Assembly: GCF_009914755.1 (NCBI RefSeq)
Contig: NC_060940.1
Source of the DNA: the human T2T-CHM13v2.0 reference genome, Homo sapiens
Length of the DNA stretch: 64,000 nucleotides
Direction: 5' to 3' (one strand)
Shown: piece after piece, positions 1 to 64,000 of the stretch
How the letters are laid out: each line of letters opens with the position of its first letter
Position numbering within the stretch: the first letter of the stretch is position 1
Made by a program: the position numbers and the translations under genes
The notes under the pieces: model-generated
The model's database searches: none
What the model saw: only the letters and a program-made list of their open reading frames with translations
What the model was told of the DNA's origin: nothing

Positions 1-118
1 GATGGGAGTAAACATTTAAAGTCTTAAGAAAAAAATCCACCAACCCAGAATTCTGTATCCTACAAATTTATCCTCCAGAAGTGAAGAAGAAATAAAAACT
101 TTCTCAGACAAACAAAAA

Positions 119-352
<234 letters not shown>

Positions 353-576
353 TAGAGGGAATTTGTTGCCAAAAGGTTTGTCTTGCAAAAAATGTTAAAA
401 TAAGTTCTTCAGAGAGAATGAAAATAGTATAGGTCAGAAACACAGATCTACATAAAGAAAGAAAGAGCATCAGGAAATGAATAAGTAGAGGCAAAATAAA
501 AGCTTTTATGTTTTTAATCCATCTATCACATAACAGTTTGCTCAAAAGAGGAACAATGTATTCAATTATGTATGCT

Positions 577-870
577 GGCGGGGTGCGGTGACTCACACCT
601 GTAATCTCAGCACTTTGGGAGGCTGAGGCTGGCAGATCACCTGAGGTGAGGAGGTTGAGACCATCCTGGCCAACTTGGTGAAACTCCGTCTCTACTAAAA
701 ACACAAAAGTTAGCCAGGAAGCGTGGTGGCAGGCGCTTGTAATCCCAGCTACTTGGGAGGCTGCTTGAATCGATTGAACCAGGAGGTGGACGTTGCAGTG
801 AGCCAAGATGGCACCACTGCACTCCAGCCTGGGTGACAGAGTGAGATTCCGTATCAAAAAACAAAAAAAA
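577..870 (+). mobile_element. AluS
   Basis: Dimeric Alu consensus with A tail. Confidence 0.9.
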
Positions 871-1683
871 TTATATATGCTTAAACATACATGCTTATGG
901 ATGCTTATGTATAGATGAAATGAATGATAACAATGAAACAAGGAACAGGAGAGAGAAATTAGAAATATTTTGTTATTATAAGGCACTTGCACTACCCTTT
1001 AAAAGGTGTAGTGTTATTTGAAATCAGGTTTGATTTAGTTTCAAAAGTATATTGATTTGTGTGTGTTTGTTTATAAAGAAAAATTTTTAAAAATGTATAT
1101 TGCAAGTTTTAAGGCAACCAAGTTTTGAAGTAGAAGTAATATACTAAGCAAGGAGAGAAAATGGTATCCTACAAAATGCCTAATTAAAACCACAAAAGGC
1201 AGAGACAGAGTAAAAGACAAAAATAGGAACAAAGAATAAGGGCAGCACATTTTAAAATATGGTGGATAATAATCCAATTACATCAACAATTACTTTGAAA
1301 GCCAGTGCTCTAAATGTACCAATTAAGGACAGAGATTGTCACAGTATATCAAAAAATAAGATTCAACTGTAAGTTGTCTACAAAAAACCCACTTTAAATA
1401 TAAAAACACATATACTTTAAAAGTAAAGAGATAAAGAAAGATATTCCATGCCAATGCACATCATAAGAAAGCAGTAGTTCTATTAATTTCAGACAGAGCT
1501 GACTTCAGCAAGGAAAGTGATCAGGAATAAAGAAGGCATTACAGAATGAGGGAGGGCTCAGTTCTCCAAGGCAACAATACTTAATATGTACACGCCTAAC
1601 AACAGAGCATCGGTGCCTGAGAGGCAAAAACTGACAGACCTTCGAGAAGAAATAACGAACCCACTTTTAAAGTTGGAGATTTT

Positions 1684-2080
<397 letters not shown>

Positions 2081-2185
2081 CTATAAATGGCCTCACCCAG
2101 TGACAGCAGATTACACATTCTTCTGAAGCTCATATGGAATATTCACCAAGACAGACCACATTCAGGGCCATAAAAAACACCTTAA

Positions 2186-2539
<354 letters not shown>

Positions 2540-2835
2540 TCAGACCACAGTGGAATTAAACTAGAAATCAGTAAGAGAAAGATAGCTAGAAAATTCCCAA
2601 ATACTTGGGGATTAAACAACACACTTCTGCATAACACAAAGGTCAAAAAAGAACTCTCAAGAAAAATTTAAAAATATTTTGAACTAAGTGAAAATGAGAA
2701 CACAACTAATCAAAATTGTGTGATGTAGCGAAAGTAGTGTTTAGAGAGAAATTGATAATATTGAATGTATGTATCAAAAAAATAGAGATCTAAAATCAAC
2801 AATTTAAGCTTCCCCTTTAGGAAACTAGAAAAAAA

Positions 2836-2940
2836 AATTAATTTACACAAAGCAATTTTACACAATTATTTGTGTAATTAATTTACACAAATTTGTGTAA
2901 TTTGTGTAATTAATTTACACAAATTAAATTTACACAAAAC
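2836..2940. repeat. Mixed direct/inverted cluster of TTACACAA/TTGTGTAA
   Basis: 5 forward and 3 reverse copies; perfect 18-bp palindrome at 2883-2900. Confidence 0.9.
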
Positions 2941-3316
2941 AGAAGAAAAGAAATAATAAAAACCAAAGTAAAACTCAATGAAATTGAAAATAGGAAATCA
3001 ATAGAGAAAATCAATGAAACTAAAGGGTGGGTCTTTGCAAGACCGATAAAATTCATAAGCCTCTAGCCAGACTAGGAAAAGAGAGCAGACACAAATGACT
3101 AATATCAGAACTGTAATTCACTACAGATGAATTAAAAGAATAAATTCATGAGTTAAAAGAATAAAAAATAATATTATGAACAATTCTATGCCCACCAATT
3201 TTATGATCTAGATAAAATACACCCATTCCTTGAAACATATAATCTGCCAAGCTGCAATGGAGCAAAGATAGTCTTTTCAACAAATGGTGCTGGAATAACT
3301 GAACATCCACATGTCA

Positions 3317-3632
<316 letters not shown>

Positions 3633-4369
3633 TCTAGACACAGAACTTATACTCTTCATAAAAATTAACTCAAAATGGATCATAGACCTAAATGTACAAA
3701 TGCAAAACTATAAAACTCCTAGAAGATGACATAGGAGAGAACCTTGATGGCCTTGAGTATGGCAATGAATTTTTAGATGCAACACCAAAGACCTGATCCA
3801 TGAAATAAATAATTGATAAGCTGGACTTGATTTAAATTTAAAAACTTCTGCTCCATGAAAGACAATGTCAAGACAATGACAAGACAAGCCAGAGACTGGG
3901 AGAAAATACTTGCAAAAAACATATCTGATGAAGGACTATTATCCAAATATACAAAGAACTCTTGAAACCCAACAATAAGACAATGAATAATGCTATTTAA
4001 GAATGGGCCAATGGCCTTATCAGATACTTCACAAAAGGAGACATACAGACAGCAAATAGCATATGAAAAGATGCTCCACATCATATGTCATCAGGGAAAT
4101 GCAAATTAAAACAATGAGATACCACTATGAACCTATTAGAATGGCCAAAATCCAGAACACAAACAACACTAAATGCTGATGAGGATGTGGAACAACAGAA
4201 ACTCTCATTCACTCCTGGTGGGAATGTAAAATGGTACAGCCATTTTGGAAGACATTTTGGCAGGTTTTTATAACACTAAACATCATCTCACCATTTGGTC
4301 TAGCAATTGCACTCCTGGGTATTTACCCAAAGGAGCTGAAAACTTATGCCCACACGAAATGCTGCAATA

Positions 4370-4667
4370 GGCCAGGTGCAGTGGCTCAGGCCTGTAATCC
4401 CAGCACTTTGGGAGGCCAAGGCGAGAGGATTGCTTGAGCCCAGGAGTTCGAGACCAGCCTGGGCAAAACAGCTCAACCGCATCTCTACAAAAAAGTTGAA
4501 AAATTAGCTGGGTGTGGTGGCGTGCACCTGTAGTTTCAAGTACTCAAAAGGCTGAGGTGAGAAGATCGCTTGAGCCTGAGAGGTCAAGGCTGCAGTGAGC
4601 CATGATTGCACCACTGCACTCCAGCCTGGGTGACAGTGTGAGACCCTGTCTCAAAAAAGCAAAAAAA
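4370..4667 (+). mobile_element. AluJ
   Basis: Dimeric Alu with J-type diagnostics. Confidence 0.9.
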
Positions 4668-4933
4668 GCTGCACACAGATGTTTGTAGCAGCTTTATTTA
4701 TAACTGTCAAAATTTGGAAGCAACCAAGATGTCCTTCAGTAGTGAATGGATAAATAAACTTTGGTACATTCAAACAATGGAGTATTATTCAACATTAAAA
4801 AGAAATTAGCTATGAACCCACAGAGAGACATGGAAGAAATTTAAATGAACATTATTAGGTGAAAGAAGCCAATCTGAAAAGGCTACTTACTGTATGATTC
4901 CAACTATATGACATTCTGGAAAAGGCAAACCTA

Positions 4934-5323
<390 letters not shown>

Positions 5324-5696
5324 CTAGAAGTTAAGGGGAGGGAAAGATGAACAGGGGGAGCACAGAGGACGTTTGGGGCAGGGCAACTCCTCTAATGTGT
5401 GGTACTGCAGTAGTGGACACGTGGCATTATACATTTGTCAAAACCCATAGAATGCACAATACCCAGAATGAATTCTCATGCAAACTATGAACTTTGGGTG
5501 ATGGTGTGTGGAGGCAGGTTCATCACTTTTAATGAATGTACCAATCTGTTGGGGGATGTTGATGGTGAGGGAGGCTGCTGGGCATGTGTGGGAACAGGGT
5601 GTATATGGGAACTCTCTGTACTTTCCATTCGATTTTTCTGTGAACCCAAAACTGTTCTAAGAAATAACATTTACTAATTTAAAAATTTTTTAAATG

Positions 5697-5845
5697 CTGG
5701 GCCTGGTAGTGCATGCCAATAGTCCCAACTACTAGGGAGGCTGAGGCAGGAGGATTGCTTGATCCCAGGACTTTGGGTTCAACCTGGGCAGCATAGTGAG
5801 ACCCCTGTCTCTAAAGACAAAACAAAGTTCAAAAAAAAAAAAAAA
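5697..5845 (+). mobile_element. Alu monomer (FLAM/FAM-like)
   Basis: Single monomer with A tail. Confidence 0.8.
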
Positions 5846-6029
5846 GGCAGAGGAATGCCAGGCAGTTTTCCTTCTTGCCTCCCAGCACTCAGCAGTCACC
5901 CATCTCGGCTCCCTGGACTACCTGGGGCCATGTTGTTCATCCCAGCAATGCGGAGGGAGGCCTGCTAAGCTCAGACCTTGGGAACCTGGATAAATAAGGC
6001 TCAGCTGCTCTCAGGGCGTTCACAGTCTA

Positions 6030-6455
<426 letters not shown>

Positions 6456-6749
6456 AAGACTGACTGGGGGAGAAACAGAGCTATGAACAAGCAGATACAA
6501 CCCACGGAAGAGTTCCTCAGGTGACATCGCTGAGGGCTGGTAACGTGGCCTGGGAGCTACGGAGAAGCTGTTCTGGAGAAAGTGATTTAAAGGAGGAGTC
6601 GGAGCATGTCAAGCAAAGCAGGTGGAGTGGAGAGATGTCCCTGCAGAGGGGACAACAGGTACCTAGGCCAGGAGGAACAGGGAGGGCCTATAGTCTACAC
6701 TAAGGAATTTGGACTCTACCCCAGGTAAACGGGGAGCCATTGGAGGCTT

Positions 6750-7058
<309 letters not shown>

Positions 7059-8586
7059 ATTGAGGGGCTTTAAGCAGAGGAAGAATGTGGCCCACTAGGG
7101 AGCATGTTGGAGACTGGCTTGCAGAGGCCAGGCTGGGAACCTCGAACTTTAGGCTTGGAACCAGCTCTTCGAACTTGGAGCTTGGAACCAGCTCATTCCT
7201 CCATTGATTGCTTGTTTCCAAACTTAACTGAAATGTTGCAGGCAGGACCATCGGTGTCCCTTGGCAAATAGTACGTGCTCAGTAACCATTTCATCGTTGA
7301 TGTTATTTGTCGACCAAGTCAATGCGATGCACAAAAATGTCCTAGTGGAAACAGGAAAGGGAGTACTAGAGAGGATGGGACTCAGTGCCTGATTCTTCCT
7401 GTCTTCACGTACCAGTCAGGCCCTGTGGAGCCACCATGGGTGACTCTGAGACCATCTTCCAAAGGTTGGGAGAGGGAATTTGGAGAGGACAGAGTGGTGA
7501 GGCAAGGGGGTCCCAGGTGGAAATCTGTACTCCCAGGAGTCAACCCCACCTACTATGGGGCTGGCTTATTCCCAGGAATTGACAGTTTTCTAGGGGCTAA
7601 GGTGGGAGACTCACCTAGGGGGGACCCCAATTTCCAGTCCTGCAGAAGGGAAGTGAGGAGCAGAGGTTGCTGGGAGTTTCTCGATCCACAGCGGGTAAAG
7701 TGGGGCCCAATTTCCCCACCAACAGCTTTACCCAGGGGCAGATGGGTGGGGTGCAGCGTTCAGAGGGAACCAGGCTGCTCTATGGAAAAGCCACCTGGAA
7801 AGCCCCAGCCCAGGCTTTGGGGTTGGGGGCCATCTGGCTGAGACAGCTCTCGAGGGAGGCCTGTCCTGACCCACAGGATGTGCTGTTTTCCCGGAAGAAG
7901 GCGCCTACCAACCCAAATAGACCAAGGGGCGGGGTGGGGAGCGAAGCAGTGCAGGCTGGGGTTGGGGGTGGTGGGGCAGGAAAAGATGTGTGGAGAGAAG
8001 GTGTATGGGCCTGCGTTGAATCCTGGGCCTGGACTGACTCCTTGGTGAGGTGGGGACTCAGCAGGACTTACGTGGATGTCACCTTGTTCAACAGGCACAT
8101 GGCAGGTGGTGGAGCCATTGATAAGTGGGAAGCTTTTATTTGGCCCCAAGACAGAGTCTGAGTTTGTTGGCATTGCCCTGGAAACCCAGAGCATGCCCAG
8201 GATCCGGTGAGAAGATGCCCTGACTCCAGGCACAGCACTGAGGGGAGAGGATGACTTTCGGCTGAGGGTGGAGTGGCAGACACAGACACGAAAAAGTAAA
8301 AGGACAATGGAGAGGTCAGAAGGAGAGAGGAGTCTTGGGCTCCAAATGTAGAGGGCACTCAGGGGCAGGCCAGAGCCCTTCCCACTGGTGAGGCTTGGAT
8401 GGAAGTCTAGAGCTGAATTCTAGCTCAGGGCCCAGAGTGCTAAAGACAGGCTCACCAGGGACTGGGCTGCCTAGGCTCCCAGCTCTAGGCTGAGCTTCCC
8501 CCATCTTGTGCAAGGGAAGAGCGAGGTGGCCCTGCCACCAAACTTCACCCAAGATGGAGCCACCAAAGACCTTAAAATCCACTCCC

Positions 8587-8910
8587 TGGCTGGGTGTGGT
8601 GGCTCACACCTTCAATCCCAAACACTTCGGGAGGTCAAGCCTGGACAATCCCTTGAGGCCAGGAGTTTGAGACCAGCCTGGTCAAGAAAGTAAGACTCCT
8701 ATCTTTAGAAAAATTTAAAAAGAAAAAAAAAATGATCCAGGCAGAGTGGCCCACGCCTGTAGTCCCTGCTACTCAGGAGGCTGAGGTGGGAGGATTGCTC
8801 ACCCTCCCCAGCCCAGGATTTTGAGACTCCAGTGAGCTATGACCTTGCCACTGTACTCCAGCCTGGGTGACAGCATGAGACCCTGTCTCTGAAAAAAATA
8901 ATAATAAAAA
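8587..8910 (+). mobile_element. AluJ (diverged)
   Basis: Dimeric Alu with A tail. Confidence 0.85.
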
Positions 8911-10499
8911 CAAGCCCCCTGCCTCCATGCTCCAGAGCAGGCCTTGGCTCCTGGATTCAGGTCCGCCAGGATCCCTAAGGGCTCCAGGGAAGGTGTCCTC
9001 ATCTGGCATCCAGAGGGGCAACTTGCAGGGGCAACCAGACAGCTGGAAAGAGCGTGTTGGGTTTTGTTTTGGAAGGGTATATGGGAAGACAAGAAAAGGC
9101 CGCCTTTGTTTAGGAGGCTGGCCCTGGCTGGTGAGGCGTGCTCTCACTGGGCAGTGGCTGTCTGCCTTTTTGGGAGCAGCTGATGGACTGTCTGCAGGTG
9201 CTGCCCACCAGGCCTGGGGCGAGCTCTCCCCTCCCTGCTAATGCTTCCTAGGACTCCAATCACTCGGTATTTCAGCACAGTTAGGCCAGTCCTTCTCTTC
9301 ACTGTTGGGGAAACTGAGGTACCACCACAATGTCACCAAGGGGATGCGACGGGATGAGTTGCTTATACATGTGATCAGGGCCTGATTTCCACTACTACCA
9401 ACACTGCACAGAGGTCAGTGCGTCCCCACGGAATGCGGAGGTCAGGCCTGTGACCTTCCTTAGGAGCATGGGGTAAAATGAGGGGCTTTGTGTTTTCCAG
9501 GCAGAACTCTTCAGAGAGGCTTTGGCTTAAGAGGTGGGGAGAGGATGGACCCCACCCAAGGAGCTGAATTCCAGGAAGGTGGCAATTCTCCCCTTGGTGG
9601 AGACCCGGGACCCCTCACACCCAGCACCCGAGAGTGGCTGGGCCAGGGCGGCAGTGGTGTGACATCCCATGTCAACCTCAACACCCCTGTGGCAGCCCTA
9701 AGCACAGAGACATTTGTCTTCAAATGAACCATTAGTCTAACCAGGAGTCCCCGGAGGGGGACAGTCCAGAGGGGCCTGGCCCTGGAGAGCCTGCATGGAA
9801 AAGTCCTGGAGCCCTTGCAAGCCTTAGCATGGGGAAGGGGGCAAAATGTGGCTGGCACTGGTGTCTCTGCAACTTTGGCAAATGGGGGTTCCAAACAGAT
9901 TTAATTTGATTTAGAAGATCAAGAAATGTGATTTAGAAATGCCAAGAAAACCACATTTTCACCTGGAGTGCCTCAGGTGGACTTGTGCCTATTGTAGGTA
10001 TTTGACAAGGTTTCTTCTCTAGGTCAAGTAGTTTATCTCAGCCAGGCCTTGGCTCACATTGGCTCGTGCCCCCGAATGCCTCTCCCTCTGCTCCCAGCTC
10101 CACCCTGCCAGTCCTACCCAGCTTCCTCTGGGAGCCTTCCTTGCACCCTCAGATGGGATGGGTCCTCTTCCCAGGCATGTGGGTTCTCAGACGCAGGCAG
10201 AGCTGGTGCATCTGTCTTCATTCCTCTAAAGTACCCTTCACACCTCAGGGCTGTCCCACAGGCAATTCCCTCTGCCCTTGTGGAACTTATGAGACATCAC
10301 TCAAATGCACATGTAAACAGCATGATGTCAATGTGATCACTGCAAAGAGGAAACCTCCACTCTTGCCCCATCCAAAGTACACTCCACACCTCAGAGCTGT
10401 CCCACCGGCAATTCCCTCTGCCCGGAATGCACCTTCCCAGAACTGGCTAACGCCAGCTCTGATGGCCCCAGCCAGGCCCCTAGGGAGTGAATGATCTTT

Positions 10500-10690
10500 C
10501 GGGTCATCCCAGCACCCAGCACCCAGCCTTCAAGTCTCTATCTGAGTCCTCAGATATCATGAAGTAGAGACAGGCCAGACTCAGTGTCCTTTTTACATTT
10601 CCGACCCACAGTAACGTGGAAGATAATAAACATTGTTGAAGCCACTGCTCTTGGGCGTAATTTGTTACACAGCAGTAGATGTGAGGGCCG
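10500..10690 (+). mobile_element. MLT1-type MaLR LTR fragment
   Basis: ttccgacccacagtaacgtggaagataataaacattgttgaagccactgct...gtaatttgttacacagcagtagat. Confidence 0.7.
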
Positions 10691-10699
10691 ACTCCCCAC

Positions 10700-10930
10700 T
10701 CCTGCCCCTCCCTCTGTGAGATGCTCACAGCACCCTACTGGTTTCCTCTTTGCACTGACCACATTGTCACCATGCCTGTTTGCATGCATATTTGAGTGAC
10801 GTCTCATTAGCTCCACGAGGGCAGGAACCTTGGCTGCTGTGCCCACTGTTTTGTCCCTAGCAGTGAGCACAGCATGGTGCCTGGCTCTGTGTTCAAAACA
10901 TGAACCTTGAATGAATGAATGAATGAAGCT
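10700..10930 (+). mobile_element. L2 3' end
   Basis: agctccacgagggcaggaacc...cctagca...cctggc, ending in a (TGAA)n tail. Confidence 0.7.
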
Positions 10931-13040
10931 GGTAAGAGGCAGGAGCCTGTCTCAGTGACCTGGAGGTGGAATTTGAATCCTTCCTAGAACGTCCTGTCTC
11001 CTCCTTCTGGGAACCGGCAGGTGACAGTGAGTGAGGTGGTATAGGGGGCTGGAGGGGGAGAGAGTAGTAGGTGGCAGCCAAGGGTAGATCCCCACGGCCA
11101 CCAGTGCAGGGAGGATTTCAGACTCTGATCCACTGGCAGCACTTCCTCCTCTTTGTCTCCTTTGGCCTCTTCTCATTGTTTTGGACACACCAGCTGCTTC
11201 CTGTGGCACACCTGGAGGATGGGCAGTGCTGTCCCTTGGCACCCTCCCACAGGCTGTGCTCTCACATCTTTCATGCCCACTCCCACAGGGCCCACATGTT
11301 TCTCCTCCAAGGAGACTCCCAGGTTACCCTGAGGCTCAGGCACCTGTTGGTTCCTGTTACTGCCCCAGGGCCCCTCATCAGCACTAGGGAAGCAGGCAGC
11401 GTGACGTCTTCAGGTCACTGGAAGTGAATATAAGTTGACTAAGACTCAAAACAACAAAATACGCAAACAACCCCCACCCCAAACTGCTTCCCTCTACCCA
11501 TACCTTAGCAACCATCATCTGACAAGTAACAGACACGTTAGGTGACCCAGGAGGCACCTTTGCCGCCATCTCTCCTTGGAGGCGGTACCCTCCCAGGAGG
11601 CTCCCACCCAATTCCCTTGTCTTCTTGTCTCTGAGGCTTTTTCTGAGGTCAGGGGAGGGGGCGTCCTCCCCTCTACCCAGCATAACTTGGTTGGGTGCTG
11701 TGGCATGGACCTTGCTTGGGGTAAGGGAGTGCCCTGTGCCCTCCTGCCATCCCTAGTTCCAGGTTTCCTTTATTCTAATTTTCTAGCTTGATGAAAACGT
11801 TGGCATGTTTATAGGACCACGAATAAAATGCAGTGAAATTTACCTTTTGCATTCCCTGAAACAGTCAGCCTGTTTCCTGAAACAAGTTTCCTTGACCTTT
11901 GGACATTCCAGGAGTCACATTTCCCACCCCACGCTGCCCCCACCCACTGGCTAGCTGATCCTTCCACTGTGCTGGGCTAAGGCTATGCTTACGTTGACAT
12001 CACTGAAACCCTACGTGCCAAGCTGTGCATAGAGGAAGGCAAAGTGTTCTAGGAAGCAACGGAATACAGGTGGTCCCTGGCGGCTCGGTCTGCAGGTGAA
12101 AAAATGCAGGTGGGGGTTGTTTTTTAGGGCTGTGTAGGGACTGATCTGGGAATCAGCCAAGGGAGCATAAAACCTGACACCACCTCCCATAATCTGGGTG
12201 CCCAGCACCCTCCATTTAACTCTGGCTTGGTGGAACCCCCTTGCACTTCCCTCCACAAGTGCCACTTGGGTCACAAGCCGCCATTCTGTTCATTCACCTG
12301 ACAGTGCGCCCTTCTCCTGGTCCCTGCACCTCTGACACACACAGATGATGGTGAGTTGACTCCACCTGGTGGCTCCTTGGCCCAGGTTATCAGTGATGAC
12401 TCAAGGCTGAGCTGCCTATTTCCTGGGAGGCGCTTCTTAGAAAGGAATAGGCCCTGTCACTTCCCAGGTAGCTTTCAGCAGCCCCTACCACCTCTCCCAC
12501 CTACCTTCGACAGAGTTGCTTGCCAGCCTTCTCAGCTGGGGCTTCCTGGCAACTACACCTTGCCAGGGCTTGCAGCCCAGCAGCATGGCAGGGGCTAATG
12601 GCCACAGGGTTGTCATGGGAAGCACCAGAGGGCCACAGGATCCCTAGCCTGGGCCTGTCTCTAGGTAACCTCAGAATGCAGGCATGGAAGAGGATCAACC
12701 CCTTGTCGGGCAGCAGAGGAGACTGAGGCAAAGAGAAGAAACCTTTCTGATGTGCTCCTCCTCACTGGACCTTTCTTGTCCAGCTTCCCTTCCATGGCCC
12801 ACACCAGGAGGCAGCAACTGGCTGGCTGTGCACAAGGATGGAAATGGATTACACCAGGGTGTGCACTGACCCAGGGACCATGCGTCCAAATGCTGGTAAG
12901 CCACCTATGAAGGATGCCCATGGGGTGGCATCAACTAAGCCAACCAGATTGGGACCAGACTAAAGAATATATGGGGACTAGGGGCTAGAAGCGAGAGGAG
13001 ACAAGAGGGACCAGAGAGCCTGGAGCCAAGGCTGTTGCTG

Positions 13041-13222
13041 CCCCCAAACCACCTCAGGCACTGTGGACTGCCAAGTCCTGATGGGCCCCCAAACCACCTC
13101 AGGCACTGTAGACCCCAAGCCCTTACGGGCCCCCAAACCACCTCAGGCACTGTGGACCCCAAGTCCTTATGGGCCCCCAAACCACCTCAGGCACTGTAGA
13201 CCCCAAGTCCTGATGGGCCTCA
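13041..13222 (+). repeat. 44-bp minisatellite, 4 copies
   Basis: Units cccccaaaccacctcaggcactgtRgacc... start at 13041, 13086, 13130 and 13174. Confidence 0.95.
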
Positions 13223-13361
13223 ACCAGGCTCTCCCTGCGTCACTCTCACCCTCATCAGGGCTCCTATGTTGGCTACCCCCTGTCCAAATATATCTACCCA
13301 CATTCGGTGTTTTCATTTTTTTTTCTGTAAGCTTTATAGTTTTACATTTAGACATGATCCA

Positions 13362-13661
<300 letters not shown>

Positions 13662-13730
13662 TTATCCATTTCTATTTAATTTTTGTATATGATATGAATA
13701 TAGGTGGAGGTTCATTTTTGGTTTATGGAT

Positions 13731-14295
13731 TATATTAGTTTTCTGTGCTGCATAAGGACCACAAACTTAGCAGCTTAAAGCAATACACATTTATTTTATC
13801 ACAGCTTCTGTGGGGCCAGGAGTCTCTGCACAGTTTGGCTGCATCCTCTTCTTAGAATCTCCCCAGGCTGCAATCAGGGTGTCCCTGGGCTTTGTTCTCA
13901 TCTGGAGGCTTGACTGGGGAGAATCTGTTCTAAGCTCATTCAGATTGTTGGTGGGATTCATTTCCTTGCAGCTGGAGTACTGAGGGCTCCAGCTCCCTGC
14001 TGGTCACTCACAGCTCCTAGAGGTCTCCTACAAGTCCCTGTCACATGGACTTCCCAAACACAACTGCTTACTTAATCAAGCCAGCAAGGAGAGTCTGGAG
14101 TAGTCAGCTAGCAAGATGGAATCTTATATAATGTAACATAATCATGAAAATGACCTCCTGTAGCTTGTCAGGCTCTATTGATTAGAAGCAAATCACAGGT
14201 CCCACCCATACTCAAGGGGAGGGGTTCCACTAAGGTGTGAACACCAAAAGGCAAGGGACCCTGGGAGCCATCTAAAAGTGAGCCTGCCCACCATG
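13731..14295 (-). mobile_element. MLT1-type MaLR solo LTR
   Basis: tatattagttttctgtgctgcataa...cacaaacttagcagcttaaagcaa...ggctctattgattagaagcaaatcacaggtcccacc. Confidence 0.8.
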
Positions 14296-14337
14296 TGGAC
14301 ACATTATTTGCTAAAAAGAATATCCGTTCTCCATTGA

Positions 14338-14665
<328 letters not shown>

Positions 14666-14771
14666 CACAGTGTTTTAAAAGAACCAGTCAATCATATTTG
14701 TGTGAGCCTATTTCTGGACACTGCCATCTATTCCATTGATCTTTGTGTCCATCCTTTTGCCAATAACATTA

Positions 14772-14984
<213 letters not shown>

Positions 14985-15399
14985 TCAAAATTATTTTTGG
15001 ATATTTTATGTCCTTTGCCCTTCCATATACACTTTACAATCAGTTTGCAAATTTTCATCCAAAGAAGCCTGCTGGAATTTTTATTGGGATTGCTTTGAAT
15101 CTATAAAAGTAATCAAAAAATTTGAGTCAAGATTTAAAAATTGATATGAGTTGACATGTTAACAACTTCAGATTTCTCATTTTTCTGGAAAATGGGAAGA
15201 GGGGGCACCACCAGGCCTGCAATCCTACAGGAAAACAACCAACTCCCCTCCTCCCTCCATGGCCACATGCTCAGTGCACCTGCGCTTCCCCCTCCCCTCC
15301 ACCATGGGGACTCACACTCTCCTCTTCACACTTTGTTGCTGGCCTGGCCCTCTTAGACACTGGAGTTGGTGGCTCCTGTGTTAGCTTCTCTTGGCTCTG

Positions 15400-15730
15400 A
15401 CTTTTGGTGGGGGGCTGGATGCTCTCCCTCCCACTCTTGGCCTGGCTAATGTCTTCTCATCCTTCAGAACTCAGGGCTCCAGGAGACCTTCCCATACCCA
15501 AGTGAGGTGAGGACTCCAGGCTTGTGATCTTGGAGCTCCCTGTGCTTATCCTCAGTCCTTGCCCCAGGGGTGAGGTGCTTGTTGGGGTGATCAGTAACTC
15601 AATGTCTGTCTCTCCCAGCAAGCTCCCTGAGGCCAGGAACCATGTCTTTCGGTCACTGCTGTATCTCCAGTGCCCACCATAATGTCTGGCTCATAGTACA
15701 TGCTCAATAAATGTTCACAGGATAAATGAG
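15400..15730 (+). mobile_element. L2 3' end
   Basis: tcactgctgtatctccagtgccca...catagtacatgctcaataaatg. Confidence 0.75.
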
Positions 15731-15994
15731 CCCTTCTCCTAGGCTGTGGCTGATATCCTAGAAGAGTTCCTTCTGTCCTCCTAGCTCCCCACCTCACTCC
15801 CTTGGTCCTCTAGTTTGACGATGTTCCTGTGAAAAATGACCAAGTAGGACTCTCACGTTCCTGGCCTGGAAACTGCTAACTTCTAACAAGATAGATAAGC
15901 TCTTCAGCACCTAGGGCAGGCCCTGGCTGGACATGCAGGACACAGCCCCATGTGTTGCTCTGAGGGCTCTAGCTTCTTTTCTGGTCGCAATCAT

Positions 15995-16550
15995 TTTAAG
16001 AAATTAAAGCATTATTTACATACATTAAAATGCACAGACCCTAATTGTTCGATGTTTTGACAGTTGTATACACCCATATAACCACCATGCAAAACAAGAT
16101 ATAGGACATTTCCACAATCCCAGAAAGTCCCTTCACGTGCTTCCCCTCCCCCCCACTCTCTGGCTGCCGTTCCCATGTAGTTTTGCCTGTTCTTGAAATT
16201 TATATAAATGGAGTCATCCAGTGTGTACTCTTTGTGCCTGGCTTCTTAAACACAACATAATGCCTGGGAGATTCATCCACCTTGCTGCATCTGCCTGTGC
16301 AGTCTGCATATACTGTATGTACTAGTCTGCGTATCTGTTGCATAGTATTCCATTGTATGGGTGTTCCACAGTTACATGATGCATTCACTTACCTGTTGCA
16401 CACTTGGGTTGTTTCCAGCTTTGGCTATTAGGAACAAGAAGGCTGCTATTCACATTCTTGTGCAAGTCTTGTGTGTGTGTGTGGACATATGGTTCATGCT
16501 CTTAGGTAAATACCTAGGAATGGCACTCCTGGGTCATAGGGTAGATAGGT
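15995..16550 (-). mobile_element. L1ME-type 3' fragment
   Basis: gtagttttgcctgttcttgaaatttatataaatggagtcat...ggtaaatacctaggaatggc. Confidence 0.75.
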
Positions 16551-18058
16551 ATGCCATTTTGTTTTCTAAGGCAGCCTTGGCTTATTCTTCCTACTGTTGA
16601 CCTCCTCTCCTCTGGATGGAAGAGGAGATTCCAAGAATCAGGGCAGGTTGGAACTGTAAGAGCCTTCAGAGGTCAGCCCCCAGCTCTCATCCTGATATGG
16701 GGATCTAGGCTTATGAGGGCATGGCTCATCCACGATGCGCAGAGCCAGACCTGATAGGGCCAGAATGGCAACTGGGCCTAGACTCTGGCCCAGCAGAGAT
16801 GGAGAGGGTGTCTGGATAGCAGTGACGGCAGTGGTGCCAGGCCTGGCTTCTGCAGATGTTGTCGGTGTTCCTGATACATTTGCTTCTGGCGTCAGCCAGG
16901 TTGGGAGGGTGTTTGTTCTTGCAAGTAAAAGTTTCTTGATGGAAACATGTAGAAGTTCAAGGTGCAGACCCTGCTCACTGCCCTGTACCCCAACCTAGTG
17001 GGAGTAATGGGAGATGCCAGCCAGCTGAGTGATTGAAGCCACAGCTGCACAAGGGCAGAAGCCATGCCGAGTTGCTCACAGCCATGTGCTTCCTGTGCCT
17101 GACTGAACACAGAAGCTGCCCAAAAAATGACAGCTGCACGGAGGGACAGTACAAGCTGCCAGAGGCTGATGTACTCAGGTGGGGCTCCACGGGAGACTTC
17201 CTGGAAGAGGGGGCCTGGAGCTGATGCTGAAGCACCGCCTCTCCCAAATCTCACAGTGCTCTCCTAGTCCTCCATGGGTTCACAGCCGCCCCATCCAGCA
17301 GCCGGGTGGGGACTCTCACGTATGTTCGCGCACTTGGACCCTGACACCCAGAGAAGGGAAGGGGCAAGCCCAAGGGAGTCCACAGCAGAGCTGGAACCAG
17401 AACTGGGCTGTGCTTGACTGAGAGGAGATGGCTGTGGGTGACACGGGGAGGGACATCCGCCCTCACTGCCCTATAACGACCCTCCAGAGAGCAGCGGTGC
17501 CTGGGCCTGGAAGTGTGAGTTTCCACTCTGAACAGATGGTTGCAATTACCAAGTGCAGGACGGGCAGGCGAGGAGCACACTCCCATAGAGGGAGCGGAGC
17601 AGAGGGCTGCAGAGACATCCCGAGCACAGGCCAGCTGGCCGCGATTCCTCCAGCACTCCAACTTCAAACATGAAACTGCCTTCTTTTTGCTACTTCTCTC
17701 CACCACCTGGGCATATGATTCTGACAATTTCATACAATTTTTAAAGAAAAGAAAAAAGCTCTATTTTTCTTGGAAAGCTGTGCCCAGTTGGTTTTCTATA
17801 GATTTGCTCTCTGGAGGTTCCCCTTGGCAGGAGGTCAAAGCCTTAGGGGAGGCAGGGTCCCCCCAGCTCTCGGGCTTGGCAATTCTGAACATGACAAAGG
17901 CTGTGGGCAATGATTTCTCCTCGGCCATGGAAATCAGGTGTTCCAATGCACAGGAGCCCTGGCCCTGCCTTTCCACACTCTCTCTCCACTCCACGCCTCT
18001 CACCCCCCACCCCCGTCTCTGTCTCTCTTTCTCTCCCTGCTCTTTAAAAAGGGTCCTT

Positions 18059-18200
18059 GGCTGGCCCAGTTGCTCATGCCTGTAATCCCAGTGCTTTAGG
18101 AGGTTGAAGCAGGAGGATCGCTTGAGGCCAGAGTTAGAGACCAGTGTAGGTAGCTCGATGCCATCTCTAAAGATACATAAATAACTAAAAATAACAAAAT
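18059..18200 (+). mobile_element. FLAM / Alu monomer
   Basis: Monomer flanked by aaaagggtcct repeats. Confidence 0.8.
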
Positions 18201-18254
18201 ACAATGAAAAGGGTCCTGTTCTGTCCTGTACAGGAGGAAGATGAGTGAAGCCGT

Positions 18255-18551
<297 letters not shown>

Positions 18552-18555
18552 AACC

Positions 18556-18905
18556 TTTTTTTTTTTTTTTTTTCCAAATTTAACTTTTAAGTTCAGGGGT
18601 ACCTGTACAGGTTTGTTATATAAGGGAACTTGTGTCATGGGGGTTTGTCGTGCATTATTTTTCCTAATCTTCTCCTTCCTCCCATCCTCCACCCTCCAAT
18701 AGACTCCAGTGTCTGTTGTTCCCCTCTTTGTGTCCATGAGTTTTCTCATTTATTAATAACTCCCACCTATAAATGAGAACATGAGGTATTTGGTATTCTA
18801 TTCCCATGTTAGTTTGCTAAGGATAATGGCCTCCAGCTACATCTATGTTTCTACAAAATACATGATCTCATTCTTTTCTGTGGCTGCACAGTATTCCAGA
18901 GTGAA
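18556..18905 (-). mobile_element. L1PA/PB 3' end
   Basis: Poly-T followed by taacttttaagttcaggggtac...ctcccacctataaatgagaacatg...ggataatggcctccagct. Confidence 0.82.
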
Positions 18906-18942
18906 GCCTTTTAAAAATTCATACAAAGTTGATTGAGGTTGT

Positions 18943-19345
<403 letters not shown>

Positions 19346-21364
19346 TCACTGAGACTCCAGGCAGTTAAGGGATCCTCTTGAGTAGAAGTTACATACGTTA
19401 AGTCATGATTAGGAATGACTGTGCTCCATTAAAAAAAACAAAACAAAACAAAAAACAAAAAGAAAAACCAACTTGATTTTTTTTCCCCAAAGAGGAACCA
19501 GATGCATTTTCCTGCTGCCAGAGAAGGCTGTGAACTGTGCAGTCTTGGGCAGCAGGGCTAACTTTCCCCTGGGTCCTGGCCCTTCAAGGAGGGTGCACAT
19601 GGAGGCCAGAGGTGCAGACAGACTGTGGGTTCTGCAGAGGAGCTGGCTCATCTCAGTGGTCTTGGGAAGACTGAGCCCCATCATCTGGTACCAGGACCTT
19701 TGGGCCATCTCGTGCTACTGACAGGCTGAGCCCTCCAGAACAGACATTGGAAGCAGCTGAACAGTGAGTCCTCCATACATCGAAGGCCCCCATCTCGACC
19801 CCGCCATCCCCTTAATACGCCCCAGGAATAGAGCTAGGTTAACTGGTTGCCCTCTTGTTACAAGAGTCAGTGAAGGCTGGAGCCAGAGTTGTCTCCAAGG
19901 TGCAGAAACGCAGGCTTGGGTAGGGTTTTCCAGAGGAGAGTGTGCACCCAGCTGGCCTTCCACGCTGGGGAGAGGAGGCAGAATACATCTCTTAGGATAT
20001 AGCCAGACCCTCTTCCCTGACTTCTCCAGCTCCAAGATACTTACAAGTTCCTCTAAAGCTCCCCCACGGAATCTTCTTTTCCATTTTCTGTTTCCCTGTG
20101 CGAGCGCTCTCCCATCCGCAGCACCCCTCCCCAGCCCAGTTAGCTCCCTTCCACCCCATCTATACTTCCAGGCTCTGACTTCCCTGCCCTGTGAGGCTGT
20201 CAGCCTCCACAGTGGCCCATCCCAGCAGACATTTAGAATGCAGAAGCTATAAACAGAGGATGGTAGACATCAAGGCATGAATGAATGGCCATCTTCCTTG
20301 TGGTCCCTGTGATACCGGGATTCCAAGCCCCAAAGGGGTGGTTTGGGCTGGGGATAGTAATTCTGATAAGCTGGAGTGCTCGAAGGTCTGGGATGGACGC
20401 CACCTCCGCAGAGGCCAAATGGTGGACGAGGGCCTCTTCCAGCTATGCCTCGTGCCTTCTTAGAGCCAGAGTTCTCGGAGGGAGGGACCAGGTGACTGGC
20501 AGTCCCGCTCCACCGTCCCCACCTCTACGGGTGTGAGATGCTCTGGGTGGTCCTCAAAGCCAGAGTTCCTGGGCTGGGGAGGTGGGGGTTTATTAAAGCT
20601 GGGAGTGTCAGACAACTAGAAAAGGCTCACAGGGAAAAGAAACTCATCTTCAGGGGAGGCAGTGGAAAGAACAAATGTGGGAATAAGACCTGGACTCAGT
20701 CCTGCCTTACCGAACAGCTGATGGCCATGGGCAACCCAAGCTAGCTGGGCCTCTGTCCACACTGCAACTGTGAAACGAGGGCTCTCCACTGGGTGGCCTC
20801 CTCCTTCCCTTCTCAGCGGTGTGGCTGGCCCTGCTGGGCTCTCAGGTCCCTGGTGCCTGTGGGATGGTGACCAGGGTTTGCAGGGAGTGCACAGTGGGGA
20901 GGATGAAGGCGCTGCTTTGTGGAAAGAAGCTTGCAAGCTCAATGGGTACCAGCTGCTCTCCTCCCTCTTGTGCAGAAATTGTCCCCACATGTAATTAAGC
21001 CAGCTTCTGTCAGGAGGTGAGGACACACAGTGGGGCCAGGTCGGGAGAAACACCTGATGCCAATGCCAGCCCCACTGGTACTCAGGAACCAGGAGGGAGC
21101 CGGAGGGGTCCTGGCCTCCCCTGCTCCGTGCCCCACTCTGTGTCCTGCCTCTGTAGGGCCTGGGATTTGAAAACCACCAAAGGTCAGATGAGGCCCTGAG
21201 GGACCCTCGCTGGAGCCACATGTATTCTAGGGAACACTCACCGGCCTGGGTGCAAAGGTGCCTTCCTCACCGTGGGACTCAGGATGGGAAGGACTCTCCC
21301 AGGAGCCAGGCCCGTTTCTTAGGATTCAGTCCTGGTTGCAACCATTGCAACTACTCTTTAGTAG

Positions 21365-21520
21365 GGAGGTGTTTCTCAACCATGAGGGCACGCCGGGTCA
21401 CTTGGGATTACCAGAAAACGTGGATGTCAGATTCTGATCTCTAGGGTCTGGGGTGTGGCCTGGGCAGCGCTGCCCCTGGGGATCCCAGTGCACAGCCAGG
21501 GTCACAGACCACCAGCTCTG
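21365..21520. mobile_element. MER5-type fragment
   Basis: gtgtttctcaacc...agattctgatctctagggtctggggtgtggcctggg. Confidence 0.55.
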
Positions 21521-22909
21521 AGGGCAGCAGCACTAGCCCTTGACAGATGAGGGCCCGAGGCCTTGAGAGGCTGCGTAACTTTCTCAAGGTCACGGAGAAT
21601 AAGTGCAGGAGCAGGTGATGCCCTCACTCCACGGGCTGGCTGGGCATGAGGCCTTCAGAAGAAGGGCCATTCTGGTTGTTCTCTCCCTTCCCTGGCACTG
21701 TCCCCTGCATGAAGTGGCTGCTCAAGACCAGGGATGGAGGAACCCTGGAGGGGCTGGGAAGGTGCAGCATCCGGAGGGGATGAGGGGTTTGGGCCCCACC
21801 CCTCACCGGCTGGGCCTCATGTCCCTTAGCCACACAGTGGGAAGAAGTAAGGGTTCCCAGCCCTTCTCAGAGTGGAGGTGTGACATGCCAGGGATCCTGA
21901 GGGGCTGGCAAGGGGAGAGGGTCCTGCTGGCATTGAGAGACACCCTGGTTTGGGGGAAGTCCCCTGAGCAAGCCCACGTGCGCAGCTGCTAGGGGCAGGC
22001 TGCGGGAGGCCCTCTTCTTCCTGCTGCCTGTTTTGGTGGCTGAAACTTTAGACTGATCCAGGAGCCAGACAGGCGGGCAGACAAGCGCATTCTTTTTGGG
22101 GGAGGCCGCCGCCTCCTCTTCTCGCTAGAAGCAGGGAGGAGGGGAGGACAGGGCCTGCCCAGGCCTGACCCCAGACTGGGTTTCAGGCTGTGGGGCCAAG
22201 CAGGGCTCCCTGGGGACTCGGGGCTGGGGAAGGAAAGCCCCAAAGGCTGGAGTCTGCGGTTTGGAGTCCTGTGACTCTGGGAGCTGAAGCCACCAGGCAG
22301 GAGGGGGTGAAAGGGGGCTGGTTTAAGAAGCCCTAAGCCTCTGGGCTTTTGGCTCCAGCACTGGCTGTGGGTACTTCTGCTCTGTTTCTGGGCAAATCCC
22401 TGCCTGCCCAGTCCATTTCCCCAGTGAATGCCCCCAGCCCTGGCATCCTCGGTGTGTAGGGGATTGGAACCTGAGCCGGGAAAAAGGCCACGTACAGTTT
22501 CCAATCAACATCAACTCATCTGTGTTTCCCGAAATGAAGTGCAAGGTGGCTCTGATGCATACATGGGCTCACTCCTGACACAGCTTCTGCAGAACTGGTC
22601 AACTTCTTTAAAAAAATATGCTCTTGGCATCCTCTCGCAGGAACAGGGCTGGATACGGGCCCACCAAGCAGGAAGTGGGGAGGCAGCTTCCTTCCGCAGC
22701 CTCCCTGTGCCCTGAAGACTGACAGCCTTGACCCAGGTCTGTCATGGGCCCTCAATTCTTTTCCTTGAAGGGTGGAGGTATCTTAGGTGCCATACCAGCT
22801 GCTGAGTCACCTCTGGTGCAGCTTTGCCTTTCAGGGAGGTGGGATGGCCCATTGGAATTCAAATCCTAAATCCTGGACATCTTAGCTTGAAGAAATGGAA
22901 GTTCCTGAG

Positions 22910-23010
22910 CATCTCTGTACCTCAGTTTCCTCCTCTGCAAAATGGAGATAATAACAGCAGCACTTTAGGAGTGAGGTGAGGATTAAAGGAGACAGAAGCT
23001 TGCCGGGCAC
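22910..23010 (+). mobile_element. MIR fragment
   Basis: Core cctcagtttcctcctctgcaaaatggagataataacag...gtgaggattaaa. Confidence 0.75.
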
Positions 23011-23475
23011 ATGGGTGGTGAGGGCACGACACTGGTTGCCGGCCTCAGCTTTCTCAGCACCCTGCAGGCAGGCAGTGGCTGTGCTCACTTCCTCCGGGTG
23101 CTCTCTCTGGTGACGGCACCCGAGGGACTCTCCCAAGTGCCTGCCTTGTTCAAGGAACAATGCCCTCTCTAGAACAGCTGGACTTCCCATGGCCCTGCTG
23201 AGGCACTGAAAGAAATGTAGGCCCTAACCTAAGCACCCTCATCATTGGACCACAGGGATAAAGGAGTGCGTTCAGAACCTGGAGGATGACGGCTTAGCAC
23301 TTGGAGATAAGACCTGGCTGGTGGGGGTGTGGGATGACCTGGAAGGGTGGCGAATAGTTAGGTAGGTGTCCGCAGGGCTGCTGATCAGAGCCCCAGTAGC
23401 AGTCACTGAGCGGGGCTCTGGGTTGGGCACAGTTCTAAGCACCACGTTTATTCCTCATGTCACCCTTGAAGTAGA

Positions 23476-23546
23476 AAGCATTATTATGCCTATTTTACAG
23501 GTGAGGAAATCCTCATCTGTAAAATAGGCATAATAAAATAATGCTT
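23476..23546. repeat. MIR-derived near-perfect inverted repeat (27-bp arms)
   Basis: 23481-23507 versus 23510-23536, one mismatch. Confidence 0.92.
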
Positions 23547-24418
23547 AGTTACAGTTCTGAAGTATACAGAAAGTCAAACTCCAAATGAACAGTGCTGGCA
23601 TTTGCCCAACTAGGGAACTGGGGAAAAGAACTGCCGTCAGGGGACTGAAGAGGCAGTGGGATGGGCACAGAGCCACGGCAGCAGGGAACAGCTCGAGAGC
23701 CAGGCCGAGTTCTCTGCTGAGGGGCACCAGGCCTGAGTTTCAAGTTACTCAACTCCGAAATAGTTGGCCCCTTCCAGCATTTTCTGACTGGGGTGGATAC
23801 TCCTGAAGCCCTGTTTGTGCAGGTCTTTGGACCTTTCTAAACAATCTGCAAATCCTTGCTAAAGACAGTAACACGTGTTACTCAAGACTCGATTTCAAAG
23901 GACGTAAATCCAACTGGAATGACCAGCTTAAGCAAAAAGTGTGTTAGAATACTGGGGTGTGGTGACGTCCGAGGAAGGGCTTTCCTGACAACAGGAACCC
24001 AAGGCTCATGCTGCCAGGAACCTCTCTCACGTCGCCGCTTCTTTCCTGCCACAGGTCGACTTCCCCCAGGGTGGAAAATGGCTTCTGACAGACCTGGGCC
24101 TGGCATCCCACGATTCCCACCACCACAGAGGAACTCCCCAGGAGTGACTTGGACTGGCATAGGTTGGGCCGGCTGTCGGCCCTGGCCAGGAAGCCTGAGT
24201 GCATCTAGTATGCAGCCTGCGCCAGGTACCCCTCCCCGGACCTGTGTGCCCAGGATGCCATGTGCTGGAGCCTGGCAGGGGAGGGAGAAGGGAGTGGAGT
24301 GACCCCAGCCCCACCCCACTGTCCCACTGCAGGGCAGTGGATTCCCGGCCTCTTACTGGTCCTGCTGCCAGATGCCGCAGTCAAGAAGGCACTGTCCTCC
24401 AGTTCAGTTGAGCAGACA

Positions 24419-24424
24419 TTTATT
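24419..24424 (-). terminator. Distal poly(A) signal AATAAA, L2-derived
   Basis: Minus strand reads gataggtgcttAATAAAtgtctgctcaactgaa, the L2 3'-terminal motif. Confidence 0.7.
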
Positions 24425-24497
24425 AAGCACCTATCAAGTGCAAGGCACTGTGCTAGGCGCCGTGGGAAATACAGAGAACACAGGCGGTCCCTGCCCA

Positions 24498-24516
24498 CGA
24501 GGAGCTCACAGTCTAG
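24498..24516 (-). promoter_or_regulatory. miR-151a-5p / miR-28-5p extensive-complementarity target site
   Basis: Plus strand cgaggagctcacagtctag equals miR-151a-5p nt 2-20 (UCGAGGAGCUCACAGUCUAGU, from memory), so the minus-strand mRNA is complementary. Confidence 0.85.
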
Positions 24517-25226
24517 AAAGGGCAGCAAGACAGTACACAATCAGTGGCAGCAGCACCAGCCAGAGTGGCAAGTGCTCAAAGCGAGACACAAAGTGCTGTG
24601 CGGTCACAACATCATGGGGATGCTTCTGGCAGAAGCACTGGAAAGGAGACGAGGACTCAGGCTGGGCCTTCCAGGAGGGAAGCCATTTGGGAGAAGGGCA
24701 TCTCTAGCGGAGAGAGGTCCATCTGCAGAGCCCACAGGTCATGGGAAACATGTGGCTGCAGGGAGAGTTTGGGGACAGTCAAGTATGGCTGGGAGGTGGA
24801 CAGCCACGGACACTAAGCTCAGGAGATGTGAACTTTGTGGTCTGGTCAAACAGCCACTGCAGATCACTTCGCAGGAGGAGGGGTGACTAGAAGTATGTTA
24901 CTGGAAGGTAAATCTGGCCACACTGCAGCATCTGGACGGCAGAGGGCAGCGCTGGGAGGGGCCAGCCAGTTAGGGCCCACCACCCCTGGGTGTCTGAGAG
25001 TGGGAGTAGCGGGCAGGGGCCAGCAAAGCACGAGGGCAGAGCAGGGGACCATACGGAGGGTGGGTGTGGAAGAAGGGAGGGGCCCCATGCAAGCTGCAGG
25101 TCTGGGGAGCCTGAGGATGTCATAGGGCTTCCTGGTAGAGTGGAAAGTGCACTCCTGAAGGTCAGGGCCAGTCACTACAGAGAGGGGACAGCGAGGAGAG
25201 GGACGGTGTGGCCCTAAGGGTGACTG

Positions 25227-25370
25227 CAGTTTCTCAACATGTGGTCCGTGGATCACCTGCATGGGAACTGCCTGGGGAATGCGCTCATTTGCAGATTCCC
25301 GGGCCTTCCTCCAGAACTACTGGGCAAGCATCTGCCGGGTCATGCCCGGTAACCTACATTCTTAACACCA
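25227..25370. mobile_element. MER5-type fragment in the 3'UTR
   Basis: cagtttctcaacatgtggtccgtggatcacctgcat...tgcagattcccgggcc. Confidence 0.6.
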
Positions 25371-27570
25371 GCTGCCCTCTCCACCACCACGAGCCCCAAA
25401 GGTGGGGAAAAGTCTGCAAGCCACCTGCAGAGGAAGAATAGGGTGTTAAGGACTGGCTTTAGGCAAAAAGAAGAGACAAAAAGAATGAGGGAGGTCTGGG
25501 AGTGAGGGAAGTGGTGGGAAGCAGGGAAAGTCCGGTCAAGCCATGTGCACCAAGACAGAGCCCCAGCGCGGCCTTGCAGCCAGGCACCGGGCCGTCCCCA
25601 AGGGCTGCTCTCAGTCCGCTTTCACTTGGTGGGCGAAAGCCACATTTGCAAACTGGGAAGTGGAGAGTGGGAGGTGAGGGGAAGCACTAGCAATGAATGA
25701 AGAGGATTCTTCCGGGAATCAGGCTGTTTCAATCTAAAACATCCAAGATAAGTGGAAACACTGGGGAGGAAGGTGATGAACAGACGGAGGTGAGCCAGAG
25801 ACACCTCCTGGGCAAGTCGGCCAGGAGGCGGGAGGCGTGGGTCAGAGACACTGCAGGAACTGGGTGAGGACAAGGAGGTGCGAGGAAAGGGGTTGGGGGA
25901 TGGTCCCACAGGCAGCCACACCTGAGGCGTGGGAGGCAGGTAGGAGCTGGGGGAGGGCGGGGAGAAGAGGGGTTTCTGTGTGTAGATCTGAGTCCTCCCT
26001 CACATCCCAGCCGTGCCACAAGCCGCATCGGCATGAGGCCGGCTCTCCCTTCTTCACTGGTCTCAAAAGCCACCCAGGCCCAAGTCCCGGCCAGACAGCC
26101 GAGCCTGCCTAGCAACGCTGACCGGCCGCCCAGGATGGCCCAGACACCTTCTGTCTCCTGAATGCAGCCTACAGGGGTTCAAACAGACTGCTTGCATTAA
26201 GGTCAGACAAGGCTCTTTTACTTCCAGAGACAGCGGCCTGGAGCCTCGGGAAGAATGTAGGCCCAGGAATCACCCAGCCCCTCAGGACAACCTCTCTGAG
26301 CAACAGACATCCTCCCTGTTGAATGAGAGTGACATCTCTGCCCTGCCACCTACTTTACATGGATGCCACGAAGTGGGAGAGCCTGAGCAGTAGACAGGGA
26401 AGAGGCGAGCGGCCCCACTGCAGGAGGTAGACAGGCTACAGATACTTATGCAGCAGCCACACTGAGGCTAGTACTGGAGGAGGCTGAGAACCAGTAATGA
26501 GTTCTTAATGGTTTGATAATTTGGGTTTTTAAATATTAAATATTAAATATCAGGGGTTTCGGAAGGAATGATGAATTCCGTCTCATGCTGTAACTGATGA
26601 AGGCAACCAATGAGCAATCCTTCCTTCCCATAGCCGAGAAAGGGAAAGGGGACAGGCCAATCCCTCTGAAGCAGTAAGTCAGAACACGAAGACTTACAGA
26701 ACTCAAACATCAAAGGTCAAGTAGCTTCTAGCCAGGAAAAGTGGTGGCCCCCTCAGCCTAGCCAGCACCAACCAGCATGGGTGGAGACTCAGCCTGGCAG
26801 TAAGGGCATTTCCTGGGTTTCCTCTGAAGCAGAGGAGAAATAGTGGGTCAGCCAGGCTGCTGGACTGAACCATGAGCCAGAAGGCCAGAATCACTGCAAG
26901 ACAGCTCCAGCCCGCACACCTCAGTTGTGCTTTTGAAAACAGGTACAAAGCTGAGGCATGGGAGCTGTGACTGAAGTCGCCCTCCTGGCTGGCCTCGTCT
27001 TCTACCTCTGCTTCCACAGCTGGGTGACTTGGCCATAGGCCCAAACAATGGACAACCAGTTCCACATTAGGAGGCATCACGGACGCATCTGAGAGGAAAC
27101 ATGATTGAAGGACAAGCTTGGCCTCATGGAGGGCTCTGGATTCATCCCTTGAAGAACGCAGTGATCAAACAAAACCAAGAAGCAGGCCTGGAGGGAGCAC
27201 TCTGGGATGCCCCCAAGTCCCCTCACCATTTACAAACCAGCACTGAGTTCTCAGCCTCCGCTCCTCAGGACTAGGAGACAAGATCCGGACAGGCAGGACA
27301 GGCAGCAAGCCGACTGTGAGCAGCCTGGGGGCGCAGGTGTAAAATACAAAGCCCTTTGAAGGTCCAGACAATAAGAGTAAAGATGTTAAGATTGCCCAGG
27401 AAAAGAACTTCACTGACACTGAATTTGGGCAACACCTAGAACAGACAATATTAAGATATCAATTCTGAGAAAGACTCACAGGAAAGGCTGTTTAGGAGGA
27501 CACTAGAGACAAACACAGGGAAAATAAATACAGGGGCTCTGGGATCCCCCCACAGAAGCTACTAATGCTA

Positions 27571-27576
27571 TTTATT
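27571..27576 (-). terminator. Candidate intermediate poly(A) signal AATAAA
   Basis: Plus strand tttatt at 27571-27576 within the 3'UTR. Confidence 0.3.
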
Positions 27577-28004
27577 GGCTTGGGTCACTTTTGAGAATAG
27601 AAAACCATTTTTTGGCAAAGCTGTACAAACTCCACATCAGGGCGTCTCCTGCAGTTGGGGACACAAGATGGCCACAGTGACCGGGCTCTTCATTAAACTT
27701 CCTCATAACCCGCTACGGTGTTCAGAAGCTAAGACGTGACTTCCAGAGCCAGGCCAGGCATGTGGAGGCCCCTGACTGTGGGCGTGTCAAGCCCTGGCTG
27801 GGGAGCCTGCTGCCTGCCCGGCCACTCCTCAGCTGTGGCTGTGGCTGTGGGCATGGCCGGACGGCGTGCACACTGGGCCGTCCCCTTTTGCGCAGGGTGG
27901 AAGGGGGAAGGAGGGTGGGACTCCATGGGCTCCACGATGTCTTCTAGCCCTGGTATTCTGTGAGACTAACTTCGCCCTGGTCATTCACCATGGCTAGGCA
28001 CCAA

Positions 28005-28018
28005 GTGCCATCTAGTGG
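28005..28018 (-). promoter_or_regulatory. CTCF core motif
   Basis: Minus strand CCACTAGATGGCAC matches CCASYAGRKGGCRS at 14/14 positions. Confidence 0.6.
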
Positions 28019-28213
28019 CACCGCGGGTCCACTTTCACAACACTCCAACCAAAGACTGCAGAACAAACCAACTCTTACCCACTTTAACTCCGGGGGTGAG
28101 GGCAGAGGAGGCTGGAAGGGTGAGCACACTTCATGGTAGTGATGGGACATACTCATCTCAAGAAAATATACTTTAAGACGTCTTGCTTTCCTTAAGAAAG
28201 CAACACTTTTTTT

Positions 28214-28223
28214 TTTATTTATT
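28214..28223 (-). terminator. Candidate proximal poly(A) signals (overlapping AATAAATAAA)
   Basis: Plus strand tttatt at 28214-28219 and 28218-28223, ending an AU-rich block of ~360 nt after the stop. The adjacent A-run could also cause internal priming. Confidence 0.5.
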
Positions 28224-28580
28224 TATAAAGGCTAACCATATCCATTTGTCAATATTTTCGGCTTTAAGGAAAATAGTTTAAAAAACATAAAAAGGTAAAT
28301 ACACTCAAGAGTAACTGCTATTAAACAGTTCTGAACAGGCAGAAAATGTAGACTTTCCTTTAACAGAAAATGTTAAATCTGTAATAGCAGCATAATTTAT
28401 ATATAGAAAAAAGCTGGTTTTGAAAACCCAGATTTATACCCAAAACATTTTTTTTCTGTACAACTGCGTTTACACTGGGAAATAAGTTTCTTCACATTAT
28501 GTTCATTCCCATCAGGTACAGGTGTGAGCTTGAGTTTGATCAGCCAGCCCTGAGCGCAAGCTCAGCGCTCAGCACAATCT

Positions 28581-28938
28581 TCAATCCAACACCATGGCAG
28601 AAAGCGCATTTAGATCTTTCATGTATGGGTGGGCCACCAAGATCTGGTCTATTTTCAGTCTTTGCTCTGAGTCAGGGAAGATCTTCAGAAGGGCTTCCCT
28701 CAGCTCGTTGGTTTCTGCAGAAGATCTCTGAGCTGGCATGGGCAGGTTCTGCTGGAGACTGGGGAGGGCTGGCAGCAGTGGGAAGTGGGGCTGCTGAGGG
28801 AGCCAGTGGCTTGAAGGGGCTCCCTGAATCCGGGTCGGAGGCTGGTGGCTGGTGCTGGCTGCCTGGGTGCCAGGGACTCTGAAGCTGGGGTCAAACATGC
28901 CCACATTTGGCAGGGCACTGAGTAGGGGCTGCATATCT
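28581..28938 (-). CDS. N4BP1: N4BP1 exon 7 coding part (Pro-rich linker, CUE-like/CoCUN ubiquitin-binding domain, stop)
   Basis: ttcacag|AGATATG; ORF ends [44 protein letters not shown]. Confidence 0.96.
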
Positions 28939-30639
28939 CTGTGAATGGAAGTGAGTCCTGGTGAGTTGGGTTATAAGTAAACAAAAAATCATAGAGCTAT
29001 TTTAGAAGGTACCTGCGGCAGGCCTTGAGGCTCAGGATGCCGCTCCCTGGCTTCCAAAGGCAGGATGCAAGACTGAGGTGGAGATGGTGCCATGAGACAC
29101 CCACAGAGGAGCCTGCGGGGATTTCACTGACATCACCTCAAGGCGTGCCAGGGAATCAATGCGCTCTATGAGGGAGCACCACCCTCCCAGGTCTTCTGCT
29201 GTGAGGACTGACCCCATCCAGCTGTTTGGCTCTAACCAGGGTACCCTTGGGAGCTTTCAAAAGGTTTAACAGTGTCTTACTCTTCTGAAGATTTTGATTT
29301 TGTGCAGGACCCTGATTAATAGAAATTAGAAGAGACTCCTTTTGGGGAGAGTGGCAGTCCCCACCGACTCAGTCTAGATGAGGTGTGGGTGGGTGCCCAC
29401 ACTTGTATGCACATGGGTATGTGCGAGTATGTGTGTACAGGGAGGGCATCTGTATCGCTCAAAAGCCTCCCACTGGACTCGGCCTGCAGGCGAGAAATGA
29501 GGCTAGCTGAAGTTTCCCCAACTTCAAAAGCTCAACTAACTTCAACAGCCCCTCTGTGATGGAAGTGATTCCCAACTTCTTAACCGATTTCTGAGCCGCT
29601 CCACAAAGAGCCACCAAGTGAGAGTGAAAAGGCAGGCAGGACAGACCCCGTGCCAGGTTGCTCAAGGAGCAGGAGCAAGCAGAGGACTCTCCTTCTGGTA
29701 ACTCTGACCCGCGGACCTGATTGATGCTCTGACACAGGCCTCGGGCCTGAAGCCCAGCAGGGGATTTCCAAGTTCAGATGTGGGGAAGCAAAATGAGATG
29801 GACTGATGAGCACAGCAGGTGTGGAAAATGGCTGCCATTCTCTTCATGTGGGTAGAAAAGCATGGCATTTGGGAATTAAGTCCTCGTCTGTGTCATAAAA
29901 CCCAAAGGCTCAAAAGAGAAATGATTCACAAGACCAGGGAGTTGAAATTGTAGTGGTCTCCTAGGTAGAAGAGACCACCATGTAAAAAAAGAAACCCATC
30001 ACCACCTACCACTGAATCCAAACCTACAGCTCCCAGTGGTTCCTGTTGCAAATGGAAAAGATCAGCTGGAAAGTGTGACTGCCTAAAAATGCTGAGAGAG
30101 CTGTGTGTCTTCCTCTCAGCTTAGACCCCCCATCACACCCCCATGCAAATACCAGCTGGGAATGCACAGAAGTGCAGCCTGGTTTAGTTTTTAAAAAGAG
30201 TAAACATCAGTCATGGGGTCATATGATCTCCCTGTTAGGTTCACAGGAATCTTTAGTTAATGTCTGTTACCTAAGAATTATGAAAACAGAAACAACCACT
30301 AACAAGGTGTCCTAAAAACAAAACAAACCCCAACTACAACAAAGAAAACCTAAACTACCAAATCATTTTCAGATAAATATTGAATACTGGCTTTTCCATT
30401 CAGTGAAGGTAGAAAGTAATGGTCAGTTCCCCCAGGCAGTGATTCCTAAGCAGTAAGGAAATTAATATAAGCATAACATGTTCAAAGCAAATGACTTTAG
30501 AAAGTGAATGTAAAAAGACACTCACACATACAAAATGACCCCATCAGGCACTCGTGATTCAGAGGGAGAGCTCTCACACATACATGATGAACCTAAGTAG
30601 TATTCGCCAGTAAGTGACCACCAGCTTGGAAAACTAGCT

Positions 30640-31280
<641 letters not shown>

Positions 31281-31407
31281 ACCCACAAAAAAAGTTTGGC
31301 TCCTGTCTTTTCCTAGGATGAAAACTGAAAGGACTATAGTTGAAAATCCGGGATGCTTGCTACATTAGCTTCCAAATATATGAAACCAGCACTAAATTTA
31401 AGGCTTA

Positions 31408-31720
<313 letters not shown>

Positions 31721-31795
31721 ATTTTTTTAATGTCATTTTTAGTCTATAAAGACAGCACTTGCACTAAAGCACAAAGAATTGAAATAGAAGTTTTA

Positions 31796-32038
<243 letters not shown>

Positions 32039-33683
32039 CTACAAATCCTAAGACTGCTCAACTGCCTAAAAGCGGGGAAAACACCCAAGTCAAACCCTTT
32101 TAATTTCTGTTTTGGACACAAAAACAATAGTCAGAACGTTTTATCAGCTGGCCCTCAAATTTCTCATTAAGACTTGCAGATTTGTACTGGGCTTAGGAAG
32201 CCGCTTCTTCTTCTAATATAACTTTCAATATAACTTTGAAAAATAAGATTTAAAGACTGTCAGCTTAGGACACAAATGCTGAACAAATGTTTAATTTTTG
32301 AATAAAACTGGTAATAAATGTGTCCATAAGCAAATCCACTGAAAATAATATTTTTAAAAAGGAAAACCATATATGAATAAAGGAAATCTGAGGTCTTTAG
32401 ACCACTATTTATCATATCAGGGGAAAACAGAAAATAAAATAATTTTTAAAAGTCCAAGTGCCTGTGCTTGTTGTCCAGGTCTCCTTTCTACCTTGTTTTT
32501 GTGAATGCTGAAAGCAACAGCTTGGCTGGAGAACACCAGTCTTGACTGCATTTAAACCCTCCATGCATACATGGATGAGTGTCAATAAATACTGACAATG
32601 AGCCCAGGCAGAGGTCCAACAGAAACATGCCCTACAAGATTAGTAGCTCATTAACTGTGCCCAGAAGGTCAAAGACCAATTCTTGGTTCAGCTATCAACA
32701 ACAGCTTTTTAACAGCATAGGTGTCAAAATGCATACAGTAATTAACTCTCACCTGGGCATTCATAACACAGAATCTTTTTCTAAAATCTTCTAATAATTT
32801 AGGAAAATATAAATAACAGGCAAGGTGCAACTGTGAAATCCCAACAGGGATAAATATCTAGTTATGCTAACTATATTGCAAGTTTTACTATATATTAGTT
32901 ATACTTAGTGTGGGGCATGCTTACTTTATGTTTTAAGATTTCTGGTCTATATCACTTGTCCCTGGCACTATCAGACTCTTGCTTTCTATTTTAAATAACT
33001 GGTCAGGTGATACTGGTTAACCAAAAGTCCTAGAAGCCAGTGCCCACTGATCTTAGGGCATTTTTCAGCAGTGGACACATTCATAGTATTATTACAAATG
33101 AAAAACAGCAGTGAATGCTAAACTCTTGACATAACTTTGTTTTATTTTGGATGATATCTAAAGATGTTTTCAATATAGATTATTAAACTATGACTGTAAA
33201 AACCTCCAGAAAAGCATCAGATATTAAAAAGTGGAAATATTCTCTCCAGACCATGAAGAAGTGAAAGCCCAGTCAGCACACATTGCTTTCGGTCCTTTCC
33301 TCTTGCTGGAATCCCAGTTGTCATCAAGTTCACCCTTTCACTTCACAGCTGAGTAAAATAGGAGGCCGTTTGTGCTCCATCACACTTAACTGTACCTCCT
33401 GCTTCATGCAACAAAACTCTGATGCCCTAGAAGACTGCAGTGACAGCAGAGCATGCCCACACTCATCACTGCCAGCTCTGCTGCTCTGTGCTGGGCCCCC
33501 GCTTACCTGGAGGGGCCAGCCACCTATGAAGTGGGAGTGCAGCACAGTCTTATGATACTTTGGTCCCCTATATTGCCTTCTGTGGAGCCAAGGAATATAG
33601 AAAACAAAACGAACAAAATGCACACAGAAACAAACAATTAAAAACAAAACTTTTCTGACCAAAGACAAAGAAGAAAATATTAC

Positions 33684-33791
33684 CTTTTTGTAATAATTTC
33701 TCTCCAAGAGACTGACTCATTCACAAATTCTCTGAAATTATCATTTGTCACAATTATGCCACCAGTTTTGTCCGCTAAGTGTAGTAGAAAC
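33684..33791 (-). CDS. N4BP1: N4BP1 exon 5 (108 nt, NYN domain, VTNDN motif)
   Basis: ccatag|GTTTCTA...ACAAAAAG|gtaata; translates [36 protein letters not shown]. Confidence 0.96.
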
Positions 33792-34225
33792 CTATGGTAA
33801 TATAAGAGAGTTTAAAATCAGCAACAGGCATCCTTGGCTCAGAGAAGCCATGTTATAAGAAGAGAATATTTCCTCTTCATAGGAAAACCATCAAAGAATT
33901 TAACCAAGGCTAGGCCACAGAAAAGTTTAGCCCCTATCAACTGAAGATCAATCAGAATGGTGAATATCTCTAAAATTATTAGCGTGATTACAAAATAGAT
34001 TGTCTTTCATACAATTTCTTTTGTTAAATGATCTCAACTATAATTTATTCAAAAGTTGTATTATCAATAAACAGTGTTAATAAGAATGCATGAAGACCAG
34101 AGCAGAGAATGAGAGCTGACAAGCCTGTGAAATCATTATTCAGATTTAAGTTACTGAGCAACAGTATTTTGGTTCTAAGATTAGCTGTTTAGTACAATCA
34201 GCCTTACAATTCTTTTTCCTTTTTA

Positions 34226-34535
<310 letters not shown>

Positions 34536-35891
34536 TTCATAGGTTCACACTGCTCTGATTTAAAAAGAGGTATCTAGAATTGCCATTTTGTTTAGACTAA
34601 GTTATAGATTCACTCAAATGGAAGATATGACAGGATACATGGTGATAAAAAAGGGAAAGGATGAAGCAGTAAAGAAGACTTCCATTTCACTGCTGATTAT
34701 TCATGCTTAGACCCTCTTAATAAGAAATCTGTGAGGATGTGAATTTTATCCCTTAAATTAGGGTGACCACATTTGTCTAAGGCAATGTAGACAAAGATAA
34801 TAAAAAATAAATTAAGGGACTCACTGGAATTAAAGGTAAAGACAACTGCTTTTACTAGCAGTGATGAGTACTTAATGGGGATTTAAAAAACCTCATTAGT
34901 TTCAGAGATCTTAGAAAACCTTGGAAAATAAATATGATTTAGTTCTTTGGCTTTATTAAATAACATTTTACAAATGATTTCTAACTGGTGTGAGTTGTAA
35001 GTGGTAATGTTTGCCCAGAAGTATTAACAAAAATAGGCAGTAAGGCTTCTGAGTTCATGTACCATGAATGAGAACATATATGCATGTTCTCTAAAAACCC
35101 AAAAAGCCGTATCAGCCAAGCAAGAGCTTAGTCTGCATACTTGTACGTGTGTTCCAACGCTGCTGGTGTTAGAATGAAGCTGCTGTGTTAAAGGACCTGA
35201 GCCCTGCAGGGTCCCTGCCCGTGTCACAGAGCTGAGCAGAAGTGTCCTTCCATTCCGCCTTCTAGTACTTCTCACCTATCCCCCCCGGCACCCACATATG
35301 GTATCCTCTTTCGGCTCTTCCATGCCACCTGAGTCTCACCCATCAGATCTGGTCTTGCATACCAGCCTGGTGCAGGGCAAGGGACTGTCAATGAGAAGGC
35401 CCTTTTGGTGAATGAATATATGTCTGCTGTGGTCCCAAGCCCCCCATCCCTCTGCCCAGGCCCTCTTTTCATCTCTTACCCATTTGACTATCATTCACTA
35501 GCTTGGGTCACAAGCTAAACACTATCTTCAATGGAGTGGTGTTTTGGTGGAACACAGGCGAAAACACCAGGGTTGTTGTTAGTGCTATAAGCCAGATGAA
35601 AATAAACAGGGCAAATGCAGGGGAGAAAAGAATAAACAGCTACCACTAGGCTACCAAATACTAGTAGACTTGCTACTAATTTCATACCATGAGGAGGATT
35701 TTAAAAACTGGTCCTATTTCCATTGGTTAAGTTTAGAACCTTCTCTTATTCAACCACAGCAAAACTCCCTTCTGTTACTTATGCACACGTCTTCTCAAAA
35801 TTCTTTAGGGCAGAAGGTGCATCTGAATCATGCATGTCCCCAGAACCTACCTCGGTGTATCAGATTTGGTTAGTGCTCAATAAAGTTTTTA

Positions 35892-36654
<763 letters not shown>

Positions 36655-37062
36655 TCAGACACTTCTATTATGTAGAAGAAACCCTGAGGACCCAGGCATT
36701 ACAATAACAGGCTAAGTCACTGACCAAAAGTAGACTGAGAGGAGATAATATTTGAAACCATTTTCAAGCCTGCCACACTAAGACAAGACAAACATTACTT
36801 TTAGCACCTACCAACCAGACTACAATATCTGCTTTTACTTATAGATTTTCAGCCATGTTTTACTAAAACACAAAGAGTTTCTTCTGTGGTGTTTCTAAAA
36901 ACTATGTAGCAAATATCACTGAGCATATCACCTTAATGACCATAAATATTAAACCCACTGCATCAAGCAGGTCCTCTAAAAGTGTGGACCTGTCCAGCAG
37001 AGCAGGTGGCTGGCTCCTCACCACCCCACTCCAACCTTAGGAAGGAGAATGGCCTTTCATAC

Positions 37063-37159
37063 CTGTCATCATGAGAAGCAATTCTTTCTCCAAAGACCAT
37101 CCGGGCAGGAGTTAAAGATAATATTCCGAGCTCCTGGAGCTGGGTTAAGAAGTGCTGTT
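37063..37159 (-). CDS. N4BP1: N4BP1 exon 4 (97 nt, NYN domain, SHDD motif)
   Basis: gaacag|AACAGCAC...GATGACAG|gtatga; translates [33 protein letters not shown]. Confidence 0.96.
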
Positions 37160-37412
37160 CTGTTCATGGAATAAGTTGAATATACATTCAGAAAAGGGCT
37201 ATCTTCCCAAATGTATCAAGAAATGAAAGTACACTCAAATGTTTCACTTGGAGAGCTGTAGAAAACCTTTTTTCTATTGACTCAATTTTACTAACTCACT
37301 AGGAATTAAAAAAAAAACAAGCAAGACCCATACTAAGGCAAAAACAACATATGAACTAACTTCAGTTATTTTTTAAACATAAGATTAAACTCATTTGCTT
37401 CTCAAGAATAGT

Positions 37413-37672
37413 AGGCCAGGCACAGTGGCTCACGCCTGTAATCCCAGCACTTTGGGAGGCTGAGGCAGGTGGATTACTTAAGGTCAGGAGTTCAAGACCA
37501 GACTGGCCAACATGATGAAACCCTGTCTCTACTAAAAATACAAAATTAGCCAGGTGTGGTGGCGCGTGCCTGTAATCCCAGTTACTCAGGAGGCTGAGGC
37601 AGGAGAATCGCTTGAACCCAGGAGGCAGAGGTTGCAGAGAGCTGAGACGGCACTGCTGCACTCCAGCCTGGG
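37413..37672 (+). mobile_element. AluS lacking its 3' end and tail (intron 3)
   Basis: Stops at ctccagcctggg. Confidence 0.88.
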
Positions 37673-38094
37673 TATTTAATGAAGCCTACCATCAAAAACT
37701 CTTTCAGAGCTATACTACAAGAAGTAGAGGACAAAGAGAGGGATGATAAGAGACCCTGAGAGAGGGTAGGGGTGAGGCTAGGGCAGATCTAGGGATAGGA
37801 GGGGCAAATGGTTCTACCACAAGAAAGATCCCTATGCCAAGAGTCTGTTGAAGCCTCCTCCTACTGGCCTCCTATCTAAATTCTCAAAGGTGTCCATACA
37901 AATATTTGCCAGTTTTCATGGGGGTGGGTGATGACAGTGGAGAATGGAGGGTCAAAGCTACATTTTAGAAAACCAGTAATGGGAAAAAGCAGCTAAAAGC
38001 TCAGGGCCTGAGATTCCCACACCTGCATTCCCTACAATGGTACTCACCACTGACTTAAGCAATGCAGAGCACATAAGCACTAAGAGACTCCTTC

Positions 38095-38376
38095 GGCAGG
38101 GCGTGGTGGCTCCTGCCTGTAATCCCAGCACTTTGGGAGGGTGAGGTGGGTGGATAACAAGGTCAGGAGTTCGAGACCAGCCTGGTCAATATGATGAAAC
38201 CCCGTTTCTACTAAAAATACAAAAATTAGCCGGGCGTGGTGGTGCGTGCCTGCAGTCCCAGCTACTCGGGAGGCTGAAGCAGAAGAATCACTTGAACCCA
38301 GGAGGCAGAGGTTGCAGTGAGCCGAGATCATGCCGCTGCACTCCAGCCTGAGCGACAGAGCGAGACTCCGTCTCAG

Positions 38377-38415
<39 letters not shown>
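38095..38415 (+). mobile_element. AluS with ~39-nt pure A tail (intron 3)
   Basis: TSD agactccttc. Confidence 0.93.
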
Positions 38416-38417
<2 letters not shown>

Positions 38418-39204
38418 CTCCTTCAGGGATCCAATTGCAAAAATAACAAAATGAGTGTATCTGCTTCATTCCTTATGTACCCTCTGTTAAGATGAATATG
38501 CTCTTCAAAATGGGGGAAGTTGGGAATACTTGGGAACTGTGTGGTTTGACCATTTCTGCCCCACTAGTGACTAAATTTCACTTCCTGTTTAATGTGCTGG
38601 GCAAGTCCTGTACTGACCCTCCTTCCCCACAATCTACTTTATTTTTCCAGGCCCTCTGATGTGTTAAGTTGCCTGGCACAGCCCCTTCACCTATCTTCCT
38701 ATCATGACCTATGACACAAACAACCTGAAGTTTCTCTAGAACATTTCATGATTCATAATAAGTTCAAATCTTTCGTGTGTGGCCTGCAAGTCAGCCAGAG
38801 TACTTTATGGTTAACGGAAATGATTTATATTAAGCCTTAAATAGACTGTTAAAAAGACGTAACTTGAAGGGGCCAAATTTATGAAGTGACTTCAAAAATA
38901 CTATCTAAACAGTCAGAAATCCAGCCTAATAAAAAGACATTTTTTAGAAAGTAAAAAGAAAACGTGATATATAATGAACTCTTAATATAACTTCCTGTAT
39001 AAATAACTATGTTAACTTTCCATCCTACCTCCTAGTATTTGTGATGCTGTGGCACTCTCTTCAATTGATGTTTTGCTAGGTGCAGTAGATTTACAATTTT
39101 ATTTTTAAAGCCGCTGCCTATGGCACACAGCTCTATTCTAAATAGCATGTGTTGCAATTATAAGCCAACTCATTAAACATTTCACTAGAAATCTGAAAAA
39201 ATCA

Positions 39205-39390
<186 letters not shown>

Positions 39391-39909
39391 TTAAAGCACA
39401 GTAAGTTTCACCATGAAAAGTTAACATACACATACAACAAACAGTAAGAACAAAGTTTCCTTTAATATTCTTACATTTTTGGCATTTAGTTGCACAAAGT
39501 TAGGATGGAACCCACTGTAGGGGACAGAACTCTTAATAGTGTCTTAGGATTTTTCTCACATTTTGTTAATCTAACTGGGTGTGTTGTTATGATAGAAAGC
39601 AGTGAGCTCCATGGTAATACTTGTTCCCTGTGACAGAAGAAAGGGACAAAGATGTGACATGGTCATAACCCCTGCAACCTCCGAAGATGCTGCTGTGTCC
39701 TGTCCCAGGAGGGCTCCACTCTTTTTAGGGAATGGCTATATTTACCCAGTTTACAGCTTACGAGAAACACGTTGAGGGCAAGACTCAAATGAAACTAATG
39801 GGGGGCCGTGAAAGGCTATTTTAAGAATGCAGAAAGCAGGGAAAAAAGGTAAAAAAAAAAAAAAATTAAAAGAACAGCAACAACAACAACAACAATGAAC
39901 AGTAGAGAA

Positions 39910-40080
39910 CACAGGTTAGCACACTTTTTCTGTTAAGAGCCACACAGTCTCTGTCATACCACCCAACTCTGAATGTGAAAACAGCCACAGATAACTGTAA
40001 GTGAATGTGTGCGGCTATGTTCCACATTTACAAAAACAGGTGGGCGGGCCTGATTTGGCCCATAGTTTACAATCCTTGGT
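39910..40080. mobile_element. MER58-type hAT MITE
   Basis: caggttagcacactttttctgttaagagcca...ctctgtcataccacccaactctg...gggcctgatttggcc. Confidence 0.7.
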
Positions 40081-43000
40081 ATAGAGGATTAAAAAATGCC
40101 CACCCCTCCATCCATAACACATTTCAACGGAAAGGAAGAAAGTACTTAAATTTTACTCTCCAGCAGTTAATTAAACGTGGAGATAAAAAAGTGTTAAAAG
40201 TTTAAAATTCTGCAGGTGGTAATTTGTCTACTCATGGGTATTAGAAAAAAAGACTAAAATCTCAAACTGTGATGCTGTAGTTTATGAGATTAGCATAATC
40301 TATGTTCACTGCTTCAATGGTCACTTAGATTCCAGCGACAATACTCCCTGCATCTTCAGTCCTATCTTCTCTCCATGTCTAATGCTGCATGCCAAAACTG
40401 CTCTGTAGAAATACTTCACTTGAAAGTCCTGCCATGATGGGCATATGTGTCCCGAGTTAAACCCAGGCTCTCCTAATTCCAACCTACCCTGCAAATTCCA
40501 GTGAAACTAACTTTTAAATGCAGCCCAAGGCCTTTGATTCTGCTCAGGGCCTTCAAAGGCACTGTCCTACACTAATCCTGCCTGGCTTCCAGGACCCCTC
40601 CTCGTCTGACTCGTCAGAAAGGATCTGGCCAAGTGACCCTCCCACTACCATGAGACAACCCTCTTGGTTTTGGCCAGGTCTTGCTATCTCACCCCTCCCG
40701 GTCTCTGAGCCTTTCCTTATGTTGCTTTCTATATGTGTGATGCTCTTGCACCTTTCCTTGCTCCTTCTTCAAATGCCCTCAGGACTGAATGGGCTGAATT
40801 CTGGCCCGTCTTCTTCTATGAAGTTATTTCTAGACACAGGGCCTCTCTCAGCCTCCTTCCTCTTCTGAGTTCCAATCCTGTATGGTGCACGAGAATCACA
40901 GAGATAGAATGGCATTATGCCTGTTAGAAAAAGGAGTCACTAGGGAAAGAGCAGCCTGCCTGGGTTGCAGAGCCAGGGGGATGAGCTGGATCATACTCCG
41001 GCTTCCTCACGCCTGCCCTTTCCACGACCCCACAGTGGGACTGTCACCCCACCTGCATGTGCGTTCCTTGAGAGCAGGAAGAGGCTGGACACTTCACGAA
41101 CATCTAATGCTCTGTGAGATTCACAAGAGCTACGCACAGACTCCTCTTTTTAAAGGCTATTTCTTTTTCAGTGAACCATAAATAAGATATTTCAGAGGCT
41201 CTTACCCCAGAAAATATATGTAAATAAACACACGCAATCTTGATAATTCAGGAGTGCTTTGTTTATCTAAAGGCATTCAAATATGGCAAGAAGGTAACAA
41301 AGTGACATTTTTAACTAGAAAAAAGACTGGGGGTGGTTCTTTAAAGGGGGCCTCTTTTAATCTTCCAAAAACAATAAATCATCCATCACTCTAATTGCTT
41401 AACAGCAGGGACATGCCCAGAGTTAACATCAACCACAGCCCTAATTTGAAAATCCACAACAGAACAACCTGCTGGTTCTTAGAAAAACCAAGAAATATGT
41501 ATATTTAGTCCTCAAAAGGATAACCCTTGAGATAACTGCACTGAAAAGGTTTTTAAGGTGGCTCCCTGATTACTTTGACAGATACAAATGTGTGCTACCT
41601 ACTCTCCCTCTTTTCCTTAAAGCTTCTAGTGATGGCAAGAGGAGGAACTGGATAGAGGAGGAGTACCCAGTTCAATTCCACTGGGTCACTATGTAACAAG
41701 GAAGGAAATGCAGACCGATGAATTCTGCTGCCCTGGACTCCTTACAAGTCTAGAGGGGGAACAGATGGAGGTTCTAGAAACATCAGCTCTCAACTAAATT
41801 CCAAAGTGTTATTCTCAGTAATAAGATCATATCACTTTTGATACTCTAAAAAAATCTCAGGAATGGAATTAAAATAGAGGTTCAAAATTCTGGTGGAGAA
41901 CATACAAATTTACCCAAAAAATAAAACTACAATGACAAAAAATTAAGTGAAGCCAAATTATTGTCCTCAAAATAATACAGAGGGTCGATTAAGGACCCTT
42001 CTTCCTACTTCAAGTCCTATACCCTGAGCAGGCAGACATGTGCTTACTCATCACTGTCTCCTAGCCTCTCTGCAATCAAACCAGAGTAGCATGTTGACAG
42101 GTAAACCCAGACCAAAGGTCTATTTCGACCCAAAGTATATATATAATAACACCTTGCTACTTATGGGAAGGCCAAAGCTCTGGGGCTCCCAGTTCCAAAT
42201 GCAGAATGAACAGTTATCAAGTCTGGGAGGCCAGGTGTCCAGGCCCTCAAGACATTTAAATGCCTGCTTCCATATAATTGGTTAAAGGTTATATCATCTG
42301 GTTGTTTGCCATATTATAGAATGCTGGCAACTAAAAGAAAGTGTCCAAAGTGGAGGAGAGATGGGTGACACACAGCTGATAAAAACTCATGGCAGCCATA
42401 GCACCAGACAGGGCAGTGTGGGGACAATGGAAAGTCCTTTCTGAGTTACCCAGGAAAAAGCGATTTCTTTTTATGGAACCCTAATATGGAAAAGACTAGT
42501 ATGGAAAAAAAAATGGCTAAAATACTTAATTCTGGCAAGGGAAGGGGCAAACCCCATCTACATGGAAAACTATCACCCCATATGTCAGGGGCTCTCATGC
42601 TGAAGTTTCAGGCTGACAGAGCCCAAATGTTTCTTGGCCACTACTGTGCTGTCTAGCCATACACCACAAACAATTTCCACTTACTCATCATTTGACTCAT
42701 TCATGGTGACAAGGGGGCAAGAACAAGGTATACAAAATTGGCAGCATTAAACAGGGTACTGTGGAGGTTTTCATGGTGGTATGGGCTGCAGACCTCATTC
42801 TGGATAGGCAAATGAACAAAGGCTTTACAAAAATACATCGAAGGGTGGGCCTAGGCTGCTTTAGGGTGGGGCTCACACCAACAGATCCTATTGCTTAAGG
42901 ACCAAATAAGTACTTCCCCAACTACTTGGGTCAAATCAGTGAGCTTTAGTCAGCAGTGCTATGCAACCCAAGACTTAAGTATCCAATGATGCGTTGGCCT

Positions 43001-43335
43001 GAAAATTCCAACCTTAACTTCTGCTGGAGGAGAGAGGGTATACAGCAGCTCTGGGGAAAGACATTATGGGCCCAAATCTCTATCCATGTAACCCTGGAAA
43101 ACATTTTTAAGCCACTTCATGTTGTATAAATTATAACTTTTGACTCACAATTGGTGTGAAGGTTGCATTTTTAAAAATACAGTGCCTGACACATAATAAT
43201 GGGTGATTCGGCTTTAAAATCTCAAATATTTGTTGCATTAAATATATGGCCTCAGTTAAAAATCTAAACTGGCCACTGGAATAGTAACCATGAAGTTACA
43301 AATAGGTAGTAAAAAGCCACTAAAAAAATCCTAAA

Positions 43336-43450
43336 CTGGGCATGGTAAGGCATGCCTATAGCCTCAGCTACTAGGAAAGATTGCCTGAGCCCAAAAGTTT
43401 GAGTCCAGCCTGGGCAAAATAGTGAGACTTTACCTCTTAAAAAAAGAAAA
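43336..43450 (+). mobile_element. FLAM-like monomer (intron 2)
   Basis: ctgggcatgg...gcctgagccca...ccagcctgggcaaaatagtgagac. Confidence 0.75.
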
Positions 43451-45144
43451 ATTCTAATTTGCCTTTAATTCATCAACAAGTTTTTACTGAGCTCCTACTA
43501 TGTGTCAGGGACTATGGGTATTAGAGGTAGTTCACTGAACAGAAGAAACACAAATCAGTTTCTTCATGGAATCTAGTCAAAGTTTATTCACACTTAACAT
43601 TGAAGCAACTGATTTAAAATAAGGGCTGATTTTTTTCCAACTTCCAAAAAAAATTGAGGTAAAATTCACACGACTAAAATAATCAATTCAATGGCATTTA
43701 CTACGTTCGCAATGCCGTGCAACCACCACTTACATCTAGTTCCAAAATGTTTGTCACTCCAAAATAAAACTCTATACCCATTACGCAGTTTCTTCCTAGA
43801 ATATGGGTAAATCTTAATTACTGATATTTTCAGATCAATTTACATCAAATTAAGTACAAGTCTGTCTTCTTAAAGTAACACATTCTCTTGTAAAAGTATT
43901 GCCTTTAAACAGAGACATCTGTGAATCCAAAGAAAATGTAAATCCTCCCAAAACAATCAGTTTTCCAAAAAAAAAAAAAAAAGAAGAAATAAAAAAAGAA
44001 AGCTTGCAGCTTTCCCTTAGTGTAATAATTGGTGGTTTTCAAAAGAGATGATACTGTACTCAGGGCATTAGGAAATATGTAGGAGTGTGTTTGAGGTGTC
44101 ACAACGACTGGGGAAGGATATTATAAGCAAAGTGGGAGGGACTAGATTTGCAAAACATCCTGTCACGGATAGGCAGCACCACTCTAAATTCCAACAGTGA
44201 CCCTGCTGAGAAATATGCCTGTTAACTACCCCAAAAGGTTTATAAAAAGCATCAGGATCGCTGCTCATTCTACGTTAACCTTGCATTTCTTATTTGGAAA
44301 ATCCTTCCACATATAGAAAAGTGAAAGAGGATGAGAATTGCTCACAATTGTGACCTAAATTTTGTGTCACGAGTTGGCTCAAGAAATCGTAACAATGAAG
44401 AACTTGTTCCGGGCTTGGGGTGTGGGTGACTGAAGTGACATTTTTGCTTAGATATCGCTATGCAGCTGCGGATCATTTGCTGGGTTTCCCCTAACAGGGC
44501 TGCCAAAAAAACCAAAGTGAAATGACAATAAACAGTATTATTTGGAAATGAAGATAAGCATATTGCATATTTTTGCTGCCTGTCTTCAAACTTTAACATC
44601 TGAAATGATGACATTTTCTTTTTGACAGCAAAACACAGCTTCGATAATTCATTCAAATAATAAAAAGCAGAAGAATCCTTATATTTTAAAAAATACATAT
44701 TAAAATATTTATGACCATATATCTGAGATTTCCTTCAAAATAATAGGGGTGGAAAGAAGAAGTAAGGGCTAGGATGAAACAAGACTGATCACGAGCTGGT
44801 AATTGTTGAAGGTGGGTGATGAACCCCTGGGAATTCATTATCTTATCTTATGTATTTGAAAATCCTAATAAAAAATTTACAAAACAAAAAATTACAAATA
44901 TACTATAAACATATATTTCAAAAATAACATTTATTTTTCAATCCTAATAGGTATTCTTAAAAACTCAGGGCATTTACTGATCTTTCAGAACTCCTAAAAA
45001 AGAAGTTACACAAACATTCAGCAATTCAGAAAAGTATTTTTAAGATTTGGCAACTTCTCTCTCATTCCATGTCCAGGTGTCCTGTTTCTTGAATTGCGGC
45101 TACTTAAAATGCCAGACCTTGAATATTTCTTCAAAAATCAATGG

Positions 45145-45557
45145 TGTTAAATTAAATTAAATTTGGCCTAAAGGTGCCTCCATACATAGTGACCTGCAAC
45201 CTTAGTATGTGAACAAATGGCAACCTAAGAGTATTCTTGTAAAAAAAAATGGCTGAGTCTCAGCCAATCACAGCAGCCAAGCTTCAGCCAATCACAGGCT
45301 GCCAATTGTTCAGACCACTTCTACATAAGGCAAATGCCTCATCACAGGATGCCTGGATAAGGCAAATGCCAACCCGTAGGTAATCAAGCTGTTTCTGCAG
45401 GGCAATTCCCTTTTCTGCCTATAAATACTGCCAGCCCTCATTGCTGGGTGAAGCTCTCTGAACCTCTCCTGGTTCAGGGTGCTGCCAGATTCGTAAATCA
45501 TTGTTCGTGCAGATCAACTCTGCTAAATGTAATTTGCCCTAAGTTTTTCTTTTAACA
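45145..45557 (+). mobile_element. ERV1 solo LTR, MER57 family
   Basis: Ends TGTTAAA...TTTAACA; 4-bp TSD ATGG; repeated agccaatcaca; TATAAATA at ~45420. Confidence 0.82.
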
Positions 45558-46426
45558 ATGGGGTGACTGGTTTTGAAAACTGAAGGCAGACTTTACATAG
45601 TTGTTGAAATGATATGGTAAAGATGTCCTTAAGGACAGGTCAGAAGGCAACAGATTGCAGCAACTGAAACTCCGAACAGTTAAGTGACCTGCCCCAAATC
45701 AAACAGCTGGTCCACAGTGCAGGGAGGCTCTTGACCCTCACACTCTCCTTAGCCACGATCTTAAACTGCCCCTTAGAAAAAAAACCCAAGCGTACAGGTT
45801 TCAAATCAGAGGATTTTCAACTAAGAGGAGTTCCAAGACAGGCTAACTAGAAACAACAGGTTCATTAAATGATGTCTTTTACTAAAAACAAATATTATAA
45901 ACTTTTAGTAAGAGCAGAGGCCCACAGTGAAGCTCAAAGTGACTACTTTTGAAAGGAAATTGCCATTGCTCTATCCACAGAAATACATCACACCTGTTAC
46001 CACTGCACACTCTTGGCTAGAGATCAGGCATACTCCAGCATAATAAGATAAAAAAAAATCCTTTTGCTTTAAGCTGTGTTCTCTTATTTAGATTAGAACA
46101 TAATGGTACTCACAATATTAAGAATTTAATGACTTAAAAGTCACTATACTACATATCACTGAGCAATGCAACGTGAAAAGATAATTTTCTATCCTCTCTT
46201 GCCCTTAGAAATTAAGTTCAGCAGGGTGAAGTAAAGTTCATGAATCCAGAAGATGGACTGACAAAACCTTTCCAACCAGTTGGTTCCCATTCCCCTCCAC
46301 CATCCGACCCTAAGGCTACAGATCAACTATATACAACATGTATGTATAGTTCCCATATACATGTGATTCTGAGACACCATTTAGAGCCCTATTTAAAATA
46401 AAATAATCTGCAGAGAATGGACTTAC

Positions 46427-48117
46427 GTAATTGCAACATTGCTCCCATCTATAACAATGTGTTTCAAATCCGTTCTCCCTGGTTCATTTTTTAATTCCAG
46501 CTTGTAGGGTATTTTTAGAGTATCTCGAAACCTTTGAACCCCAGTAACTGAGGAATCAATATGATCAGAAGGTCCTGCCGACCTTGCATCAGTAACCGAA
46601 GGTAACAGCTGGGGCAGTGGCATTGGTGGAGAAAGGGTTGAGCAATTTGGCTTAGAATGAGGAGAACTACAACATCCTAAACGTTTTTCACAGGCAGATT
46701 TCATATTATTTGGAAGCAAGGGTTCTGGCTGCTGGTGTAAACCATTTTCAGGAAAAAGTGGAACTCTGGGCTGGTGACTTGAAGCTCCCCTTGAAACAAA
46801 ATTGACTTCTTTGGGACTTGGAGAGGCAACAGAAGGTGAAAGGCCATCAGTTTCAGGGTCTGTGTTACAAATGTAGTTCTGGTTTGAACCCCAGACTTCA
46901 TGTTTCTGTTCTATTGGCACTGTTCTGAAAGTATTAATTCTACAATTTGAGGTACATGGTTTAGCTTCCACTTTGAATGGTAACTGAGAAAATTTTTCTA
47001 CCATATTTTGCTGTGTGTGAGCCTGTGTTTTCTTTGGAGTGGAATCAGTTGTAAGCTCATTTGTGCTGCTATAAACACCTTTATTTTTGGTTTTGTTGGT
47101 CTCTGGATACACTGTACCAGCTGAAAATTCTCTGTCTTCTTGGAATCTTTTATTTTCTTTTTCAATTTCCTCTAAGAGCAATAATGGTTCAGTAGATGGT
47201 CCATACACCTTAATGACCTTTTCAACAATTTCTTGGGAGTAGCCCATGGTTTTAAAAAAGTTTACGAGGATGTTGTATTCCATTTCCTCAGTAGTTTCTT
47301 TTATATCTGGACTTAAATTTTCAGAATCAGCAGAAGAATCAGATAGGTCAGCTATTACATTTCCAGCCAATGTCTTAGCATCGTGTAAAATCTCCCCCTC
47401 CTGAACATTTTCCAAAGAAAACTGCTTCTTCGTATGCCTTTCTTCAGAATCAGAAAATCTCCTTTTCTGACAAATTCTCTCATTGGAAAGTGCCTCTTCA
47501 TCTGGGGTTAGACCATTTATTGGATCAAAAAGCACATCTGGTGAGCTAGAAAGGACTGTGTCCATTTGTTTTGTAAGCTCAGAAACAGGAGTCCCAGCTT
47601 TATTTCTTGCCTCTTCCTGCAAAACAGTTTCATCTCTAGAAATATTCAGCCCTGTGGCAGCATTCTGTGTAAACTCTGTTTGTTGAGAATCTCTCATTTC
47701 AATAACCTCATCATCTCCTGTTTCAAAGAGATTCTCCTCACCTTGTGTGAGTGTCAAAAGTTCTTTTTTCAAGGAAGTGGGCAAAATCAACAAATCCATT
47801 GTGTAATTGTCTGCATGGGCTTCAACAAATTGTTTGAATTCCCTTTTCACCTCTGATTCTTTCTGACTACTGGGTAGGTTCTCTTTATTTTCAAAGAGCT
47901 TTACAAATTGTTGAATGTGACTCCTAGCCATGACCACAGCCTCAGCACTTCCTCTGATGCCAAGAAGGCCAATGTCCAGAATGCAGAGGTCAGCACAAGT
48001 ATCCTGAATCAAGCTTTTCAGAAACAGGCTCTCTGCCCCAACAAAAATGCAGTGCATGTCCTTGGGGTAACATTCTCTTTCTTCTAGTTCAGGTTCACAG
48101 ATTCCTTTAATATATTC
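46427..48117 (-). CDS. N4BP1: N4BP1 exon 2 (1691 nt; about residues 67-630: KH-like region, UBA-like domain, disordered linker, start of NYN RNase)
   Basis: The 544-aa ORF 46423..48057 matches N4BP1 (MHCIFVGAESLF...FFKTMGYSQEIVEKVI...KHIVIDGSNVAIT). The frame extends to acceptor tttacag|GAATAT (EYIKGICEPELEERECYPKD); donor ATTAC|gtaagt. Confidence 0.97.
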
Positions 48118-48584
48118 CTGTAAAGAGAAAATAAGAAATTAGGTCAATTTACAAAAGTTCCTTATAGCACATAATAAATTACCATGTAACTACAAATGTC
48201 AGGCCGATTTTATAAAAATCACAAGCATGTTTGTAATTTTGAACAAAATGTCATGTTTTAAATAAAACATTGAAAATAACAGATATAACTTGCTTAAACC
48301 ATCTTTAGAGGAACTGAAAACTCTGCATCCAAATCTAAAAGGTGGGTATTTTGTAACATTTTATGCAATGTGATCTTAGGGATTTGCTGAGCTACACAGT
48401 GAATAATCCCAAGGCTGGATTTATTTACATCTCTAATGAAAAGACATCTTTGCTTGCTACCAGTAATTTATTACTTCCATGACATAATCAAGAGATAAGA
48501 TAATCAAATCAAGTGATTGACTACAGAACAAATCTTGACTTTTGCTACTATTACCCTTGGTTTCCAGATTTCTTGAAGGTATAA

Positions 48585-48651
48585 AAGAATAACATTAATT
48601 TTTTTTTTCAAAGCAAAAGCAAGTTTATTAAGAAGCAAGAATAACATTAAT
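48585..48651 (-). mobile_element. 37-bp polyadenylated micro-insertion with 15-bp TSD
   Basis: aagaataacattaat at 48585-48599 and 48637-48651 flanks T9 + caaagcaaaagcaagtttattaagaagc. Confidence 0.8.
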
Positions 48652-48839
48652 AAAAAATTTTTTTCCAGCTGGTTGAAACAATCTATATCCTGTATGATTT
48701 TCTGTCTGTTTTCTAAAGAAAACCAGACTGTTAAATTAAATGCAGATCTAACAGAACAAGTGAATGCTGGACAGTATTGGTGTTCTCAGATGTTGGTATT
48801 GAAATAAAAAATTTAAAAAAAAAAGTTTTCTTTTAATTT

Positions 48840-49037
<198 letters not shown>

Positions 49038-49084
49038 TTTTTTAAATTTTTAATTGACAAATAATGATTGTATATATATATATA

Positions 49085-49460
49085 ATTTTTTTTTTTTGAG
49101 ATGGAGTTTTGTTCTAGTCACCCAGGCTGGAGTGGAATGGCGCGATCTCCCAGGTTCAAGCGACTCTTCTGCCTCAGCCTCCCAAGTAGCTGGGATTACA
49201 GGCATGTGCCACGACACCTGGCTAATTTTGTACGCTAGATGGGGTTTCACCATGTTGGCCAAGCTGGTCTTGAACTCCTGACCTCAGGTGATCCCCCTGC
49301 CTCCACCTCCCAAATTGCTGGGATTACAATTAGTTGCTACTGATTGAAACAGTCTATATCCTATGATTTTTTTGTCTGTTTTCTAAAGAAAATCAGACTG
49401 TTAAATTAAATGCAGATCTAATAGAACAAGTGAATGCTGGCGTGAGCCACTGTGCCTGGC
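49085..49460 (-). mobile_element. AluS interrupted by a ~110-bp locally templated insertion
   Basis: gggattaca[insert]ggcgtgagccac. Confidence 0.88.
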
Positions 49461-51879
49461 TGATTGTATATATTCATGGGTTACACAGGGAAGTCTCAAT
49501 ACATATAATAATGTATAGTGATCAGAACAGGGTAATTAGCATATCCATTTCAAACATTTAGCATTTCTCTGTGTTGGGAGCACTCTATATCCTCCTTCTA
49601 GCTATTTGAAACTATATATTATTGTTAACTGTAGTCATTCTACAGTGATATGGAACACTAGAATTTATTCTCCCCAGGGAGCTGTAATTTTGTATCTATT
49701 AACAAATCTCTCCCTATCCTTCCTAGTCTCTAGTAGCCTTCTATTTTCTAATTGTTTTTTTACTGTTGAGTTTTGAGAGCTCTTTATATATCCTAAGAGT
49801 CTTTTGTCAAATATGTGGCTTGCAGATATTTTCTCCTGGTCTGTAGTTTGTCTTCCCATCCTCTTAACAGGGTGTTTTGTGACAGCAAGTTTTTACTTTT
49901 AAGGAAGTTCGGTTTTTAGATTTTATTCTTCACCAAGCCTGGGGTACTGAAGACCTCTCCAATGTTATCGTCTAAGTTTTACATTTAAACCTATGATCCA
50001 TTTTTAGTACATTTTAAAAGAAGGTGTGAGGGTTAGCTTGAGCTTCACATTTTTGCCTATAGGTATAATATTGCTCTAGCACCATTTCTTGAAAAGGCTA
50101 TTCTTTCACTACTGAATTGCACTTTTGTCAAAAAATCACTTTGCCATACTTGTGTGGAACTACTTGTGAGTTCCCTATTCTGTTCCAATCTGTGTAAATC
50201 TATCCCTTCATCAAGACCACACCGTTTTGATTACTGTAACTCTATAATTTCTTAAAATTGGGTAATGATTTGCTCCCTCTTTATAATTTTTAAAATTGCT
50301 TTAATTATTCCAGTTCCTTTGTCTTCCCATACACATTTTAGAATAATTTTGTCTGTGTCTGCAAAATATCTTGCTGGAATTTTATCAGCAATTGTGCTGA
50401 CAATTATGTGTCAGCAAGTGACATGAATCTGAGCATAACTGACATCTGCTGAGTCTCCTGATCCATGAACCTGGTATTTCTCTCCATTTATTTAGATTTC
50501 ATTTGCTTTCTTTCATTAGCCTTTTGAGTTTTGAGAATACAAATCCTGTACATGTTTTGCTAGATTTCACGTTTTAAGAATTTTATTTTTCTGAGTGATT
50601 GTACAGTGTTGTACTTTAAATTTTGGTTTCTATGTGTCCACTGTTAGTATATACAAATATAATTGATTTCTGTATGTTAATCATGTATCTTGAAACCTTC
50701 CTGAACTCACTTATTCCTATTGAAAGTTCAAGGATCTGTGTGTATGTGTAGTTTCCTGGGGAATTCCTACACAGACAATTGTATCATCTACAAATATTTC
50801 TTCTTTTCTGATTTATATGCCGTTTATTTTCTTGCCTTATTGCAGTGGCTAGAAGTACAGCACTATGTTGGCGAGCAGTGGTGAGACTGGGTATGCTTGC
50901 CTTGTTAATGATCTACAGGGAAGCACTCAATCTTTCTCACCATTAAGAATGATGTAACAGGGAAAGTTTTTACCAACGTTCTTTATCACATTGAGGAAGT
51001 TACCTATTCTCTAGGATCATGAATATGGATGGGTGTTGAAATTTGTCAAATGCTTTACTCCATCAATTGATATAATCCTGTGATTATTTTTCTTCCTAAG
51101 CCTGTTAATATGGTTGGTTACATTGACTTCTGAATACTGAACCAGCCTTGCATCCCTGGAATAACCCCTACATGATTATGGTGTATAATTCTTTCACATA
51201 TTGCTGAATTATATTTGCAAATATTTTGTTAAGAATCTATACGGACTCTGGTCTACAGTTTTCCTTTTTGGTACTGTTTTTGTCTGCGTTTACCATCAGA
51301 GTAATACAGGCTATACATGAGTTAGAAAGTGTTCTCTCCTCTTGCAGTTCTTGGAAGAGACTGTGTAGAATTGATGTTCATTCTTTTTTAGACATTTTGT
51401 AGAATTCTCCAGTGAAACAACCTGGGCCTGGAGATTTCTTTTATAGGGGTTCAAAAATTATCAATTCGATTTCCTTAATAGACAATTTTGAATAGCCTTA
51501 TAGCTATTTCATATGAAGTGAGTCATGGCAGTTTGTGCCTTTTGAGGAATTGGTCCATTTCAACTAAGTCATCAAATTCATGTATGTAGAGTTGTTTGTA
51601 GTTTTCTTATCTTTTTGATGTCTGCAAAGACACCCTGGTTTCATTCCTGATATTAGTAGTTTGCAGCTTCTCTCATCTTTGTTAGTGTTGCTAAGAGACT
51701 TGTTGATTTTATTGATCTTTTCAAAGAACAAGCTTTCATTTCACTGATTTTCTCTATTGTCAGTGTTTTCAACTTCATTAATTTCTGCTCTTTATTATAT
51801 TTTCCTTCTGCTTGCTTTGGGCTTATTCTGCTCTTCTTTTTCTAGTTCCTTGAACCTTAAATTATCAAGACTTTTCTTT

Positions 51880-52017
51880 TCTTTCTTTTATTATTATTAT
51901 AGAGGCAAGATCTTGCTATGTTGTCAAGGTTAGTCTCAAACTCTGGGGCTCCAGCAATCCTCCCACCTTGGCCTCCCAAAGTGTTGGGATTTCAGGCATG
52001 AGCCACTGGGCCCAGCC
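51880..52017 (-). mobile_element. FLAM / Alu monomer
   Basis: Reverse monomer. Confidence 0.8.
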
Positions 52018-52992
52018 TCTTCTTTTCTAATGTAAGCATTTAAGTGGCAGAAGTTTCCCTTTCAGCACCGCTTTAGTGGCATCCTGAAACTTTGATATGC
52101 TGCATTTTCATTTAGTTCAATATATTTTTCAAAATTTCCCTTTGACTCGTAAATTTAGAAGTGTTACTTAGTTTTTAAGTTTTTGAAGATTTCCTGCTAT
52201 CCTTCTGTTGGTGATTTTTAGTTGGATCTCTTTGTGGTCAAAACACTGTATGATTTCAATTATTTTAAATTTATTGAGCACTGTTTTGTAGCCCAGGATA
52301 AGGTCTATCTTGATAGTTCTATGGGTGCTCATAAAGAATGTGTACTCTGATGTTGTTGAGTGGGATGTTTTATAGATGTGTATTAGAACCTGGCTGGTTG
52401 ATGGTGGTGCTGAGTTCCTCTAGATCCTCATTTATTTTCTGTTTAATGGTTCCATCAACTGTTGAGAGAAGGGTGTTGAAGTCTCCAACTGTAACTGTGG
52501 ATTTATCAAGTTCTCCTTTCAGTTCTGCCAGTTTTTGGTTCACATATTTTGCAGCTCTACTGATAGGAATATAAAGATTTAGCACTGTTACATAATGTCT
52601 TCTTGAATTGACCCTCTTGCCATTATGTAGTGTCTCTCTTAATCTCTGGTAACTTTCTTTGCTCTGAAGGCTACTGATAGTAATATTGACAATCCAGCTT
52701 TCTTTTAAATAATGTTTGCATGGCACATGTCTTTCCTCCTCCTTTTACATTTTACTTACCTGTAATATTTGAATTCAGTTTCTTGAAGACACCAGATAAT
52801 TTCATTATATGTTTTTAATCCACTGACGGTGCCTGTCTTTTAATTGGAGTGTTGATTTACATTTAATGTAATTATTGGCAAATCTGTCTACCATTTTACT
52901 TGTTTTCTGCTTGCTTCCTATATTTGATTCCTGTTCTATCTTGCCTTCTTTTGCATTATACAAACACTTAGTATAATAATTTACCTACTGCA

Positions 52993-53322
<330 letters not shown>

Positions 53323-53413
53323 TAGTTTTTAAGTGGTGATGCCACTGATTACAACATTCTTTTCACAGCCTACTTATCATCAATATTCTATCATTTCATA
53401 AAACTATACCACT

Positions 53414-53952
53414 TATATTAATCATGTTTCTTATTTTCTATATGATGTTTTGACATCTTGGGGGACCTTTCAGACCATGAGAGAGGCTGCCCCTTCCAGA
53501 GCCAGCTAATTCCTAGGGGTGGTCCCCAGCTTGTCTGGAGAATGCCTTTTAGGTGTAGACTGCTTGACCCAATGCTATGCTCCCTCTCATCTCTTAAACT
53601 CTCACATACCAAGCCAATATTTCCCCTGCACTAAATCAACCTAAGGCCAGGTACCAGACAACCAGAGACAGTCCCTACAGAGCCTATGAGAATTATTCAA
53701 ACTATCTAATCCTAAACTGTTTACCTCACCCTGCCTTCCCTTTCCCACAGAAGCCCCAATAAAGTCTCTGGCTTAGGCTTTCCTCTGGCCTGCTTCTGCC
53801 TCCTGACCAAACCCTGATGCTTTCCCTGTGGTCCTGCATGGCATGGCATGTCCCCTTCTCTCAGCAAATGTAAGTAGTAAATTCTTTCACTGGCACTGAC
53901 CCGTGTTGTCACCTCCATAAATTCAAATCCCGTTGGTAAAAATTTTAGGACA
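53414..53952 (+). mobile_element. ERVL-type solo LTR, probably MER74
   Basis: tatattaatcatgtttc...ttgacatcttggggg...gctaattcctag; AATAAA at ~53758; ends ggaca. Confidence 0.7.
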
Positions 53953-55064
53953 CCAGCATACTAGTTTCTTTATTCCTGGGTTCCTTTCCTCTCTCCCAAT
54001 GTTAGGTTACAGTGATCTCATACATTATATTTACATGCATTTGAAACCCCATCAGACAACATTATAATTTTTCTTTCAATGTATGAAACTCATTTTAAAG
54101 AAATCAAGAGGAGAAAGTAACCTATTACATTTACCCAGATATTTACCATTTATATCTGAAGAACTTTCCTTAGGAGAATACCTAAGGAATAGACTGTTCA
54201 GTGTAGACTATGGGCAATAATTTATCTTTAGTTTTTCTTCAACTGAGAATGCTTTATTTCATTTTCATTCTTGAAGGATAATTTCACTGGATAGAGAATT
54301 CTGGGTTAACATTTTTTTCTTCCCCAGCAAACTGAGAATAGAAGAAAATGGGTTAACATTTCTTGTCTTTCATCACTTAAAAAATATTGTGCCACTTTCT
54401 TCTGTCCTTCGCAGTTTCTGATAAGTCACAGTCATTTGAATTGTTGTTCCTCCACATGTGGTATGCTTTTCTCTGGATGCTTGCATGATTTTTACGTTCT
54501 CAGTTTTCAGCAGTGTGCTTTCGATGTGTCTGGGTGTGCAAATCTTTGGGTTTATTCTGGTTGTGTTCCGTGAGCTTCTTGAATCATCATGTTTATATCT
54601 TTTGCCAAACTTGAAATGTCTTCAGCAGTTATTTCTTCAAATACTTTTTCAGCATCACATGCTTTTGCCATTTGGTTCCTCTATCTTCTATTTCTTTGCT
54701 GAAACTTACTTTTTCTAATGGTTTTAAGAGTATTTGGGATTGCCTGTGGAGTGTTTTCAGTTGCCGGTTGAATATTTCAGTCTTTTGTCAAATAATTGCA
54801 ACATCTATGTCATCTCAGCACTGCTGTCTTTTCCTATAAGAGTTGAGATTTTCCTACCCCTTTATATGCCAATTTTGAATTATATCCATTTTGAACAATG
54901 CAAAATTACGTTTTGAAACCTTCAATCTTGTTTAAATCTTACAAATACTGAAACTTTTGTTTTAGCAGATAGTTGACGTAATTAGATTCAGGCTGCAAGC
55001 TGCAACCTGTCTTCTGAGCTGTGGTTCCAATATCAGTTCAGTTTTCAAAGCCCTGCAATGCTAT

Positions 55065-55368
55065 TATTTAATTTTTATTTTTGAGACAGGGTCTTGCTCT
55101 TGTCACCTAGGCTGGAGTGCAGTGGTGCCATCATAGCTCACTGCAGCCTCAACCTACTGGTTCAAGTGATCCACCCTCCTCAGCCTCCCAAGTAGCTGAG
55201 AACACAGGCACATGCCACCACGCCTGGCTAATTTTTGTATTTTTTGAAGAGATAGGGTTTCTCCATGTTGCCCAGGCTGGCCTTGAACTCACCGCTGGGC
55301 TCAAGCAATCCACCTGCCTTGGCCTCTCAAAGTGCTGGGATTATAGGCATGAGCCACCATGCCTGGCC
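55065..55368 (-). mobile_element. AluJ
   Basis: Reverse dimer; TSD tgcaatgctat. Confidence 0.9.
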
Positions 55369-56019
55369 TGCAATGCTATATATCTATCCCACATGTATGC
55401 CACTGTGTAGCCATTCTGGGACTTGGATGGTGGTCTTTTTGTTAATTCAATTCTCAAAAGCCTTTCTTATGCTGATGAGGAACAGATCCATGCACGTGTA
55501 CCTTGGGGATGAGCCAAGGGGATCATGAACAACTTCGTGGCTCACTTTCCTGAACTCCTCCCTCTCTGCCATCTACCTGGTGCTTTCTGGTTTCCTGGGG
55601 CTCTCCCTTTGGTCCTCCACCTAGAAAGATGGGGCTTTTAATTAACCCACTGCCTTGTACCTCTGCAACTGGGCTTGGATCCAGCTAGGACACACAGAGA
55701 GAAAAATCAATGGAGACCACAACTCCAATTAGAGAGAAAGGTTCTCCTACGTTGGAATTTTGGTTCCTGCAAGCTTCGATTGCCACCACATGATTACTTG
55801 GGGCTGGGTTACATGAGAATAAAGAAGAAAAAAAAGGGGTGGGGGTGGGCTCACTCTCGGTTTTAGATGTTTCCTTTTCTGTCCCTTGGGCTGAAACCAG
55901 AAGGCTTTTCCTGGTGTGTCCTGGTGCCCATTTCCACTTCCAGGTGGAGCTGTGTTGTGTTCATGCTGGAGGATTAATGAGGGGAACAAATGGTAAACTC
56001 ACTGCTGGTTTGGTGATAC

Positions 56020-56329
<310 letters not shown>

Positions 56330-56502
56330 TAAATTCTGGTCTTTGTTCTAAATCTGCCTGCTATTATTTATTTTTCAGGGCCCTCAAATAGTTGCTGTAT
56401 GCATTCTGCCCGGGTTTTACTGCTGTATTCAGTAGGACTGACAGGGTGGAGTATGCTTACTCTTTTTTTTAAATTGATATAATATTCAGCAATCTTGCTA
56501 AA

Positions 56503-56765
56503 CTTTTTTTGAGATAAGAGTCTCACTCTGTCACCCAGCCTGGAGTGCAGTGGCACTGAGTTCAAGTGATTCTCCTGTCTTGGCCTCCCGAATAGCTGGG
56601 ATTACAGGTGTGTGCCACCTCACGTGGCTAATTTTTCTATTTTTAGTAGAGACAGCGTTTCACCATGTTGGCCAGGCTGGTCTAGAACTCCTGGTTTCAA
56701 GGGATCCTTCTGCCTCGGCCTCCCAAAGTGCCGGTATTAAAGGCGTGAGCCACTGTGCCTGGGCA
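56503..56765 (-). mobile_element. AluS with an internal deletion
   Basis: Reverse dimer. Confidence 0.87.
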
Positions 56766-57591
56766 GCTTACTCTATCTTATCCAGAACTGGAAACTTCTT
56801 GCCTGTTAATGTAAGTGATGCTGCCCATCCAACATGAGTAAGTGAATAGATGAATTCACATGGGTCAAATACTATTGAGATTACTGTGCAGACACTTGGA
56901 TAAGGAAAAGTTGATCATATCTCCTCCGTGGGCCACCAGCAACAACCAGCCAAGCTGAAGAGGAGAGATTTATTCTCCAGATGAAAGACCCTCAAAACAA
57001 ATGCTCCCTCAAAAGGGGCTATTGCTATATCTGACCCAAGATAGAGCCCACCTAATGACAGATTCTGCCCAGATACAGAGCTTCCATTTCAGATTTAGTG
57101 TCAAACATCAAAAGCACCCACGCTGGAACAAAGGCCTGAATACAAAAGATGGAAACCAATTAAGCAGATCACATGGAGAACTGCAGGAAACTAGGTAATG
57201 CAGGTCACAAAAGAAAACCTTCACAAAATTTTAGTAAGTGGTTTCAAACAGATATAAGATGAGACTGAACCCACAGAACAGGAATCAGGATGCTAAAAGA
57301 AGGGAAAGGAAGGAAGAAAAAGAAGAGGAAAAGGAAAGAAATCAGAATAGAAATGTGGGCAAATTAAGAATATGATGGCAAAAATAAGAATCAATAGAAA
57401 AACTGAAAGACAAAGGGGAAGAAACCTTTCTAAAAGTACCATGAAAACAAAGAAACGGGAAAAATAAGGAAAGAGGCCTTAAAGGTCCACCTAGGATATC
57501 CCAAATCCAAATAACTAGCATTTCAAAAAGAGAATGGCAATTAATACAGAAGTAACATAAAATCATTTCCCAGAACCAGAATACACAGGAA

Positions 57592-57890
57592 GCCTGGGTG
57601 AGGTCACGAGCCTCTAATCCCATCACTTTTGGAGGCTGAGGTAGGTGGATCACTTGAGGCCAGGAGTTTTGAGACCAGCCTGGGCAACATGGAGAAACCC
57701 CATCTCTATAAAAAACACAAAAATTAGCCAGGCATGGTGGCATGTGCCTGTAGTCCCAGCCACCCGGAGACTGAGGTGAGTGGGTCACTTGAGCCCAGGA
57801 AGTCGAGGCTGCAGTGAGCCATGTTTGCACCACTGCACCCCAGCCAAGGTGATAGGGTGAGACCCTGTCTCTAAATAAATAAATAAAATA
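57592..57890 (+). mobile_element. AluJ within an old L1/HAL1-like ORF1 remnant
   Basis: Full dimer with (TAAA)n tail; purine-rich flanks. Confidence 0.85.
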
Positions 57891-58520
57891 CATAAGAACT
57901 CAAGCATAATTAGTGGAACAATTACAACTTTCTTGGAACGAAAGGACAGAAACATCTTGAAAGGGAAAACAAAATACCTAGGCATGATTATTTTCAAAAG
58001 TCCCACAAGAAAAATCCTGGGAGCAGGGTGGGAACAGGACATACAAAAGAATGACAGTAAGAATGTCACAAATTATCAAAAGCAATTCTGGATGATGGGG
58101 GAGGGGGGACAGGCAGGCAGTAATGTATCCAAAATTCTAAGGGAAGATGATTTTCAATCTATAATTCTATACCTATCCACATTACATATCGCATACAATA
58201 TAGAATAAAGACCCATAAAATTACTCCTATGGATTCTTTTCTTAGCAAACAGGTATCTGACAATGAAATTCACCAAAATAAGGGAGATGAAATAATTAGT
58301 TATACAATCCAAGAGTGGCAACTAGAAGTCCAAACATCATAGCTATGCAGCAGACAAGCCGAGGAACCAGTGGATTGGAGGAGGGAAGAGGATTTTAGAG
58401 TTGTTCTCCTCAAAAGGACGCTAAATAGAGATATAAATAAATACTTATAAAGTATTAAGGGTAGATATAAAACACATTTCACAAGTGGATGAAAACAGGG
58501 CAGATACAAATTTCAGGAAA

Positions 58521-58808
58521 GGCTTGGGCGTGGTGGCTCACATCTATAATTCCAGCACTTTGGGAGGCTGAGGTGGGAGAATCACTTGAGCTCAGGAGTT
58601 TGAGGCCAGCCTGGGCAATACAAAAAGTTAAAAAATTAGCCGAGCATGGTGGTGCATGTCTGTAGTAGCAGCTACTCAGGAAGCTGAGGTGGGAGGACTT
58701 GCCTGAGCCTGGGTACAGGCTGCAGTGACCCGAGATGTGCCACTGCACTCTAGCCTGGGCAACAGAGCAAGACCTTGTCTCAAAAAAAAAAAAAAAGAAA
58801 AAAGAAAA
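58521..58808 (+). mobile_element. AluJ
   Basis: TSD-like aaattcaggaaa. Confidence 0.88.
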
Positions 58809-58933
58809 TTCAGGAAAAAATTAAAAGTTGTACCAAAAAACCCCCATAAATGTAGTACAGTACTTGGCGCTGCACTGGGTAACTAAAAAACATAACTATA
58901 TTGGAAAAACTGGGATAGTTTTTGTCTCATTTA

Positions 58934-59292
<359 letters not shown>

Positions 59293-59304
59293 ACCCCAGC
59301 AATA

Positions 59305-59725
59305 TAGTTGACCCCCAAACAATACAGATAAGGGGTACCGACACTCCCCCAACACAATTGAAAATTCATGTATAACTTTTCGACTCCCTCAAAATTAACT
59401 ACAAATAGCTTACTGTTGATTAGAGGCCTCACCAATAACAGAAACAGTCAATTAATATAATTTTGTATGTTGAATGTATTATATACTGTATTCATAATAA
59501 AGTAAGCTAGAGAAAAGAAAATGTCATTAAGAAATTCATAAGGAAGAGAAAATGTGTTTACTATTCATTAAGTGGAAGTGGATCTTCATGAAGGCCTTCA
59601 TCCTTACCTTCACTTTGAATAAGCTGAGGAGGAGGGGGATTGGTCTTGCTATTTCAGAGGTGGAAAAAAATCTGCATATAAGCAGACCAGTGCAGTTCAA
59701 ACCCACGTTGTTCAAGGGTCAACTG
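59305..59725. mobile_element. Tigger2a-like non-autonomous DNA transposon
   Basis: Terminal inverted repeats tagttgacccccaaacaa ... ttgttcaagggtcaactg; ~420 bp. Confidence 0.8.
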
Positions 59726-62579
59726 CTTATGATTTATAATTCTTTAGGTAACCATCAGAACAAACAGCTAAAAACAATAAAAAATAGTTGCCTCTAGGAA
59801 GTTAGGGAGGCTTAGAAGCAAGGAACTGCTGCTGTACACATAAATCTTTTAGTACTACTTGATTTTCTGTTTTAAACCATGCGTATATATTATTTTGGTA
59901 CACTTCCCACCTTCTACTTTTAATAAAAAAATTTTCAAGTGGATGCATAACATGCTATGATGTGTCGCTGATAGTTTTGGCCCTAATTTTAAGTTTTGCT
60001 TGTTTCTTATCTGACATTTGAGATAAGGAATGTCAGCAGTTATGAAATATTGAGTAATTCATCCACAAAACAAACATTTTCTATTACCTCCCTGTTACTT
60101 TTCTGGATTAGTTTAATTGAATATTATTATGCAAGAATAGCTGCTTGAAAATGTTAAATCTATAACTAATTGTATGACTTCAAATGTTCTCCATACTATA
60201 CAACCAAAATAAAACGTAAAATTAAACTGGAGGTTGAGACAGATAACTGCAGAAAGACCAGTGAACAACCTTAATTTTTTGTCATTTTTTAAATGACAAT
60301 CACAAAACTCCCGACATTTTAATCAACTTAAGTCAGTATTATATATTTGAACTTACAGAAATTTCATACTAGAAAATACTCAATCTGAGGTATTATTTAC
60401 CAACAAATCCATTGATTTCTCATAGCATATACAACAATCTTTTCACAGAAAGTGATATTCAGGGGAATATGTTCAGACATTGTTTGGGTTACAAAATTAA
60501 GTAAGAGTCAGATCCTCTGAAAGCATCACAGAGGGCCAGAGGAGAGCTCCTGGGTCTCCTGTGCTGGAAGTGTGGAAGTACTGGCAAGACTGGCAGAGAA
60601 AGGCTGACCACAGACAGAGTTGTCTGACAGTATTCCTCATATAACTAAAACTAGTATTACAAGATGAACTGCATAGTTTTGGGAAAGAGCTGTGCAAAAT
60701 GCTTATGACTGCTTCACATGCACAAACCCATTTTTTTTGGTGTCCCCAAAACAATTATCCCCTAAGATTCAGATTTCAATAACAACTTACTCTTCTGAAG
60801 TACTGAGTAGCAACAACGGATTATTATATTCGAGTTCAGAAGTGAACAATAAAGTATACAGCATTATTAAGTTTGAGATGTTTGGCCACTACTTACACTC
60901 ATAAGAAAGATAATGCAGTCCAAATATCCATCATTTGAATTGGCTGTACTTGGTATCTGGACATTTTTAATGTTAGTTAAAAATATCTCCCCCATCCTAC
61001 AATGTTCTTATTCTGTTTTACTTTACTCAGGCTTTTAAGAAAAAAGGGGGAGGGGCATGATATACATGATATATAAGTTAACTTTCTTTTATGTGGTACA
61101 TGGAATTTGTATTATTCTACCTTTTATAAACTCAGTTTTTCTCAACTCTATCATAACATTTCACAAATCCAGAGAGGAGTTCCCGGCAACTTCTACCATT
61201 CAAAACACAGCTAAAACCAGAAATGACCAAAGCAGGGGCTCAAGAGTATGCAGGTTTGACCTGGGGAAATGTTTCTTCACACCACTACTCAGCATCTTGT
61301 ACTTTTTAGTATTGGCATACACTAAAGGGGCTCGGCCAGCTTCACCCAGGCTGCATATTCTCAGAAGCAGCTGACTCTTAAGTGTAGAAGGGGCAGCACT
61401 GAGTGCTACCTGAAGAGCACACGAGAGCAAATGGCAATGGACAAACAGAGCGAAAAACAAATTCAAGGCAGACACAACGGTTAAAAACCACAGCAGCCCA
61501 AGACCAGCTACCATGGGGGTAGGTATGACATACTTGCCAGCTGCAAGGAGCATCACTCCACCATGGCACAACATAAGATGTTCAAGTCAACCACAAGTCA
61601 CTGGGAAAAGAGAAACTACACATGCAAGGAAACTCAAAATATTAAGGAGGGATTTCTAAAATGGTTCAGACCAGTAGTTCTCAATGCTGGATGCACACTT
61701 TAGTATGCTATTTTTTTTTTTTAGGAGACTCTTTCATAAGAGGTGTTCTGTATTATCTCTAAGAGAAAAGGAGAATATGACTTTCAGACATTAACGTGAG
61801 TCCTACAGCATAAACATGAATTAGAAGTACCACAAAAGCCTCAGAAAAAAAACAAATTTTTAATCATTAATCTGTAAGTCTATAACAGGTCTATTTTAGG
61901 TCTCTAGCCATCTATATTAGTAAGATTGCTATCAAATTAATAATGCCTTTATTAGCCATTTTCCCCCAATATAATTTCAACATTTGCTGTCTGTTCCATC
62001 TTTTTCTTTAACCTCATCTCTAAAATGTCTATGAAGTTCATTCCTGGAAGGGTGCTTATCTGCCCCATAGGAAAGGACTTCCCTGCATGGTCATACTGAG
62101 TGTACTCCTAGAGACAGGACCAGCTGCCATACTGTGTCTACTCTAGACGCTATCCCTACTACATCTGTAAATCTCCACAATTTGACAGCTTCAAAAACTT
62201 CCAGCTCTCCTGATTTTTTCTTCACTCTTATCCAAAGAACCTCTTCAAGTTCCCAAATCTCATGTCTGTTGTCATTCTTCTCATTCTTAATAAAAAGTAT
62301 ATTTGATCAGAGCCCAGAAGTCAGTATGTGTGAATCCCTTTGACTTCTCCTCCATTTCATCTAAAAATTCTACCTTTCATGACTTCCTTCTCCTTCCTAC
62401 TTTTTCAAAGTCATGTCTTTGCATTCTGCCTTATCTCAGGCTTCATCACTTCTCTGTTTACCCACTGCTGCCCCTCTGCCTACAAACACGCTTGGATTTC
62501 CCACATCCTACAGAAAGCTTCCTTCAAATCCACTGCTGATGCGTGGAACTACCCCATTTCTGTCCTTTCATCTTCACAC

Positions 62580-62735
62580 TTTTATTTTAGAGACAGGGTT
62601 TTGCTCTGCTGACCAGGTTAGAGTGCAGAGGTGTGATCACAGCTCACTGCAGCCTCAAACTCCTGGCCTCAAGCAATCCTCCTGCCTCAGCCTCTCAAAG
62701 TGCTATGATTAAAGGTGTAAGCCACTAGGCCTGGC
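62580..62735 (-). mobile_element. Alu monomer (FRAM/FAM-like)
   Basis: Reverse monomer flanked by cttcacacttttt. Confidence 0.8.
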
Positions 62736-63159
62736 TTCACACTTTTTGAAAAAGGTAGCCCAAGCCCCATTTCACTGGCAATCCCTTGCCTTCCTCATCT
62801 GCCCCCATTCAAACCAAAACCACTTTGTTGAATGCCAACAATGATGACTAATGCCAAGCCCAAAGTCTCCTCCTTTGTATTCATTCTGCTTGGACTGTAT
62901 GTAACATGACCAACTTCCCCATGACAAGTTCTTTCCTCTCCACTCTTCTGAGATACTTCCTACCTTTGACTAGTGCCCCCAGTTTTTGTTTTTTTTGTGT
63001 TTTTTGCTTTCTTTCTCTATTGCTCCTTAAATTTCCCAAAATTCTTTCCTGGTCCTCTCCCTCAACTATACTTTCATAGACTCTTCAAGCTGCAATCCTA
63101 AATTTTACTGTTCTGGTGATAACTCCAAATCTCCACCTTTAACCTCTAACATTTCTTAA

Positions 63160-64000
63160 CAGGCATAATTCACTTTATTTTTCTTGTATAAAACCCCTAT
63201 GTTGCAGCCACAGCTGCAGCCTGGGTCCTTTGCATGGAGACTCTGGTGTGGGTCTTGACGAGGTGGTCAGTGAATTCCTCATAGGGAGACTTGGTGAACA
63301 CAGTCTTCTTCCAGAGGTCGGGGGTCAGGCAGCTGTAGGTCTTGGAGATGGCATCAAAGGTGGTCTTGGCAAAGTTGCCCAGGGTGGCAGTGCAGCTCCT
63401 GGCTGAGGTGTAGCAATCATCAATACCAGCCACCAGCAGCAGCTTCTTGGGTACCGGGGCCGAGATGACACCAGTGCCCCTGGGCGCAGGGATGAGGCGC
63501 ACAAGCACAGAGCTGCAGTGGCCTGTCACCTTGCAAGGGATGGTGTGGGGCTTGCTGATCTTGTTCCCCCAGTAACCTCTGTGCACGGGAACAATGAAAA
63601 GCTTGGCCAGAATGATGGCCCCTCGGACGGCATCTCCTTGGAACACTTAACACCCACACTAGACGTGACCGTTCTAGTCCCTGAAGGCAACAAATGCCTT
63701 GAACCTGATGTGCTGGCTGATGCACGTGTGCTTCTGCATTGGCATAATCTTCAAAACCTCATCCTTGAGAGAGCCCCCAGTTAAAAGTCAATGATCTTAG
63801 ACTCCTTGATGGGCAGGGAGAAGAGATGGATTTCCTCCAGGGACTTGATCTTCATGTTCTTGACCAGGTGGCCCAGCTTGGTAATGGGCATATATTTCTT
63901 GTCCTTGGCTGAGGCCCTAGCCCCAGATGCCAATGCGGAAGCCTCTGCAGTTCCTCATCCCAGGACCCCCAGGGGCTCTGGGTCGCACTCCTGCACCCCT
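63160..64000 (-). pseudogene. RPS2 (40S ribosomal protein S2/uS5) processed pseudogene in N4BP1 intron 1; 5' end at or beyond the window edge
   Basis: ORF 63197..63646 matches the RPS2 C-terminus (RGAIILAKL...RGYWGNKI...LIPAPRGTG...[12 protein letters not shown]). No introns; RPS2-like 3'UTR with AATAAA at 63174-63179. Upstream part has frameshifts, GAC-TAG in place of GAC-TAC and loss of the RG-rich segment. Confidence 0.93.

What the first reader, a model, noticed from the sequence alone, without database searches (positions are those of the whole stretch)
24400..24520. One L2 relic supplies both the distal poly(A) signal and a slicing-grade miR-151/miR-28 site in N4BP1
Seen: the end of the 3'UTR is a sense L2 3' end. 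It contains AATAAA (24419-24424) and, ~75 nt upstream in the mRNA, the exact complement of CGAGGAGCTCACAGTCTAG (24498-24516). Known (miRNA sequences from memory): this is miR-151a-5p nt 2-20 and miR-28-5p nt 2-17; both miRNAs are L2-derived, and miR-708 shares the miR-28 seed. Inference: pairing through nt 10-11 allows AGO2 cleavage, which is rare in mammals and would cut off the poly(A) tail. Exact retention of 19 nt in an otherwise decayed L2 suggests selection. I recall N4BP1 being reported as a miR-151/miR-28 target, so the site is probably known; its coupling to the terminator on the same element is the notable part.
Basis: partly seen in the sequence, partly recalled or inferred. Interest (0 to 1): 0.8.

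Follow-up and report, generated by a model that had tools for sequence, protein, structure and literature searches.

The report
Known miR-151 slicing site beside L2 terminator
The last ~115 bases of the N4BP1 mRNA are an ancient LINE-2 tail that carries both the gene's distal poly(A) signal and the already published miR-151-5p cutting site, so the finding is real but largely known.

Summary
On the mRNA (minus) strand, 24516-24498 pairs with miR-151a-5p nt 2-20 and miR-28-5p nt 2-17. AATAAA lies at 24424-24419, 73 nt further on, and the RefSeq mRNA ends 16 nt later at 24403.

Both features sit in one LINE-2 (L2) 3' tail. Homology to other L2 tails runs from the site to about the mRNA end and then stops.

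The site is well known. miR-151-5p-guided cleavage of N4BP1 was the most prominent miRNA-directed cut in mouse PARE data (PMC3141239). The human site, 3'UTR positions 4077-4083 (window 24504-24498), is the active one in reporter assays (PMC3426544). Its L2 origin is published (PMC3469430). L2 tails donating AATAAA to genes are published too (PMC2553571).

What may be unreported is the conjunction in this gene. I read it mainly as a by-product of L2 tail anatomy: 23 of 76 near-perfect genomic copies of the site keep a hexamer 50-100 nt downstream.

A new side observation: loci consistent with LYPD3 and ATPAF1, the other conserved miR-151-5p cleavage targets, show the same layout (hexamer 58 and 74 nt after the site). 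Their mRNA ends were not verified.

Verdict: already known, low interest.

The parts
24403..24522 (-). L2 (LINE-2) 3'-tail relic in sense orientation, forming the last ~115-120 nt of the N4BP1 mRNA
   Evidence: 7 of 13 non-self genomic matches run colinearly from the site through the hexamer at 73-78% identity. Two in-window paralogues align over the same span. Identity to the majority of 29 other copies is 52/72 between site and hexamer, 6/6 in the hexamer, 8/16 in the tail and 4/23 beyond the mRNA end. N4BP1 is listed as an L2B-derived target in PMC3469430. The 5' boundary is approximate.
24498..24516 (-). Complement of miR-151a-5p nt 2-20, the published slicing site. The seed match 24498-24504 equals 3'UTR positions 4077-4083.
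   Evidence: Mouse PARE gave 1097 reads (PMC3141239). A human luciferase reporter showed activity at position 4077-4083 (PMC3426544).
24500..24515 (-). Complement of miR-28-5p nt 2-17, nested in the same site. The miR-708-5p seed match is 24500-24506.
   Evidence: Read against the sequences printed.
24506..24507 (-). Predicted AGO2 scissile bond for miR-151a-5p, opposite guide nt 10/11. It would leave a 104-nt 3' fragment plus the poly(A) tail.
   Evidence: Register, fragment length. The cut itself is inferred for human and published for mouse.
24419..24424 (-). AATAAA, the distal poly(A) signal. It lies at the hexamer position of the L2 tail.
   Evidence: It is the only AATAAA or ATTAAA in the last 3.1 kb of the 3'UTR, and there is none in the 500 nt beyond. 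It matches the family majority 6/6.
24403..24403 (-). Annotated 3' end of NM_153029.4, 16 nt after the hexamer. Detectable L2 homology stops about here.
   Evidence: Hub annotation.
24470..24473 (-). TGTA, a UGUA-type upstream poly(A) auxiliary motif, 46 nt before the hexamer and inside the L2 tail
   Evidence: TGTA in L2 tails is noted in PMC2553571. Its function here is inferred.
24428..24460 (-). Predicted hairpin of the L2 tail, directly upstream of the hexamer
   Evidence: Present in both the MFE and the centroid structure. The whole 158-nt fold is no more stable than shuffles (z = -0.19), so this is weak evidence.
27571..28223 (-). Proximal AATAAA hexamers (28223-28218, 28219-28214, 27576-27571). 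mRNA isoforms ending here would lack the slicing site.
   Evidence: N4BP1 poly(A)-site switching is reported in PMC5333124. Which hexamers are used was not verified.
25192..25198 (-). Second miR-151a-5p 7-mer seed match (3'UTR positions 3383-3389), without extended pairing
   Evidence: Reported inactive in the reporter assay (PMC3426544).

Best explanation
A 5'-truncated LINE-2 element inserted in sense orientation in what is now the end of the N4BP1 transcription unit, before the radiation of placental mammals. Its ~115-nt tail still carries two things that every L2 tail had at birth.

(a) The AATAAA (plus a TGTA) in the last ~50 nt. Together with non-L2 downstream sequence, it now defines the distal poly(A) site at 24403.

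(b) About 75 nt upstream, the segment from which the antisense arms of mir-151, mir-28 and mir-708 were later made elsewhere in the genome.

Because miR-151a-5p pairs with the mRNA through nt 2-20, AGO2 loaded with it slices the mRNA between 24507 and 24506. This removes the last 104 nt and the poly(A) tail, and the body of the mRNA is then degraded. miR-28-5p (nt 2-17) can use the same site, by slicing two bases upstream or by ordinary repression. miR-708-5p can only act as a seed-type repressor.

Only the full-length isoform made with the distal signal carries the site. Isoforms made with the proximal AATAAA hexamers escape.

The physical coupling of site and terminator is a by-product of L2 tail anatomy. 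A sense L2 tail whose hexamer still works necessarily becomes the end of the 3'UTR, which places its miR-28-family site about 100 nt from the poly(A) tail.

What is shown here: the sequence, the registers, the L2 homology and the hexamer map. What is taken from papers: cleavage in mouse tissues, conservation, human reporter activity and alternative polyadenylation (APA). What is inferred: the insertion history, slicing in human tissues at the exact bond, and escape of the short isoforms.
For: Sequence and registers.

Uniqueness: 0 of 100 shuffles; 7 exact copies in 3.1 Gb, control 0.

One element spans both features:
- 7 of 13 non-self matches run from the site through the hexamer at 73-78% identity.
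- two in-window paralogues, one ending in a TGAA repeat.
- 52/72, 6/6 and 8/16 identity inside the tail, and 4/23 beyond the mRNA end.

The hexamer is the only canonical signal in the last 3.1 kb of the UTR, and the annotated end follows 16 nt later.

Published support:
- PMC3141239 (passages read): miR-151-5p cleavage of N4BP1 gave 1097 PARE reads. The text gives both six adult PARE libraries and 'all seven tissues' for this total. [quoted passage not shown] The site is conserved in the 30-way alignment. The cleavage was also found by two other groups.
- PMC10772731 (passage): the N4BP1, ATPAF1 and LYPD3 cleavage sites are conserved in mammals.
- PMC3426544 (passages): human 3'UTR position 4077-4083 responds to miR-151a-5p mimic and inhibitor. 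maps it to 24504-24498.
- PMC3469430 (passages): N4BP1 is listed as an L2B-derived miR-28 target. miR-28 verification is attributed there to Girardot 2010.
- PMC2553571 (passages): the last 50 nt of the L2 plus strand hold AATAAA and TGTA and tend to lie upstream of poly(A) sites. There are 50 conserved and 302 non-conserved L2-associated human sites.
- PMC5333124 (passages): N4BP1 switches poly(A) sites in infected macrophages, and its 3'UTR isoforms give different reporter output.

By-product reading: 23 of 76 copies with at most 1 mismatch have AATAAA or ATTAAA 50-100 nt after the site. The control window at 103-153 nt has 3 of 76.
Against: - No repeat library (RepeatMasker or Dfam) was available. 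The L2 assignment rests on similarity to other genomic copies and on one paper's table.
- Homology upstream of the site is not detectable in my alignment (17/45, the same as background), so the element's 5' edge is uncertain.
- Rfam finds no mir-28-family match in 23900-25100. This is expected for a single arm, but it gives no independent support.
- Human degradome data were not seen. Shin 2010 and Karginov 2010 are not held, and the supplements of PMC3141239 and PMC2553571 could not be read.
- PARE used oligo-dT-primed full-length cDNA. The very high N4BP1 read count may therefore partly reflect the short, 104-nt distance to the tail rather than unusually efficient slicing.
- The mRNA end at 24403 comes from the annotation supplied with the finding, not from 3'-end reads that I saw.
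Confidence: 0.85

Rival explanations
1. The coupling is itself selected. The L2 tail works as a portable 'terminate and slice' cassette, and placing the slicing site within ~100 nt of the poly(A) tail matters. It could matter for accessibility, for the fate of the short tailed fragment, or to make slicing strictly dependent on choice of the distal poly(A) site.
For: The layout recurs in loci consistent with the two other conserved miR-151-5p cleavage targets named in PMC10772731.
- C19 locus: three UPAR_LY6-like exon pieces, a 21/21 complement, and AATAAA 58 nt after the site as the last hexamer.
- C1 locus: an ATP11 C-terminal exon, a site with 1 mismatch, and AATAAA 74 nt after it as the last hexamer in the sequence fetched.

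Among the other 73 near-perfect copies, only 20 have a hexamer at 50-100 nt. Three of three therefore has a rough chance of 0.02 (my arithmetic). N4BP1 undergoes APA.
Against: A sense L2 tail with a working hexamer must end the UTR, so terminal position is expected without selection for coupling. Degradome libraries primed with oligo-dT favour cuts near the tail, which would enrich exactly such targets among those detected. The mRNA ends of the two other genes were not verified. Their gene identities rest on sub-threshold Pfam matches and recalled map positions. Three further loci (C1:98740991, C4:17428869, C23:52667991) carry the full 21-nt complement, as does the mir-151a locus on C8. None of them has a hexamer 50-100 nt after the site.
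Confidence: 0.12
2. In human tissues the site acts mainly as an ordinary repressive site for the miR-28 seed family (miR-28-5p, miR-708-5p), not through slicing by miR-151a-5p.
For: miR-28-5p pairs at nt 2-17 and miR-708-5p has a seed match. N4BP1 is cited as an experimentally verified miR-28 target (PMC3469430). Both miRNAs are broadly expressed (PMC6433296).
Against: Mouse PARE ends fit the miR-151-5p register and are by far the strongest of all miRNA-directed cuts. Human reporters respond to miR-151a-5p mimic and inhibitor. The two modes are not exclusive.
Confidence: 0.1
3. The 19 nt are conserved for a reason unrelated to miRNAs, for example as an upstream auxiliary element of the poly(A) site or as part of the annotated enhancer at 24251-24750. 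Alternatively the mRNA acts as a decay trigger (TDMD) for miR-151 rather than as its substrate.
For: The site lies 92-110 nt upstream of the cleavage site and inside a RefSeq 'enhancer' interval (hub table). Highly complementary targets can destabilise miRNAs (general knowledge).
Against: Cleavage products in the miR-151-5p register are observed. Pairing is uninterrupted through the centre, which favours slicing. The central mismatch typical of TDMD triggers is absent.
Confidence: 0.03

Closest known systems
miR-151-5p-guided cleavage of N4BP1 mRNA (Bracken 2011, PMC3141239; also Karginov 2010 and Shin 2010, cited there but not held)
   Same: It is the same site. [quoted passage not shown]
   Different: Nothing biological. 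The passages I read do not mention the L2 origin or the adjacent poly(A) signal. The full text was searched only for N4BP1, miR-151, LINE and miR-28, for author names and for method terms. Figures and supplements were not seen.
L2-miRNA / L2-target network (OrbId 2012, PMC3469430; Petri 2019, PMC6433296)
   Same: [quoted passage not shown] N4BP1, LYPD3 and ATPAF1 are in OrbId's miR-28 list.
   Different: Petri 2019 contains neither 'N4BP1' nor 'polyadenylation' (0 occurrences each). Neither paper, in the passages read, links the target site to the L2 poly(A) signal.
L2- and MIR-derived poly(A) sites (Lee, Ji and Tian 2008, PMC2553571)
   Same: AATAAA and TGTA in the last 50 nt of the L2 plus strand lie upstream of a gene's cleavage site, with downstream elements supplied by the flank. 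Here homology ends at the mRNA end.
   Different: That study is a genome-wide survey. Whether N4BP1 is among its 352 L2-associated sites could not be checked, because the supplement was unreadable. It does not discuss miRNA sites.
miR-196-directed cleavage of HOXB8 mRNA
   Same: A conserved mammalian miRNA that slices a conserved, near-perfectly paired 3'UTR site (mentioned).
   Different: It is not transposon-derived, as far as I recall. It was not detected in the mouse PARE data in which N4BP1 was prominent.
LYPD3 and ATPAF1 miR-151-5p/miR-28 sites
   Same: L2-derived sites in 3'UTRs (PMC7913837) and conserved cleavage sites. In the loci I fetched, an AATAAA follows 58 and 74 nt after the site.
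   Different: The LYPD3-like site is complementary over all 21 nt. The ATPAF1-like site has a G:U wobble at guide nt 3, and its AATAAA appears to lie in the TGAA-repeat part of the tail rather than at the usual L2 hexamer (read by eye).

Membership tests
Animal miRNA-directed AGO2 slicing site | Uninterrupted pairing from the seed through guide nt 10-11 and well beyond | tested here: met
   miR-151a-5p nt 2-20 and miR-28-5p nt 2-17 match without a gap or mismatch (one search read).
Animal miRNA-directed AGO2 slicing site | 5'-monophosphate RNA end opposite guide nt 10/11 | not testable with these tools
   Published for mouse tissues (1097 PARE reads, PMC3141239). Human degradome data were not seen.
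Animal miRNA-directed AGO2 slicing site | Dependence on AGO2 catalysis and on the miRNA | not testable with these tools
   Karginov 2010 is not held. Human reporter dependence on miR-151a-5p is shown in PMC3426544, but that does not demonstrate slicing.
LINE-2 (L2) 3'-end fragment | Colinear similarity to many dispersed genomic copies over the whole segment | tested here: met
   13 non-self matches, of which 7 span the site through the hexamer at 73-78% identity; 2987 matches at up to 3 mismatches, against 214 for the control; 66/94 identity to the family majority.
LINE-2 (L2) 3'-end fragment | Assignment by a curated repeat library, and a TGAA-type terminal repeat | tested here: inconclusive
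   No repeat library is on hand. The N4BP1 copy ends in a degenerate ...CAACTGAAC. The paralogue at 10809-10888 shows the TGAA repeats. OrbId lists N4BP1 as L2B-derived.
TE-derived poly(A) site, L2/MIR type (Lee 2008) | AATAAA of the L2 plus-strand tail lies 10-30 nt upstream of the mRNA end | tested here: met
   The hexamer is at 24424-24419, the annotated end at 24403, 16 nt apart. The hexamer columns equal the family majority 6/6.
TE-derived poly(A) site, L2/MIR type (Lee 2008) | Experimental 3' ends at this position | not testable with these tools
   Only the RefSeq model supplied with the finding was available. No 3'-seq or PolyA_DB access.
TDMD trigger site | Seed plus 3' pairing separated by central mismatches or a bulge | tested here: not met
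   There is no central mismatch for miR-151a-5p or miR-28-5p.

The most novel reading that the evidence does not exclude
The L2 tail is a recurrently exapted 'terminate and slice' cassette. In all three conserved miR-151-5p cleavage targets (N4BP1, LYPD3, ATPAF1), the slicing site and the terminal poly(A) signal come from one L2 tail 58-74 nt apart. Slicing is then wired to the isoform that the element itself creates, and alternative polyadenylation switches it on or off. Nearness to the tail would be selected, not incidental.
Probability: 0.12. Interest if true: 0.55.

Novelty: already known. Interest (0 to 1): 0.22.

Why it matters
N4BP1 is the clearest endogenous case of miRNA-directed slicing of a mammalian mRNA. 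Pinning the human site, its cut position, its L2 origin and its distance to the poly(A) site to exact coordinates is useful bookkeeping. It is not a discovery.

The one point with some reach is methodological and evolutionary. Sense L2 tails that still terminate transcripts automatically place a miR-28-family site about 100 nt from the poly(A) tail. That may explain why such targets dominate oligo-dT-based degradome lists. It also means that sensitivity of N4BP1, an interferon-stimulated gene with reported poly(A)-site switching, to miR-151 depends on use of the distal site.

Tried and rejected
- Rfam scan of 23900-25100 at E up to 10: 12 matches, all far below gathering scores, none from the mir-28 clan. 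The target is a single arm, not a hairpin.
- Fold of the last 158 nt of the mRNA: -45.3 kcal/mol, z = -0.19 against shuffles. This gives no evidence for a special structure. Only the small L2 hairpin before the hexamer is consistent between MFE and centroid.
- Whole-genome search with Pfam ATP11 to place ATPAF1: no match. It was replaced by a Pfam scan of 95 ORFs of the locus (1 hit, just under the cut-off).
- Gene context of the three other exact 19-mer copies (C1:98740991, C4:17428869, C23:52667991): 143 ORFs of at least 45 aa in 10 kb upstream of each gave only one RVT_1 fragment, so context remains unknown. I suspected PLPPR5 for the C1 copy from recall only and do not claim it.
- 'Selection from exact retention alone': rejected as insufficient (see the first-reader field).
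- miR-95-3p, another L2 miRNA that is antisense to the hexamer region: compared by eye with 24429-24408 using the sequence. It has no seed match, so it is not a site.
- Shin 2010 and Karginov 2010 could not be read. Supplements of PMC2553571 and PMC3141239 could not be searched.
- One further in-window candidate paralogue (61344-61478) did not align convincingly and was dropped.

Full report
**Observation**

Searches show the quoted 19-mer at + strand 24498-24516. The complement of AATAAA lies at 24419-24424. N4BP1 is on the minus strand, so the mRNA reads the target site first. The hexamer follows 73 nt later, and the annotated end (24403) comes 16 nt after the hexamer.

I did not use miRNA sequences from memory. 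Table 3 of PMC6433296 prints them. Read against that table:
- miR-151a-5p matches the + strand at nt 2-20 and mismatches only at nt 1 and 21.
- miR-28-5p matches at nt 2-17.
- miR-708-5p matches at nt 2-8, then has a G:U wobble at nt 9 and a mismatch at nt 13.

The 3' products would be 104 and 106 nt plus the tail.

The match is not chance. The 19-mer is unique in the window at up to 3 mismatches, with 0 of 100 shuffles matching. It occurs exactly 7 times in the 3.1-Gb assembly, and the reversed-pattern control gives 0.

**Is it one L2 tail?**

No repeat library is available, so I used other copies.
- A search of the window's own genome with 24560-24400 gave 13 non-self matches. Seven run colinearly from the site (query 39-46) through the hexamer (query 137-142) at 73-78% identity, and an eighth starts inside the site.
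- Two copies in the window itself (15621-15714 and 10809-10888, + strand) align over the same span. One ends in TGAA repeats.
- I aligned the first 30 of the 76 genomic copies that have at most 1 mismatch in the site. Against the majority of the other 29, the N4BP1 copy scores 52/72 between site and hexamer, 6/6 in the hexamer, 8/16 from hexamer to mRNA end, and 4/23 beyond the mRNA end.

Homology therefore stops where the mRNA stops. The site and the signal belong to one element whose last bases coincide with the cleavage site. Upstream of the site I could not detect homology (17/45, the same as background), so the 5' edge near 24516-24522 is approximate.

OrbId (PMC3469430) independently lists the N4BP1 3'UTR among L2B-derived miR-28 targets. 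One of the seven exact copies (C8) is the mir-151a hairpin itself (Rfam mir-28 family, 73.9 bits). Another (C14) lies about 200 nt from a mir-342 hit. By recall only, that second copy is MIR151B.

**The poly(A) signal**

The 4178-nt 3'UTR has AATAAA only at 28223, 28219, 27576 and 24424. It has no ATTAAA, and there is no further hexamer in the 500 nt beyond the annotated end. A TGTA lies 46 nt upstream of the distal hexamer, inside the L2 tail.

Lee, Ji and Tian (PMC2553571, passages) described this arrangement in general. The last 50 nt of the L2 plus strand carry AATAAA and TGTA and tend to lie just upstream of poly(A) sites. They counted 50 conserved and 302 non-conserved L2-associated human sites. 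[quoted passage not shown] I could not check whether N4BP1 is in their list, because the supplement was unreadable.

**What is already published about the site**

- Bracken et al. (PMC3141239, passages) report that miR-151-5p-guided cleavage in the N4BP1 3'UTR is by far the most prominent miRNA-directed cut in mouse PARE data, with 1097 reads. One passage attributes that total to six adult PARE libraries and another to all seven tissues. [quoted passage not shown] The site is conserved in the 30-way alignment and had been found by two other groups.
- A 2023 review (PMC10772731) states that the N4BP1, ATPAF1 and LYPD3 cleavage sites are conserved in mammals.
- In human prostate cancer cells, 3'UTR position 4077-4083 responded to miR-151a-5p mimic and inhibitor, while position 3383-3389 did not (PMC3426544). 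maps these positions to 24504-24498 and 25198-25192.
- N4BP1 poly(A)-site switching in infected macrophages, with different output from the 3'UTR isoforms, is reported in PMC5333124.

**Selection**

The argument from exact retention is weaker than it looks. With 66/94 (70%) identity in the rest of the tail, 19/19 has a per-copy probability of about 0.001. But the genome holds 2987 matches at up to 3 mismatches, against 214 for the control, and many more diverged copies. A handful of exact survivors is expected.

Most one-mismatch copies differ at the CpG at the seed end. Among the 76 copies, the site ends in TTG in 34 and in TCG in 20. The N4BP1 copy has therefore kept a fast-decaying CpG, which is suggestive but not decisive. 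The solid evidence for constraint is the published conservation and the cleavage in mouse.

**Is the coupling notable?**

Among all 76 copies with at most 1 mismatch, 23 have AATAAA or ATTAAA 50-100 nt after the site (19 have AATAAA). The control window at 103-153 nt has 3. Joint retention is thus common for well-preserved tails.

There is also a structural reason. A sense L2 tail whose hexamer still works will end the transcript, so it becomes the end of the 3'UTR by construction. I therefore read the coupling as a by-product of tail anatomy. Its real consequence is that only the distal-site isoform is sliceable.

I found no paper stating the conjunction. Three searches bear on this: L2 element, polyadenylation, miR-151, miR-28; 35 papers, listing seen; N4BP1 with alternative polyadenylation; 10 papers; N4BP1, slicing, AGO2; 1 paper. 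Petri 2019 has 0 occurrences of 'polyadenylation' and of 'N4BP1'. Subscription papers and figures were not seen.

**A side observation that goes beyond the finding**

The C19 exact copy lies downstream of three ORF pieces with UPAR_LY6 similarity (E 1.6e-4 to 6.8e-3, all below the cut-off). This is consistent with LYPD3. The site there is complementary to all 21 nt, and an AATAAA follows 58 nt later as the last hexamer after the stop codon.

The C1:46510065 copy (1 mismatch) lies 2.9 kb downstream of an ORF matching the C-terminus of ATP11 (1 of 95 ORFs; E 3.2e-4; 21.1 bits against a 22-bit cut-off). This is consistent with ATPAF1. An AATAAA follows 74 nt after the site.

All three conserved miR-151-5p cleavage targets may thus share the 'site plus L2-tail terminator' layout. 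Excluding these three, 20 of 73 copies have such a hexamer, so three of three has a rough probability of 0.02 (my arithmetic).

Two mundane explanations compete with selection. One is the structural necessity above. The other is a detection bias, because PARE used poly(A) selection and oligo-dT(18)V-primed cDNA amplified as full-length product, which favours cuts close to the tail. The authors themselves note a 3' bias. I did not verify the mRNA ends of these two genes.

**Verdict**

The feature is real and correctly read, and its core is already in print. The coupling to the L2 poly(A) signal is a correct anatomical remark that follows from known L2 tail anatomy. Interest is low. The only open and modestly interesting question is whether nearness to the tail is functionally selected or merely structural and technical.

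Noticed in passing
L045:252-335 (G000:C19:46281151-46281234, minus strand): Locus consistent with LYPD3. It has a full 21-nt complement to miR-151a-5p, followed 58 nt later by AATAAA in an L2-tail context, and this is the last hexamer after the stop codon. A proximal AATAAA lies at L045:630.
   Followed up: partly
L046:286-384 (G000:C1:46509985-46510083, minus strand): Locus consistent with ATPAF1 (an ATP11 C-terminal exon lies 2.9 kb upstream). The site has one mismatch, a G:U wobble for miR-151a-5p. Its AATAAA, 74 nt later, appears by eye to sit in the TGAA-repeat part of the L2 tail, while the usual L2 hexamer position is decayed.
   Followed up: partly
G000:C1:98740991-98741009, C4:17428869-17428887, C23:52667991-52668009 (L015, L016, L021): Three further genomic places carry the full 21-nt complement of miR-151a-5p in L2-sense copies. 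None has a hexamer 50-100 nt after the site. Pfam scans of 10 kb upstream gave no gene domain, so it is unknown whether they are transcribed. If they are, they are candidate slicing targets.
   Followed up: partly
L018:1501-1519 and 1720-1818 (G000:C14:94342484 region): An exact copy of the 19-mer lies about 200 nt from a strong mir-342 match (125.5 bits). By recall this is the MIR151B locus, but Rfam does not call a mir-28-family hairpin there at gathering score.
   Followed up: no
window 15621-15714 and 10809-10888 (+ strand): Two other L2 3' tails lie downstream of N4BP1. The first keeps AATAAA and the second ends in TGAA repeats. In both, the miR-151/miR-28 site is decayed. They serve as untranscribed or neutral comparators.
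   Followed up: partly
window 24260-24330 (minus strand): A G-rich then C-rich tract (runs of GGGG/GGG followed by CCC/CTCCC) lies 75-140 nt downstream of the cleavage site, inside the RefSeq 'enhancer' interval 24251-24750. It could be a G-rich downstream auxiliary or pause element of the poly(A) site. Not tested.
   Followed up: no
window 25192-25198 (minus strand): A second 7-mer seed match for miR-151a-5p (3'UTR positions 3383-3389). The literature reports it as inactive in reporters.
   Followed up: yes
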